In this document: positions 1-64,000 of the stretch, one piece after another | Numbering within the stretch: the first letter of the stretch is position 1 | Layout of the letters: the number at the start of each line of letters is the position of its first letter | Origin: Alphaproteobacteria bacterium | GTDB lineage: Bacteria > Pseudomonadota > Alphaproteobacteria > Bin95 | Length of the DNA: 64,000 nt | Assembly: GCA_963665325.3 (NCBI GenBank) | Contig: CAXXWS020000002.1 | Span: forward strand, 928,001-992,000 | Direction: 5' to 3' | Program-made: the position numbers and the translations under genes | Notes under the pieces: generated by a model | What the model saw: only the letters and a program-made list of their open reading frames with translations | What the model was told of the DNA's origin: nothing | Databases searched by the model: none

Positions 1-1
1 C

Positions 2-97
2 CAGGGGCTGGTCATCCTGTTCTCCGGCGCGCTCGCCTACATGTTCACGCCCTGGCTGGCGCGCCTGCTCCTGATGCGGAGCGCCGCGCATGGCTGA
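2..97 (+). CDS. C-terminal end of an ABC transporter permease (partial, runs off window)
   Basis: Frame reads [31 protein letters not shown]; hydrophobic; overlaps the start of the next permease. Confidence 0.65.
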   Translation, partial: QGLVILFSGALAYMFTPWLARLLLMRSAAHG

Positions 98-1064
98 GAC
101 ATGGATCGACATTCTCGCAGTCCTCGACGGCACGGCCCGCCTCGCCACGCCGCTCATCCTCTGCGCCATGGCGGGCCTGGTGTCCGAGCGGTCCGGTATC
201 GTGGACATCGGCCTGGAGGGCAAGCTGCTCATGGGCGCCTTCGCCGCGGCGGCGGTGGCGGCGCTGACGGGGTCTCCCTGGGCGGGGCTGGCCGCCTCGC
301 TCGCGGCTTCCGTCTCGCTGGCGCTCGTTCATGGCTTCGCCTGCATCACCCATCGCGGCGAGCAGATCGTCTCCGGGGTCGCCGTGAACATCCTCGCACT
401 CGGCATGACCGTGGTGGTGGCGAACGCGCTCTTTCGCCATGGCGGCCACACGCCTTCGCTCGGCGCGGAGGAGCGGTTTTCGGCCATCTTCCTGCCTTTG
501 TCGGAGACCCTGCGCGAGGTTCCGGTCCTCGGCCCGCTCTATGCGGAGCTGGTGTCCGGCCACAATCTGCTGGTCTATGCGGCCTTCCTCTCCGTCGCGC
601 TGGTCTGGTGGCTGGTCTGGCGCACCCGCTTCGGCCTGCGCCTGCGCGCAGCCGGCGAACTGCCCGAAGCCGTGGACAGCGCCGGCGTTTCGGTGTCGGC
701 GCTGCGCTATCGCGGCATACTGATCGCCGGCCTGCTCTGCGGCCTCGCCGGCGCTTACCTGTCGATCGCCCACGGCGCGGGCTTTGTGCGGGAGATGAGC
801 GCGGGCAAGGGCTTCCTCGCGCTGGCCGCATTGATCTTCGGGCGCTGGAGGCCGCTGCCGGTGCTCTTCGCCTGCCTGCTGTTCGGTCTGTTGGACACCG
901 TCGCGCCGAGGCTCCAGGGCATGGACCTGCCGCTGATCGGCCCCGCCCCCGTGGCGCTGGTCTCGGTGCTGCCCTACGCGATGACGGTCGTGCTGCTCGC
1001 CGGCTTCTTCGGCCGCGCCGTCCCGCCCCGCGCCCTCGGTCGCCCTTTCGTCAAGGAACACTGA
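90..1064 (+). CDS. ABC transporter permease, nucleoside/simple sugar (BPD_transp_2) family
   Basis: Motifs [39 protein letters not shown]; multiple TM segments. Confidence 0.9.
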
Positions 1065-1131
1065 CAGCGGCCGCTTCCGGGGCGCGGGCGTGGGCGCTAT
1101 GTTCGGCGCATCGGAGGAGGAGGGGCCGGAC

Positions 1132-2247
1132 ATGCCCGCCAACAAGAAGATGCTCATTCTCGCCGGCGACGGCATCGGCCCGGAGGTCGTGGGGCAGGTG
1201 CGCCGCGTGGTGGACTGGATGGACCGGCGCCGCCATGTCTCCTTCGATATCGCGGAAGGGCTGGTGGGGGGTGCTGCCATCGACGCGCACGGCCTGCCGC
1301 TCACCGACGAGACGCTCGCCGATGCCGTGGCCTCGGACGGCGTGCTGTTCGGCTCGGTCGGCGGCCCGAAATGGGAGACGCTGCCCTTCGACGTCCAGCC
1401 TGAGCGCGGCCTGCTGCGCTTGCGCAAGGAGATGGACCTGTTCGCCAATCTCCGCCCGGCCATCGTGTTCGACGCTCTGGCGGACGCCTCATCGCTCAAG
1501 CGCGAGCTCGTCTCCGGCCTTGACATCATGATCCTGCGCGAGCTGACGGGCGGCATCTATTTCGGCGAGCCGCGCGGTATCGAGGACCTGGGCGGCGGCA
1601 TAAGGCGCGGCATCAACACGCAGGTCTATACGACGCCCGAGGTCGAGCGCGTCGCCAGGGTCGGCTTCGAGCTCGCCCGCAAGCGCTCGAACCGCGTCAT
1701 GTCGGTCGAGAAGGCCAATGTCATGGAGAGCGGCGTGATGTGGCGCGAGGACGTCCAGCGCATCCATGACGACGAGTTCCCCGATGTCGAGCTCGCGCAC
1801 ATGTATGCGGACAACTGCGCCATGCAGCTCGTCCGCAATCCCAAGCAGTTCGATGTCATCGTCACCGACAATCTGTTCGGCGACCTGCTGTCGGACTGCG
1901 CGGCGATGCTGACCGGCTCGCTCGGCATGCTGCCCTCGGCCTCGCTCGGCGCGGAGGATGCCACCACGGGCCGGCGCCTCTCGCTCTATGAGCCCGTGCA
2001 TGGCAGCGCTCCCGACATCGCCGGGCAGGACCGTGCCAACCCGCTCGCCGAACTGCTCTCCTTCTCGATGATGCTGCGCTACAGTTTCGACATGGGCGAG
2101 GACGCGGACCTGGTGGACGGCGCGGTCGAGAACGTGCTTGCCGCGGGCGTGCGCACCGCCGATATCGCGGGAGAGGGCCAGCAGCCTGTCTCCTGCTCCG
2201 CCATGGGCGACGCCGTGCTCGCCGAACTGGACAGGTTGGCGGCGTGA
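1132..2247 (+). CDS. leuB: 3-isopropylmalate dehydrogenase
   Basis: [36 protein letters not shown]; ATG at 1132 after GGAGGAGG. Confidence 0.97.
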
Positions 2248-2789
2248 GTCGTCCCTGGGTAGAAAGGCGCGAACGCCTGCTGCGCGGCTCGCTGGGGCGT
2301 GTGGGTCGGCCGAAACGCCTGCCGGACTGGTGGCCCCGGGCCAGGGCGCTGCTGCAGCAGGGCCATTCCCTGAAGTCGGTCGGCGAGACGGTGGGTGTCT
2401 CCCGCCAAAGGGTCCAGCAGATAGCCAGCAAGGCCGAGGGCATGGGGGAGACTACCGGGCGGCGGCGGCACAACCCCCCCGCGCCGAGGCCTTGCGCCCA
2501 ATGCGGGACCCTGTTCCGGCCTCACGGCGAGAAGGCCGCCTATTGTTCCCGGCAATGCGCCGGCCGGGCCCGGGGCGAAAGGGCCCTCTCCGATGAAACG
2601 GTCCGGCGCGCATTCGACCTGCGCTGCGCCGGAAAGTCGTTCTGGGAAATCGCCGACATCCTGAGCATCCTGCCGGACCGGCCGCGACAGGCCCGCCAGA
2701 CCCGGGCACGGCACTATGTCCTCGCATGGACCCGGCGGGCAGGCCTCGACATGCCCGAAGCACCGGCCAAGCGCGGTTCATCCCGGTAG
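2244..2789 (+). CDS. Hypothetical protein with HTH, C4 zinc finger and second HTH-like segment
   Basis: GTGA overlap with the leuB stop; [19 protein letters not shown] (sigma70-r4-like HTH); CAQC...YCSRQC; [10 protein letters not shown]. Confidence 0.6.
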
Positions 2790-3062
2790 CCGGCCGGGCG
2801 ACGATTGAGGCTTTGCGGACGAGCCCGTTTCGACCCGAATGGATCGTTCCTACCCGAACCCTGTCAATCGGCTTTCAATAATGACCCCCTATCGGCGTGC
2901 AAAATTGACCCCCTGAGAGGCACGGTGGAGGTTGTCCCGGTAGTCAATAGGGGGGACCCGCGCGGCTTCGTGTAGCGTCTCACGCTACGCGGAGCGAAGC
3001 CGCGTGGGGGGTCCCTGTTGACCCACCGGGGCAACCGGGCCGCAGGGGAGGCCGGCGGCGGG

Positions 3063-3791
3063 TCAGGAGCGGTTCTTGAAGCGCCAGCTCTCGTTGCCGG
3101 TCTCGATGATCTCGCAATGGTGGGTGAGACGATCGAGCAACGCCGTGGTCATCTTGGGATCGCCGAAGACGGACGGCCACTCGCCGAAGGCGAGGTTGGT
3201 GGTGATGACGATCGAGGTTCGCTCGTAGAGCCGGCTCATGAGGTGGAAGAGGAGCTGTCCGCCGGCTTGGGCGAAGGGCAGGTAGCCGAGTTCGTCGAGG
3301 ATGACGAAGTCGCGTCGGACGAGCTGGTCTGCGGTGCGGCCCTGGCGCCCGGCACGGAGTTCGGCCTCGAGGTGGTTCACCAGGTCGACGACGTTGTAGC
3401 AGCGGCCACGGGCGCCCTTGCGGATGCAGGAGCGCGCGACGGCGACGGCGAGATGGGTCTTGCCGGTGCCGGTGCCGCCGACCAGGACGATGTTGCGCTG
3501 GCCCTCGAGGAAGCCGCCGCCGGCGAGCTCCTGGATCAGGGGCTCGTTGACCGGCGAGCCGGCGAAGTCGAAGTCGGCCAGTTCCTTGGCCGTGGGCAGC
3601 TTGGCGGACGCCATCTGGTACTTGATCGAGCGTGCCCTCTTGTCGGCGATCTCGACCTGCAGCAGCGTACCGATGATCTGCTGCACCGGATGACGGCGCT
3701 TGAGCCCGTCGGCGAGGATGTCGTCATAGGCGGCTCGCATGCCTGCGAGCTTCAGCTGGGTCATCATCTCCAGCACATCATGACGCTCCAT
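3063..3791 (-). CDS. istB: IS21 helper ATPase IstB
   Basis: Walker [25 protein letters not shown]. Confidence 0.96.
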
Positions 3792-5292
3792 GACCGGCCT
3801 CCCTCAGGCTGTCGTAGCGCTGACAGTCGGCCACCGGCTGGTGGCGGAGCTTCAGGCCCTCGGGCGTCGGGATGATTGCCGGCGGTGCCGGCTGGCGCTG
3901 CCGGGCGAGGATGTTGAGCACGACGTCGGCGCTGCAGGCGCCGCAGGCGAGCGCCTCGGCGCAGGCCGCCTCGACCGCCTCCAGCCCGTCCTCCAGCACC
4001 GCCGCGAGGATCTTGACGAACTGCCGGTCGCCGTCGTCGTGGCCGGCGAGCCGGGTTCGCAGGCGGCCCAGCGCGTTGGGCAACTGCCAGTCCTTGAAGG
4101 GTGCGCCGTTCCTCAGTGCGCCGGGCTTCCTCGTCAGGATCGGCACGTAATGCCACGGATCGTAGACGAACCGACCGCGCCCGAAGCTCCGGGGATGCTC
4201 GGCGACGATCTCGCCGTCCTGGCGGATGACGATCCGCTCGGCATAGGCCCGCACGTCCACCGGCCGTCCCACCGCGCGGGCAGAGACGCTGTACTGGTTG
4301 TTGTCGAAGCGCACCAGGCAGGTCTTCGAGACTGACACCTCGCTGGCATGGAAGCCGTCGAAGGGACCGCGGTATGCCATCAGGAAGGGCCGCTCCTCCT
4401 CGAATACCTGCCACACCGTCTTGCCCTCGATCGTCGGATGCGGCTGCTTCCTGGCCTCCTCGATGCACCGATCCATCAGCCACTCGTTGATCTCGGTGTA
4501 GGAGCGGCCCCGCGGGCTGCGCGCGAACAGACGCCCGCGAAGGTCTCCCACCTGCTTCTCAACCTGCCCCTTCTCCCAGCCCGCCCCTGGCGTGCACGCC
4601 ACTGGCTCCACCAGATGGTGCGAGCACATCTCCTGGAAGCGGCGGTTGTAGGCACGCTCCTTGCCGACGAAGATCGTGTTCACCGCCGTCTTCATGTTGT
4701 CGTAGATGCCCCGTCGGCAGACCCCGCCGAAGAAGCGGAAGGCACGCTCGTGCGCCTCAAAGACCATCTCCTGGCTCTCGCGGGGAAAGATCTGCACCAG
4801 ATACATGCGGCTGTGGCACAGCCGCATGTGCGCCGCCTTCACCTTGGTCGTCGCTCCCGCCAGACGCGCATACTCGTGGCTCCAGTCGAACTGGTAGGCC
4901 TCGCCCGGATCGAAGATCAGCGGCACATAGGCCTGCGACGGCGATAACAGACGGCGTCGGCGCCGCCACGCCCTGGCGTAGCGCCGGACCGCGTCATAGC
5001 CGCCCTTGTAGCCCAGCTCGCCAAGGTCCTCATGGATCTGCAGCAGGGACAGGCGATCCCGGCGCTTCTTCTTCTCGTTGGCCTCCAGCTGGCGCTCAAG
5101 CTCTGCCACCCAAGGCCCAAGCTTCGGCATCGGCTGGATCTTGCGCTCATAGCTGTGCGAGGTCGTATCGCCCCGAACCACCTTGCGTATCGTGTTCTTC
5201 GAAACCCTCAAATCCCGCGCCAGCTTCTTGATCGGAACGCCCTTCACCAGATGATCCCGACGGATCCGCGCTATCGTCTCCACAACCAGCAT
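3778..5292 (-). CDS. istA: IS21 transposase IstA
   Basis: N-terminal [23 protein letters not shown] (DDE); start taken at MLVVETIAR. Confidence 0.95.
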
Positions 5293-5464
5293 CTCCCCCA
5301 CCCCGTCCGTCCAACGACAGGGCGTGTTCATGGACACAATCCATGGGGGGTCAATTTTGGACGCCGATAACCCCCAACAGGGGGTCAATCTTCCACGCTT
5401 AACAACACGAACCCCTCTGTCGCGGGCCAACGGACCGGCAGGATCGGGCAAGGTCGACCGGGAC

Positions 5465-5857
5465 TCAAAGAAGCTCGATTTCCGCGCCGTGGCCGGCGGC
5501 GCCCGCGAGCCGCCGATCGCGCGTGACCAGCGGCGCGTCCAGCGCTTCGGCAAGGGCGACATAGACGGCGTCATAGGCCGTGAAATTGTGCCGCAAATCC
5601 CATACCCGAGGCAGCAGAATGTCATGCGGATACCGCCGGATGGGCATGTCGGCGAGGTCCGCCACGGCCTCGCGACCGCGCCGGTCGTCGATCTCTCCCG
5701 CCAGGACGTATCGGCGAAGAACATGGGCGGTTTCGACATCGATGAGATGCGGCGCGGCGACGGAGTCGCCCGAATCGAAGAGCCGCGCCGCGACGGCTCC
5801 GGCGGCGTCCGAGGGCAGAAGCAGTTCGATTAGGGCGGAGGCGTCGACGACGATCAC
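5465..5857 (-). CDS. vapC: PIN-domain toxin, VapC family
   Basis: GTG start overlapping the antitoxin stop; IVVDASAL, YDAVYVALAE, LVTRD acidic PIN residues. Confidence 0.92.
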   Translation of the reverse strand: MIVVDASALIELLLPSDAAGAVAARLFDSGDSVAAPHLIDVETAHVLRRYVLAGEIDDRRGREAVADLADMPIRRYPHDILLPRVWDLRHNFTAYDAVYVALAEALDAPLVTRDRRLAGAAGHGAEIELL

Positions 5858-6084
5858 CGGTTGTCGCGTTCCCGGCGGACCGCCTCGGCGGGCGGCACCG
5901 AGGGCGACACGCTCGCGCGGCTTGCAATGCGCCTGCGCAACTCGTCGACGGTCGGCCGCGCTGCAACCTCGCGAATCTCGGCGAGCAGGAAGTCGGAGAG
6001 AGACATGCCGGCCAGCGCGGCCCGCGCCTTGAGCGTGCGGTGCAGCGTTTCGGGGACGTTGCGAATCTGGATCATGGTGGGCAT
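5854..6084 (-). CDS. RHH antitoxin, FitA/VapB-like
   Basis: 76 aa; IQIRNVPETLHRTLKARAA..SLSDFL ribbon-helix-helix signature; directly upstream of the PIN gene. Confidence 0.88.
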   Translation of the reverse strand: MPTMIQIRNVPETLHRTLKARAALAGMSLSDFLLAEIREVAARPTVDELRRRIASRASVSPSVPPAEAVRRERDNR

Positions 6085-6119
6085 GTGAAAAACATGCTTT
6101 CATCATATTTGAATGTCAA
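6081..6119 (-). promoter_or_regulatory. vapBC promoter with operator palindrome
   Basis: TTGACA (6119-6114), 17 nt, CATGTT, 6 nt, ATG; inverted repeat GCATGT-N5-ACATGC (6081-6097) covers the -10 and start codon. Confidence 0.6.
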
Positions 6120-6207
6120 GGGGACGAGAACGACTTTGTGCTTGACCGGGCGAGCGCAACCGGTGGATTTCTGGTCGGCATGGCTACCGCGATAGCCGAG
6201 CCCCGAA

Positions 6208-7476
6208 TTGACTAGCTCGGACAAGCCCGAACCGGGAACCGGGCGGCGGCTCTTCGCCGTCGCAGTGCTCCTTGTCTCCACCTACCTGGTGATGGTGGCC
6301 AGCGGCGGCATGTATCTGCTGGTGGTGAGCCTCAAGCAGATCGCGGGCGATTTCGACTGGCCGCGGGCCGTGCCGTCTCTCGCCTACGGGCTTTTCTTCG
6401 CCGGCACCGGGCTCGGCGGCATAGTCATGGGCTACTGGTTCGACCGCTCGGGCGCGGGGCCGGTGACCCTGTTCGGCATGACCATGATGGGCGGCGGCGC
6501 GGTGCTCGCCAGCGGGATCGACTCCGAGTGGCAGCTTTACCTCGTCTATGGCGCCATGATGGGACTGCTCGGTTACGCATCCGTTTACGGCCCGCTGTCC
6601 ATCAACATCATGCGCTGGTTCGAGCGCCGGCGCGGCCTGGCCGTTGGCATTGTTACGGCCGGGGAGAGTATCGGCGGCACGATCTGGCCGCCCGTGTTCC
6701 GGCACTTCAACGAAACGGTCGGCTGGCGGGAGACGTTCCTCTGGTTCGGCGTCTTCTTCCTGGTCACCGCGCTGCCGCTCAGCGCCGTGCTTTGGCGCAG
6801 GATGCCGGCGCGGGACGGGGTAGGCCCCACCGTCGATTCGCAGGCCGGAGAGCCTGCGGGCCGTCAGCGGGCAACCGGCCTGTCGATAGTCGCGACCCAG
6901 GGTGCGGTCTGTCTCGCAATCGTCGGATGCTGCGTTTCGATGGCGATGCCGGTCGCACACCTCATCGCGCATGCAAGCGACCTCGGGCACGCGACGGCGC
7001 GCGCGGCGGAGATGCTGGCGACCGCATTGCTGGCCGCCACGGTCGTGCGCTTCGTGGGCGGCGCCCTCATTGTGGACCGGTTCGGCGGCCTCGTTGCGCT
7101 GCTGGCGTTCTCCGGCCTGCAGACGGCGGCGTTGCTGTTCTACGCGGCTGTGGACGGCATGGTCGCGCTTTACGCCGTCTCGGCCCTGTTCGGGATCGGA
7201 TACGGGGGTATCAGCATCTGCTACCCGGTGATCGTCCGTGAGCTTCTGCCGCCGGCGGAAGCGGGCCGGCGGCTCGGCGTGATCCTGCTGTTCGGCACTT
7301 TCGGCATGGGGTTCGGCGGGTGGCTCGCCGGATACATCTTCGACTGGACCGGCAGCTATACGCCTGCATTCCTGGTGGGAGCCGCCTTCAACGCCGCCAA
7401 CCTGGTCGTCGTCCTCGGCCTCATCTACCGCACGCGGGCCGGCGGCGGGGCGTCGATTCGGCCGTCGCCAGCGTGA
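6208..7476 (+). CDS. MFS transporter
   Basis: About 12 TM helices; GYWFDRSG and VDRFGG MFS loop motifs; start uncertain (TTG). Confidence 0.9.
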   Translation: MTSSDKPEPGTGRRLFAVAVLLVSTYLVMVASGGMYLLVVSLKQIAGDFDWPRAVPSLAYGLFFAGTGLGGIVMGYWFDRSGAGPVTLFGMTMMGGGAVLASGIDSEWQLYLVYGAMMGLLGYASVYGPLSINIMRWFERRRGLAVGIVTAGESIGGTIWPPVFRHFNETVGWRETFLWFGVFFLVTALPLSAVLWRRMPARDGVGPTVDSQAGEPAGRQRATGLSIVATQGAVCLAIVGCCVSMAMPVAHLIAHASDLGHATARAAEMLATALLAATVVRFVGGALIVDRFGGLVALLAFSGLQTAALLFYAAVDGMVALYAVSALFGIGYGGISICYPVIVRELLPPAEAGRRLGVILLFGTFGMGFGGWLAGYIFDWTGSYTPAFLVGAAFNAANLVVVLGLIYRTRAGGGASIRPSPA

Positions 7477-7536
7477 GCGGCCGACCGGGGGTTTCGGCAG
7501 CCGATTTGCAATCTGGCAAAATTTTCCTTCCAGGGG

Positions 7537-7567
7537 GCTTGACCACAAAATATCTATGGTAGAATGG
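7537..7567 (+). promoter_or_regulatory. Sigma70-like promoter of repeat module copy A
   Basis: GCTTGAC-N16-TAGAATGG with AT-rich upstream DNA; the same motif occurs at 25135-25105 on the minus strand; spacer is shorter than canonical. Confidence 0.5.
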
Positions 7568-7614
7568 ATTCGAGGGAAGAGGCATCCGCGCGGACCGCTT
7601 CCCTTCGCCCGGCC

Positions 7615-7755
7615 CGGCCGGACAGACCCCGATTCAGCAGACAGGTGAAGTGTGCCCTGCGTCCGGCTCGCGCGCGCAATCAGGCGCGCGAACCGCGCCG
7701 GCGCAAAGGCGCGCCCCCGCGCGCGCACGATACGCGCGAAAAAGGGGGGCGTCCG
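7615..7755 (+). repeat. GC-rich structured non-coding repeat, copy A (candidate ncRNA or element end)
   Basis: Aligns by eye to the reverse complement of about 24880-25040; shared core GCAATCAGGCGCGCGA.CCGCGCCG.CGC and CGCGC.CAC..TACGCGCGAAA.AGGG. Confidence 0.7.
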
Positions 7756-7915
7756 GAACAGGCAGCAGAGTGAACGAAACAAAAACTGGAGAGACCGATG
7801 AGAAGCATGATGACTCCGTGCGCCGCCGGGCTGCACGCAGCCTGTCGGCAAGCCGCCGGCAGGGAGACGGTTGCGGTTGCCCGCCGCGAGCCGCATCGTG
7901 CTGCCGGGAGGAAGC

Positions 7916-8512
7916 ATGGGGACCATGGACCCGGACCTGACCCTTATCGAGCGGGACCGTTCCTGCCTCGTGGTCATCGACGTGCAGCAGCATTTCCTCG
8001 ACAAGCTGCCGCCCGGCTGGCGCGTCCCGCTGGTAGAGCGCATCGCCTGGCTGATGCGGGCGGCGCGCGCGCTTGATATTCCGGTCGTCGCCACCGCCGA
8101 GGACATGGAGCGCCTCGGGCCGCTGGTGCCGGAGCTTGCCCGCTGCCTTCCCCCGGATGCGCCGCCGGTCTTCGACAAGACGGTCTTCGGAGCGTGGGGC
8201 CAGTCGGATATTCGCGCCGCGCTGGAGGGATCGGGGCGGGACAGCTTCGTGCTGGCCGGGTTGGAGACCGACGTATGCGTGGCCCAGTCTGCCCTCGGGC
8301 TCAGGGCGGGCGGTTGTCGGGTGGCGGTGGTGGCCGACGCCTGCGGCTCACCGCCGCCGAACCACGAATACGGGCTCCGGCGCCTGGGCAATACCGGGAT
8401 CGTGCTCACCACCGTCAAGGGCGTGTTCTACGAGTGGGCGCGGGACGTGGAGGCCGCTTCCCGGGTGCGCGCGGAACTGGGCGGCCCCGGCCCGCCGGGC
8501 GTCATCCTGTAG
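7916..8512 (+). CDS. Isochorismatase/YcaC-like cysteine hydrolase
   Basis: LVVIDVQ, DKTVF, GLETDVCVAQSAL, VVADAC; GGAGG upstream of the ATG. Confidence 0.9.
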   Translation: MGTMDPDLTLIERDRSCLVVIDVQQHFLDKLPPGWRVPLVERIAWLMRAARALDIPVVATAEDMERLGPLVPELARCLPPDAPPVFDKTVFGAWGQSDIRAALEGSGRDSFVLAGLETDVCVAQSALGLRAGGCRVAVVADACGSPPPNHEYGLRRLGNTGIVLTTVKGVFYEWARDVEAASRVRAELGGPGPPGVIL

Positions 8513-8554
8513 GCGCGTCATGCCCGGCGAACGGCGCTGCGGCGCAAGGCGCCT

Positions 8555-8581
8555 CATGACAAAACATGACATTTCATGACA
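8555..8581 (+). repeat. CATGAC array, 3 copies at 10-bp period (copy A)
   Basis: CATGACAAAA CATGACATTT CATGACA. Confidence 0.85.
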
Positions 8582-8655
8582 TCCCGGTGGAGTGGGCCCA
8601 CTCCGGCCGGGGGGGGGTAGTGGCGGTACTGCCGCACCGCCTCCGCAAATCCGGG

Positions 8656-9456
8656 TTAGACCGGCTCCAGCGGCGGCGGGGGCGGCGGATCGGCGAAGAG
8701 GGCCTGCGCGCCCACAATGTCGAGGTCCCGGCCCGGCGACCGGGCTATCGTGGCATGCACGGTCCCGGCCGCCAGCGCCATGGCATCCGCCCAGCCGTTC
8801 CGCCACCGGGCCGCGAAGAGCGACGTGAACAGGTCGCCTGCCCCGTAGCCCGGATGCGCCAGGTGCGGCACTGCGGCCTGCAGTGCCTTGCCCTCCGACA
8901 CGCCGACGCAGGCGATGCGCCCCTCATTCGCCGGCACGCTCGTCGCCACGACGAGGGACGGCCCGAGCGTTGCGGCAATCCCGGCGGCGCTCCCCGGCCC
9001 TTCCACTTCACGGGCCCCGAGCAAGGAAAGTTCGAACCGGTTGGGCGTTGCGGCTACGGCCCTTGGCAGGAGTTCCCGCCGGATCGCATCGGGCAGGTCG
9101 GGGGCCACAAACAGCCCGCCCGGGTCGTCGCCCATCACCGGGTCGAGCAGGTACGGGGCGCCCACCCGGTCCACCGTTCGCGCCACTGCCTCGGCGTTGG
9201 CGGCCGAGCCCAGATAGCCGGAGACCACGAGGTCGATGTCCTTCAGGAAGCCGCGTTCTTCCAGGCCGCTGACGATGGCGTCGATGCTCTGCGCCGGATG
9301 CACCTCGCCCCGGAAGCCGCCATGGGCCGGGTGGTTCGAATAGGCAACGGTGTCGATGCAGGTCACAGCATGGCCGAGGCGCTGGAGCACGAAGACGGCC
9401 GTGCGGTTGCCTACGAAGCCCCGCGCCACCGAGGACTGGATGGATAGAATGTGCAT
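8656..9456 (-). CDS. pdxY: Pyridoxal kinase (PdxK/PdxY)
   Basis: ILSIQSSVARGFVGN, SGYLGS, LDPVMGD, TPNRFEL, GAGDLF. Confidence 0.9.
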   Translation of the reverse strand: MHILSIQSSVARGFVGNRTAVFVLQRLGHAVTCIDTVAYSNHPAHGGFRGEVHPAQSIDAIVSGLEERGFLKDIDLVVSGYLGSAANAEAVARTVDRVGAPYLLDPVMGDDPGGLFVAPDLPDAIRRELLPRAVAATPNRFELSLLGAREVEGPGSAAGIAATLGPSLVVATSVPANEGRIACVGVSEGKALQAAVPHLAHPGYGAGDLFTSLFAARWRNGWADAMALAAGTVHATIARSPGRDLDIVGAQALFADPPPPPPLEPV

Positions 9457-9505
9457 GATGACCGCCCCATTGCCGACGACTCGCCCGCACAAGGAATCCG
9501 CCTTC

Positions 9506-10378
9506 ATGCCCCAGGCCGTCAAGCCGCGCCGCAGCGCCCTGTACATGCCAGCCTCTCGAACCGGGGCGCTGGAGAAAGCGAAAACGCTGCCGGCCGACGT
9601 GCTCATCTTCGATCTCGAAGACGCCGTGAGCCCCGATGCGAAGGAAACGGCCCGCGAGCAGGCGGTGGCGGCCGCGCGCTCGGGCGCCTATGGGCCGCGC
9701 GAGATCGTCATCCGCGCCAACGGGCTGGACACGCCCTGGGGACATGACGACCTCGCGGCCGTTGCGGGCTCGGGCGCCGACGCCGCGCTGCTGCCGAAGG
9801 TGGAGAGCGATGCAACAATCCGCCAGTCCGCCGCCCTGCTCGACCGGCATGGCGGTGGCGAGATGGCAGTCTGGGCGATGATGGAGACGCCGCTGGCCAT
9901 GCTGCGCGCGGATGCCATTGCAGGTGCCGGGCATCGCCTGTCCGCTCTCGTAATGGGCACCTCGGACCTCGCCAAGGAGCTGGGCGCCGCACATACGCGG
10001 GACCGCCTGCCCTTCATCACCGGCCTCGGCCTCTGCCTGCTGGCCGCCCGTGCCCACGGGCTTGCAGTTCTCGACGGCGTCCATCTGGACCTTGCGGACG
10101 ATGAAGGCTTTGCCGCCGCCTGCTGCCAGGGCGCCGAGCTCGGTTTCGACGGCAAGACTCTGATCCACCCGAAGCAGGTCGCGCCCTGCAACGATGCGTT
10201 CTCGCCGGCCCCCGGTGCCGTGGCCGAGGCGCGGCGGATCATCGCCGCCCATGCGGAAGCCGAAGCGGCAGGCCAGGGCGTCGTCGTGTTGGACGGGCGC
10301 CTGATCGAGAACCTCCATGTCGAAATGGCGGAGCGGACGGTTGCGCTCGCCGAGGCCGTTGCGGCCCGCCGGGACTGA
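9506..10378 (+). CDS. CitE/HpcH family CoA ester lyase (citryl-, malyl- or citramalyl-CoA lyase-like)
   Basis: RRSALYMP, DLEDAV, PKVES, METP, GFDGKTLIHPKQ. Confidence 0.9.
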   Translation: MPQAVKPRRSALYMPASRTGALEKAKTLPADVLIFDLEDAVSPDAKETAREQAVAAARSGAYGPREIVIRANGLDTPWGHDDLAAVAGSGADAALLPKVESDATIRQSAALLDRHGGGEMAVWAMMETPLAMLRADAIAGAGHRLSALVMGTSDLAKELGAAHTRDRLPFITGLGLCLLAARAHGLAVLDGVHLDLADDEGFAAACCQGAELGFDGKTLIHPKQVAPCNDAFSPAPGAVAEARRIIAAHAEAEAAGQGVVVLDGRLIENLHVEMAERTVALAEAVAARRD

Positions 10379-10449
10379 GCCCGCGCTCCGGTCACAAAGC
10401 CGCCGATGTCGGCTACCATTCTCCACCCGGCAAAGGGATGCCTTCCTGC

Positions 10450-11823
10450 ATGACCTATCGCACACTCCGTTCCTGGCTCGACCGGCTGCAGGCCACCGAC
10501 CGGCTTGCGGTGGCGCGGCCGGGCGTCTCGCTGGACTTCACTCTTGCCGCGCTCGCCAAGCGGTGGGACGCGCAGAAGGCGGTGCTTTTCCCGGAGCCTC
10601 TGGGTTTCGACGGCGACCGGCACGAGATACCGGTTGTCGCGGGCCTCGTTTCGGACCGGGGCTGGATCGCAGAGGCGATGGGCGTGGAGCCGGGTGCTGT
10701 GCTCGACCGCTTCCGCGCTGCCGCGGAGCACCCGCTACCCTGGCGCGAGGTCGCGGATGGCGCGTGCCAGGAGCGTGTCGACCGCAACCCGGATCTCGCC
10801 GGCTCGCTGCCGATCCCGAAGCACAATGCGCTCGACGCCGGCGCCTATATCTCCGCCGGACTGGTGATCGCACGCAACCCGAGGACGGGCATCCAGAACG
10901 TCTCTATCAACCGCCTCCAGATCACGGGGCCGAGGCGCATGGGCATCCTGATCCTGCCGCGCGACCTGCACCATTTCTTCGCCGCTGCCGAATCGGTCGG
11001 GGAGCCGCTCGATGTAGCTGTCGCGGTCGGCGTCGATCCGCTGACCCTGCTTGCCAGCCAGGCGATCCTGCCCATCGACCATGACGAGCTGGAAGTGGCC
11101 GGCGCCCTGCACGGTGCGCCGCTGGAAGTGGTGAAATGCGCGACCAACGAAGTCCGCGTACCTGCCGGTGCCGAGATCGTCATCGAGGGGCGCCTTCTGC
11201 CGGGCGTGCGCGAGACGGAAGGCCCCTTCGGCGAGTTTCCGCAATATTACGGGCCCGCCGGCGAGAACCCGGCCATCGATGTGCAGGCCGTGACGACGCG
11301 CGCGAAGCCCATCTTCCACACCATCGTCCCGGCCGCCATGGAACATCTCCTGCTCGGCGCCATTCCGCGCGAGGCCACCATCGCCGCGCATCTGCAGCGC
11401 ACCTGCCCGACCGTCCTCGACGTGCATCTCTCGCGCGGAGGTGTGTGCCGCTACCACCTCTATGTGAAGCTGCGAAAGACGCAGGAAGGCCAGGCGCGCA
11501 ATGTGATCATGGCCGCCTTCGCCGCCCATGCCGATGTGAAGCAGGTGACGGTTGTGGACGAGGATGTCGATGTCCACGACCCGACGGCAGTGGAATGGGC
11601 GGTGGCGACGCGCTTCCAGGCATCGAGGGATGTGATCGTCATTCCCCGCGCCCAGGGCTCGAAGCTCGATCCCTCCGCCGACAACGGCGTCTCGGACAAG
11701 CTCGGCCTCGACGCCACCATGCCGCTCGACCGCGACGATTTCACCTTCACCGTGGTCCATGTGCCCGGCGAGGACGACCCGAACCTGGACGCCCTGCTCA
11801 CCGAAGACCGCTACGAGTTCTGA
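10450..11823 (+). CDS. UbiD-family prFMN-dependent decarboxylase
   Basis: SINR, EIVIEG, EGPFGEF, VDEDVDV..WAVATR, SKLDPS. Confidence 0.93.
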   Translation: MTYRTLRSWLDRLQATDRLAVARPGVSLDFTLAALAKRWDAQKAVLFPEPLGFDGDRHEIPVVAGLVSDRGWIAEAMGVEPGAVLDRFRAAAEHPLPWREVADGACQERVDRNPDLAGSLPIPKHNALDAGAYISAGLVIARNPRTGIQNVSINRLQITGPRRMGILILPRDLHHFFAAAESVGEPLDVAVAVGVDPLTLLASQAILPIDHDELEVAGALHGAPLEVVKCATNEVRVPAGAEIVIEGRLLPGVRETEGPFGEFPQYYGPAGENPAIDVQAVTTRAKPIFHTIVPAAMEHLLLGAIPREATIAAHLQRTCPTVLDVHLSRGGVCRYHLYVKLRKTQEGQARNVIMAAFAAHADVKQVTVVDEDVDVHDPTAVEWAVATRFQASRDVIVIPRAQGSKLDPSADNGVSDKLGLDATMPLDRDDFTFTVVHVPGEDDPNLDALLTEDRYEF

Positions 11824-11860
11824 GCCGGCGGCCCGATTGCCGACAGGAGATTTCCCACCC

Positions 11861-13240
11861 GTGACCGATATTTTCCTGGCCGACGCGGCCGATGCCGTGC
11901 CCGTCCTCCTGCTGAACGAGAAGGGCTTGCAAGGCTGGCTCGACAGCGCCGGAGCCGGCGACCGCAACTGGGTTGCGGCAAACGGCTTCGAGGCGGAGGC
12001 GGGAACCACGCTGGTGCTCCCGGACGCCGAGGGCAAGGCGGCGCGCGTGCTGGCGGGAGCAGAAGGGTCCGGCGACATGTGGGCCTGCGGCGGCCTGCCG
12101 GGCCGCCTGAAGCGCGGCGCTTTCCGCATCGAGAACGAACTCGGACCCGGGGAGGCCACACGGGCCGCCGCCGCCTGGGGACTCGGCTGCTATGCCTTCG
12201 ACGCCTATTCGGACGGCAAGAGCCGGAACCATGCGAGCCTCGTCTGGCCGGAGAACGCAGACCGGAGTGCGGCGCTCGCAACCGTCGAGGCGCACGCGCA
12301 GGCTCGCAACCTCATCAACACGCCCGCAAACGACATGGGGCCGGAGCGGCTCGAAGCCGCCGTCCGGCAACTCGGGGAACGCCACGGGGCGCAGGTCTCC
12401 TCCATCGTCGGCGATGAACTGCTCGCGCAGAACTATCCGACAATCCATGCCGTCGGCCGCGCCGCCGCCATCGCGCCGAGGCTGATAGACCTCGTCTGGG
12501 GCGACGAGGACCGGCCGAAGCTCACCCTGGTCGGCAAGGGCGTGTGCTTCGACAGCGGCGGGCTGGACCTGAAGCCGCCGGCCGGCATGAGGCTGATGAA
12601 GAAGGATATGGGGGGCGCGGCCAACATGATCGGCCTGGCCCACATGGCGATGGCAGCCGAACTGCCCGTGCGGCTCCGGCTGATGGTCCCGGCGGTCGAG
12701 AACAGCGTTTCGGGCAATGCCATGCGGCCCATGGACGTGATCCGCACGCGCAAGGGGCTGACGGTGGAGATCGGCAATACGGATGCCGAAGGCCGCCTCA
12801 TCCTCTGTGACGCGCTCGCGGAAGCCTCTGGCGAGTCGCCCGACCTGATCCTCGACTGCGCGACGCTGACGGGCGCAGCCCGCACGGCGCTCGGGGCCGA
12901 TCTTCCGGCCTTGTTCTGCAATGACGATGCCGTGGCGGCGGCGCTCCTGGAGGCCTGCGAGGCGGAGCAGGATCCGGTGTGGCGGATGCCGCTCTTCCAG
13001 CCCTACCGCAAGATGCTTTCCAGCGATGTCGCGGACATGAACAATGTGTCCGACGGGCCGCTCGCCGGCGCGGTGACAGCGGCGCTGTTCCTCGAACGCT
13101 TCATTGAGCCGGGCGTTTCCTGGGCCCATGTGGACATGATGGCCTGGAACCGCGAGAACCGGCCCGGCCGCCCTCGCGGCGGCGAGGCGCAGTTCATCCG
13201 CGGCGCAATGGCCATGCTCCGCCGCCGCTATGGCGGATAG
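11861..13240 (+). CDS. Leucyl aminopeptidase (M17)
   Basis: LVGKGVCFDSGG, MKKDMGG, NTDAEGRL; GTG start after AGGAG. Confidence 0.94.
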   Translation: MTDIFLADAADAVPVLLLNEKGLQGWLDSAGAGDRNWVAANGFEAEAGTTLVLPDAEGKAARVLAGAEGSGDMWACGGLPGRLKRGAFRIENELGPGEATRAAAAWGLGCYAFDAYSDGKSRNHASLVWPENADRSAALATVEAHAQARNLINTPANDMGPERLEAAVRQLGERHGAQVSSIVGDELLAQNYPTIHAVGRAAAIAPRLIDLVWGDEDRPKLTLVGKGVCFDSGGLDLKPPAGMRLMKKDMGGAANMIGLAHMAMAAELPVRLRLMVPAVENSVSGNAMRPMDVIRTRKGLTVEIGNTDAEGRLILCDALAEASGESPDLILDCATLTGAARTALGADLPALFCNDDAVAAALLEACEAEQDPVWRMPLFQPYRKMLSSDVADMNNVSDGPLAGAVTAALFLERFIEPGVSWAHVDMMAWNRENRPGRPRGGEAQFIRGAMAMLRRRYGG

Positions 13241-13246
13241 CAGTCC

Positions 13247-14215
13247 TCAGTAGAACAGCTTTTTCCGGTCCATTCCTTCGTAGAGATGGGCCACGAACTC
13301 TCCGTAGCCGTTGTACAGCAGCGTCTTGCGGCGTTCGTCGGTGCCGATCATGCGCTCGCTGGCCTGGCTCCACCGCCGGTGCGGCACCTCCGGGTTCACA
13401 TTCGCCCAGAAGCCGTATTCGCGGCCCTGCACCTTCTCCCAGAAGCTCTTGGGCTGCTTTTCGGTGAAGGTGAAGCGGGTAATCGACTTGATCGACTTGA
13501 AGCCGTATTTCCACGGAAGCGCTATGCGCAGCGGCGCGCCGTTCTGCGCCGGCACGGGCTTGCCGTAGAGGCCTGTTACGATGAAGGCAAGCTCGTTGGT
13601 GGCCTCCTCCATCGTGACCCCCTCGACATAGGGCCACGGATACCAGAATTCCTTCTGGCCCGACGCCATCTCCGGGTCGTTGAAGGTCTCCATGCGGACA
13701 TATTTCGCCTTTGCCAGCGGCTTGGCGAACTCGACCAGCTTCGCCATCGGGAAGCCGGACCACGGCACCGCCATCGCCCAGGCCTCGACGCAGCGATGGC
13801 GGTAGAGCCGCTCCTCGACGCCCATCTTGCGCACAAGATCGTCGAACCCGATCTCCATGGGCGTCTCCACATCGCCGTCGATATGGACGGTCCAGGGGCG
13901 GATGCGCAGATTGTCGCGCGCACGCTTCCAGATGCCCTTGCTCGAGCCGAATTCGTAGAAGTTGTTGTAGGTGGTCGCGACCTTCTCCGGCGTCAGCGGC
14001 CGGTCGAGGGTGTAGGCGGGATTGCGCGTCCCGGGATAGAGGTCAGCGGTCGGATCGGCTTCGGTCGTGGCCGCTCGCGCCGCCAGCGGGGCTGCCGCCG
14101 CCGCGATGCTACCGAACGCCGCCGCCTGGATCAGCCGGCGCCTGTCGCGGAACACCGCTTCCGGAGTCGCCTCGCGCTCCGGCAGTTCCCAGCCCCGTCG
14201 TTTCAGGATCTGCAT
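13247..14215 (-). CDS. msrP: Protein-methionine-sulfoxide reductase catalytic subunit
   Basis: Tat-like DRRRLI; YNNFYEFG, RHRCVEAW, QNGAPLR, PWKYGFKSIK. Confidence 0.95.
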   Translation of the reverse strand: MQILKRRGWELPEREATPEAVFRDRRRLIQAAAFGSIAAAAAPLAARAATTEADPTADLYPGTRNPAYTLDRPLTPEKVATTYNNFYEFGSSKGIWKRARDNLRIRPWTVHIDGDVETPMEIGFDDLVRKMGVEERLYRHRCVEAWAMAVPWSGFPMAKLVEFAKPLAKAKYVRMETFNDPEMASGQKEFWYPWPYVEGVTMEEATNELAFIVTGLYGKPVPAQNGAPLRIALPWKYGFKSIKSITRFTFTEKQPKSFWEKVQGREYGFWANVNPEVPHRRWSQASERMIGTDERRKTLLYNGYGEFVAHLYEGMDRKKLFY

Positions 14216-14287
14216 GCCATGCACTCCTCTGCACATCTTGGCGAAACAAATGCGCAGGAAACGCCCCGGCCGCCAATCACTTTCGCG

Positions 14288-15490
14288 TTATGCCGGCTGC
14301 GCCAGCGGGCGCACGAGGGGCTTGTCGGCAATGGGCAGGTGAATCAGTGCGGCAAACAGGCCGAGCGCGATATTGATGAGCCAGATGGTTTCGTAGCCGC
14401 CCGTCAGGTCGAACAGGTAGCCGCCGAGAGAGGCGCCCAGGAATGCGCCCGCCTGGTGGCCGAGGAAAACGACGCCGAACAGCGTGCCGAAATAGCGCGT
14501 GCCGAAGATCTGCCCGACAATCGCCGAGGTGAGCGGCACCGTGCTGAGCCAGGCCAGACCGAGGCCGGCGGCGAAGATAAGCGTCGTCGTCGTCGTGACG
14601 GGCGAAAAGGCATAGATGGCGAACATGAGCGCGCGCACCGCATAGATGCCGCTCAGCAGGTATTTCTTGCGGAAACGGCTGCCGAGGAACCCCACCGCTG
14701 TGGTGCCGATCAGGTTGCAAATGCCGATAGTCGCGATCGCCCAGCCGGCAGTCGTGGCGGGCAGGCCGCTTCCGGCAATGAAATTCGGCAGGTGCGTCAC
14801 GATGAATTGCACATGGAAGCCGCAGACGAAGAAGCCCGCGGTCAGCAGCAGATAGCCGGAATGGCTCCCCGCTTCCGTCAACGCCTCGCGCAGGCTCTGC
14901 TCGGCTTCGAGCGCGCGCGACCGGGCCACGGGGCGCGTCCGCAGCACCGCGGCCAGCAGCACGACGATGCCGATCATCCCCATGAGGCACAGCAGCCCGC
15001 CCCGCCATCCGAAGGCATCGATGACGACGGGCGCGGCCGGGGTAACGAAGAACTGCCCGAGCGAGACCCCGGTTGCTGTCAGCGCCATGACCAGCGGATG
15101 GCGCTCCCTGGGAAAGGCGCGCACCACCGCGGTCATCACGATGGGCATGCCGCAGCCGGCGGCTCCGAGGCCGACCAACAGGCCGAGTGAGAGATAGGCG
15201 CCTTCCGGCGTCTCCATGCGGCTGGCGCTGAAGAGTCCGGCGGCGTAGATCGCGCTTCCAAGGACCAGCGTCCGCCCGGTGCCGAACCGGTCGGCGATCC
15301 AGCCGAAGAAGGGCTGGCCCAGGCCCCAGAAGATGCTCTGGATCGCCAGTGCGAGCGACACTGTGGCCACCGACCAGCCCAGATCGGTGCTGATCGGGTT
15401 CAGATACATGCCGAAGGACTGGCGGGACCCGAAGGTGAGTGCCAGCACAAGGCCCCCGGCGATGATGACGAACACGCCGTAGCGATGCAT
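14288..15490 (-). CDS. MFS transporter
   Basis: GWIADRFG, FFVCGFHV, WLSTVPLT, HQAGAF; start taken at MHRYG. Confidence 0.9.
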   Translation of the reverse strand: MHRYGVFVIIAGGLVLALTFGSRQSFGMYLNPISTDLGWSVATVSLALAIQSIFWGLGQPFFGWIADRFGTGRTLVLGSAIYAAGLFSASRMETPEGAYLSLGLLVGLGAAGCGMPIVMTAVVRAFPRERHPLVMALTATGVSLGQFFVTPAAPVVIDAFGWRGGLLCLMGMIGIVVLLAAVLRTRPVARSRALEAEQSLREALTEAGSHSGYLLLTAGFFVCGFHVQFIVTHLPNFIAGSGLPATTAGWAIATIGICNLIGTTAVGFLGSRFRKKYLLSGIYAVRALMFAIYAFSPVTTTTTLIFAAGLGLAWLSTVPLTSAIVGQIFGTRYFGTLFGVVFLGHQAGAFLGASLGGYLFDLTGGYETIWLINIALGLFAALIHLPIADKPLVRPLAQPA

Positions 15491-15557
15491 CGTTGATTTC
15501 CCGAAGCGTTCCGTGTCGCTTACAATCTGGCCCGCCGCGAAACAAGGAGAAGCCGGT

Positions 15558-16355
15558 ATGGGCGACACGGTGCTTTGCGAAATCGACAAAGGGATCGCCT
15601 GGGTCACACTCAACAACCCGAAGGCGCGCAACGCGCTGAGCGGGCAGATGCGCATCGACCTCCGCGATGTCATCGGGGACCTGGAACATGACGACGGCGT
15701 GCGCTGTGTGGTGCTGCGCGGCGCGGGCGACCATTTCATGGCCGGCGGCGATATCCGCGCCATGAAGGAACGCCTCGATATCGACAGGGAGACCCGCAAG
15801 CGCGTCGTGATCGAAGGCATCCATGCCATCCACCTGCCGGTGTTTGCGATCCGCCGGATGCGCAAGCCGGTCATCGCCAGCGTCCGGGGCGCGGCAGCCG
15901 GTTTCGGTCTCGGGCTGGTTGCGGCCTGCGACCTGGCGATTGCCGCCGACGACGCCTTCTTCACGCTTGCCTATTGCCATATCGGCGCGAGCCCGGACGG
16001 CGGCTCCTCCTATTTCCTCGCCCGCACGCTCGGCATGAAGCAGGCGATGGAGCTGGCGCTCCTGGGCGACCGGTTCGGCGCCGACCGCGCGCTCGAACTC
16101 GGCATCCTGAACCGCGTCGTGCCGGCCGCCGACCTGGAGGCCGAGACGCGGGCGCTTGCTGAACGGCTCGCCAACGGCCCGACGGTCGCCTATGCGCAGG
16201 CCAAATCGCTCTTCAACACCGCCTTTCACACGCCCATGGAGCAGCAGCTTCAGTGGGAAGGCGAGCATATGGCGGTGTCGATGACGACTGACGACCATGC
16301 CGAGGGTGTCACGGCCTTTCTCGAAAAGCGCAGCCCCGTCTTCAAGGGCGCCTGA
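15558..16355 (+). CDS. Enoyl-CoA hydratase/isomerase
   Basis: NPKARNAL, FMAGGD, AAGFG, PDGGSS, AFLEKRSPVF. Confidence 0.92.
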   Translation: MGDTVLCEIDKGIAWVTLNNPKARNALSGQMRIDLRDVIGDLEHDDGVRCVVLRGAGDHFMAGGDIRAMKERLDIDRETRKRVVIEGIHAIHLPVFAIRRMRKPVIASVRGAAAGFGLGLVAACDLAIAADDAFFTLAYCHIGASPDGGSSYFLARTLGMKQAMELALLGDRFGADRALELGILNRVVPAADLEAETRALAERLANGPTVAYAQAKSLFNTAFHTPMEQQLQWEGEHMAVSMTTDDHAEGVTAFLEKRSPVFKGA

Positions 16356-16394
16356 TCCTCGCTATTCCTTCCGAACTGCGGCTGCGGAGTGGAC

Positions 16395-17336
16395 ATGAAC
16401 GAACTGCGCACCGTCGCCGACGGGCTGATGTTTCCCGAGGGACCGATCGCGATGCCCGACGGCTCGGTGGTCCTTGTCGAAATCCGTCGCGGCACGTTGA
16501 CGCGCGTGCATCCGGGCGGACGCACCGAGGTCGTCGCAGAGACCGGCGGCGGGCCAAATGGCGCGGCCCTCGGCCCCGACGGCCGCGTCTATGTCTGCAA
16601 CAATGGCGGCTTCGAATGGCTCGACGAGCCGGGCGGGCTGACGCGCCCCATCGGGCAGGCGCTAGACTATAGCGGCGGCCGGATCGAGGCGGTGGACCTG
16701 AGAACCGGCGCGGTTGAAGTTCTCTATACCGAGTGCGAGGGCCGGCCGCTCAAGGGGCCGAACGACATCGTCTTCGACGGCGAGGGCGGGTTCTGGTTCA
16801 CCGATCTCGGCAAGGTCCGTGACGACGAGCGCAAGTGGGACCGAACCGGCATCCACTATGCCCGCGCCGACGGGTCCTTCATCACCGAGGCGGCGTTTCC
16901 GCTGATTACGCCGAACGGTATCGGCCTCTCCCCCGACGACAGCGCGGTCTATGTCGCCGAGACGCAGACCGGGCGCCTGTGGGCTTTCGACATCGAGGCG
17001 CCCGGCGTCCTGAAGAAGCAGCCCTGGCCGAGCCCGCATGGCGGACGGCTGGTGAACCAGACGCATGGCTACCGCACGCTGGACAGCCTGGCGGTGGATG
17101 CAGAGGGGAATATCTGCGTGGCGACGCTGATGGACCCCGGCATCTCGATCATCCGGGCCGACGGGTCGGGGTTGGAGCATGTTCCGATGCCGGACCCTTA
17201 CACGACCAATATCTGCTTCGGCGGCGCGGACCTTCGCACGGTTTTCATCACCCAGTCGCGCGACGGCAAGCTGCTTTCCTGCCCCTGGCCCGCGCCCGGC
17301 CTGCCGCTGCACTACTTGAACGAACGGCCCGGCTAG
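16395..17336 (+). CDS. SMP-30/gluconolactonase family protein
   Basis: FPEGP, PNDIVFD, PNGIGLSPD, TTNICFGG. Confidence 0.9.
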   Translation: MNELRTVADGLMFPEGPIAMPDGSVVLVEIRRGTLTRVHPGGRTEVVAETGGGPNGAALGPDGRVYVCNNGGFEWLDEPGGLTRPIGQALDYSGGRIEAVDLRTGAVEVLYTECEGRPLKGPNDIVFDGEGGFWFTDLGKVRDDERKWDRTGIHYARADGSFITEAAFPLITPNGIGLSPDDSAVYVAETQTGRLWAFDIEAPGVLKKQPWPSPHGGRLVNQTHGYRTLDSLAVDAEGNICVATLMDPGISIIRADGSGLEHVPMPDPYTTNICFGGADLRTVFITQSRDGKLLSCPWPAPGLPLHYLNERPG

Positions 17337-17352
17337 AGCGCGGAGCGCGCCG

Positions 17353-18116
<764 letters not shown>

Positions 18117-18120
<4 letters not shown>

Positions 18121-19037
18121 CTTCCGGGGCGGCTGTCGAGGAAGCCGCCCGGTCGATCCGCGCCGGCAGGCTCGTCGCCTTCCCGACCGAGACCGTTTAC
18201 GGCCTGGGCGCCGACGCAACCGACGACCGCGCCGTCGCCGCGGTATTCGAGGCGAAAGGCCGGCCGCGCTTCAATCCGCTCATCGTGCATGTCGCGGACC
18301 GCGAGACGGCCGAGGCGCTGGCGGTCTTCGACGACCGCGCCCGCCGGCTCGCAGGCAGGTTCTGGCCGGGACCGCTGACGCTGGTGCTGCCGCGCGCGCC
18401 GGATTCTCCGGTCTCGTGGCTTGCGTCGGCCGGCCTCGACACGCTGGCCCTGCGCTGGCCGGCGCACCCGCTGGCGGAATTGCTGATTCGGGCCGCCGGA
18501 CGGCCGCTGGTCGGACCGAGCGCCAACCGCTCCAGGCGGCTGAGCCCCACGACGGCGGCCCACGCAACGGCCGAGCTCGGCGAGCGGGTTGCCACGGTTC
18601 TGGACGGCGGCCCCTGCCGGCTCGGCCTCGAATCGACCGTGGTCGCGCTCGGCGACGGCCCGCCTGCCCTGCTGCGGCCGGGCGCTCTTGATGCCGAGGC
18701 CATTGAGGCCGAGGTCGGGGAGCTAGCGGAGCCAGCCCCTTCGTCGGGCGATGAGCCGCGCGCTTCGCCCGGCATGCTGCTGCGCCACTATGCGCCCGAC
18801 AGCCCGCTCCGGATGGAAGCTGCCGCCGCGCGTCAGAGCGAGGCCATGCTGGGCTTCGGTGCCGTGGACGGCGACCTCAATCTCAGCCCTTCGGGCGACC
18901 TTGCTGAGGCCGCCGCGAACCTGTTCGCCATGCTGCGCCGGCTCGACGGCAGGGCCGGAATTGCAGTCGCCCCGATCCCCGAGCGCGGCCTCGGCCGGGC
19001 GATCAACGACCGCCTTCGCAGGGCTGCCCGAGGGTAG
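18117..19037 (+). CDS. tsaC: L-threonylcarbamoyladenylate synthase (Sua5)
   Basis: PTETVYGL, KGRP.FNPLIVH, PSANRS, SPGML.RHYAP; GTGA overlap with cysQ. Confidence 0.94.
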
Positions 19038-19043
19038 CGCCGC

Positions 19044-19532
19044 CTACGCCGCGACGTCCTCCGCGTGGAAGCGGATGGCGAGGCGGGGACCGACAGGCCA
19101 GGGCTGGCGGCGGTGCGCTTCGACGATTTGTCGGGCCCGCGCCGCCGCCGCCTCGGGAAACGGCAGGCCCCGGCGCAGGCCCAGGTCCACATGCATGCAC
19201 AGGCACTCATAAGCGGCCAGCGCTGGGCCGTCCGGCGTCCGGTGGAGCGTTTGCAGATAGTGGACGCGCTTGAAATCCGCATCGGCGAAATGGAACCGGC
19301 AGATCAGCCGTTCGCCGGCGCGCGCATCGTCCAGATAGACGACGTGGCTCTCCAGCGCGAAGGTGCTGCAATTGGTCTGCTCCAGATAGTCCGGCGGCAG
19401 GCCGAGCGCCCGGTCGAACGGCTCCAGCACGGCTTCGAACAGTTCCAAATAGCGCACCCGCGGGACGAAGCCGTCCGGCCCCGCCCAGGCGGCCGGAATC
19501 TCCGGCGCGAACCCTTCCGGCCAGACGCTCAA
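19044..19532 (-). CDS. Thioesterase-like hot-dog fold protein
   Basis: STFALESHVVYL, DADFKRVHY, MHVDL; overlaps the asd stop. Confidence 0.75.
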   Translation of the reverse strand: MSVWPEGFAPEIPAAWAGPDGFVPRVRYLELFEAVLEPFDRALGLPPDYLEQTNCSTFALESHVVYLDDARAGERLICRFHFADADFKRVHYLQTLHRTPDGPALAAYECLCMHVDLGLRRGLPFPEAAAARARQIVEAHRRQPWPVGPRLAIRFHAEDVAA

Positions 19533-20539
19533 AGCCAGGCGTCGACGAGTTCGTGGGCGATCTGGACGGCGTTGGTCGCCGCGCCCTTGCGCAGATTGTC
19601 CGAGACGACCCAGAGATTGAGGCCGTAATCCACCGTCGGGTCGTGGCGGATGCGCGAGACGAATACGGAATCGTCGCCGGCGGCTTCCTTCGGCGTGACA
19701 TAGCCGCCGTCCTGGCGCCGGTCCACGACCTCGACGCCGGGGGCCGCGCTCAGCAGTTCAAGGGCCTCATCCTCGTCCATCGGCCCGTCGAACTCGACAT
19801 TCACCGCCTCGGCATGGCCGACGAAGACCGGCACACGCACGCAGGTCGCGGTGATCGCGATGTCCGCGTCGAGGATTTTCCGGGTCTCATTGACCATCTT
19901 CCACTCTTCCTTCGTCGAGCCGTCGTCCATGAAGACGTCGATATGCGGCACGACGTTGAAGGCGATCTCCTTGGTGAACTCGGCCGGCTCGCTCTCCTCC
20001 AGCTGATAGACGCCGCGCGTCTGGCCCCAGAGCTCGTCCATGCCCTTCCGGCCCGCCCCGGAGACCGACTGGTAGGTCGAGACCACGATCCGCCGGATCG
20101 GCTGCGCGTCGTGCAGCGGCTTCAGCGCCATCACCATCTGGATGGTCGAGCAGTTGGGGTTGGAGACGATGTTGCGCGCGGAGAAGCCCGCCAGCGCTTC
20201 CCGGTTCACCTCCGGCACGACCAGCGGCACGTCGCTGTCCATGCGGAAGGTCGAGGTGTTGTCGATGACCACGCAGCCGGCGGCGGCGGCGCGCGGCGCA
20301 TGCACCTTCGAGACCGCGCCGCCCGGCGAGAACAGCGCGATGTCCCAGCCCGAGAAGTCGAAATCGTCGAGGACCTGGACGTCCAGATCGTCGTCGCCGA
20401 AGGACACCTTGCGGCCCTGGGATTTACGCGAGGCCAGCGCCGCAATATCGTCCACGGGGAAGGATGTCTCGTGCAACCCTTCCAGAAGCTGGTAGCCGAC
20501 GGCTCCGGTCGCGCCGGCAACGGCGACCCTGTAGCCCAT
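19529..20539 (-). CDS. asd: Aspartate-semialdehyde dehydrogenase
   Basis: GATGAVG, NPNCST, TYQSVSGAG, TCVRVPV..GHAE, DNLRKGAATNAVQIA. Confidence 0.97.
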   Translation of the reverse strand: MGYRVAVAGATGAVGYQLLEGLHETSFPVDDIAALASRKSQGRKVSFGDDDLDVQVLDDFDFSGWDIALFSPGGAVSKVHAPRAAAAGCVVIDNTSTFRMDSDVPLVVPEVNREALAGFSARNIVSNPNCSTIQMVMALKPLHDAQPIRRIVVSTYQSVSGAGRKGMDELWGQTRGVYQLEESEPAEFTKEIAFNVVPHIDVFMDDGSTKEEWKMVNETRKILDADIAITATCVRVPVFVGHAEAVNVEFDGPMDEDEALELLSAAPGVEVVDRRQDGGYVTPKEAAGDDSVFVSRIRHDPTVDYGLNLWVVSDNLRKGAATNAVQIAHELVDAWL

Positions 20540-20920
20540 GAGCTCGTGTCCTTCGCAAATGGAGGGCGAGACTTACGGCGCGCCCGTCCGCATTTCAATC
20601 CCCGTCCCCGTTCGGAAGCACGGGAGGGCGGCGGCCGGGTTCCTTCCGGACACCCTCCGGGAACGGCGCCCGTGTCACAACCCCGCAACCAGGGCAGCGG
20701 CACGCATGGCCGCGATCCTCTGTCCCGAACTCTCGGACACGGGAGACCGCAAGGGGATCAAACGGATCGAAACGACTCATCCAGAGGTGTCGCTAGCAAA
20801 TGGAAGAGACCGGAAGTCGATCGTCGCAGTCGTTCGACGTAGGGCCTTTCTTGCGGCGGCGGGTTCGGAAAGAATGCGCGGCCAGCCTTGTCGATCCGTC
20901 GCTTCGGGAGCCGAGACTCC

Positions 20921-22078
20921 ATGGGTATTCCCACCACGCATGCCGGCAGCCTGCCCCGGCCGCTGGAACTGACCGGCCTTTACGGGCGCCGCGCCCAGGG
21001 CGGGGCCGTGGACGCCGAAGCGCTGGCGGCGGCCGGCCGCGAGGCGACGGACGCGATCGTCGCCCGGCAGATCGAGGCTGGCATCTCCGTCGGCAACAAT
21101 GGGGAGCAGCAGCGCGAGGGCTTCTTCCTGTACGTCCAGCACCGCATGAGCGGCTTCGGCGGGCGCTGGAAACGGCCGGGGCGGCAGGACGTGTTCCGCT
21201 ATCCGGGCTTGGTGCGCGAATACGAGACCTTCCTGCGCGTGCGGGCCGAAGCGGTTTCCAACATGGAGCCGCCGATGAACCTGGGCGCTGTCCGGTATGT
21301 GGACCGGGGCCCTCTGGAAGACGAATGCGAGACCTTCCGCCGGGCGCTCGAAAAGGCCGGCGGCGGCTTTGCGCAGCCCTTCATGACGGCACCCTCGCCG
21401 GGCATCGTCGTTTCGGCGATGCAAAGCAGCCATTATGCCGACCGGGAAGCCTATCTCGCCGATGTCGCGGCCGCGCTCCGGGTGGAATATGAGGCAGCGG
21501 TCGCGAATGGCTGGCTGTTGCAAATCGATGCGCCCGATCTCGCGATGGAGCGCCATTTCCTGTTCGCCGACGAGCCGCTGGGCGTCTTCCAGGACTGGGT
21601 GGAACTCGTGGTCGAGACGTTGAACGGCGCGCTGGCCGATGTGCCGCGCGAGCGCGTGCGCCTGCATGTCTGCTGGGGAAACTATGAAGGCCCGCACGAC
21701 CTCGATGTCGAGCTTCGCGACGTGCTGCCGATCCTGCTCAAGGCGGATGTGGGCGGGCTAGTGCTGCCGTTCGCCAATCCCCGCCACCAGCACGAGGTCG
21801 AGGAATTGCGGCGCTCGCCGCTTGCTCCGGACCAGTATCTGGTCGCCGGCGTGATCGACACCACGACCAACTATGTCGAGCATCCGGAAACGGTCGCCGA
21901 ACGGCTGGAGCGCGCCGCCCGCACCGTGGGCGATCCCGCGCGCATCCAGGCCGGGACCGATTGCGGCTTCGACACCTCGGCCGGCATGGGCCGGGTACCG
22001 GAAGACGTGGTCTGGGCCAAGCTCCGCAGCATGGCCGAAGGCGCCCGCATCGCCAGCAAGCGGCTGGGTGTGGACTAG
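20921..22078 (+). CDS. Cobalamin-independent methionine synthase II family (single-barrel MetE-like)
   Basis: TTHAGSLPR, QIDAPDL, HVCWGNY, ANPRH.HE, TDCGF zinc ligands. Confidence 0.88.
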   Translation: MGIPTTHAGSLPRPLELTGLYGRRAQGGAVDAEALAAAGREATDAIVARQIEAGISVGNNGEQQREGFFLYVQHRMSGFGGRWKRPGRQDVFRYPGLVREYETFLRVRAEAVSNMEPPMNLGAVRYVDRGPLEDECETFRRALEKAGGGFAQPFMTAPSPGIVVSAMQSSHYADREAYLADVAAALRVEYEAAVANGWLLQIDAPDLAMERHFLFADEPLGVFQDWVELVVETLNGALADVPRERVRLHVCWGNYEGPHDLDVELRDVLPILLKADVGGLVLPFANPRHQHEVEELRRSPLAPDQYLVAGVIDTTTNYVEHPETVAERLERAARTVGDPARIQAGTDCGFDTSAGMGRVPEDVVWAKLRSMAEGARIASKRLGVD

Positions 22079-22083
22079 GGGCG

Positions 22084-23265
22084 TCAGGCCCGGTCGGCGG
22101 CCACCTGTTCGATGGCCTTTCGTGCGCCGCCCGGAGTGTGGGGCACGCCGTCTATCGCCAGATTGGCCTCGATGGCGCCAAGCAGGCCGAGGACCATCGT
22201 TTCGTTCAGGTCTCCCAGATGGCCGATGCGGATGATCTTGCCGGCGAGGTTGAGCAGGCCGTGGCTGATGGCGACGTTGAAGCGGTCGCGCAGGCTGTCG
22301 CGGAAGGCGTTGGGATCGTGGCCCTCGGGCCAGCGGACGGCCGTTACGGTGTCGGACCGCTCCTCCGGATGGCGTGCGTTGAGTTCGAGGCCCCACTCGT
22401 CGATGGCGAGCCGCACCAGGTCGGCCATCCGGCGGTGGCGGGAGAACACATTGTCCAGCCCTTCCTCGAACAGCATGTCCAGAGAGACGCGCATGCCGGA
22501 GAAAATCTGCGTGGGGGCGGTGCCGGGGAATTTCGGCAACTCGCCGCCGAGGTCCAGCATGCGCTGCCAGCTCCAGTAGCGGCGCGGCGAGCCGCCGTCC
22601 CTGGCCATGGCGAGCGCCCGGTCGTTCAGGCCGACAATGCCGAGGCCGGTCGGCAGCATCAGTCCCTTCTGCGAGCCGCCGACGGTGACATCCACGCGCC
22701 ACTCGTCCATGCGGTAGTCCATGGAGGCGAGCGAGGAGATGGTATCGACCATCAGGAGCGCGTCGTGGCCGGCCGCATCCATTGCCCGGCGCACGGCAGC
22801 CACATCGCTCAGCACGCCGGTCGAGGTCTCGCTATGGACGACACCGACCGCCTTGATCCGCCGGCCTGTGTACTTCCGCAACACGTCCTCGATGGCGTTC
22901 GGATCGGCGGCGCTGCGCCAGTCGCCCGGCAGCGAAATCACCTCGGCCCCGAACAGTCGCGCCATCTCGGCCCACCAGGTGGAGAAGGCGCCGGTCTCCG
23001 GGATGACGATGGTGTCGCCGGCCTGAAACAGGTTGACGATAGTGCTTTCCCAGGCGCCGTGGCCGGAGGAGGCCCAGCAGAGGATGGTGCCCTCGGTCTT
23101 GAACACCCGCTTCAGGTCCCGGTAGCAGCCGGCCGCGAGCGTCTCGAAGGCCGGGCTGTTGAAGTCCTCGGTCGGGCGGTCCATCGCCCTGAGAATCGGC
23201 TCCGGGATATTGGTCGGTCCCGGTAAAGCCATGAAGGGGCGCCCGGCGGCGCGTGGCATGTTCAT
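22084..23265 (-). CDS. Class V aminotransferase (serine/alanine-glyoxylate aminotransferase-like)
   Basis: PGPTN, HSETSTGV, DTISS, GSQKGL (PLP lysine), RIGHLG. Confidence 0.92.
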   Translation of the reverse strand: MNMPRAAGRPFMALPGPTNIPEPILRAMDRPTEDFNSPAFETLAAGCYRDLKRVFKTEGTILCWASSGHGAWESTIVNLFQAGDTIVIPETGAFSTWWAEMARLFGAEVISLPGDWRSAADPNAIEDVLRKYTGRRIKAVGVVHSETSTGVLSDVAAVRRAMDAAGHDALLMVDTISSLASMDYRMDEWRVDVTVGGSQKGLMLPTGLGIVGLNDRALAMARDGGSPRRYWSWQRMLDLGGELPKFPGTAPTQIFSGMRVSLDMLFEEGLDNVFSRHRRMADLVRLAIDEWGLELNARHPEERSDTVTAVRWPEGHDPNAFRDSLRDRFNVAISHGLLNLAGKIIRIGHLGDLNETMVLGLLGAIEANLAIDGVPHTPGGARKAIEQVAADRA

Positions 23266-24206
23266 GAGTGCGTACGGGTCCAGATTTCGTCGATGGCAGC
23301 GAGTTCCTCCTCGCTCATCGCCCAGTCGCAGGCGACTGCATTGCCCCGGATCTGCTCGGGCGACATGGCGCCGGCGATGACGCTGGATACCTGCGGACGG
23401 GCCGCCAGCCAGGACATGGCGAGATCGAGCATGGAGTGGCCGCGTTCGCGCGCAAAGGCGGTGAGTTCGCGCACCATGGCGAGATTGCCGTCCGTCCAGT
23501 AGCGGTCGGTGAAGCGGTTGCTGTCGGCCATACGGGTGCCGGCGAGGGGCTTGTCGCCATGCTTGCCCGTCAGCAGTCCGCTCGCCAGGGGGAAGAAGGG
23601 CAGCAGGCCGAGGTCGTATTTCTCCATCATGTCCAGGCGGTCGTCTTCCAGGTCGCGCATGGCGAGGCTGTATTCGTCCTGTGCGGAGACGAAGGCGTTG
23701 AGGCCGTGCATCTCCGCGGTGAGTTCCGCCTCGACGGTCTGCCAGGCGGTGAAATTGGAATGGCCGATATAGCGCACCTTGCCCTGGCGGATGAGGTCGT
23801 CGAGCGCGCGCAGCGTCTCCTCGATGGGGGTGAGGGGATCGGGCTGATGGAGCTGGTAGAGGTCGATCCAGTCCGTGCCGAGACGTCGGAGGCTCGCCTC
23901 GACCGCATGCATGATGTACCAGCGCGCCGCGCCGATGCCGTAGGGCCCGTCGGCCATGCGCATCCCGAATTTGCTGGCGAGCACGATGTCCTTACGGCGG
24001 GAGCCGAGGGACTTGCCGAGGAACTCCTCGGACTTGCCGCGCCCGCCATAGATGTCGGCGGTGTCGAACAGCGTGATGCCCGCGTCGAGCGCGGCGTGGA
24101 CCACGGCGTCAGTGCCGGCCTGGTCGAGGCGCTGGCCGAAATTATTGCAGCCGACGCCGACGAGCGACACCTGAAGGCCGGAGCGGCCCAGATTGCGGAA
24201 TTGCAT
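23262..24206 (-). CDS. Aldo/keto reductase
   Basis: LGRSGLQVS, FDTADIYG, SKFG, DLYQLH, PFFPLASGLLTGK. Confidence 0.93.
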   Translation of the reverse strand: MQFRNLGRSGLQVSLVGVGCNNFGQRLDQAGTDAVVHAALDAGITLFDTADIYGGRGKSEEFLGKSLGSRRKDIVLASKFGMRMADGPYGIGAARWYIMHAVEASLRRLGTDWIDLYQLHQPDPLTPIEETLRALDDLIRQGKVRYIGHSNFTAWQTVEAELTAEMHGLNAFVSAQDEYSLAMRDLEDDRLDMMEKYDLGLLPFFPLASGLLTGKHGDKPLAGTRMADSNRFTDRYWTDGNLAMVRELTAFARERGHSMLDLAMSWLAARPQVSSVIAGAMSPEQIRGNAVACDWAMSEEELAAIDEIWTRTHS

Positions 24207-24365
24207 GATGTGGATATCCCGTGTGAAGGCAGCGGCAGTATAGGCCCCTGCCGTCCCCCTGTCGGCCGCCCCTGCCTCTGCCGCATCCACCCATCCCGTC
24301 CGGGTATGCGTCCGGTATGCCTGCGGCGCCCTCCGCCGGGGCGGCGGCCGAGAGACCGGCGGAAG

Positions 24366-24402
24366 TGTCATGGACTGTCATGAAATGTCATGTTTCGTCA
24401 TG
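24366..24402 (-). repeat. CATGAC array, 4 copies at 10-bp period (copy B)
   Basis: Minus strand CATGACGAAA CATGACATTT CATGACAGTC CATGACA; first 27 nt match copy A with one mismatch. Confidence 0.85.
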
Positions 24403-24846
24403 GAGGCCCGCCGCGACGCCTTGCTTCTCCCCGCCGCCGCCGGTCTGCGCGGCCAGAGCTTTTTTCTTCCTCTTTTTCCTCTTCCTCCTGCGTTCTTTCC
24501 GGCGGTCCTGCCGTTCGGCCCATGCGTAGAACTCGGGCGTGTCCTGGCTGCCGGTCCATATCTTGCCGAGATAGTGGAACTCGTCCCCGCTGCCGTCATG
24601 GTCGTCCTCGCCGGGGTCCGGGGCCGGTTCGGGCCGGTGCCGGGCGCTCCAGTCGAGCACGGCGAGGAGCTGGCGCAGATGGGCGAGTTGGGCGCGTCCG
24701 GCGCGGTGGTGTTCGGCGCGGTCGCGGTCGTCCAGGGGCGGCGGCTCCGGGTTCATGTCTTCTGCACAGGCAGCGGCGAGGGCTTCGGCGGCAGGGGCAA
24801 AGTGCTCCTGCAGCGCCGCCGCCAGTTGGGGGCGGGGGTCGGTCAC
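24388..24846 (-). CDS. Hypothetical protein with basic C-terminal tract
   Basis: 152 aa; GAAGGAGG upstream of the GTG; helical N-terminal half, acidic linker, RRKERRRKRKKRKKK; stop codon lies inside the CATGAC array. Confidence 0.55.
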   Translation of the reverse strand: MTDPRPQLAAALQEHFAPAAEALAAACAEDMNPEPPPLDDRDRAEHHRAGRAQLAHLRQLLAVLDWSARHRPEPAPDPGEDDHDGSGDEFHYLGKIWTGSQDTPEFYAWAERQDRRKERRRKRKKRKKKALAAQTGGGGEKQGVAAGLHDET

Positions 24847-24879
24847 GGTCGTCCATGCCTCCTTCGGGGCCAGGGGCGG

Positions 24880-25040
24880 GACGGGGGGTCCCTGTTTCGC
24901 GCGTAATGTGTGCGCGGGGGGGCGGGCCTAACGCGGCGGCGCGGCTCGCGCGCCTGATTGCCCGCGCGCCCGCACGCGATGCGGCTGGCCGGGCGCGGGA
25001 CGCACCTTTCCCGTCCGCTCGCGCCGGGGGTTTGCGGCCC
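24880..25040 (-). repeat. GC-rich structured non-coding repeat, copy B
   Basis: Homologous to 7615-7755, with an extra CCGCA-TCGCG-TGCGG hairpin insert. Confidence 0.7.
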
Positions 25041-25104
25041 CCAGCCATTGCTTCCCTGCGCAGAAAAGCGGAAGGGCGGCCCCGGGAGCCGCCCTTCTCC
25101 ATGC

Positions 25105-25135
25105 CCATTCTACACCATTCTGCCCAAAGTCAAGC
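25105..25135 (-). promoter_or_regulatory. Sigma70-like promoter of repeat module copy B
   Basis: GCTTGAC-N16-TAGAATGG followed by hairpin GAAGGGCGGC-N7-GCCGCCCTTC. Confidence 0.5.
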
Positions 25136-26436
25136 AGTTTTGGGAACAAAAACCGAAAATATCCGGAACTTTCTCACAGCCCGTTGAATCGGCGGGATAA
25201 TCGGGGGCTCCTTCGATGCGCAGCCGTGCTGCTGGCCAGGATGGAGGGCTACCGGATTCACACATCCGTTTCAGGTGGCTTCGCGCTGTATGCCCTCATG
25301 CGTCACCCCGGCCACGCCTGCCACCCAATGCCTCCGGGACATGGATTCTCCTGCGAATGGCAATTTTCTTGCCCGTTTCGCGCCGCTAATGACTGGAAGG
25401 AGGCGACAGGAAAACGGGCCGCTGCTTGCGCAGGGCCCGGGATCGAAAGGGGTGGACGATGTCTGTCGGCGGCCCTGGCGGATGGTGGCTGGCGTGCTGG
25501 CTCGGCTCCCGGTGAGGTAGTCACGATGATGGATTTCGGCAGGCAGGGAAAGCGCCGCGAACGCAGGCAAGGGGGGCGGCCCCGGCGGGCCCGGGCGGCG
25601 GAATGACGACTCCGGCGCGCAATGCGGTCCCCGACCCGATCGAGGCCTGGGAAGTGCGGACGCCGGACGGAGCTTCGATCTTCGTAAGGCGCTACGGCAA
25701 CCCCGACGGCGCGGCATTGCTTGTCAACCACGGCAACGGGTTTGCAGTCGACGCCTATTACCCGTTCTGGTCCCGTCTCGCGGACCGTTTCGACATTTTC
25801 GTCCACGACCAGCGCAACCACGGCTGGAATCCGGTCAGCGACCGAATGCTGCACAACATCCCGCAATTCGCGGAAGATACCGAACGCGTCCTTCGGAGCA
25901 TCGGCCTGCGCCTGAAGAGCGCGAAGCCGATAATCGGGATATTTCACTCGGTCTCTTCGGTGGTTGCGCTGCGGCACGCGGTAAATGGCGGCGAGTATTC
26001 GGCGCTTGTCCTGTTCGACCCTCCCATTTGTTCGCCAGGGGGGCAGCCGGAGGATATCGAAAGGGGCGGAGCCCAGTTCAGCGCGGCGACGCTGAAGCGC
26101 AGGCCCAAATTCGAGTCCCCGGACGAACTTGCAGCATCCCTGTCCCGAAACCCCCTGTTCGGGCGGGTGAGCCCCGGGGTCATCGACCTGCTTGCCCGGG
26201 CCAGTGTGCGCCCCTCGGCCGACGGGGTGGGTTGCGAACTCTGCTGCCCGCGCGAATACGAAGCCCAGATCTTCGAGTTTTTCTTCCTCTGGTCGACGAC
26301 CGTCGATCTTGGGCGCATCCCCTGCCCGGTCAAAGTTGTCGGGTCGGACCCCACACTGTGGAGTGGGCCCCTGGGGCCGGACAGGCGGCTTGAAATGATT
26401 TGACCGGTGGGTCGGGCATTCGAAGGATCGACGCCC

Positions 26437-26796
26437 ATGGCCAAGCACCGAACCCACCGCACCCACGGCATCGCCTTCAAGCGCCAGGTCGTTCAGGAGT
26501 ATCTCGCCGGCGAGACGCTTCACGGCCTGGCCCGTCGGCACGAGCTCTCCCGCACCCTGATCCGGATCTGGGTGGACAAGTACGAGGCCGGCGCCTTCGA
26601 CGAGGACGCCGAGGCGGCCGACACGATCCAGGAATACGAGGCCCGGATCGCGGCCCTCGAGCGCCTGGTCGGCAAGCAGGCCCTGGAGCTCGAGTTCCTA
26701 AAGGGGGCTCAGCGGCACGGACGACGGCCGAGAAACGCGCCCATGTCCGTCATCACCGGCCCGAAGGCCTCTCCGTCGCCGAAGGATGCCGACTGA
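26437..26796 (+). CDS. IS3 transposase OrfA
   Basis: FKRQVV..YLAGETLHGLARRH HTH; coiled coil RIAALERLVGKQALELEFLK. Confidence 0.9.
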   Translation: MAKHRTHRTHGIAFKRQVVQEYLAGETLHGLARRHELSRTLIRIWVDKYEAGAFDEDAEAADTIQEYEARIAALERLVGKQALELEFLKGAQRHGRRPRNAPMSVITGPKASPSPKDAD

Positions 26797-27590
26797 TGGG
26801 GATCGCGCGCTCCACCTACTACGACAAGCCCAAGAGCTCGGCAGACGACACCGCCCTGGTCGAGGCCATGCACACGATCAAGGACGAGTTCGAGGCCTAC
26901 GGATGGCGCCGCATGCAGGCGGCGCTCAGGCATCGGGGCTGGGTGGTGAACCACAAGAAGATCAAGCGCCTGATGCGCGAGCATGCCCTGCAACCGCCGC
27001 GCCGGCGTCGTTTCGTCGCCACCACCGACAGCGATCACGACGAGCCCGTCTTCCCCGATCGCTCCAGAGACCGCGAGATCGATGGCCCGAACCAGCTCTG
27101 GGTCGCCGATCTGACCTACATCGCGATCCTCGGCGGCTTTGTCTATCTGGCGGCGATCATGGATGCGTGGTCGCGGCGCATCGTGGGTTACGCGGTCGGC
27201 CGACGGATCAATGCCCGGCTGACCGTTGCGGCGCTGGCGACGGCGATCGAGCATCGCAACCCGCTGCCCGGCTGCATCCATCACTCCGATAGAGGCTCGC
27301 AATACGCCGCCCAAGCCTACCGAGCTCTGCTCGACGAACACGGCCTGGTCGGCTCGATGGGCCGGCGTGGCAACCCCTACGACAACGCGATGATGGAAAG
27401 CTTCATGAAGACGCTGAAGGTCGAGGGCGTCTATCCCATGGCCTTCGAGAGTGCGGAAGACGACGCTGAACACCTGCCGCGCTTCATCGACAGCTATAAC
27501 GAGAGACGCCTACACTCCGCCCTCGGATATCTCAGCCCCAACCGTTTCGAAAAGGAACAACCCCGCACCCCGGTCAAATCCGCCGCATGA
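26796..27590 (+). CDS. IS3 transposase OrfB (rve integrase, DDE)
   Basis: YGWRRM, WVADLTY, HHSDRGSQY, DNAMMESF, HSALGYLSP. Confidence 0.93.
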   Translation: MGIARSTYYDKPKSSADDTALVEAMHTIKDEFEAYGWRRMQAALRHRGWVVNHKKIKRLMREHALQPPRRRRFVATTDSDHDEPVFPDRSRDREIDGPNQLWVADLTYIAILGGFVYLAAIMDAWSRRIVGYAVGRRINARLTVAALATAIEHRNPLPGCIHHSDRGSQYAAQAYRALLDEHGLVGSMGRRGNPYDNAMMESFMKTLKVEGVYPMAFESAEDDAEHLPRFIDSYNERRLHSALGYLSPNRFEKEQPRTPVKSAA

Positions 27591-27872
27591 AACTGTCCGG
27601 CCCCAAGGGCCCACTCCACTGCCCTACTCATTCATGCCGAGCATGGACATGGGAGAACTTGTACTTGTCGATTACGATTTCCTGCCTGAGGCCTCCCACC
27701 TGCTCCAACTCGAACAACCGGAGGAATGCGCCGCCCTGACGCTGAAATTCCTCGCGCAGCATGGATTCGGCTGACGGCGGGGCGAACCGGTGGCGCGGCC
27801 AGAGTCCAGGGGCGGCGGCGGTGAGGCAGAGCCGGTGCACTCGCTGTTGCCCGGACGGAGCAACATCCACTT

Positions 27873-27973
27873 GTCACCCCGGACGGTGCGGAGCGCCGGT
27901 CCGGGGTCCAGCCTGTCGAGGCCCCTGCGGGCTGCGCGGGCAGTGCTGGGTCCCGGATCAAGTCCGGGCCGAC
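27873..27973. repeat. Alphaproteobacterial REP-like palindromic element
   Basis: GTCACCCCGGAC..GTCCGGGGTCCAG..CTGGGTCCCGGATCAAGTCCGGGCCGAC nested palindromes. Confidence 0.7.
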
Positions 27974-28814
27974 AATTGGAGGGCCGGTGCGACAATGTGG
28001 ACCCGTGGTCGCGGTTATGAGTCTCAACTCAAAACCGCTGGTATCACTCCTCCTGGGAAGGTCCGACCTATTTTGTGGTAGCCTTGGTTGCTGCAAAAGA
28101 AGCAAGCATCATGTTCCATATTTTTTCTGTTTTTTTGATTCTTTCTCTAAACAAAGGGGCCATTCGATCATGCACCACTTCCCGATATCGAGAACAGACT
28201 TCGACATCCCTTGCGCAAGATTCATCTTCCAGAAAAGCCTGTCTTTCTTTTTCTAACGGAAGGAATTTCTGGGCATAATCTCTCATTGTATTACAGTAAC
28301 GCAGAGTTTGTAGATATAACAATTTTTCAAAATGGTCTTTCATCGGGAGTTTGGCACAAGTCTCTGCATTCTGAATAGTTAACTGCAAATTATGCAGAAT
28401 GCAAGGTCTATATTGAGGGTAAAGCTTTAGCTTTAACTCCTTTTTGTTTCCTGTGTAGCTTGGAGATCTTATCAGATGGGATTTATGACTGGTATTTAAT
28501 CCATTTGAAGCTTGGCGATAAGCAAACAAAACCAAGTAATAATATGCATGCAATTCATACTGATCTGAATATTCCGGGTGAGCCATACCTTTAGGGTAAC
28601 TGTCTTGTTGTAGGTTGATCAGGTGTATCACCCGACCGAAAGCATGAAAAGCCTCTTTGTAACTGTGTCTGTCCCATTCTTTGCCATGCTTTGCTCCGTT
28701 CGTGGCAATATATAGAGCCAGCAATTAAGCCGCCGGTACATGGCCATTCTTAGCTGCCACCTCCAACATATTTAAAGCGCGGACATCATGACCTGAGCCC
28801 GTTGGGTCCCTCGT

Positions 28815-29666
28815 TCATAAGGAAAGTCCTGGTTCTGCATAGCGCATCGTAAATGGGTTGGCACGCGCGCCGGGCGCGGAGCCCTCAGCCAGCTCAAGCG
28901 CGCGGCGCGCATCTGCGGGCGTGTTTCCGTTCAGCGCCGAGTGTGGCCTGACGGTGTTGTAGTCGTGGCGCCAGATGGCGAGCTTGCGCCTTGCGTCGGC
29001 GAGGCTCGCGAAGACCTCCTCGTTCAGCAGCTCATCGCGCAGCCGACCGATGAAGCTCTCGATGTAGGCATTCTGGGTCGGCTTACCCGGCGCGATGTAG
29101 TGCCAGCTCACTCCTGTGCTGTTCTGCCATTCCAGGATTGCACGGCTGGTCAGCTCCGTGCCGTTGTCGCTGACGATGACCGCAGGCTCGCCGTACAGCC
29201 GGATCAGCTTGTCGAGTTCGCGGGCGACGCGCTGGCCCGAGAGCGAGGTGTCGGCGACCAGCGCCAGGCACTCGCGCGTGCAGTCGTCGATCACCGCCAG
29301 GGCGCGGAACCGGCGACCGGGCTCGAACACGTCCGACACGAAGTCGAGCGACCAGCGTTCGCCCGCGCAAAGCGGCGCGTCTTGCGGCGCCCTCGTCCCG
29401 GTTGCCCGCTTGCGGCCGCGGCGGCGCTTCACCGCAAGCCCCTCCTCCTGGTAAAGCCGGCGGAGCTTCTTGTGGTTCATTCTCATCCCCTCGCGCTCGA
29501 GCATGAGCCCGATGCGGCGATAACCGAAGCGCCGGCGTTCGCCCGCGATCTCACGCATGCGAGCCCGGATCTCCGGATTGTCGGGGTCCGGCTCGCGCCG
29601 TACCGTCTTGGGATCGACGCCAACCAGCCGGCAGGCGCGGCGTTGCGACAGCCCATGCCTGGACAT
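28815..29666 (-). CDS. IS407-group transposase OrfB (probably expressed by -1 frameshift)
   Basis: [33 protein letters not shown]. Confidence 0.92.
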
Positions 29667-29704
29667 CGCCACGAGAGCCGCCTCCCGCCTGCGCCGGGGC
29701 GTCC

Positions 29705-29968
29705 TCAGCCCTTTCCCAGGAGATCCTTCAGCGCAGCGTTGTCCAGCATCGCATCGGCCAGGAGCCTCTTCAGCCGCGCGTTCTCCGTCTCCAGGCTCTT
29801 CAGCTTGCGCGCGTCCGACACGTCCAAGCCGCCGAGCTTCGCCTTCCACTTGTAGAACGTGTTCTGGCTGATCCCGTGCTTCCGGCAGACCTCTGCCGTC
29901 TTCATGCCGCGTTCCTGATCGGCCAGGATCGCGATGATCTGCTCTTCCGTGAACCTCGATCGTCTCAT
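29705..29968 (-). CDS. IS407-group transposase OrfA
   Basis: [28 protein letters not shown]. Confidence 0.93.
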
Positions 29969-30311
29969 GTCCGTCTCCTCGGTGACGGACCCTCCTATCA
30001 GACGAGGGACATTTCGGGGCGCAGGTCAATCATCCCCATCACCGCGCGCTAGCAAACATCTGGCATAACCCATCGCATAGCCACTTGCTGTAGGTGTGTT
30101 TTTGTAAAGACCGGCTGTATCTTCAAAATCACCACAACGAAAAAACCCTCTTTCGTAGTAAGTGGCAACTGCGGCGGGCAGAATGCCGGCCCGTCGCCAG
30201 CGCCGCCGCGGCAAGGCCGGTGAGTGCGGTGCGGATGAGCATGTAATGCCGGCGGCGGTTGGTCGGCCCCGATAGTGAGGGCGCCTATGCCGTCGGCCCG
30301 GTCCTCTACCC

Positions 30312-30417
30312 CCTTATCCCGAGTAGTGGCGCCAGCCGCGTATCGAGGGAGGCGTTTCCGCCGGCGTGCCAGTCCTTCGATACGCCCCCGCTGGCGCGGG
30401 CGCTACTCAGGATGAGG
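30312..30417. repeat. Alphaproteobacterial REP/RIME-like palindromic element
   Basis: CCTTATCCCGAGTAG..GCGTATCGAGGGA / TCCTTCGATACGC..CTACTCAGGATGAGG. Confidence 0.75.
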
Positions 30418-30499
30418 AGAGAGCCGGCCGCGCCGAAAGCCGGGCAAGTCGAATTGCGGCTCCGCCAGCCTCGTTCATTCCGTTGCAGGCCGCTTCATC

Positions 30500-30910
30500 C
30501 TATTCCCAGCCGGGCTGGTGTATCTCGATGATCGTGCCCTCGGGGTCCTGGAAGAAGATCTGGTACCAGCCGCCCATGGCCCAGGCGCCATAGTCCGAGA
30601 AGGGGATGCCGAGGTCGGTCAGGCGCTGCTTGACCGCCTCGATGTCGTCGGTGCGAAAAGCGATATGGCCGCGCTCCAGCGGGTTGACGGCATGGCCCAT
30701 GCGGTGCCCGATGCCGAGGTCCTGCGTGGCGAGGTGGAATTCGGTGCGCCCGTCGGTCAGGAACGACACGCCGCCCGAATAGCCCCCGCTCAGGTCCCGG
30801 TTGCCTTCGCGGCCCTCCATGGACTCCATGCCGAAGACCGAGCGGTAGAACTCGTCCAGCCCGGGCACGTTCTTCGTGCAGACATTGATGTGGTGGAGTT
30901 CGATTTTCAT
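30500..30910 (-). CDS. VOC/glyoxalase family protein
   Basis: LHHIN, FYRSVFG, GHIAFRTDD, FFQDPEG.IIE. Confidence 0.9.
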   Translation of the reverse strand: MKIELHHINVCTKNVPGLDEFYRSVFGMESMEGREGNRDLSGGYSGGVSFLTDGRTEFHLATQDLGIGHRMGHAVNPLERGHIAFRTDDIEAVKQRLTDLGIPFSDYGAWAMGGWYQIFFQDPEGTIIEIHQPGWE

Positions 30911-30938
30911 TGCTTTCTCCGAAAGTTGACGCCGGAGC

Positions 30939-31979
30939 CTAAGGCCCCCGGTCCAGAACGGCCATCAGTTCCCGCCATTCGCGCGGGGAGAGGCTGCTGC
31001 CGTCCTGCGTGACCTGTTCGCCCGCGAGCATACGCCGGACGACATCGAGAGCGCCGGCAGAGAGGGACGCCGCGCGGTGCACATAGTCCTGGAAAGCGCG
31101 GTATGTCACCGGAACCCAGCGCTGCACGATCTCGTCGAGGATGAGGTCTGCATAAGCCCGGATTTCGTATTGCGCGTGGCTGTCGGCCCTCAGCGAGAGG
31201 AAGTGCAGCAGGTTGTGCAGGTCGCACTTCCAGTAGAACTGCGTGTAGTAGTTGACCGGCAGGACGGACCGCGCAAGCTCGCGGGCGATTCCGGACCTGT
31301 TTTCCCGGATTTTTTCGCCGTCCTCGTCTTCGTTCAGCAGGTTGCGATAGACACCGTAGGACCGGCTCGAAACCCAGTCGAGGCGGGACAGGGAATCGTG
31401 GACCTCCGCTTGCGTCAGCTGGCCTTCCCGGCCCTGCTTGTTCGTGCCCGACTGGGCGGCGAGCGTGGCTGGCGCCTCGGGCTGCCTCGGTTCGAACAGG
31501 TCCGGCCAGGCTTCCCGCTCGCGGCGCTTGCGATTGCGTTCCTCCAGCAGGGCCTGCAGGTGTTCCGGATCGGGGATGTAGTATTCCCGGTCCATCTTCG
31601 AATATCTGGCCGAGTATTCGTTCACATTCGCCGTGCGGTGGCGGATCCATTGCCGGGCGACGAAGATCGGCAGCTTGATGTGCAGCTTTAGCTCGCACAT
31701 CTCGAACGGCGTGGTGTGACGGTGGCGCAGCAGGTAGCGGATGAGCGCCGCATCGGCCGATCTGCGTTTCGTGCCCTTGCCGTAGGAGACGCGCGCCGCC
31801 TGCACGATGGCATTGTCGCCGCCCATGTAATCGACGACGCGCACGAAGCCGTGGTCGAGCACCCTGAACGGTTCTTCCAGAATTTCCTCAAGCGCCGGCA
31901 CTGTCTCCCGGCGCGTCGGCACCTGCGCGTCTCTTTCCGGGCGGGCCGCGGGTTCGCCGGAGTCCGGAGCGTCGTTCAT
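30939..31979 (-). CDS. thyX: FAD-dependent thymidylate synthase
   Basis: [43 protein letters not shown]. Confidence 0.96.
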
Positions 31980-32019
31980 GGCGTCAGTGTCGCCCAAACC
32001 GTCCGGCCGGAGCAAGCCG

Positions 32020-33384
32020 TCAGTTGAGCAGTTGGCGCGGCAGCCAGAGCGCGATGTCGGGCCAGGAAATGACCGTAACGAGGCCGATCACCTGGAGGAT
32101 CACGAAGGGGATGATGCCCCGGTAGATCGACAGCAGCTTTACCTCCGGCGGCGCCACGCCCTTCATGTAGAACAAGGCGAATCCGAAGGGCGGCGTCAGG
32201 AACGAGGTCTGGAGGTTGACCGCGATCAGGATGGCGAACCAGTAGATGACCTCATGCTGCGGGACGTGGTCGCCGAAGGCCAGCGTTTCGACGATCGGCA
32301 GGAAGACCGGCAGCACGATCAGCGTGATCTCAACCCAGTCGAGGAAGAAGCCCAGCACGAACACGATCGCCATCAGCATGATCAGCAGGCCCCAGCTTCC
32401 CAGCCCGACCGATAGGATGAGATGGTCCACCACCTCGTCGCCGCCGAGCGAACGGAAGACGTAGGAGAAGCCGGTGGCGCCGACGAAGACGAAGAAGATC
32501 ATCGCCACGGTGAGCGCCGTGCGGTCGCAGCAGTCCTTCATCAGGTCTAGCGTGAAGCGGCCGTTGACGATCGCCAGCACGGTCGCGCCGAACGCGCCCA
32601 CCGCGCCGCCCTCGGTCGGCGTCGCCCAGCCGCCGAAGATCGCTACCTTGATCATCAGGATGAGAACCGCCGGCGGGATGAAGCCCTTGAGCAGCATGAC
32701 CGCATAGGCCGGGATCGTCTGCGGCGCGTCGAGGTCCGACAGCGGCGGCGCCACGCTGGGCCGGATCGCGGAGTAGGACGAGATGTAGATGAAATAGAGG
32801 CCGGACAGCAGCAGGCCGGGGAAGAGCGCGGCGAGGAAGAGGTTGCCGACCGAGACCGCCATCAGGTCGCCCATGATGACCAGCAGGATCGAGGGCGGGA
32901 TGAGGATGCCGAGCGTGCCGGCGGCGCAGATCGTGCCGCAGGCGAGCGCATGGTCGTATTTGGCCTTCAGCATGTGGGGCAGGGCGAGCACGCTCATCAG
33001 CGTGACCGACGCGCCGATGATGCCGGTCATCGCCGCCATGATGGTGCCCATCACGGTCACCGACAGCGCGAGGCCGCCGGGAATGCGCTTCAGGATCACC
33101 TGGAGGCAGTAGAGCAGGTCCTGCGCGATGCCGCTGCGCTCCATCATCACGCCCATGAAGACGAAGGTGGGAACGGCCGTCAGCACCAGGTTCTCGGCCA
33201 CGCCGCCCCAGATGCGGTACACCATGTTGGTGAATTCGATGTATTCGAACACGCCCATCAGGTTGCCGACGATGCCGAACAGGATCGTCAGGCCGGCAAG
33301 TCCGAAGGCCACCGGGAAGCCCGTGAACAGGAATGCGGCGAGCGCCGCGAACATGAAAAGCGGCAGGAGGTCGGCTGCGGCCAC
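32020..33384 (-). CDS. TRAP transporter large permease DctM
   Basis: [34 protein letters not shown]; GTG start inferred. Confidence 0.92.
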
Positions 33385-33401
33385 GGTCCGGGCTTGTCCT
33401 G

Positions 33402-35039
33402 TCAGTCGGGAAGAACGACAGGCGGAGGCGCCGCCCGGTCGAGGATCATGTCGGCGGCCTTCTCCGCGATCATGAAGGTGGCGGCGTTGGTATTGGCCGA
33501 CGGCATGCGCGGAATGATCGAGGCATCGACAACCCTGAGGCCATCGAGCCCGCGCACGCGCAGCCGGTCGTCCACCACGGCGAGCGGGTCCGTGTCTGGC
33601 CCCATATGGCAGCTTCCGACCAGGTGGAATGTGGTGGTTCCCCGCTGGCGGGCGATGTCGAGCCACTCGTCGTCGCTGTTGACCCCATCGCCGGGATACT
33701 CCTCGCCGGCATTGTAGGGCGCCAGCTGCGGCGTCTGTATCAGGCGGCGCGCGAGCCTCAAACCGCCCAGAAGCACCTGCCGGTCCATCTCGTGCGCCAG
33801 GTAGTTGGGCTGGATCTGCGGCGCCGCGAACGGGTCGGCAGAGACGATGCGAATATGGCCCCGACTCTCCGGTCGCTGCTGCCAGGGTGCAATCGACATG
33901 GCGGGGTAGTCGTCGAGCGCAGCCTGCACGCCCTCCTTGTAGCTCGCCGGGGTGAAGGTCATCTGGAGGTCGCCCTTGTCGAGCGACGGGTCCGATTTCC
34001 AGAACACATGCACCAGCGACGGCGCCAGGCCGAGAACGCTCGTGCCGCCGCCGAAGTAGCGAGCCACTTCCGTCAGGAAAGCCGGGCCGCGGACGCGCTG
34101 GTTGATCGTCTCCGCGCCCTTGACCCGCACCACGATCCGCACGGCATAGTGGTCGTGCAGGTTCTCGCCGACGCCCGGCAGCGCATGATGGACCGGGATG
34201 CCGAGGTCGCCGAGAAGTCCGGGCGGCCCGACGCCGGAGACTTGCAGCAATTGCGGTGAATTGACGGTGCCGCCGCAGAGCAGGACCTCGCGGCGCGCGC
34301 GCACTTCATAGGGGTTGCCGTCCGTCCGGTAGCGCACACCGACCGCGCGCTTGCCCTCGAACAGGATGCGCGTCGCATGGGCATGGGTGCGCACGTCGAG
34401 CATGGTGTCGCGCTGGCGCATGGCGGGATGCAGGAAGGCCCGCGCCGCACTCACCCGACGGTTCTTGTGGATCGCGCGCTGGAAGTAGCCGACGCCGTCC
34501 TGGTCGGCGCCGTTGTAGTCCGGGTTGCGGGGGATGCCGAGCCCGACCGCGCCCTCGATGAACGCTTCGCAAAGGGGATGGCGGTAGGGGTTGTCGGTTA
34601 CCGCCAGCCCCCCCTCGCGGCCGCGGAAGGTGTCGTCGCCCTCGCCGACGCGCCTCTCGTTGCGTTTGAAATAGGGCAGCACGTCGGCATAGCCCCAGCC
34701 CCGGTTGCCGAGCTGGGCCCAGCCGTCGTAGTCGAGCCGCTGGCCGCGATTGTAGATATGGCCGTTGATGGAGCTGGAGCCGCCAAGCGTCTTGCCGCGC
34801 GGGGCATGGATGCGCCGGCCGCCGGTCCATGCGCTGGGTTCGGCCGAATACAGCCAGTTCACCCGCGGGTTGGTCAGCGTCTTCATGAAGCCGGCAGGGA
34901 TGTGGATGAAGGGATGGCGATCCGGGGGTCCCGCCTCAAGCACGCAGACGGAGTGGATGCCGCCTGCGGCGAGCCTGGCGGCCAGCACCGAGCCCGCCGT
35001 GCCGGAGCCGACGATCACATAATCGAAGCTGTCGGTCAT
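33402..35039 (-). CDS. GMC oxidoreductase (choline dehydrogenase-like)
   Basis: GSGTAG, GKTLGGSSSING, SPQLLQVSGVG, VVDASIIP..ANTNA. Confidence 0.94.
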   Translation of the reverse strand: MTDSFDYVIVGSGTAGSVLAARLAAGGIHSVCVLEAGPPDRHPFIHIPAGFMKTLTNPRVNWLYSAEPSAWTGGRRIHAPRGKTLGGSSSINGHIYNRGQRLDYDGWAQLGNRGWGYADVLPYFKRNERRVGEGDDTFRGREGGLAVTDNPYRHPLCEAFIEGAVGLGIPRNPDYNGADQDGVGYFQRAIHKNRRVSAARAFLHPAMRQRDTMLDVRTHAHATRILFEGKRAVGVRYRTDGNPYEVRARREVLLCGGTVNSPQLLQVSGVGPPGLLGDLGIPVHHALPGVGENLHDHYAVRIVVRVKGAETINQRVRGPAFLTEVARYFGGGTSVLGLAPSLVHVFWKSDPSLDKGDLQMTFTPASYKEGVQAALDDYPAMSIAPWQQRPESRGHIRIVSADPFAAPQIQPNYLAHEMDRQVLLGGLRLARRLIQTPQLAPYNAGEEYPGDGVNSDDEWLDIARQRGTTTFHLVGSCHMGPDTDPLAVVDDRLRVRGLDGLRVVDASIIPRMPSANTNAATFMIAEKAADMILDRAAPPPVVLPD

Positions 35040-35244
35040 CGGGGAGGGACCATATAGCAGCCGCTCCGCCAAGCAATGTTCCCGGCCCGCGACATAGCCG
35101 CCGATGAGACGGGCGCCGGCAAGCGTGACAAGCCGGTCGGCCGTGCTTAGCATAGCCGCTCGATCGGCCCGTGCAGGATTGCCGTATGCCGCACAGGCAC
35201 GGCTGCGCGCCGGACCGGGACGCCAAGAGGAGGAAAATCTGACC

Positions 35245-36852
35245 ATGCCACGACTATTGACCGCGACGCGCCGCGCTGCGCTCGCTGCGCTGGCCGCCGC
35301 GCCGATGGCGCTGGGGCTCGGCATCGGGCCTGCATCGGCGGAGTCGGTACTGCGCATCGTGCCGCATGCCGACCTGAAGAACCTGGATCCGATCTGGACC
35401 ACGGCCTACATCACCCGCAACCATGGCTACATGGTGTACGACACGCTTTTCGCCCAGGACGAAGAGCTGAACATCCACCCGCAGATGGTCGGCGAGCACT
35501 CCGTCAGCGATGACGGCCTTGTCTATACCTTCACGCTGCGCGACGGCCTGAAATGGCACGACGGCGACCCGGTGAAGGCCGAGGACTGCGTGGCCTCGAT
35601 CCTGCGCTGGGGCAAGCGTGACGGCATGGGCCAGAAGCTCATGGACTTCACCAAGGAGCTGAAGGCGGTCGATGACAAGACCTTCACGCTCACGCTCAAC
35701 GAGCCTTATGGCCTCGTGCTCGACTCGCTGGGCAAGATCAGTTCCAACACCCCCTTCATGATGAAGAAGGAATATGCCGACACAGACGCCTTCGAGCAGG
35801 TTTCGGAAGTCGTCGGCTCCGGTCCCTTCCGCTTCGTCAAAGAAGAATGGGTGCCGGGCGCCAAGGTCGTCTATGCCAAGAACGAGGACTATGTGCCGCG
35901 CAGCGAGCCTGCGTCGGGTGCTGCCGGCGGCAAGGTCGTGAATTTCGACCGGGTCGAGTGGCTCTACATTCCCGATCCCGCGACGGCGATGAACGCTCTC
36001 ATCAACGGCGAGGTCGATCTCTGGGAGACCCCGGCCGTCGATATGGTGCCGCTGCTTGAGCAGAGCGAGAATATCGAGCTTGCGGTGATCGACCCGCTGG
36101 GCACGCAGGGCTGGCTCCGGCCCAACCACCTGCATCCGCCCTTCGACAACCCGAAAGCGCGCCAGGCGCTGCTCTACGCCGTCAACCAGGAGGTGTATCT
36201 GCAGGCGATCGTCGGCGATCCGAAGCTCTACAGGGAGTGCGCCGCCTACTTCATCTGCGGCACGCCGAACGAGTCGGATGTCGGTGTCGCGGCGCTCCAA
36301 GCGCATGACCAGGAGATGGCCAAGAAGCTGCTCGCGGAGGCCGGCTACAAGGGTGAGAAGATCATCCTGATGCAGTCCACCGACATTCCGGTGCTGAACG
36401 CCGCCGCCCTGGTGACGGCGCAGGTGCTGCGCGACGTCGGCATGGATGTGGAAGTGCAGGCGATGGACTGGTCCACGCTCACCTCCCGGCGCGCCGAGAA
36501 GAAGAGCCCGGCCGACGGCGGCTGGAATATCTTCCACACCTATGCGACTGGCGCCGACGCCACGTCGCCCATCGCAAATATCGGCGTCTCGGGCGGCGGC
36601 GAGGAGAAAGCCTGGTTCGGCTGGCCGACGGACGAGAAGACCGAGATGCTTCGCGACCAGTTCGCTCGCGAAGCGGACCCGATGAAGAAGAAGGCGATCA
36701 TCGACGAACTCCAAGCCCGCCTCTTCGACCATCTGGTGCCTTATGTGAACTACGGACAGTGGTTCCAGCCGGTGGCATGGCGAAAGGGCCTGAAGGGCGT
36801 GCTGGTATCTCCGGTGCCGTTCTTCTGGAACATCTCCGCGGACGCCGGATGA
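35245..36852 (+). CDS. ABC transporter substrate-binding protein, family 5 (peptide/opine)
   Basis: Signal peptide; LDPIWTTAYITRNH, FTLRDGLKWHDG, GSGPF. Confidence 0.93.
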   Translation: MPRLLTATRRAALAALAAAPMALGLGIGPASAESVLRIVPHADLKNLDPIWTTAYITRNHGYMVYDTLFAQDEELNIHPQMVGEHSVSDDGLVYTFTLRDGLKWHDGDPVKAEDCVASILRWGKRDGMGQKLMDFTKELKAVDDKTFTLTLNEPYGLVLDSLGKISSNTPFMMKKEYADTDAFEQVSEVVGSGPFRFVKEEWVPGAKVVYAKNEDYVPRSEPASGAAGGKVVNFDRVEWLYIPDPATAMNALINGEVDLWETPAVDMVPLLEQSENIELAVIDPLGTQGWLRPNHLHPPFDNPKARQALLYAVNQEVYLQAIVGDPKLYRECAAYFICGTPNESDVGVAALQAHDQEMAKKLLAEAGYKGEKIILMQSTDIPVLNAAALVTAQVLRDVGMDVEVQAMDWSTLTSRRAEKKSPADGGWNIFHTYATGADATSPIANIGVSGGGEEKAWFGWPTDEKTEMLRDQFAREADPMKKKAIIDELQARLFDHLVPYVNYGQWFQPVAWRKGLKGVLVSPVPFFWNISADAG

Positions 36853-36863
36853 CGACTTCCGGA

Positions 36864-36895
36864 GCCGCCGGGCGGGGCTGTTCCCGCCCGGCGGC
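36864..36895 (+). terminator. Intercistronic hairpin after the SBP gene (terminator or mRNA stabiliser)
   Basis: 13-bp perfect stem GCCGCCGGGCGGG-N6-CCCGCCCGGCGGC followed by a short T-rich tail. Confidence 0.6.
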
Positions 36896-36917
36896 GCCTC
36901 TTTCGGGTTCAATCTGA

Positions 36918-37859
36918 ATGTACGCCTATATCGCCCGCCGGCTGCTGGCGACGCTGCCTGTCATGGCGGTTGTGGGCATTGCCGTCTTCATGCTGCTGCA
37001 TCTGACGCCGGGCGACCCTGCCGTGGTCATTGCCGGCGACTATGCGCGGCCCGAGGACATCGAGAAAATTCGCGAGCGTCTCGGGCTGAACGAGCCGCTC
37101 CACCTCCAGTTCTTCAGTTGGGTGGGCGCGGTGCTCTCGGGCGATCTCGGCACTTCGATCTTCTCCAACCTGCCGGTTTCCAAGCTGATCGGCCAGCGGC
37201 TTGAGCCGACGCTCGCGCTCGCCATCGCCACCATCATCTTCGCCATCCTGGTCGCCGTGCCGATGGGCGTGATCGCCGCCTGGAAAGCGGGCACGATGAC
37301 GGACCGCCTCATCATGGTCTTCGCCGTGCTGGGCTTCTCGGTGCCGGTGTTCGTCATCGGCTACGCGATGATGTGGCTCTTCTCGATCACGCTCGGCTGG
37401 TTCCCGGTGCAGGGCTACAAGCCTATCGGCGACGGGTTCTGGCCCTTCCTGCGCTCGATCACGCTGCCGACGGTGGCGCTCGGCATCATCTATGTGGCGC
37501 TGATAGCCCGCATCACGCGCGCCAGCATGCTTGAGGTGCTGACCGAGGACTATATGCGCACCGCCAGGGCCAAGGGCCTCGACAACAACGCGCTCCTCAT
37601 CCGCCATGCGCTGCGCAACGCCTCCGTGCCCATCGTCACCATTATCGGCATCGGCATTGCGCTCCTGATCGGCGGTGTCGTGGTGACGGAGAGCGTCTTC
37701 AACATTCCTGGCCTCGGACGGCTCACCATCGATGCGGTGCTGAGACGCGACTATCCCATCATCCAGGGCGTGATCCTGATCTTCTCTGCCGCCTATGTGA
37801 TCGTGAACCTCCTGATCGACCTCTCCTACACCGTGCTCGACCCGAGGATCCGTTACTGA
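36918..37859 (+). CDS. ABC peptide transporter permease (DppB-like)
   Basis: PGDPA, EDYMRTARAKG EAA loop, RDYPIIQG. Confidence 0.93.
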   Translation: MYAYIARRLLATLPVMAVVGIAVFMLLHLTPGDPAVVIAGDYARPEDIEKIRERLGLNEPLHLQFFSWVGAVLSGDLGTSIFSNLPVSKLIGQRLEPTLALAIATIIFAILVAVPMGVIAAWKAGTMTDRLIMVFAVLGFSVPVFVIGYAMMWLFSITLGWFPVQGYKPIGDGFWPFLRSITLPTVALGIIYVALIARITRASMLEVLTEDYMRTARAKGLDNNALLIRHALRNASVPIVTIIGIGIALLIGGVVVTESVFNIPGLGRLTIDAVLRRDYPIIQGVILIFSAAYVIVNLLIDLSYTVLDPRIRY

Positions 37860-38758
37860 TGGCCGATGCGCCGCAAGCCGCTGCGTTTCCCGGCGAGTTC
37901 GAGGAAGAGGGGCCCCGCCCGGGCGCCTGGGGCCGCTTCCGCGAATATTGGCGGCGCCACCCGACGGTGGTGGTCGGCGGCGGGCTTCTGCTGGCCATGG
38001 CCGTGGTCGCCGTAGCTGCGCCCTGGATCGCGCCCGATCCGTTGCGGCTCAACCCGATCAACCGGCTGAAGCCGCCGAGCGAAGCTTTCTGGTTCGGCGC
38101 CGACTTCCTCGGTCGGGACATCTATGCGCGCACCATCTATGGCGGGCAGATTTCGCTCATGGTCGGCATCGCCGTAGCGGCGATCAGCACCGTGGTCGGG
38201 CTCACGATCGGCCTGCTGGCGGGCTATATCCGGTGGGTGGACGCGGTCGTGATGCGGATCATGGACGGCCTGATGGCCATCCCGGGCGTGCTGCTGGCGA
38301 TAGCACTGATAAGCCTGGCCGGCGCGAGCATCACAAACGTCATCATCGCGATCACGATCCCCGAGATTCCGCGCGTCGTGCGCCTCGTACGTGCCGTCGT
38401 GCTGACCGTGCGCGAGCAGCCCTATGTCGAGGCTGCGGTCTCCGTGGGCACGCGGCTGCCCAAGATCCTGCTGAAGCACATCCTGCCCAACACGCTGGCC
38501 CCGCTCATCGTGCAGGCGACTTATGTCTGCGCTTCGGCGGTAGTGATCGAAGCGATCCTGTCCTTCCTCGGGGCCGGCACGCCGCCGGAAGTCCCCAGCT
38601 GGGGCAACATCATGGCCGAGGGGCGGACCTACTTCCAGTTCGCGCCCTGGATGATCTTCTTCCCCGGCATCTTTCTCGCCGTCACCGTGCTGGCGGTGAA
38701 CATGCTGGGGGACGGCCTGCGCGACTCGCTTGACCCCCGCATCGCTCGGCGGATGTAG
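37859..38758 (+). CDS. ABC peptide transporter permease (DppC-like)
   Basis: GADFLGRD, YVEAA, LSFLG, LGDGLRD.LDPR. Confidence 0.93.
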   Translation: MADAPQAAAFPGEFEEEGPRPGAWGRFREYWRRHPTVVVGGGLLLAMAVVAVAAPWIAPDPLRLNPINRLKPPSEAFWFGADFLGRDIYARTIYGGQISLMVGIAVAAISTVVGLTIGLLAGYIRWVDAVVMRIMDGLMAIPGVLLAIALISLAGASITNVIIAITIPEIPRVVRLVRAVVLTVREQPYVEAAVSVGTRLPKILLKHILPNTLAPLIVQATYVCASAVVIEAILSFLGAGTPPEVPSWGNIMAEGRTYFQFAPWMIFFPGIFLAVTVLAVNMLGDGLRDSLDPRIARRM

Positions 38759-38762
38759 TCCG

Positions 38763-39770
38763 GTGGCGAACGGCGCAATCCTCGAAATCGACGGCCTCAA
38801 GACGCATTTCCACACGCGCGACGGAATCGTGCGGGCCGTGGACGGCGTTTCGATCAGGGTGGACCGGGGCGAGACGCTCTCCATCGTCGGCGAGTCCGGT
38901 TGCGGGAAGAGCGTGACGGCGATGTCCGTGCTCAGGCTGCTGCCCGTCCCGCCCGCGAAGATCGAGGCCGGGCGCATCCTGTTCGACGGCGAGGACCTGT
39001 TGCTGGCGAGCGAGGAGCGGATGCGGGACATCCGCGGCAACCGGATTTCCATGATCTTCCAGGAGCCGATGACCTCGCTCAATCCCGTCATGCCGGTGGG
39101 CCGCCAGATCGCGGAATCGCTGGAATTGCATCAGGCCCTGGGGCGCCGCGCCGCGGCCGAGCGCGCAATCGAGATGCTGGACATCGTACAGATTCCGGAA
39201 CCCCGGCGCCGCGCAAGCGAATATCCCCACCAGCTTTCCGGCGGCATGCGCCAGCGGGTGATGATCGCCATGGCGCTTGCCTGCAATCCATCGATCCTGA
39301 TCGCGGACGAACCGACGACCGCGCTGGATGTCACGATCCAGGCCCAGATTCTCGACCTCATGCTCCAGTTGAAAGAGCAGATCGGCGCGGCGATCGTGTT
39401 CATCACCCACGACCTGGGCGTGGTGGCGGAGACGGCGCAGCGCGTCGTGGTCATGTATGCCGGCCGCAAGGTGGAAGAAGCGGAGGTGGCGGACCTTTTC
39501 GCGCGGCCGCTGCATCCCTACACGCTCGGCCTGATGGGCTCGATACCCAAGCTTGCGGCGCGTGTGCTTTCCGGCGGGCGGGGCCGCCTTGCCGAGATTC
39601 CGGGCGTCGTGCCCTCGCTCAAACAGGAGATGCCGGGCTGCACCTTCGCGCCGCGCTGCCCGTTCGCCCAGGAACGGTGCCGGGTCGAGACGCCGGAGCT
39701 GGAGAGCCGGGGCGAAGGACGCCTGGTGGCGTGCTGGGAATGGGAACGCGTGGCGGAGCAGGCGGCATGA
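38763..39770 (+). CDS. ABC peptide transporter ATP-binding protein (DppD-like)
   Basis: [25 protein letters not shown]-terminal Cys motif. Confidence 0.93.
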
Positions 39771-40756
39771 GCGACGACGACACCGTCCTCGAGGTGCGCG
39801 ATCTCAAGAAGCACTTCCCGGTCCATGCGGGTCTTCTCAGGCGCAGGGTGGGGTCGGTTCTGGCGGTGGACGGCGTGAGCTTCGACATCCGCCGGGGTGA
39901 GACGCTGGGCCTCGTCGGCGAGAGCGGTTCCGGCAAATCGACGGTCGGCAAGACCGTGCTGCGCCTGATCGATCCCACTTCGGGCGAAATCCTGGTGCGC
40001 GGCGAGGATGTGACGCATGCCCGTGCGGCGCGCATGCGAACGCTGCGCCGCCAGATGCAGATGGTGTTCCAGGACCCGTACGCCTCGCTCAATCCCCGGC
40101 TCTCGGCGCGGCGCATCGTGGCGGAACCGCTGGAAAACTACAGCGAAATCCCCCGTGCGGAGATTGAGGAGCGCGTGCGCGCCCTGTTCGGACGGGTGGG
40201 TCTCAGGCCCGACCAGATGGTCAAGTATCCGCATGAGTTCTCGGGCGGCCAGCGCCAGCGGCTCGGCGTCGCGCGGGCGCTGGCGCTCGAACCGGGCCTC
40301 ATCGTTGCGGACGAGCCGGTCTCGGCGCTCGATGTCTCGGTGCAGGCGCAGGTGTTGAACCTGCTGATGGACCTGCAGGACGAATTCGACCTCGCCTATC
40401 TGTTCATCAGCCACGATCTCGCCGTGGTCGAGCATATCAGCCACCGGGTCGCGGTCATGTATCTCGGCAAGATCGTCGAGCTGACGGACCGCGAGACGTT
40501 GTTTGCCGACCCGCGCCATCCCTATACGCGCGCCCTGCTTTCCGCAGCGCCCGTGCCGGAGCCGGGAGCCAAGCGCGAGCGCGTCATCCTGAAGGGCGAC
40601 ATTCCGAGCCCGATCAACCCGCCGGCCGGCTGCCGCTTCCATACCCGCTGCCCGGTGGCCGAGGCGCGCTGCCGCGTCGAGGAGCCGCTGATGCGCCGCG
40701 TCGCCTCCGGCCACCAGGTCGCCTGCCATCTGGTGCCGGGCGCGGCGCCGGAGTGA
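39767..40756 (+). CDS. ABC peptide transporter ATP-binding protein (DppF-like)
   Basis: [33 protein letters not shown]; ATGA overlap. Confidence 0.93.
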
Positions 40757-40775
40757 AGCCAGCAAGGAGGCCGTC

Positions 40776-41699
40776 ATGTCCCGACGAATAGGCGTCGCCG
40801 CCGCCCAGATGGGACCCATCGCCCGCGAGGAGTCGCGCCAGTCCTGCGTTGCGCGCATGTCGGAGATGATGCGCGAAGCCCATGCGAAGGGCGCGAAAGT
40901 GGTGGTCTTTCCGGAGCTTGCGCTCACCAGCTTCTTTCCCCGCTGGTATCTTGAGGACGAAGCCGAACTCGACGCCTTCTACGAGACCGAAATGCCGAAC
41001 GCGGCGGCGCGGCCACTGTTCGAACTGGCGGCGGAACTCGGTGTCGGCTTCTATCTCGGCTATGCGGAGCTGGTACGGGAGGCGGACGGCGGCAAGCGGC
41101 GTTTCAATACCTCGATCCTGGTCAACGGCAAGGGTGAGATCGTCGGCAAATACCGCAAGGTGCATCTGCCGGGTCATGCCGAGCACGAACCCTGGCGGCC
41201 GTTCCAGCATCTGGAAAAGGGCTATTTCGAGCCGGGCGATCTGGGCTTCCCGGTGTTCGAGGCCTTCGGCGGCAAGATGGGCATGTGCATCTGCAACGAT
41301 CGCCGCTGGCCGGAGACCTACAGGGTCATGGGTCTGCAAGGCGTCGAACTGGTCATGCTCGGCTACAACACGCCGACCCATAATCCACCCGTGCCGGAGC
41401 ACGACCATCTGATGTGGTTCCACAACCACCTCTCCATGCAGGCGGGCGCCTACCAGAACGGCAACTGGGTGGTCGGCGTCGCGAAGGCCGGCCGGGAAGA
41501 GGGCTGCGACCTGATCGGCCAGAGCGCCATCGTCGCGCCGACCGGGGAGATCGTCGCCATGGCCCAGGGCGTCGGCGACGAGGTGGTCGTGGCCGACTGC
41601 GATCTCGACCGCTGCAACGAAATCCGCCGCCAGATCTTTGATTTCGCCCTGCACCGCCAGCCGCAGCATTACGGCCTCATCGCCGCGCCGAAGGAATAA
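40776..41699 (+). CDS. N-carbamoyl-D-amino acid hydrolase (nitrilase superfamily)
   Basis: FPELALTSFFPRW, YRKVHLPGH, ICNDRRWPE, GYNTP, QAGAYQNG. Confidence 0.92.
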   Translation: MSRRIGVAAAQMGPIAREESRQSCVARMSEMMREAHAKGAKVVVFPELALTSFFPRWYLEDEAELDAFYETEMPNAAARPLFELAAELGVGFYLGYAELVREADGGKRRFNTSILVNGKGEIVGKYRKVHLPGHAEHEPWRPFQHLEKGYFEPGDLGFPVFEAFGGKMGMCICNDRRWPETYRVMGLQGVELVMLGYNTPTHNPPVPEHDHLMWFHNHLSMQAGAYQNGNWVVGVAKAGREEGCDLIGQSAIVAPTGEIVAMAQGVGDEVVVADCDLDRCNEIRRQIFDFALHRQPQHYGLIAAPKE

Positions 41700-41710
41700 G
41701 CCTGCGGGCT

Positions 41711-42976
41711 TCACGCCGGGATGTCGGCGGGGTCCAGTATTGCGTCCTGTGTCCTTAGCGCGGCCTGCACGGCGGAAACCGCGAAGCGCCCGCCGGCTTC
41801 GAGTGCGGCGGCGATGCCGGCGGCCTGGCCTGTGGCGAAAGCGGTTCCCATCACCCGGATGGCGGCGCCGGCTTTCCGGTCGCCGTCGGCGAGGCGGCCG
41901 GCGCAGAACAGGTTCGCTGTGTCCACGCTGCGGAGGCACCCGAGCGGTATCTCGTAGGCGCCCCGGTCCGGCGGGAAGTCGAGGCTGCTCAGATATGTGG
42001 CACGGTCGTGCCATTCCGCGCCCCAGCCGCCGAGCGCAATGCAGTCCTCGAAGCCGGCGCGGTTCTCGATGTCGTCCCAGGTGAGTTGCCGCAGGCAGTT
42101 GAGATGGCGGGATTCGCGCGTGCCGAATTCCGGACCGGTCGAGACGAGATAGGCATCCTCGCAGCCTTCGATGGTCCGCAGCGCCTCCAGATAGGCCCAG
42201 GCCTGCCGCCGGCCCCGAACCTCCGCTGCCGACATGGAGAGGCTGTCGCGCGGGTCGTAGTCCTCCGAGGCGAGATGGAGGACGACATCGCCGGATATGG
42301 GCAGGCGCACGGCGGCGGCGTGGGTCTTGGTCACGGAATTCGCCTTCGCGCCGAGGCCCGCGACCGCCTCCGCAATGCGCCGGGGCGTCAAAGGCGCGGA
42401 CGGCGCAATGCCTCCGAACCGCGTGGCCAGCGTGCCGAGATTGACATCCGTACCGTTGCCGTAGCGGGTGCTCGCGCCGGCGAAAGCGGCCAGATCGCCC
42501 TCGCCCGTGCAGTCCACAAAGGCCCTGGCGGAGAAGGTCTTCAAGCCCGAATGGCCGGCGACGGTGGCGGTCCGCATCCGGCCATCGCGGCGTTCCGCGG
42601 CCGCAACGAAACTCGAGAACATCACGGTCACGCCGGCCGCCGCGGCCAGCTCGTCGAGGACGAACTTTACCGCTTCCGGGTCGAAGGCAACGGACACGCC
42701 CCGATACCGGCGCGGCCCGCTGACGGCGCCCTGCTTCCTCAAGCCTTGCATGACCTCCTCGCCGATGCCGCCGACGACGCGGCGCGGCGACTCCCCGAGG
42801 GTGTAGAGACCGCAATAGGTGGCGACATTGCGCATGGTCGATGCGCCGCCCAGGCAGTTGTAGCGCTCGACAAGCAATGTTCTCGCGCCCATGCGCGCGC
42901 TGGCGGCGGCGGCGGCCACGCCGGCCGAGCCGCCGCCGGCGACGATGACGTCGTAATCGAAGGACCGGTCCGTCAA
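41711..42976 (-). CDS. FAD-dependent oxidoreductase, paralog 2
   Basis: GGGSAG, DCTGEGD, GTRESR, YEIPLGCL, AIRVMGTAFATGQAAG; TTG start. Confidence 0.9.
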   Translation of the reverse strand: MTDRSFDYDVIVAGGGSAGVAAAAASARMGARTLLVERYNCLGGASTMRNVATYCGLYTLGESPRRVVGGIGEEVMQGLRKQGAVSGPRRYRGVSVAFDPEAVKFVLDELAAAAGVTVMFSSFVAAAERRDGRMRTATVAGHSGLKTFSARAFVDCTGEGDLAAFAGASTRYGNGTDVNLGTLATRFGGIAPSAPLTPRRIAEAVAGLGAKANSVTKTHAAAVRLPISGDVVLHLASEDYDPRDSLSMSAAEVRGRRQAWAYLEALRTIEGCEDAYLVSTGPEFGTRESRHLNCLRQLTWDDIENRAGFEDCIALGGWGAEWHDRATYLSSLDFPPDRGAYEIPLGCLRSVDTANLFCAGRLADGDRKAGAAIRVMGTAFATGQAAGIAAALEAGGRFAVSAVQAALRTQDAILDPADIPA

Positions 42977-43088
42977 CGAACCGCACCGACCGCTGAGGTC
43001 TTCAAGAGGAAATACGCCAGGATCGCCGCCTCGCTCTCGTTCAAGACCGGTTGGAATGCGGGCCCCTTGGGCACGCCGTTTGCCGGCC

Positions 43089-44354
43089 TCACGCCGGAAT
43101 GTCGGCAGGGTCCAGTATTGCGTGCTGCTTCTTCAGGGCGGCCTGTACGGCGGAAACAGTGAAGCGGCCGCCGGCTTCGAGCGCGGCGGCGATGCCGGCG
43201 GCCTGGCCGGTGGCGAAGGCCGTCCCCATCACCCGTATGGCGGCGCCGGCTTTCCGGTCGCCGTCGGCGAGACGGCCGGCGCAGAACAGGTTCGCCGTGT
43301 CCACGCTGCGGAGGCACCCGAGCGGTATCTCGTAAGCGCCCCGGTCAGGGGGGTAGTCGTAGTCGCTCAGGTATGTGGCACGGTCGTGCCATTCCGCGCC
43401 CCAGCCGCCGAGCGCAATGCAATCGTCAAACCGCGCGCGGTTTTCGATATCGGCCCAGGTGAACTGTCGCTGGCAGTTGAGATGCCGCGATTCCCGTGTG
43501 CCGAATTCCGGACCCGTTGCGACGAGGTAGGCGCCCTCGCAGCCTTCGATGGTCCGGAGCACTTCCAGATAGCCCCAGGCCTGCCGCCGCCCCCGCGCTT
43601 CTGCCGCCGCCATAGAGAGGCTGTCGCGCGGGTCGTAGTCCTCCGAAGCCAGATAGACGACAACGTCGCCGGATATAGGCAGCCGCGCCACCACGCTCCG
43701 GTCCTTGGTAAGCACCTCGGCCCTTGAGCCGAAATCCGCGACCGCCTCCGCAATGCGCTCGGCCGTCACGGGCACCGAGTGAGGAACGCCGCCGAACCGT
43801 GTGCCGAGCGTGCCGAGATTGACATCGGCGCCGTTGCCGTAGCGGGTGCTGGCGCCGGCGAAGGCCGCCAGGTCGCCTTCGCCCGTGCAGTCCACGAAGG
43901 CCTTGGCGGAGAGGGTCTCCAGCCCCGAGTGGCCGGCGACGGTGACGGTCCGCATGCGGTCGTCGCATCGTTCGGCGGCCGCAACGAAGCTCGAGAACAT
44001 CACGGTCACTCCCGCCGCCGCGGCCAGGTCGTCGAGGACGGGCTTCACCGCCTCCGGCTCGAAGGTGACGTACACGCCCCGATGCCGGTGCGGTCCGTCG
44101 ACGGCGCCCTGCTTGCGCAAGCCCTGCATGACCTCTTCGCCAATGCCGCCGACGACGCGGCGCGGCGTCTCGCCAAGGGTGTAAAGGCCGCAATATGTGA
44201 CGACATTGCGCATCGTCGCGGCGCCGCCGAGGCAGTTGTAGCGCTCGACAAGGAGCGTCCTGGCGCCCATGCGCGCACTGGCGACGGCGGCGGCCACGCC
44301 TGCCGAACCGCCACCGGCGACGATGACGTCGTAATCTGTGCGAGCGACTGTCAA
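43089..44354 (-). CDS. FAD-dependent oxidoreductase, paralog 1
   Basis: Same motifs and length (421 aa) as 41711-42976; TTG start. Confidence 0.9.
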   Translation of the reverse strand: MTVARTDYDVIVAGGGSAGVAAAVASARMGARTLLVERYNCLGGAATMRNVVTYCGLYTLGETPRRVVGGIGEEVMQGLRKQGAVDGPHRHRGVYVTFEPEAVKPVLDDLAAAAGVTVMFSSFVAAAERCDDRMRTVTVAGHSGLETLSAKAFVDCTGEGDLAAFAGASTRYGNGADVNLGTLGTRFGGVPHSVPVTAERIAEAVADFGSRAEVLTKDRSVVARLPISGDVVVYLASEDYDPRDSLSMAAAEARGRRQAWGYLEVLRTIEGCEGAYLVATGPEFGTRESRHLNCQRQFTWADIENRARFDDCIALGGWGAEWHDRATYLSDYDYPPDRGAYEIPLGCLRSVDTANLFCAGRLADGDRKAGAAIRVMGTAFATGQAAGIAAALEAGGRFTVSAVQAALKKQHAILDPADIPA

Positions 44355-44363
44355 TGCGGCGCC

Positions 44364-45353
44364 TTATCCGATGAACGCATGGGAAGACCATGCGCGGCGG
44401 AGCGCGGCAAGTGTCTCTTCCTCCAGCGGCCCGAGACCGGGGGCGGCGAGCGCCTGGTGGACATGGGCCATCTCGGCGACGCCGAACACGACGGTCGAGA
44501 CTGCGGGATGGGTGAGGCCGAACCGGATTGCCGTCTGGGAACGGGTTTCGTCGCGTTCGCCGAGCGCGGTGCGCACCGCCCGGGCGCGCGCCTCCTCCGC
44601 TTCCATTTGGGCATTGGCCGTGATCGGGATTTCACGCCCGTGGCGCTCGTCCGTGGCGAGTACGCCGGCTGCGAAGATGCGAATGTTCATCACGCCCACA
44701 TCGTGTTCCCGGCACGTATCCAGCAGCCCGGTGAAGTCGGAGTCCGACCAGTTCGCGCTTGCCTTGTCGCCCAGCGCGAAGCCGGCGGTCGGGTTCAGCA
44801 TGTTGTAATAGACCTGCGCCATGTCGAAGCGCCCCGATGCGATGGCGGCGCGGACGGTCGGCCCGTCGCCGAGCGCGGTGAAGCCCACATGGTCGAACAG
44901 GCCCTCGCCGCGAAGCTCGTCGAAGCAGTCCATGACGCCGAACGCCTCGTCCAGTGTGAGGGTTGCCCGGTCGGGCTCCGGCACCAGCGGGTTGTGGAGG
45001 ATCAAGAGGTCCACCCGGTCCACCTTGAGCCGTTCGAGGCTGCCCTCGATCGACGCGCGCACCTGGTCCGGGAAATTGTCGCGCCGCGTCGCGTCGAGGC
45101 GGACCTTGGTGCTGATATGAGGACGCTTGTCCGCCGGCAGTTCGCCGATCAACCAGCTTATCGCCTTCTCGGACTCGCCATTGCCATAGTCGGCGGCCGT
45201 GTCGAGCCAGTTCATGCCCGCATCGAGGCAGGCCGCGATGCATTCCCGCTTCACCTCGTCCGGCGCGTGAAGCAGCAGTCCGCCGACGAACCCGCCGCCA
45301 AGCGTCATTTCGGAAATCTCTATATTCGTGCGGCCGAAGCGTCGCCTGTTCAT
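44364..45353 (-). CDS. Aldo/keto reductase
   Basis: FGRTNIEIS, LDTAADYG, STKV, DLLILHN. Confidence 0.9.
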   Translation of the reverse strand: MNRRRFGRTNIEISEMTLGGGFVGGLLLHAPDEVKRECIAACLDAGMNWLDTAADYGNGESEKAISWLIGELPADKRPHISTKVRLDATRRDNFPDQVRASIEGSLERLKVDRVDLLILHNPLVPEPDRATLTLDEAFGVMDCFDELRGEGLFDHVGFTALGDGPTVRAAIASGRFDMAQVYYNMLNPTAGFALGDKASANWSDSDFTGLLDTCREHDVGVMNIRIFAAGVLATDERHGREIPITANAQMEAEEARARAVRTALGERDETRSQTAIRFGLTHPAVSTVVFGVAEMAHVHQALAAPGLGPLEEETLAALRRAWSSHAFIG

Positions 45354-45402
45354 GGGGGCAGGGCCTCCGTCGGTGTCGTGAAATGTCGGGTTGGGGCTGC
45401 TG

Positions 45403-46059
45403 TCAGCCGGGGTCGTTGTCCGGCTCGGCGTCTTCCTGCGCGAGCGGTTCGGCGGCTGCGAAGGCAGGGTGGGCGGAAAGCCGCGCGTCTATCGCAACAA
45501 TGTTCGGATAGGCGGAGAGGTCGCAGTCAAAACGCCGGGCGTTGAAGACCTGCGGGATGAGGCAGACATCGGCCATGGTGATCCGGTCGCCGAAACAGCA
45601 TTCCCCCGCTGTCCGGGCGAGCTCCGGCTCGATGCCGCCGAAGCCTTCCGCAATCCAGTGCCGGTACCAGGCAAGCACCTGGTCCTGGCTGCACCCCAGC
45701 TGCCGGCGGAGATAGATCTGGATGCGGAGATTGTTCACGGGGTGTATGTCGCAGGCGATCAGGCCGGCAAGCGCCCGGACGCGCCCGCGCTCGACCGGGT
45801 CCTCCGGCAGCAGCGGCGGCTCCGGGTGCGTCTCCTCCAGATATTCGAGGATCGCGAGCGACTGTCCGAACACCGCGCCGTCCACCTCCAGCGCCGGTAC
45901 CAGGCCCTGCGGGTTCTTCGCGCGGTAGGCCGCCTGTTTGTGCTCGCCGCCTTCGCGCGAGAGATGCACATAAGCGGACTCATGCGCCGCGCCCTTGAGG
46001 TTGAGCGCGATGCGCACCCGATAGGCGGCCGTGCTGCGCCAGTAGGTGTAATGGATCAT
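45403..46059 (-). CDS. maiA: Maleylacetoacetate isomerase (zeta-class GST)
   Basis: YWRSTAAYRVRIAL, NPQGLVP, ACDIHPVNNLR. Confidence 0.92.
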   Translation of the reverse strand: MIHYTYWRSTAAYRVRIALNLKGAAHESAYVHLSREGGEHKQAAYRAKNPQGLVPALEVDGAVFGQSLAILEYLEETHPEPPLLPEDPVERGRVRALAGLIACDIHPVNNLRIQIYLRRQLGCSQDQVLAWYRHWIAEGFGGIEPELARTAGECCFGDRITMADVCLIPQVFNARRFDCDLSAYPNIVAIDARLSAHPAFAAAEPLAQEDAEPDNDPG

Positions 46060-46234
46060 GGGTCCCCAAGCCTCCCGCGGGGCGATTGCGTCGGCGACTA
46101 TAGAGGCAATGTGCCAAGGCCGGAAACGAAGCCCGGCCGCCTTTGCCGCCGGCGCGCGGGTCGGCTATGAGTGGCGCGGGACGGGGCGGGACAGGACCGA
46201 AACCCGCTCGCTGCCGGAAATCCAGGAGCCGAAA

Positions 46235-48553
46235 ATGAAAGAATTCAGGGACGGGCCGCTTCCCGACGAGATGATGGGCGAGGCCTGGCCGGCTGTGCAG
46301 CCGGGCGCGGACCCGGTGCTCTACGGCTACGCGGAACTCCGCCCGAACGATCCGGTCGAGGTTCGCAGCCTCCAGACCTTCGAGCTGGTCTATACGGTCG
46401 GCCGCTATGGCCTCGACGACACCGGCAGCATCCGGATCTCGTTCCGCTCGCTCGGGGACTGGGGCAGCCTCCAGATGGACGACCCCGCCGGTTACAACTA
46501 TGTCACCGCGCGCTCCAGCAAGGGTGTGCCTATCCGCCTGTCCTACGTCTCGCACGGCGCCCCGCGCCCGCGCTGGAAGGCGCTGACGGCGCATGTCATG
46601 GGCGGTTTCCTGCGCGAGGGCGATACCATCCACATCGCCTTTGGCGACACCTCCGGCGGCTCGCCCGGCATGCGGATGCAGACGATGGTGGAAATGGACT
46701 TCCAATTCCGTGTCCTCGCCGATGTCTGCGCCGTCGGCCACCATGTGCCGATCCCCAACTCGCCGGCGATTTCCGTCGTGCCGGGGCCGCCGGTCTGCTG
46801 GCGCGCGGTGCTGCCGTCGCTCCGCCGCCCGGGCGAAACCTTCCAGTTCGGCCTGAAGGCGGAGGATGTCTGGGGCAACCCGACCGACCGTGCGAGCGGC
46901 CGGTTCACCCTGGAATGCACCCTGCCGGTATCCGGCCTGCCGGCGGAAGTCGATTATCCGCTCGGGCGCAAGTCGATCTGTTTCGAAGGCCTCTCGGTTG
47001 CCGAGCCCGGTGTGTTGCGCATCGCCGTGCGGGACGAGGAGGGCCGAGCGGCAGCGGAATCGCATCCGCTTGTCGTGAGGGAGAGCCCGTTTGGCGGCTA
47101 TTGGGGCGACCTGCACGGACAGAGCGGCGAGAGCATCGGCATCACCACGGCGCGGCAGTATTTCGACTTCGCCCGCAACAAGTCGTTCCTCGACGCGACC
47201 GCCCACCAGGCTAACGATTTCCAAGTCAACAACACCTTCTGGGAGCATGTGAACGAACTGACGGCGGAGCATCACCAGGAGGGCAGGTTCGTCACCTTCC
47301 CCGGCTATGAGTGGTCCGGCAACACGGCCGTCGGCGGCGACCGCAATGTCTATTTCCGCCGCGAGGGCCGACCGATCCACCGCTCCTCGCACGCCCTGCT
47401 GACCGACCGCTCCGATCTCGACACCGACGCACCCAATGCCAACCGCCTGTTCGAGATGCTGGCCGACGAGGACTGCTTCATCTACGCCCATGTCGGCGGC
47501 CGCTATGCCGACATCGGCTATGCGCACGACCCGCGCCGGGAAGCCGCGATGGAGATCCACTCGGCCTGGGGCACCTTCGAGTGGCTGCTCACCGACGGGT
47601 TCCCGCTCGGGCACCGCTCCGGCGTGGTCTGCAACAGCGACGGCCACAAGGGCAGGCCGGGCGCGAGCTATCCCGGCGCATCCACCTTCGGGGCCTATGG
47701 CGGGCTCACCTGCTTCTACGCTACGGAACTCAGCCGGGACGGCATCATGGATGCAGTCCAGCGCCGCCACACGTACGGCACCACCGGCACGCGCATGCAT
47801 CTCGACGTCCGCGCGCGGTTCGCCAGTGGCGGAAACCTGTTCGACCGCGACCCGCATGCCTTCGAGGGCGAGGCGCCGCAGCCGGTCGGCGAGATCATGA
47901 TGGGGGACATCGCGCAAACGGACGATGCCGCCGTCACGCTGTCGCTTGAGGTCGTCACCCAGGCGCCCATCGAACGGATCGAGGTCCGCAACGGCACCGG
48001 GATCGTCCGGACGCTCCGCCCGCACGGCGCGGACGAACTCGGCTCCCGCATCCGCGTGCTGTGGAGCGGCGCCGAATACAGGGGTCGCGGGCGCGAGACC
48101 AACTGGAAGGGCCGTGCGCGCTTCCAGCATGCCGCGATTTCGCGCATGGAGCCCGTCAACGCCTGGAACAAGGAGCGCCTGCTGGAGCAGAAGGGACCGG
48201 ACACGATCGTGTTCGACGCCATCACCACCGGCAATTTCGGCGGCTTCGATGTGTGGCTGGACGAGGCGCCGGACAGCATGCTGCACCTGACCAGCAATCT
48301 GGGCGCGCTCGACCATCCGCTATCCGAGATCGGCCTGGACGACTGGGTCATGGAAGCGGGCGGGCTGGAACGGCGGATCAGGGTGTTCCGGCTGCCCGAG
48401 GAACTTTCCTGCCGGGAGTTCTCGATGGAGCTGGAGGTGCCGCTGTCGGCGAAGGGCGACAACCCGATCTGGGTGTCGGTGTTCACCGAAGACGGCTTCC
48501 AGGCGTGGAGCAGCCCGATGTTCCTCTACCGCGAGGACGATTGGCCACGGTGA
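46235..48553 (+). CDS. DUF3604-like PHP-fold metallohydrolase
   Basis: YWGDLHGQS, GYEWS, HVGG, EIHSAWG, NSDGH, YGTTG, AWSSP; AGGAG upstream of the ATG. Confidence 0.8.
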   Translation: MKEFRDGPLPDEMMGEAWPAVQPGADPVLYGYAELRPNDPVEVRSLQTFELVYTVGRYGLDDTGSIRISFRSLGDWGSLQMDDPAGYNYVTARSSKGVPIRLSYVSHGAPRPRWKALTAHVMGGFLREGDTIHIAFGDTSGGSPGMRMQTMVEMDFQFRVLADVCAVGHHVPIPNSPAISVVPGPPVCWRAVLPSLRRPGETFQFGLKAEDVWGNPTDRASGRFTLECTLPVSGLPAEVDYPLGRKSICFEGLSVAEPGVLRIAVRDEEGRAAAESHPLVVRESPFGGYWGDLHGQSGESIGITTARQYFDFARNKSFLDATAHQANDFQVNNTFWEHVNELTAEHHQEGRFVTFPGYEWSGNTAVGGDRNVYFRREGRPIHRSSHALLTDRSDLDTDAPNANRLFEMLADEDCFIYAHVGGRYADIGYAHDPRREAAMEIHSAWGTFEWLLTDGFPLGHRSGVVCNSDGHKGRPGASYPGASTFGAYGGLTCFYATELSRDGIMDAVQRRHTYGTTGTRMHLDVRARFASGGNLFDRDPHAFEGEAPQPVGEIMMGDIAQTDDAAVTLSLEVVTQAPIERIEVRNGTGIVRTLRPHGADELGSRIRVLWSGAEYRGRGRETNWKGRARFQHAAISRMEPVNAWNKERLLEQKGPDTIVFDAITTGNFGGFDVWLDEAPDSMLHLTSNLGALDHPLSEIGLDDWVMEAGGLERRIRVFRLPEELSCREFSMELEVPLSAKGDNPIWVSVFTEDGFQAWSSPMFLYREDDWPR

Positions 48554-48601
48554 CCGGGGCGTTCGCTGACAGAGCCGGAGCAGGACGGAAGGGCGAGGCC
48601 G

Positions 48602-49366
48602 ATGCAAGGGGATGAGCTGCTGGAAGCGGGATTCACGTTCGAGACGGTGGAGTTCGCGGTCGCGCGGCCGTTCCAGGAGGCGAAGCTGCGCGCGGCCGGC
48701 ATCGACGCGGACCGCTACGGCGACCTGGCCGATCCGACCTTCCTCGGGCATGGCGCGCTCAAGGCCATGCACGAGTCCGGCATCTCGATCCTCGGGCAGG
48801 TGCATATGACGCAGCGTTTTCGCCTGCATGGGGCGGTGCGTCTGGACGAGCCGTTGACGGTGGCGGGCGAGGTGACGCGAATCGACACCGTGCCGCGCGG
48901 ACGGCAGGTCTGGTGCCGGTTCAGCTATCGGGACCGGTCGGGCAGGGAAGTCTGCGAGACCGAACGCTCGGGCCTGCGGCCGGACCCGGCGCGCAAGCGG
49001 GGACCGGGCGGCGGCGCTTCGAGCCGTCCCGATGAAGGTCAATTCGAGACTGTTGCCGAGCATCGCCTGACGCCGGATGGCGTGGCGGCCTATAGCGACG
49101 ACACGCTCAACGCGATCCACAACGACCCGCAGGTCGCGGCGCAGTTCGGCTTCAGGGCACCGATAGCGGCCGGCCTCATGGGCATCCACTACTACGTTGC
49201 CGCACTTTCCGGGGACGGAATGCCGGAACGGCTCGACCTCGCCATCCGCTTCCTGCGCCCGATGTTCTGGGACGACAAACTAAGCCTCCAGTGCCGCAAC
49301 GGTGGCATGCGTCTCGTCAATCCCGTAGGAAAGCCCGTCTCGGAGGCGGAATTTTCTCTCCGGTAA
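48602..49366 (+). CDS. Double hot-dog (MaoC-like) dehydratase-domain protein
   Basis: NAIHNDPQVAAQFGFRAPIAAG hydratase-2-like motif; VHMTQRF. Confidence 0.7.
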   Translation: MQGDELLEAGFTFETVEFAVARPFQEAKLRAAGIDADRYGDLADPTFLGHGALKAMHESGISILGQVHMTQRFRLHGAVRLDEPLTVAGEVTRIDTVPRGRQVWCRFSYRDRSGREVCETERSGLRPDPARKRGPGGGASSRPDEGQFETVAEHRLTPDGVAAYSDDTLNAIHNDPQVAAQFGFRAPIAAGLMGIHYYVAALSGDGMPERLDLAIRFLRPMFWDDKLSLQCRNGGMRLVNPVGKPVSEAEFSLR

Positions 49367-49393
49367 GCCGGCGATCTGCGCGTAAAACAGCGC

Positions 49394-49774
49394 ATGAGCG
49401 AGCGCGAACCTTTCCTGCATTACGGCTTCTGGCTGCTGGCGCTGCTTTGGCTGCCGGCGGCGGTCGCGGCGATAGCCGCAGTCCGGTTTGGGAGCCGGCC
49501 GCTGGCGAGCACCGACATTGAGCCCGCATTGCTGTCTCTGGCGCCCGTGGCGTTTTGCGGCCTGCCTCTGGCGCTGGCGTGCCGAAGGCTCTGGCGTCTC
49601 GGCCATCGCCGCGCGGCCTGGGTATCGGGTGCCGGGCTGGGCGGGGCGACAACAGCGGCGGCGTTGCCGGCCGGCCTGCTCGGCCCGTTGGCGATTGCCG
49701 TATGTGCGGTCCTGCTCAGCCTGCCGGTCTGGATCGCCGCATTCGTGTTGGGCCGCCGGGGCCGGACGGACTAG
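49394..49774 (+). CDS. Hypothetical membrane protein
   Basis: 126 aa with about 4 hydrophobic segments; fills the gap co-directionally. Confidence 0.6.
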   Translation: MSEREPFLHYGFWLLALLWLPAAVAAIAAVRFGSRPLASTDIEPALLSLAPVAFCGLPLALACRRLWRLGHRRAAWVSGAGLGGATTAAALPAGLLGPLAIAVCAVLLSLPVWIAAFVLGRRGRTD

Positions 49775-50216
49775 GGACCTTGTGCAACCTGTTTTCCAAC
49801 ACCCTGCCGCAGGAAGCCATGCGGCGCCTGTTCCGGGCCAGGGACAGGCTGGGCAATCTCGAACCGCTGCCGGGCATCTTTCCGGACGGCGAGGTGCCTA
49901 TCGTCCGCATCGGCGAGGACGGCGACCGCGAGCTGGTGCGGGCGCGCTGGGGCTGGGACCGGACACCGCGCGGGTGGGTCACCAACGCCCGCAATCTGGA
50001 CCGGAGCTGGGGTGTGATCCGCAATCCCCGCCAGCGATGCCTGGTCCCGGCGACGTCTTTCGCGGAATACCATCCAACCGCGACGATCCCGGGCGCAAGG
50101 GGCAGGCCGATCAAGGCGGCGGCGTGGTTCCGGCTCGCAGGGGGAGCGGAGGAGCGCCCGCCCTTCGCCTTTCCGGGGTTCTGGCGGCAGTGGGACTGGC
50201 GGACGAAGGGCCTTAG

Positions 50217-52286
50217 CCCAAGTTTAACGTTTTGGTGGCCGATTTTGTCGAGGTTGGCCGGCGCGGTGTCATCAAGCCATTGATATTGCTGGATTGAGGT
50301 TTCCGGGGGCGCAATGTAGTGCCATAATATTTTCACTTGGGGATTTCGAGACCTTGCGCCCGCTCCTATGCTGTGCGCCATGTTCATTCGCCGCACCAGG
50401 ACCGGAACCGGCGAGCGCGGCGAGGTCTATTATTCCCATCGCCTTGTTCGCTCGGAGCGCGACGGCGGGAAGATCCGCCAGCGCACCCTGCTCAACCTGG
50501 GGAGCGACTTCCCTGTCGAGCGGCGGCACTGGGCGGTGCTGTGCAGCCGGATCCAGCAGCAGCTCGACCGCCAGGCCGAGCTGGTTTCGCTGTCCTGTCC
50601 GGAGGAGGTCGAGCGGCACGCCCAGCGCATCGCCGCGCAATTGCTCAACAGCGCGCCGTCCGGCGGGACCGGGCGCCCTGACCTGCAGACGGTGGATGTC
50701 GGCTCCCTGGAGCTGATCCGCCCGCGTTCGGTCGGCGTCGAGCATGTCGGGCTGTGGGCCATGGAGCGGCTCGGCCTGGAGGCTTTGCTGGAGCGCCTGG
50801 GCTTCAACGGCACGCAGCGCGCGCTCGCCATGGCCACCGTGATCGCGCGCATGGCGGCGCCGGGCTCGGAGCGCGCCTCCTGGCGCTGGCTGTGCGAGCG
50901 TTCGGCGCTCGGCGAGTTGCTGGGGGTGGACTTCGAGCGCATGAGCATGATGCGCCTGTACCGCGCCTCCGACGCCCTGATGGCGCAGCGCGCGGCGATC
51001 GAGGCGCATCTGTTCGATCGGGCGACGGATCTGTTCGGCCTGCGCCACACGGTGACGCTGTACGACCTGACCAACACCTTCTTCGAGGGCGCGGCGGCGG
51101 CCCAGGCCAAGGCCGAACGCGGCCATTCCAAGGAGAAGCGCTCGGATTGCCCGCTCTTGACCCTGGGGCTGGTGCTCGACGGCTCGGGCTTCGTGCGCCG
51201 CTCCGAGGTGTTCTCGGGCGCGGTCAACGAAGACAGGACCCTGGCGTCGATGCTCGGCGCCCTGGGCGCGCCGGCGGACGCGCTGGTGGTGATGGATGCG
51301 GGGATCGCCACCGAGGCCAACATCGCCTGGCTGCGCGCGAACGGCTACCGCTATCTCGCGGTCAGCCGGGAACGCACCCGCCGCTTCGATCCCGAGCTGG
51401 CGCTGGCCATCGAGACCCGGTCGCGCCAGACGGTCCATGTCCACAAGGCGGTCGACGCCGAAGCTGGAGAGGCGCGGCTCTACTGCTACTCCGAGGCGCG
51501 GGCGAAGAAGGAACAGGGCATCGCAAACCGCTTCGCCGCGCGCTTCGAGGGCGAGATGCAGAAGCTCCACGACGGCCTCAAGCGGCCGCGCACCCGCAAG
51601 CGGCTCGACCATGTCTGGCAGCGGATCGGCCGGATCAGGGAGAAGAGCCGCGGCGCCGCGGCCCACTACGACATCGACGTCATCGCCGACGAAAGCGGCG
51701 AGAAGGCCCGGGCCGTCACATGGGAGCGCCGCCCGCTCGCCGGCACCATGGCCACCCATCCCGGCGTTTACTGCCTGCGCACCAACGTCGAGGACTGGGA
51801 CGAGGAGGCGCTGTGGCGGACCTATACCTCGCTCACCGATGTGGAGGCGGTGTTCCGATCGCTCAAGTCGGAACTCGGCCTGCGCCCCATCTTCCACCAG
51901 ACCCAGAGGCGCTCCGACGGCCACCTGTTCATCACCGTGATCGCCTACCAGATGGTGCAGACCATCCGCCGGCGCCTCGCCGAGCACGGCGAACACGCCA
52001 GCTGGGCCAGCCTGCGAGCCATCCTCGAAGGCCAGCAGCGGGTCACCGCGACCTTCAGGCGCAAGGACGGACGCACCTTGCATGTCCGCAAGGCCACACG
52101 GGCCGAGCCCGAACAGCAAGAAATCTATCGCGCGCTCGGCATCGACCCCGCCCCTGGAGGCATCAGGAAAATGATCGTCTGATCCCGAACCGGGCGAAAT
52201 AACCGAAATGTAGTGCCAGACGCGAAATTATTGCTCCGTAAGGCATTGATAATCAATGATCTTCAAAATGCTCTGTTAAACTTGGG
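50217..52286 (+). mobile_element. IS1634-family insertion sequence (2070 bp)
   Basis: Perfect 12-bp IR CCCAAGTTTAAC / GTTAAACTTGGG; target duplication TTAG. Confidence 0.93.
50380..52182 (+). CDS. IS1634-family DDE transposase
   Basis: MFIRRT.., LYDLTNTFFEG, GHSKEKRSD, VMDAGI, EAVFRSLKSELGLRPIFH. Confidence 0.93.
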   Translation: MFIRRTRTGTGERGEVYYSHRLVRSERDGGKIRQRTLLNLGSDFPVERRHWAVLCSRIQQQLDRQAELVSLSCPEEVERHAQRIAAQLLNSAPSGGTGRPDLQTVDVGSLELIRPRSVGVEHVGLWAMERLGLEALLERLGFNGTQRALAMATVIARMAAPGSERASWRWLCERSALGELLGVDFERMSMMRLYRASDALMAQRAAIEAHLFDRATDLFGLRHTVTLYDLTNTFFEGAAAAQAKAERGHSKEKRSDCPLLTLGLVLDGSGFVRRSEVFSGAVNEDRTLASMLGALGAPADALVVMDAGIATEANIAWLRANGYRYLAVSRERTRRFDPELALAIETRSRQTVHVHKAVDAEAGEARLYCYSEARAKKEQGIANRFAARFEGEMQKLHDGLKRPRTRKRLDHVWQRIGRIREKSRGAAAHYDIDVIADESGEKARAVTWERRPLAGTMATHPGVYCLRTNVEDWDEEALWRTYTSLTDVEAVFRSLKSELGLRPIFHQTQRRSDGHLFITVIAYQMVQTIRRRLAEHGEHASWASLRAILEGQQRVTATFRRKDGRTLHVRKATRAEPEQQEIYRALGIDPAPGGIRKMIV

Positions 52287-52588
52287 TTAGGCGAAAGTCC
52301 GATGAAGAGCTCGCCCGCGCCGACACGCCTCAACCGGCGATGACCTTCCTCACCTGCCCGGCGAACGGGGTTGTGGGACCGATCCATCCGAAGGCCATGC
52401 CCGTCATACTGCGCACGGAGGAAGAGTTCGAGACCTGGCTCTCGGGCAGCGCCGAGGAAGCGGCGGCGCTGCAGCGGCCCCTGCCGGACGACCTGCTCGA
52501 AATCGCATTCGTCGGCGCGAAGTCGGACGGTGCTGGGCAGTGACTCCGCCGCGCAAGGCGGGACAGTTTCGCCGTCTTTGCACCGCTG

Positions 52589-52771
52589 TTACCGCAGGCC
52601 GGCCTCCGGCTCGTAAGCATCGGGGTCGAAGTCGTCGAACGCGCCCGCTATCGCCTCGCGCATGGCCGCGTCTAGGTCTGCCTTCAGCGCGTAGAACTGG
52701 CGTGCGCCATCCCGCTCCATCAGCCCGCGAGCGTAAGCCTCTATCGGCCCGGTCAGGGGGACATTGGGCAT
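52589..52771 (-). pseudogene. Internally deleted ParD-like (CC2985-type) antitoxin remnant
   Basis: GGAGG RBS; MPNVPLTGPIEAY joined directly to LMERDGARQFYALKADL; lacks the G-x-Y..SEVVR RHH core; no toxin follows. Confidence 0.55.
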
Positions 52772-52859
52772 CCGGGCCACCTCCATGTCGAATAATGTCG
52801 GATACTGCCAGACGATGCGGACTTCGTCGAGATCGGCAAAGCCGGTATGCCGGCCGCCG

Positions 52860-53549
52860 TCAGGAAACCTCCCTCGCCACGCGGTAGTTCCGCACATGGT
52901 CGGGCAGGGCGGTGCCGGGGTCCTGGCGGTCGTCGGGGATCGGGTCGCCCGGTGTCTTCGGAACGAACGGGATGACGCCCGCCCAGACCGGATGGCCGTA
53001 ATCCTCGTCGTCATCGACCGGACCGCCGGTGCGCACCTTGGCTGCCGCTTCGTCGATGGGCATGCCGAGGATGGTCGTCGCCTTGACCTCCTGTTCGTTG
53101 ATCTCGCGAAGCTGCTCCCAGCGGCCGGGGAACATCTGCTCGACGAAGATGCGCATACGCTCGATCTTGTCGTCGCGGCGCGTGATCTTGTGCGCGGTGC
53201 CGAACAGCATGGCCGAGCGGTAATTCACCGAGTGGTGCATGCCCGAGCGCGCCAGCATCAGGCCGTCCAGCTCGGAGACCGTGAGGCAGACCTCGTAACC
53301 CGCGGACTTGCGCAGCATCCGGCTCGCCGAGGACCCGTGCCAGTAGATATGGTCCCCCTCCCGCCAGTAGAGCGTCGGCGTGACCACCGGGGCGCCGTCC
53401 AGCACATAGCCCACATGCGCGAGCAGGCAGGCGTCCAGAATTCCGTAGAGCCTCTGCTTGTCGTAATGCCCGCGTTCATATTTGCGGCGCAGGCGGGAGC
53501 GATTGCTGGGCGCGGTATTGCGCACGGCGGGTCCTTTCGTTTGTGTCAT
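52860..53549 (-). CDS. Pyridoxamine 5'-phosphate oxidase-like flavin-binding protein
   Basis: RGHYD, YWHGSSASRM, HHSVNYRSA, AKVRTGGP.DD, WAGVIP. Confidence 0.88.
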   Translation of the reverse strand: MTQTKGPAVRNTAPSNRSRLRRKYERGHYDKQRLYGILDACLLAHVGYVLDGAPVVTPTLYWREGDHIYWHGSSASRMLRKSAGYEVCLTVSELDGLMLARSGMHHSVNYRSAMLFGTAHKITRRDDKIERMRIFVEQMFPGRWEQLREINEQEVKATTILGMPIDEAAAKVRTGGPVDDDEDYGHPVWAGVIPFVPKTPGDPIPDDRQDPGTALPDHVRNYRVAREVS

Positions 53550-53559
53550 CGTCCGTCGA

Positions 53560-54414
53560 TCACGCCGGCAGCCTTACGCGGCAGTCGGCCAGCGGCAGGC
53601 CGGGCGTCTCGACCCGGGTGCGGAAGACGGTGCCGCAATTCTCGTGCGGCCCGCCGCGCGAGCCGGTGACGATGTAGAGGTCGCGCAGGTCGGCGCCGCC
53701 GAAGCACACGCTGGTGACCATCGGCAGCGCCACCGGGACGGAGCGGGCCTCCTCGCCCTCCGGCGAGAAAACGGCGACCCGCCCGCCATGTGCGAGCGCC
53801 ACCCACACCGTGCCGTCGGCCGCCACCGCCAGCCCGTCCGGCACATCGCCGGGTATCTGCGCGAACACCCGCCAGGGCGAGACATTGCCTGCCGTGTCCA
53901 CGTCATAGACGCGGACGAGTTCCGCGCGCGCGTCCGAGTGGTAGAGCCGCGTTCCGTCCGGCGAGAAACCCATACCGTTGGTCAGCATCACGCCGTCCGA
54001 GAGCGTGTGCGCGCTGCCGTCGAGATCGACCCTGTGCAGATGGCCCGGCCGCGGCTCCTCCCCGCCGAACACCCGGAAGGCGAGCGAGCCCGCCCAGAGG
54101 CGGCCCTGCGCATCGGTCGTGAAATCGTTGAAGCCGATGGCGTGCTCGGTCACATCGTTGTCGAGCAGCACCCGGCTCGGGCCTCCGGCGAAGCTCTTGA
54201 AGGCCAGGTTTCGCCCGCCGACGACCAGCCCGTCGGCCTCGTGCAGCGCCATGCCTCCGATGCCCCGGCGGTGCGGGAACTGCTCCGAGACGCTGCCGTC
54301 CGCGTCCAGCCGGAACACGCCGCCGTTCGGCACGTCGGAGTAGTAGAGGCACTGCCGGGCCGGATCCCAGACAGGCCCCTCGATCAGCCCGTAGCCGGTC
54401 GCGAGTTGTTCCAT
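53560..54414 (-). CDS. SMP-30/gluconolactonase family protein
   Basis: IEGPVWD, FNDF, NGMGFSPD, PDGLAV, TSVCFGG. Confidence 0.9.
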   Translation of the reverse strand: MEQLATGYGLIEGPVWDPARQCLYYSDVPNGGVFRLDADGSVSEQFPHRRGIGGMALHEADGLVVGGRNLAFKSFAGGPSRVLLDNDVTEHAIGFNDFTTDAQGRLWAGSLAFRVFGGEEPRPGHLHRVDLDGSAHTLSDGVMLTNGMGFSPDGTRLYHSDARAELVRVYDVDTAGNVSPWRVFAQIPGDVPDGLAVAADGTVWVALAHGGRVAVFSPEGEEARSVPVALPMVTSVCFGGADLRDLYIVTGSRGGPHENCGTVFRTRVETPGLPLADCRVRLPA

Positions 54415-54430
54415 TCCGTCCTGCGCCCCG

Positions 54431-54889
54431 CTATCCGGTCTGCACCTTGATGGGCACGTCGTCGTCCCAGGGAAAGACGATCCAGGTGTCCTGGCTCACC
54501 TGCGTGACGGTGGTATCGACCATCGGGCGCCCTGCCGGCTTGGCATAGACGGTCGCGAAATGCGCCTTGGGCAGCATGCCGCGCACGATCTTCGCAGTGA
54601 CGCCTGTATCCACAAGGTCGTCCACGATCAGCAGGCCCTCGCCGTCCTCGCCTTCCAGCGCCTTGAGCACCACCGGATCGCGATGCTCGCGGTCGTCATA
54701 GGAGGAGATGCAGACGGTCTCGACGAAGCGCAGCTCCAGTTCGCGCGCCACGATGGCGGCCGGCACCAGCCCGCCCCGCGCAATGCCGACAACGCCCCGG
54801 AACGGACCCGCTTCGCTCAGCCGCCAGGCCAGTGCCCGCGTATCCCGGTGCAGGTCATCCCAGGTGACAGGAAACGATCTCTGTGCCAT
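54431..54889 (-). CDS. gpt: Xanthine phosphoribosyltransferase
   Basis: [41 protein letters not shown]. Confidence 0.94.
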
Positions 54890-55045
54890 GCCCGGATTTC
54901 TCACCAATGTCGTGGTCTGCGCGGCGCTGTCGAGCCGGCAGGGAAGGAAAGACGCGTAGCGCGATGCGGCGCATCGGGCAAGCGGATTGACGCACCATGC
55001 CGACCCGACAGCGCCGCCCTTCGGGTCGCGCCCAGGCGTCCGCCC

Positions 55046-55145
55046 GCGGCGGCGCAAACGCCGCCATCTATACGAAATGCCGCGTTGCGCGCGGCGGCGT
55101 AACCGCCGCGATCCAAACAAACTGCCGCGTTGCGCGCGGCGGCGC
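55046..55145. repeat. 45-bp tandem repeat (about 2.2 copies) with hairpins, REP/BIME-like
   Basis: GCGGCGGCG(CAAA/TAAC)CGCCGC.ATC.A.AC.AA.TGCCGCGTTGCGC twice plus a partial copy. Confidence 0.75.
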
Positions 55146-55243
55146 GGGCCTCAACCGTAGCCCCCGCTACGCTCTTCGGCCCGGTCCTTGCGGATCGAGC
55201 GCGTGGACGCGACGCAGGCCGTGACATTGGTGAGAATTCCGGG

Positions 55244-56434
<1,191 letters not shown>

Positions 56435-56466
56435 CGCCGTTCCCCCTTCTCCGTCGGCGCTAAAGG

Positions 56467-57384
56467 CTAGGCGCGCGCCAGGGCGGCGACAAGGGCGACG
56501 GCGGCCTTCATCTCCCGGTGCAGGTCGCGGGCCTCGTCCACGGGGTCCTCGGCGATACCGGGCAGGATGGGGCGGCGGGTGCGCAGCTTGAGCAGCGCGG
56601 CGGTGCCGTCCAGGCGAAGTTCCGCGGAGTCGGCATCCGCTGCCTTGCAGAGCGTGGCCATCGCATCGGCCAGCGCGGGTGTTGCCAGCCGTCCGGCGTC
56701 CTCCGGGTCCAGGGTCCAGACTTCCAGCGCGCCCGACTCCCGCCGGCGTAACTCCGGCATGGCCGCGCTGAGGTCGGCGAGCCATTCCATCGCCATGTCG
56801 CGGCGGGTGAAGGCGAAGGCCATGCCGGCGGTCGGCCGCAAGCCCTCCACGGCGAGCACGGCGCCGCGAAACACCTCCTTCATCTTGCCCGTGGTCACAA
56901 GCGATTCGAGCTTTGCGGGCCCGCCCCTGGTGAGCGCCGCGCGGGCATAGCCGAAGGCGAGGCCCTCATGCTCGCCGCGAACCAGGTCGCCGCCGGTATA
57001 GTCCGACCAGCGGGCGAACATGCGCGAACGCTTCAGCACCTCCTCGGCGATTCGTCCGCCCGGCAGATAGTCGAAATCCCCGAGCGTCCCCAGCACCAGC
57101 GGTGCGAGCGCACTCTTCTCGCCCAGGAGCTGGCGGCGGGAGGGCGCGAGCGCCCAGATCAGCATGGCTGCGAAGCAGGCCGCGCCCACGACCACCAGAA
57201 TCTGGAGCCGGCTCTCTCCCAACCGCCAGCCTCCGGCCCAGGCAAGCAGGAGCGCGAGCCCGAAGGAAAGGCCGACCGCAAGCGTCGCGAACCCCCGCTG
57301 GCGCAGCGTCCGGTCGGTCTCCGCCCGACGCTGGCTGACCAGCGCGGCCGCCTCGCGAAGCTCGCGCGTCGAAAGCGCCGTCAT
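56467..57384 (-). CDS. Hypothetical membrane protein (DUF3137-like architecture)
   Basis: Two N-terminal TM helices, then a soluble domain with GDLVRG and VFRG motifs. Confidence 0.55.
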   Translation of the reverse strand: MTALSTRELREAAALVSQRRAETDRTLRQRGFATLAVGLSFGLALLLAWAGGWRLGESRLQILVVVGAACFAAMLIWALAPSRRQLLGEKSALAPLVLGTLGDFDYLPGGRIAEEVLKRSRMFARWSDYTGGDLVRGEHEGLAFGYARAALTRGGPAKLESLVTTGKMKEVFRGAVLAVEGLRPTAGMAFAFTRRDMAMEWLADLSAAMPELRRRESGALEVWTLDPEDAGRLATPALADAMATLCKAADADSAELRLDGTAALLKLRTRRPILPGIAEDPVDEARDLHREMKAAVALVAALARA

Positions 57385-57571
57385 CGCGCCGTGGACTGCC
57401 GATTGACTGTCATGCCGCCAAGATAGCGGCTAACCCGCTCCGCCTCGACTCCCCCGCGCGGAACTCCTCGCGCGGAAGTGGACGTCCCGGGTAGGGGCCC
57501 TCCTGCGAAAAATGCCCTCAGTCAGCCACTACGAGGATTTTCGTGTCTAGTGAGTGATCTCGCGCCGACGA

Positions 57572-58060
57572 TCAATCCGGATCGTCCGCCGGCAGAGCAA
57601 TCGGCGCAATCCGGCCGACGATGCCCCGGGGAAACTTGTAGCCCTCGAAATTCGGCCGCCCAAATACTTTTCTGCAGAGTTCGGTCAGCATTTCGATATC
57701 TTCCTCATCATTATCCCACACGAATTCACCGCCTGCCCTTACTGCGCCCCACATCAAATTGGCCATGAAATTACTTACTCCGTTGTTCTTCAGAAGTGTA
57801 AAAAACAAGTCGTCTGTAATGTCCCTGTCCGCTTGGTGGTTATAGTACATCCAGTCATGGATAAGGGACGGCAGCATTACGTCCGGATGAAAGGGAGTAT
57901 AGGTAAACATCCACGCGGGCGCCGGGATGCTCGCTCCGTCGAATCTGAAATATTTGGGCACGATCACCGCAACGTTATCGAGCTCCAGCTTGTAATCGCG
58001 CGACAGCTCGTAAGTATTTTCCGTTGCATGCGGGATGACGATGGGTTGCTTCAGGGCCAT
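57572..58060 (-). CDS. DUF1353 family protein (phage-associated)
   Basis: VPKYFRFDGASIP, LIHDWMY, DDLFF..L..GV, MWGAVRAGG; lower GC; start uncertain. Confidence 0.75.
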   Translation of the reverse strand: MALKQPIVIPHATENTYELSRDYKLELDNVAVIVPKYFRFDGASIPAPAWMFTYTPFHPDVMLPSLIHDWMYYNHQADRDITDDLFFTLLKNNGVSNFMANLMWGAVRAGGEFVWDNDEEDIEMLTELCRKVFGRPNFEGYKFPRGIVGRIAPIALPADDPD

Positions 58061-58435
58061 GCGGAGATTCCCGGAGTCAGGTTGAGACCCGCTGCGGGCA
58101 GGCGACAGCGAACTGCCTGACCGTGTCGAGGCTTGAAGGTGAGTGGTCGAAAACACCCGCCATCGCTGCCGTCGCCCCTATCGAAGGAGCCAACAGGAAG
58201 TAGTGTGTATGTTTGTTCATTATATTGCAAGAATAGACATTATCATTCTATTCATGTCCGGAAGCATTCGACCGATCGCTGAAATTCAGAAACGGGGGAG
58301 CCGACCTCGTTGCCGCGCAGGGGGCGCGGTCCGTCGTCTCCCATGCCGCAAAAGGGCGCATCCGGGTCGGAAACGGGCGTATTGCGCCCGCCTGTCCTGT
58401 CACGCTCTCCGTTCGGCAAACAGGAGAGGACGGCC

Positions 58436-59518
58436 ATGACCGGATCGTTTACTGAACGCTTGGCGGCCGGGGAGGCTGTCATCCACGGCAGCGGCTACCT
58501 CTTCGAGATGGAGCGGCGCGGCTACCTTGCGGCCGGCGGCTATGTGCCTGAAGTCGTGATCGACCATCCGGAGGTCGTCGAGCAACTGCACGAGGAACTG
58601 GTGCGCTGCGGTTCGGATGTGGTCCTCGCCTTCACCTATTACGGCCACCGCGAGAGATTGCGCCTCATCGGCCGGGAACATCTGCTGGAGCAGCTCAACC
58701 GCGACGCCATCGCCATCGCCCGCAGGGTCGTCGACCGCCATCCCGGCACGCTGCTCGCCGGCGGGACCTGCAATACCAACATGTACGACCCCGACGACCC
58801 GGCGACGGATGCGACCGCCCGCGCCATGTTCGAGGAGCAGGTCGGCTGGGCGGCCGAAGAGGGCGTCGATTACATCGTCTGCGAGACGCTGTCGCATCTC
58901 GGCGAAGCAAGGATCGCCATAGACGTCTGCAACCGGGCCGGCCTGCCTCTGGTGCTCGGTTTCGCCATCCACCGCTCGGGCAGGCTCAGGGACTTCGACG
59001 GCTCGCTCGCCGAGGCCTGCCGCATCTGCCTGGACGAAGGCGCGCATCTGGTCGGCTTCAACTGCCACCGGGGGCCGGCGACCATGTACCCGCTCCTCCG
59101 CGAGGTTGCCGAAGAGGTGGACCCGGCGCGGCTCTGCACCTGGGCCGTTGCCTACCGAACAACCGCGCTGCAGCCGGCCTTCGGCGCGCTGGTGGACGAC
59201 GCCATGCCGTTTCCCGAAGCGCTGCCGGGCGGGCTCAGCTTTCCGGTCGGGCTCGATCCCTTCCAGTGCACGCGTTACGAGATGGGCGATTTCGCCGGCA
59301 AGTGCCACGAACTGGGCCTGCGCTATTTCGGCGGCTGCTGCGGCACCGGCCCGCACCATGTCCGCGCGATGGCGGAGGCCATCGGGCGCACGCCCCTGGC
59401 GAGCCGCTACAGCCCCGACATGTCGAAGCACTACGCGCTCGGGGACGATGAGAGGCTCCTCAAGCACAACCGGGACTACGTGCCGCAATTCATAGCCGAG
59501 CCGAGGCGCCCCGGTTGA
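58436..59518 (+). CDS. Homocysteine S-methyltransferase family (BHMT-like)
   Basis: GYLFEMERRGY, FTYYGHRE, GFNC, GGCCG zinc ligands. Confidence 0.9.
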   Translation: MTGSFTERLAAGEAVIHGSGYLFEMERRGYLAAGGYVPEVVIDHPEVVEQLHEELVRCGSDVVLAFTYYGHRERLRLIGREHLLEQLNRDAIAIARRVVDRHPGTLLAGGTCNTNMYDPDDPATDATARAMFEEQVGWAAEEGVDYIVCETLSHLGEARIAIDVCNRAGLPLVLGFAIHRSGRLRDFDGSLAEACRICLDEGAHLVGFNCHRGPATMYPLLREVAEEVDPARLCTWAVAYRTTALQPAFGALVDDAMPFPEALPGGLSFPVGLDPFQCTRYEMGDFAGKCHELGLRYFGGCCGTGPHHVRAMAEAIGRTPLASRYSPDMSKHYALGDDERLLKHNRDYVPQFIAEPRRPG

Positions 59519-59571
59519 AGGCAGACGCCCATCGGTCGTAAACCTGCCCGCAGGGTGAAGAGGGAGCCCTC

Positions 59572-60513
59572 ATGCGGATTACGGTTTACGGCGCGGGCGC
59601 CATCGGCGGCCACCTGGCGGTTTCTCTGGCGAGCGCGGGCGCAGAGGTTTCGGTCGTCGCGCGCGGCGCGCATCTCGACGCGATCCGGGAGCGCGGGCTC
59701 CGTATGGGCGAACGCACGGTCCGGGTGCCGGCGAGCGCCGATGCGGCGGAGTTCGGCCTGCAGGACGCCGTGTTCATCACGCTCAAGAGCCACCAGCTTC
59801 CGGCGGCGCTGCAGGGCATTTCGGCGTTGCTCGGGCCGGAGACGGTCGTGGTAACGGCCATGAACGGGCTGCCCTACTGGTACTTCCACGGCCAGGGCGG
59901 CAGGCGCATCGAGAGTGTCGACCCCGGCGGACGCATCTGGCAGGCGATCGGGCCCGGGCGCGCCATCGGCTGCATCACCTTCGTCGCGGCCGATGTCTCC
60001 GCTCCCGGCGTGGTCCACCATACCGGCGGCGCGGAATACCGGATCGGCGAGCCCGACGGCAGCGACTCGCTCCGGCTCGCCGCGCTTGCAGGCGTACTGC
60101 GCGGCGCCGGCATCGGTGTCGAGGTCAGCACGGACATCCGCACCGATATCTGGCTTAAGCTGCTCGCCAATGTCTCCGTGGCTCCGGTCTCCGCGCTTGC
60201 CTGCGCAACCGTCGGTGAGGCAGCGCGGGACGACAGCGCGCGCGATGTGATCCGCCGGGCGATGGAAGAGTGCAAGGCCGTCGCCCGCGCTTTCGGAGTG
60301 GAGATCCCGATCTCGACGGAGGACCGCATCGAAAAGACCGCCGCCTTCGACACCCACCGGCCGTCCCTGCTGCAGGACATCGAGCGCGGCCGCCCGCCGG
60401 AACTCGACCCGACCCTGGGCGCGGTGCGCGAACTTGGCGGCATGGAGGGCGTCGAAACCCCTGTGCTCGACGCCCTCCATGCGCTAACCCACCTGCGCGC
60501 AGCCGCGAACTGA
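59572..60513 (+). CDS. Ketopantoate reductase family (PanE/ApbA)
   Basis: GAGAIGG, NGLPYW, WLKL, PSLLQDIE.GRP.E. Confidence 0.9.
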   Translation: MRITVYGAGAIGGHLAVSLASAGAEVSVVARGAHLDAIRERGLRMGERTVRVPASADAAEFGLQDAVFITLKSHQLPAALQGISALLGPETVVVTAMNGLPYWYFHGQGGRRIESVDPGGRIWQAIGPGRAIGCITFVAADVSAPGVVHHTGGAEYRIGEPDGSDSLRLAALAGVLRGAGIGVEVSTDIRTDIWLKLLANVSVAPVSALACATVGEAARDDSARDVIRRAMEECKAVARAFGVEIPISTEDRIEKTAAFDTHRPSLLQDIERGRPPELDPTLGAVRELGGMEGVETPVLDALHALTHLRAAAN

Positions 60514-60722
60514 CCGGCCTCGGACGGAGAAGGTTTTCTTCCGACTTCAAGGGTGGCGCAGGGAATGCATGCCGATTTCCGCGCCCTCTTGTTTCCTCTT
60601 TTGTTCCGAACCATTCTGTCGTGCCGTTACGGGCAGCGGCCCCCGGCCGGGCGACCCGCCGACTTGACGATACCGGGACGCCGCAGCTAGACGTGAGTGC
60701 AGGAGGCAGTCAACGCCGTTCC

Positions 60723-62225
60723 ATGAATAACCCCGCAGTCAGGGTCCTCGCCGCCTGCGTCGCGGTTTTCCTGCTTTCGTCCTGCGAGGCGGCCCGGAAA
60801 TTCGGGTCCGATTTCGACAAATTCGGGACTAGTTTAACCGCCCAGTTCCAGGGAAAAAAAGCGCCGGTCGCAAAGCCCGAAAAAACCGCCCGGAAGCCTC
60901 CGCTCCACCACAGGACCAAACAGGTCGAACGCGACCGGCAGGCTCGAATTTCGACCACAGCCCCTGTAGACCCCGAAGAGATTCAACCGATCCCGAAAGC
61001 GACGGCCGAGCCGAAACGCCGGACGGCGCTGGGCGCCCTGTTGCCGCGACCCGCGCCGCGACCGTCAGGGGAGAACCGGGACGCTCCGGAATATCGGGGT
61101 CAAAAGCGAAAAGGCGTCGCGTCCGGAGAGGGAGAGTGGCGCTCGCCCGACGGCCACCGTTATGTCGGCGCGTTCCGGAATGGGAAGTTCCACGGGCGGG
61201 GCACATATTACTGGCCCGACGGCGAGCGCTACGAGGGCGATTTCCTGGACGGGAAATTCCAGGGAAACGCCGTCTGGTCTATGGCGAACGGGGATCGCTA
61301 TGCCGGGGAGGTGCGCGACGGCAAGTTCCACGGCAAGGGCACCTACAGTAGTCCCGGCGGCGAGCGGTACGACGGCGATTTCAGGGACGGGAAGTTCTAC
61401 GGTTTCGGCGACTGGACGATGGCGGACGGCAATCGCTATGTCGGCGATGTCCGCGATGACGAGTTCCACGGATGCGGCGCCTATATCTGGGCCAATGGCG
61501 AGTATTACGCGGGTGAGTTCCGGCGCGACAGATTTCAGGGACTCGGCAGCTACGCCTGGCCGGACGGGCTGATGACGACCTGCGAATGGCGGGATGACGC
61601 GGAATTGGAGGGAAGCTGCATCGAGCATCCGGCGGACGGGACGCTTCCCGAACGGGCCGCAGCCGCTTGTTTCCGCACGGCATTCTGGCGCGGCGCCCTG
61701 CCGGTTCCGACCGGCGCCGACAGCGCGGCGCGGGCGGAAGGACAGAAGGCGACAGCGGTGGCCCCGGAAGGGGGGGACCGCGAAGAGGCGAAATATGAGG
61801 GTCAGCACCGCGACGGCAAGCCGCACGGCCGGGGAGTCCTCACCTTCGCCAACGGGGACCGCTATGTGGGCGAATTCGCCGAAGGCGAGATTCGCGGGCG
61901 CGGCACGATGCATCTCGCCAATGGCGATGTGTATGGCGGCGACGGCGAGTTCGACAAGCGGGGGTTCCAGGGCTGCGGCCTCTATGTCCGTGCGAACGGG
62001 GACCGGTATCTGGGGCAGTTCCGCGACGGCCGCTTCCACGGGCGCGGAACTTATGAATGGGCCGAGGGCGTGGCCGCGACCTGCGACTGGCGGGACGGCG
62101 TGCGGGTCGTGGAAAGCTGCAAGGCGCACCGCGTGACGGGCATCGGCGAGCGCTACCGGGGCGAGGGCGTCTGCGGCACGCTCACAGACAGGAATGTGAA
62201 GCAGCGCAAGAGATGGGGACGGTAG
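60723..62225 (+). CDS. MORN-repeat lipoprotein
   Basis: Lipobox LSSC; two arrays of YxGxF.dGkFHG.G.Y...dGxR repeats. Confidence 0.85.
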   Translation: MNNPAVRVLAACVAVFLLSSCEAARKFGSDFDKFGTSLTAQFQGKKAPVAKPEKTARKPPLHHRTKQVERDRQARISTTAPVDPEEIQPIPKATAEPKRRTALGALLPRPAPRPSGENRDAPEYRGQKRKGVASGEGEWRSPDGHRYVGAFRNGKFHGRGTYYWPDGERYEGDFLDGKFQGNAVWSMANGDRYAGEVRDGKFHGKGTYSSPGGERYDGDFRDGKFYGFGDWTMADGNRYVGDVRDDEFHGCGAYIWANGEYYAGEFRRDRFQGLGSYAWPDGLMTTCEWRDDAELEGSCIEHPADGTLPERAAAACFRTAFWRGALPVPTGADSAARAEGQKATAVAPEGGDREEAKYEGQHRDGKPHGRGVLTFANGDRYVGEFAEGEIRGRGTMHLANGDVYGGDGEFDKRGFQGCGLYVRANGDRYLGQFRDGRFHGRGTYEWAEGVAATCDWRDGVRVVESCKAHRVTGIGERYRGEGVCGTLTDRNVKQRKRWGR

Positions 62226-62369
62226 GCCCGGGGGGCGCTGCGCGGAACCGTCTATCCGTACATCCCGCAAGAGGGAGGGCGTTTCCGTCAGCAGTCCGCT
62301 TGCGCGCCGGTTTGCAGGCGGGGCTGGACCGCCTATCCTGCCGTGGCGCCGGTTGGGGAGGGGGCCGAC

Positions 62370-63497
62370 ATGAACCGACCGCTTGAGGGGTTGCTGGTGG
62401 TCAGCCTGGAGCAGGCCGTGGCGGCGCCGTTCCTGACGGCGCGGTTGGCGGATGCCGGCGCGCGCGTCATCAAGCTCGAACGCAGGGAAGGCGATTTCGC
62501 GCGCGGCTATGACAACTATGTGCGCGGCAGTTCCACCTATTTCGTCTATCTCAACCGGGGCAAGCAGTCGCTCGTCATCGACATCAAGGATGAGGACGAC
62601 CGCGCGCTGCTCCACCGCATTCTCGCCTCCGCCGATATCTGGGTGCAGAATCTGGCGCCGGGCGCGACCGAGCGCGCGGGCTTCGGTTCGGCGGAGTTGC
62701 GTGCCCGCTATCCGCGCCTCATCACGGTCGATATTTCCGGCTATGGCGAGACCGGCCCGCCCTACGACCGGATGAAGGCCTACGACATGCTGGTGCAGGC
62801 CGAAAGCGGCGTGGCGTCGGTGACCGGCTCGGAGGCGGAGCCCGGACGGATCGGCGTCTCCGCCTGCGATATCGCGACCGGCATGTTCAGCCATGCCGCC
62901 GTGCTGGAGGCGCTCATCAAGCGCGGCATCGACGGCAAGGGCTCCGCGATCAAGGCCTCGCTGTTCGCCTCGATGGCGGACTGGATGTCGGCGCCGCTGA
63001 TGTGGCACGAATATGCCGGCCGGACATGGCCGCGCATGGCGCTCCGCCACCCGGCGCTGGTGCCTTACGGCGCCTTCGAGACCTCGGATGGCCACCGGGT
63101 GATGATCGCCTGCCAGAACGACCGCGAATGGCGGCGCTTCGCCGAAACGGTGCTGGAACGCCCGGACCTCGCCGCCGCGCCGAAATATGCGACCCAGGTA
63201 GCGCGGGTGGAAAACCGGCAAGAAGTCGAGGCGGTGCTGGAGGGGATATTGGGCGCACTCGACCGCGAGACACTGCGCGCCCGGCTGGTTGCGGCCGATG
63301 TCGCGTTCGGCAGCGTGAACGCGGTTGCCGACCTCTCCGAGCATCCGGCTCTGCGCCGCGTGGAGATCGACACCGCCGGCGGACCGGTCAGCCATGTCGC
63401 GCCGGCGGTCTATTTCGATGGAGAGCCTCGGGAATACGGGCCGATCCCGGAGGTGGACGAACACGGCGCCCTGATCCGGGAGGAATTCTCGCCATGA
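62370..63497 (+). CDS. CaiB/BaiF family III CoA-transferase (itaconate CoA-transferase-like)
   Basis: LEQAVAAPF, GARVIKLER..GDFARGYD, NRGKQS, KAYD.LVQAE, CDIATG. Confidence 0.9.
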   Translation: MNRPLEGLLVVSLEQAVAAPFLTARLADAGARVIKLERREGDFARGYDNYVRGSSTYFVYLNRGKQSLVIDIKDEDDRALLHRILASADIWVQNLAPGATERAGFGSAELRARYPRLITVDISGYGETGPPYDRMKAYDMLVQAESGVASVTGSEAEPGRIGVSACDIATGMFSHAAVLEALIKRGIDGKGSAIKASLFASMADWMSAPLMWHEYAGRTWPRMALRHPALVPYGAFETSDGHRVMIACQNDREWRRFAETVLERPDLAAAPKYATQVARVENRQEVEAVLEGILGALDRETLRARLVAADVAFGSVNAVADLSEHPALRRVEIDTAGGPVSHVAPAVYFDGEPREYGPIPEVDEHGALIREEFSP

Positions 63498-64000
63498 CCT
63501 ACACAGCTGCGGACCTGGAGTATCTGCGCGATTCCATCGGCAATACCGAGGAAAGCCGCGACTTTGCCTCGCCGATGCAGATCCACGGCCTCGCCGCGCT
63601 TCTCGACAAGCCCGATGTGCCGCAGATGGGCGACCCCATCGGGCCGATGGGCCACTGGTGCTATTTCTATCCCCGGGTGCCGGCGTCCGGCATCGGCGCG
63701 GACGGGCACCCGGAGCGCGGCGGTTTCCTGCCGCCGACGCCTCTGCCGCGGCGCATGTTCGGCGGCTGCCGCACGACCTACCGTCAGGATGTGCTGATCG
63801 GCGAGGAGATCGTCCGCAAGGGGCGGATCAAGGATGTGGCAATCAAGGACGGGCGCACCGGCATGCTCGTGATCGTCACCATTGCCTACGAGATCGAGAG
63901 CCCGCGCGGCCTCTGCATCGAGGAAGAGCATGACATCGTCTACCGCGACAATCCGCCTGCTGACGCCGCCGACAGCCGCGGCAACAGCGGCAAGACGGGC
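63494..64000 (+). CDS. Itaconyl-CoA / mesaconyl-C4-CoA hydratase-like MaoC/HTD2 protein (partial; absent from the ORF track)
   Basis: ATGA overlap with the CoA-transferase; HWCYF, DGHPERGGFLPP.PLPRRMFGG, EEHDIVYRD; open to the window end. Confidence 0.85.
   Translation, partial: MTYTAADLEYLRDSIGNTEESRDFASPMQIHGLAALLDKPDVPQMGDPIGPMGHWCYFYPRVPASGIGADGHPERGGFLPPTPLPRRMFGGCRTTYRQDVLIGEEIVRKGRIKDVAIKDGRTGMLVIVTIAYEIESPRGLCIEEEHDIVYRDNPPADAADSRGNSGKTG

Follow-up and report, generated by a model that had tools for sequence, protein, structure and literature searches.

Self-promoted cassettes that pair a conserved leader with a phased CATGAC array form a high-copy family restricted to one genus

Both loci described here, from a 64,000-nucleotide stretch of DNA (the window), belong to a family of self-promoted cassettes that is confined to one genus and present in high copy, at about 65 in this genome. 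An earlier note on this DNA had reported a two-copy cassette built from a promoter, a conserved non-coding tract, one ORF and a phased CATGAC array. All four parts are indeed present in the same order and orientation at both loci, but the copy number was wrong. A 24-nt motif from the GC-rich core of the tract (at most two mismatches) occurs 65 times in the genome, with no occurrence of the reversed-pattern control, and BLASTN searches of both ends against the whole genome returned 73 tract loci and 70 array loci. The earlier note had asked whether the two ends pair consistently, and they do: 62 of the 73 tracts are followed by a CATGAC array on the same strand within 3 kb, and 51 of these 62 pairs are spaced within 600 bp (our count from the pair table). 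Both motifs are abundant, which is what a chance pairing of two independent repeats would need, and the note had named this as the case that would overturn its reading. Only about 1.4 such pairs are expected by our arithmetic, leaving this explanation refuted, with a probability next to nil.

The order and orientation of tract and array are constant, and the pairing is kept in 13 congeners as well as in more distant relatives. Core counts range from 3 to 116 per genome in 13 of the 16 congeners (45–116 in most congeners), while no core was found in three small-genome congeners or in 20 genomes of two sister genera. Cassettes are 0.35–1.4 kb long and contain one ORF or none. The host is a sponge-associated bacterium, in whose genome a cassette is met about every 85 kb. 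The family had not been recognised as a named one in the earlier note, and a search of the whole 64-kb window against Rfam 15 gave no match at the gathering threshold. In the published literature we found no description of dispersed terminase-type cassettes.

The constant 5′ module comprises an AT-rich stretch, a housekeeping-type promoter, a covarying 5′ hairpin (hairpin 1) and a near-invariant GC-rich leader of about 110 nt. Conservation within the cassette is highest in the promoter and the leader, and the arrangement TTGAC...TGnTAnnAT is conserved both in an alignment of 58 leader sequences and in the family consensus. In the first locus (copy A, forward strand), the AT-rich upstream region and promoter occupy 7505..7565 and can be read directly, with GCTTGAC at 7537, TTGACC at 7539–7544 and TGG-TAGAAT at 7557–7565 (TAGAAT itself at 7560–7565). 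This promoter was not called by a simple sigma-70 scan, as its hexamer spacer is 15 nt. The same elements of the second locus (copy B, reverse strand) lie at 25107..25160, where GCTTGAC starts from 25135 and the two hexamers are TTGACT (25133–25128) and TAGAAT (25112–25107).

Hairpin 1 was read directly at 7574..7603 (forward strand) in copy A, a few nucleotides past the inferred transcription start. In copy B it spans 25061..25097 (reverse strand), where a terminator scan scored a stem of 12 pairs (9 GC) ahead of the T-rich tail CGCTTTTCTG; this copy of the hairpin is intrinsic-terminator-like. Across the family alignment, three of the four scored stem pairs show at least two Watson–Crick pair types (e.g. 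AU 29, GC 14, GU 5). The GC-rich leader core was delimited by BLASTN family matches at 7636..7760 (forward strand) in copy A, with the near-invariant GCAATCAGGCGCGCGAACCGCGCCGGCGC at 7676–7704, and lies at 24870..25000 (reverse strand) in copy B, where the motif runs from 24961 downward (G000:C3:952938-952961, one mismatch). The tracts of the two copies align, their best block being 83% identical over 89 nt. Consensus folding of the 58 leaders and a scan of paired columns revealed no covariation in the GC-rich core for any fold, and no core structure can be claimed because every GCGC run in this (GC)n-rich stretch pairs with several others. A local hairpin around GCAATCAG was rejected upon inspection of the alignment, its left arm (CAGGCG) being broken in about half of the copies with no compensation. 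The suggestion of a dispersed non-coding RNA is therefore half borne out: it stands for the 5′ hairpin, the only element that covaries, and not for a structured GC-rich core.

At the other end, the constant 3′ module consists of three or four CATGAC(A) units at exactly 10-bp phase, overlapping or just past the stop codon, followed by a short G-rich tail. Copy A has this module at 8555..8605 (forward strand), with CATGAC at 8555, 8565 and 8575 and the tail ATCCCGGTGGAGTGGGCCC. The module of copy B, at 24350..24402 (reverse strand), holds four CATGAC at 10-bp phase (24402–24367) and the tail ACTTCCGCC, and the TGA of the second hexamer is the stop codon of its ORF. Throughout the genome, 157 CATGAC pairs are exactly 10 bp apart, against 18 or fewer at every other spacing up to 40 bp, and three control hexamers showed no 10-bp peak. 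Readings of the array or the 5′ region as a Pho box or a LexA box were set aside on comparison with the consensus of these boxes, since the spacing is 10 and not 11 bp and there is no second GTTC at N7.

Between the two modules lies a variable middle. Downstream of the leader, every ORF type opens behind a Shine–Dalgarno-like motif, and its stop lies within the array or immediately ahead of it. Complete copies contain either the gene for a 326-aa terminase-like protein (five copies) or that for an unannotated protein of about 190–230 aa. Most other copies are internal-deletion derivatives, as illustrated by a 65-aa ORF in which residues 1–5 of the terminase-like protein are fused to a stretch from its middle, and a few hold foreign genes. 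The N-terminus of the copy-B protein family is retained in about 10 of 62 copies, and most copies encode only a peptide of 15–60 aa with non-conserved sequence.

The N-terminus of the 326-aa ORF is a small-terminase DNA-binding domain of the SF6/SPP1 G1P type. It matches Terminase_2 (PF03592) with 47.2 bits (cut-off 26.1) over residues 11–80, as well as phrog_51, 'terminase small subunit', and a PDB profile search with the protein returned the SF6 G1P DNA-binding domain at E 1.1e-8. The best Foldseek matches of its AlphaFold model are 4zc3 and 2cmp (target-normalised TM 0.82, rmsd 0.9–2.1 Å), with 41–42% identity over 50 residues. As regards a central oligomerisation core of the ring-forming kind, the Pfam match spans only positions 2–71 of the 141 of the PF03592 profile, and the model, which has long helices at 52–106, aligns to full-length 3zqq at an rmsd of 9.2 Å. 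This assignment holds for the 326-aa ORF, not for the ORFs of copies A and B. The genome contains five PF03592 matches, all inside cassettes, and a reading of the family as a binding-site system, as offered in the earlier note, was incomplete in that it missed this DNA-binding protein of the complete members.

The five terminase-type cassettes are mutually 85–93% identical, indicating that the expansion is not recent in this genome. No large terminase lies beside any cassette, and all five small-terminase-type genes stand alone; the sole large terminase retrieved in searches for PF03354, PF03237 and PF04466 is part of a Mu-like prophage (contig C1), near which the genome's list of arrays places no CATGAC array. 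Among the congeners, G009 has 45 cores and no terminase-like match with the query used, and G010 (114 cores) and G015 (62 cores) have terminase-like fragments only. Gene-less copies thus persist without a resident protein.

More distant homologues provide indirect evidence on the relationship between this protein and the array. Ten homologous loci were compared, eight of which carry a 10-bp-phased array at or past the stop codon; of the remaining two, one has a disrupted gene and one ends too early. The repeated hexamer is CATGAC in L015, L016, L019, L027 and L028 (44–79% protein identity), C(A/C/G)TGAC in L030 and L031 (56–57%), and GTT(T/G)AC, present four times, in L036 (33%). Judging from these sequences, the gene-plus-array architecture outlasts protein divergence, with the hexamer shifting alongside, and the array is most likely a pac-like binding site of the terminase-like protein and not a transposon end.

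Viral contigs present a mixed picture. The exact triple array was found in 27 of them, 24 of which were annotated. In four (L114, L116, L118 and L122), the array lies 150–1300 bp upstream of a same-strand large-terminase gene with small ORFs in between, compared to a chance expectation that we estimate at about 0.4. The intervening gene in L122 is a phrog_51 small terminase. Other 10-bp-phased CATGAC arrays of viral contigs adjoin integrase, replication-initiator, primase and ParB-like genes; the motif is not packaging-specific. The leader core occurs in no viral contig, nor was a close viral homologue of the terminase-like protein found, the best match having 32% identity over 77 residues.

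In copy A, a foreign gene resides between the conserved ends. On the forward strand, a Shine–Dalgarno-like GGAGAG, an ATG at 7798, a short ORF remnant and the cargo junction (7789..7915) are followed by the gene of an isochorismatase-family hydrolase at 7916..8512 (PF00857: 99.3 bits, cut-off 27, E 3.5e-28, residues 16–166). Orthologues of the cargo in congeners share 77–87% DNA identity and lie inside the same cassette. In G000 and G016, the colinear unit of leader, ORF remnant, isochorismatase gene and array is flanked by MFS and pdxY-like genes. G011 has it at the same locus with most of the leader deleted and the promoter kept directly ahead of the isochorismatase gene. In G005 and G007 the neighbours of the unit are a pyrF-like gene and cysS, and its internal junction is unchanged; the junction sequence (GGTTGCGGTTGCC...) is common to G005, G007 and G016. 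The occurrence of one cargo cassette at two unrelated loci in congeners supports the gene capture proposed in the earlier note as real for copy A. The copy A promoter, which precedes the isochorismatase-family gene, is predicted to drive its expression. One RNA run yielded a single 179-nt contig within the isochorismatase ORF and none on the leader, such contigs being unable to show where transcripts start or end. In G016, about 11 kb separate the array of copy A from the pdxY-like gene.

The 152-aa ORF of copy B (24388..24846, reverse strand) is a short member of the unannotated cassette protein family and is 56% identical to another cassette ORF of the same genome. It is unrelated to the copy A ORF, as the earlier note had it. 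The family, across 88 homologous clusters, has no Pfam domain (spurious lysine-rich matches aside), and comparison with the PDB gave no fold match with E below 1. The family is associated with the same array as the terminase-type cassettes, yet lacks a recognisable DNA-binding fold. Alongside the terminase-like proteins, these unannotated proteins constitute a second family linked to the cassette ends. Copy B borders a 6.2-kb strain-specific insertion.

The cassettes also differ in presence between congeners. Terminase-type cassettes of relatives sit where G000 has uninterrupted sequence, and in three of four such insertions, the flanks of which map together in G000, direct duplications of host sequence flank the cassette, with lengths of about 22, 105–145 and 470 bp; the fourth has no clear duplication. 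Target-site duplications of a fixed length were not found, as the lengths vary across the three insertions. No terminal inverted repeat joins the cassette ends in the three cassettes tested, and the aligned ends of the family are unlike each other. A family-specific recombinase was sought in the four longest-spaced tract–array pairs and one 1-kb pair, all annotated, and none was found: two of these five contain secondary insertions of the IS110 and IS1595 families and the others ordinary host-type genes. An autonomous copy was likewise rejected, the five long pairs holding only secondary insertion sequences, host-type genes or a nuclease homologue. These observations uphold the description of the family as dispersed and non-autonomous, its ends asymmetric and its middle variable, including the lack of terminal inverted repeats and of a transposase in either copy; the search for a member with its own recombinase, suggested in the earlier note, came back empty in the annotated cassettes of this genome.

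Clean empty sites were sought for both copies and rejected. G006 first looked empty at the locus of copy A but retains a decayed 3′ tail, and copy B sits at the edge of the composite 6.2-kb insertion. RNA-mediated, retroposon-like spread, which variable flanking duplications might suggest, was rejected because every copy has the −35, the −10 and some 50 nt further upstream, all of which would be missing from a transcript started at that promoter.

On balance, we favour the interpretation that the complete cassettes pair a phage-type recognition protein with its probable pac-like array and derive from a packaging module, with a possible role as satellites or transduction beacons. The terminase-like protein would dock on the phased hexamers in the way a small terminase recognises its pac site, forming a nucleoprotein mark at each of the approximately 65 cassettes, with protein supplied in trans to copies that lack the gene. 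The cassette itself probably originated from a phage packaging module. Such marks may recruit a phage large terminase and promote headful packaging of the neighbouring chromosome, which would make the cassettes minimal satellite-like elements or beacons for transduction. This model gives the strongly conserved leader no role. A bolder form would treat each cassette as an ultra-minimal phage satellite, or 'pac beacon', composed of a promoter, a terminase-type recognition protein supplied in cis or in trans, and a docking array; it seems to us rather doubtful. If it is true, the motor of a helper phage could begin headful packaging from dozens of sites on the chromosome, the whole genome of a sponge symbiont would be transducible, and genes between the ends could be carried and exchanged.

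Several other explanations were weighed against this packaging-derived origin. The cassettes may be a selfish element similar to a MITE, moved in trans by a transposase or recombinase, with the hexamers as sub-terminal sites bound by this enzyme or by an accessory protein, the terminase-like HTH protein as a DNA-recognition accessory instead of a packaging factor, and the promoter riding along as a 'mobile promoter'. The high copy number in most congeners and the absence from the three small-genome congeners and two sister genera would be in line with such an element, as would the presence/absence differences at orthologous sites, the direct flanking duplications, the cargo at a second locus and the persistence of cassettes without an intact terminase-like gene. 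A survey of promoter reuse describes groups of promoters that recur ahead of unrelated genes (PMC3575422), a further point of agreement. Against it, the cassettes have neither terminal inverted repeats nor a dedicated recombinase, the variable duplication lengths are unlike the product of a transposase's staggered cut, and cargo could shift without transposition if resident cassettes recombined by double crossover at their conserved ends. It also leaves unexplained the recurrence of a terminase-type gene with a phased array of another hexamer in distant lineages. We regard this as a possible explanation, at well short of even chances.

Alternatively, the cassettes could form a dispersed regulatory unit, in which a gated promoter and a leader RNA control the expression of the enclosed gene. 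Hairpin 1 would then be an early terminator or stabiliser, the leader a cis-regulatory RNA or antitermination target, and the array an operator or roadblock confining transcription. The strong conservation of promoter and leader, the covariation of hairpin 1 and the terminator-like score of its T-rich tail in copy B, the position of all ORF types between a Shine–Dalgarno-like motif and the array, and the promoter retained ahead of the isochorismatase gene in G011 all agree with this. We nonetheless judge it unlikely, since the core fold has no covariation and no Rfam match, most copies would yield only a short non-conserved peptide, and a regulon does not explain 65 copies and the insertion differences between congeners. 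A purely translational role of the array, as a device whose three copies supply every reading frame with a TGA stop and an ATG start, so that an inserted ORF would be terminated or translation re-initiated at the cassette end, has some basis in its spacing of 10 (1 modulo 3), which places a TGA in each frame, and in short ORFs that end within the array in differing frames (MTKHDIS*, HDET*, WET*), as does copy B at the second hexamer. It is highly improbable, in that the isochorismatase ORF and the genes of L030 and L031 stop ahead of the array, the GTT(T/G)AC array of a distant homologue lacks stops in all frames, similar arrays occur in non-coding phage DNA, and a strict 10-bp phase with AT-rich spacers is typical of protein binding on one face of the DNA.

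If the arrays are working pac-like sites, no smaller means by which chromosomal DNA hijacks phage packaging would be known, and uncultured sponge symbionts, whose transfer mechanisms are largely guessed, would have a built-in route for exchanging genes. Even without a packaging role, they clearly exemplify a cassette that brings its own promoter and both captures and redistributes host genes, as with the isochorismatase cargo, and the family marks junctions at which the gene content of congeners differs.

Parallels to known systems can be drawn at several levels. The pac site of phage P1 consists of phased hexamers inside pacA, and the R sites of lambda cosB are phased repeats. The cassettes share with both the presence of several short phased repeats, here putative protein-binding sites, at or inside a small-terminase gene, but differ in motif and protein family and are chromosomal and multi-copy, with no cleavage site identified. 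With SPP1/SF6 G1P and its pac site (PF03592; 2cmp, 4zc3, 3zqq), they have in common an N-terminal HTH domain and short repeats at the protein's own gene. Unlike that system, they lack an adjacent large terminase or head genes; the match is confined to the N-terminal domain, the C-terminal two thirds of the cassette protein being unrelated, acidic and then lysine-rich; and they occur at about 65 dispersed sites per genome, most of them gene-less, each unit having a promoter of its own that looks constitutive and a long leader that is conserved.

Phage-inducible chromosomal islands (PICIs) are about 10–15 kb long, carry integrase, repressor and replication genes, and are present in one or few copies. 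In islands of the PICI and SaPI kind, a TerS encoded by the element drives preferential packaging of the element's own DNA (PMC8494744). The cassettes resemble these islands as non-phage chromosomal elements with their own small-terminase-type protein and a cognate, here putative, site; in contrast, they measure 0.35–1.4 kb, have no known helper phage, lack integrase, regulatory and replication genes, and occur in dozens of copies. Correia elements of Neisseria are promoter-bearing intergenic repeats. Like these elements and the 'mobile promoters' of the promoter-reuse survey (PMC3575422), the cassettes are dispersed short repeats that place a promoter before unrelated genes. They are set apart by ends that are asymmetric and not inverted, by an internal reading frame, and by a full-length form that encodes a DNA-binding protein.

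The two cassette copies in the window belong to a dispersed, promoter-fronted family, which in its full form sets a small-terminase-type DNA-binding protein beside a phased array and which can carry other genes. The four parts that the earlier note had described are all present at both loci in the same order and orientation, as read directly. Copy A, on the forward strand, comprises the promoter motifs GCTTGAC at 7537 and TAGAAT at 7560-7565, a GC-rich tract reaching to about 7760, an isochorismatase-family ORF at 7916-8512 (PF00857, 99 bits) and CATGAC hexamers at 8555, 8565 and 8575. Copy B, on the reverse strand, has the same promoter motif from 25135, a 152-aa ORF (24846-24388) that stops at the TGA within the second CATGAC, and four hexamers (24402-24367). 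The two tracts are homologous and alignable, with a best block of 83% identity over 89 nt. The copy B array also sits between two inverted arms (24340-24446 in all) of 16 nt with 88% complementarity, including the exact 10-nt pair AGACCGGCGG / CCGCCGGTCT, and given these arms it could occupy the loop of a stem.

The family is far larger than the two copies first described. BLASTN with both ends across the whole 5.58-Mb source genome (G000) located the tract at 73 loci and the array at 70. A same-strand array follows within 3 kb in 62 of the 73 tracts, with about 1.4 such pairs expected by chance from an arithmetic estimate, and the pair table gives a tract-array distance of at most 600 bp in 51 of these 62. 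The two motifs are therefore not independently distributed, and the proposed pairing holds. A 24-nt tract core, allowing up to 2 mismatches, has 65 genomic matches (33 forward, 32 reverse) and none for the reversed control pattern. CATGAC pairs occur at exactly 10 bp 157 times and at most 18 times at every other spacing up to 40 bp; no comparable peak is seen for three control hexamers. If 1 mismatch is allowed, the two-hexamer pattern has 214 matches in 119 clusters against 2 in the reversed sequence, the clusters including about a dozen from an unrelated identical-flank repeat and isolated single-mismatch matches inside genes. A multi-copy element unrelated to the cassette family carries CATGACGCTCCATGAC in identical flanks at about 3779 (G000:C3:931779) and at about 11 other genomic places. 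In three sponge-associated metagenome runs, summed contig depth over the leader core (7664-7707) and over the array (8544-8587) exceeds flank depth by factors of tens to hundreds. Such sums are not copy numbers, but they are consistent with many copies in the community.

The cassette begins near a TTGTTC motif within an AT-rich stretch. Its promoter follows the layout TTGAC, 15 nt ending in TGn, then TAnnAT, which we read as a putative housekeeping-type promoter of the extended -10 kind; a simple promoter scan misses it because the spacer is 15 nt. A few nucleotides past the inferred transcription start lies hairpin 1, in which three of the four stem pairs scored show at least two Watson-Crick types; the copy B hairpin leads into a T-rich run and was scored as terminator-like. 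Most copies have a second small hairpin, and then comes a leader core of about 110 nt with a nearly invariant centre, GCAATCAGGCGCGCGAACCGCGCCGGCGC. The leader is the most conserved part of the cassette, and every model leaves its role unexplained. A further hairpin and a GGAGG-like motif separate the core from the ORF, and the 3' end consists of 3-4 CATGAC(A) hexamers with A/T-rich spacers and a G-rich tail of about 10-20 nt, which in one subfamily is CCGGTGGAGTGGGCCC.

Leader and array are common to cassettes with different middles. Five carry a 326-aa ORF, in units that are 85-93% identical pairwise over 1313-1387 nt and whose homology stops at the 5' and 3' cassette ends just described. 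About 10 of the 62 paired cassettes, copy B included, share the N-terminal motif MTATDPRP. The copy B protein shares 56% identity with the 187-aa ORF of another cassette in the genome and has 88 homologous clusters in a large protein collection, typically of 190-230 aa, none of which has a Pfam domain and for which the sole name given is 'hypothetical protein'. Its family model combines a helical hairpin and a beta-hairpin with a long helix and a lysine-rich, disordered tail, and has no PDB match at E below 1. The remaining cassettes mostly hold ORFs of 15-60 aa, which are internal-deletion remnants of either type or small basic peptides. The stop codons of the short ORFs fall within the array in different frames, so the array is a feature of the DNA or RNA rather than a conserved peptide.

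The 326-aa protein matches Pfam Terminase_2 at 47.2 bits (curated cut-off 26.1) over residues 11-80, spanning profile positions 2-71 of 141, and also matches phrog_51, 'terminase small subunit'. Throughout the source genome, Terminase_2 matches are confined to the five cassette genes. Searched against the PDB, a profile of 12 homologues matches the SF6 G1P DNA-binding domain (E 1.1e-8), and the AlphaFold model, with pLDDT of about 90 over residues 11-60, has 4zc3 and 2cmp as its best Foldseek matches (target-normalised TM 0.82, 41-42% identity). These matches together establish a small-terminase-type DNA-binding domain, an assignment that does not extend to the ring-forming core. No large terminase adjoins a cassette in the source genome, where searches with three Pfam families located a single one, in a Mu-like prophage on contig C1. 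The head and packaging region of that prophage (L105, G000:C1:468000-487999) encodes Mu gpT, Mu I, Mu F and Mu portal proteins, a Terminase_6N/6C large terminase, a lysozyme and a D12 adenine methyltransferase; its 717-aa Mu F-like protein has a C-terminal ADP-ribosyltransferase domain (PF01129, PF03496).

Gene capture, also proposed in the earlier note, is borne out for copy A among the congeners. G016 has the MFS gene, promoter, leader, isochorismatase and array in the order of copy A, with an extra insert of ~290 bp and two arrays. G011 keeps the promoter and the array, the leader being deleted from past the first half of hairpin 1 to directly before the ribosome-binding site of the gene. 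In G006 the MFS gene adjoins the isochorismatase without promoter, leader or array; a decayed cassette tail is still recognisable there, which rules this locus out as an empty site and marks it as a decayed form. G005 and G007 have the complete colinear unit, 77-78% identical to window 7572-8589/8604 and with the same internal junction, placed between a pyrF-like gene and cysS; their MFS orthologues are located elsewhere. Cassette and cargo are therefore found together at two unrelated loci, which could reflect transposition or, equally, a double crossover between resident cassettes with leader and array as homology arms. The same cysS junction in the source genome retains a degenerate array remnant. 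A staphylococcal-nuclease homologue (PF00565) lies on the opposite strand in a leader-array gap of ~1 kb (L010, G000:C3:64900-67000, 810-1352, reverse strand) and may be a second foreign cargo. Insertion sequences interrupt two cassettes: an IS110-family transposase gene lies between leader and array at L135 (G000:C1:1918700-1921400, 539-1963, reverse strand), and an IS1595-family element lies inside the array at L136 (G000:C4:316900-319900, 185-1243, forward strand). Elements of the IS110 type are sequence-targeted, which could make the cassette a favoured insertion site.

The main rival reading is a MITE-like selfish element that would be moved in trans by a transposase or recombinase. When the flanks of 26 relatives' loci (L011-L036) were mapped onto the source genome, both were adjacent there for four (L011, L012, L015 and L022), and the cassette is thus absent from those positions. 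Direct duplications of host sequence flank three of these four terminase-type insertions, measuring about 22 bp (L022, about 2030-2052 and 3736-3758), about 105-145 bp (L012, about 2060-2175 and 3640-3760) and about 470 bp (L015, 1563-2032 and 3613-4082); the promoter-side duplicate is partial and diverged, and no duplication is evident at L011. Such variable lengths do not fit a classical transposase, and a search of three cassettes for an inverted repeat joining the two ends found none. Speculatively, a circular or linear fragment integrating by one homologous and one illegitimate event would fit the duplications. Copy B itself forms one edge of a larger insertion. The genes on either side of this insertion, a glyoxalase/VOC-type gene and an aldo-keto reductase gene, abut in 9 of 11 congener loci inspected and are 6,246 bp apart in the source genome (24256-30501), in an insertion specific to it that also holds an alpha/beta hydrolase gene (25603-26403, forward) and two IS3-family (rve) transposase ORFs (26400-27590, forward; 28815-30029, reverse). 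Copy B therefore marks a junction of strain-specific and shared DNA.

Across 16 congeners the core motif count ranges from 0 to 116, with none in G001, G003 and G014 (3.4-3.8 Mb), 3 in G012, whose leader has diverged; each of 20 genomes from two sister genera has none. Related contigs are named as uncultured Alphaproteobacteria, several from sponges. Matches to the terminase-like N-terminus occur in 12 of the 16 congeners; G010 and G015 have fragments only, and the complete genome of G009 has none despite its 45 cores. The copy B-family N-terminus is likewise present in 12, including G009, G010 and G015, and is absent from G012. Gene-less cassettes thus persist in congeners that have cores and lack a resident terminase-like gene, which weakens a strict trans-dependence model.

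The reading we prefer is that the array would be the docking site of the 326-aa terminase-like protein, that the cassettes probably descend from a phage packaging module, and that they may now serve as pac-like beacons; literature searches made for this analysis found no published description of such cassettes. A 10-bp-phased hexamer array lies at or just after the stop codon in 8 of 10 homologous loci examined (33-79% protein identity); of the other two loci, one has a disrupted gene and one is cut off too soon to judge. The repeated unit is CATGAC in L015, L016, L019, L027 and L028 (44-79% identity), C(A/C/G)TGAC in L030 and L031 (56-57%) and GTT(T/G)AC, four times, in L036 (33%), and this co-variation is the pattern that a cognate protein-DNA pair would show.

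The exact triple array is also present in 27 viral contigs, of which 24 were annotated, the remaining three being apparent duplicates of contigs in that set. In four of those annotated (L114, L116, L118 and L122) the array lies 150-1300 bp upstream of a same-strand large-terminase gene, with small ORFs between (about 0.4 expected, by estimate). Other viral arrays adjoin integrase, replication-initiator, primase or ParB-like genes, and this variety of neighbours points to decamer arrays as general protein-docking devices that are not specific to packaging. In all four contigs with the array ahead of the large terminase, it comprises at least three CATGAC hexamers at 10-bp phase. Downstream of it, L122 (2197-3026, reverse strand) has first a promoter-like stretch and a 72-aa ORF, then a phrog_51 small terminase, and then the large terminase.
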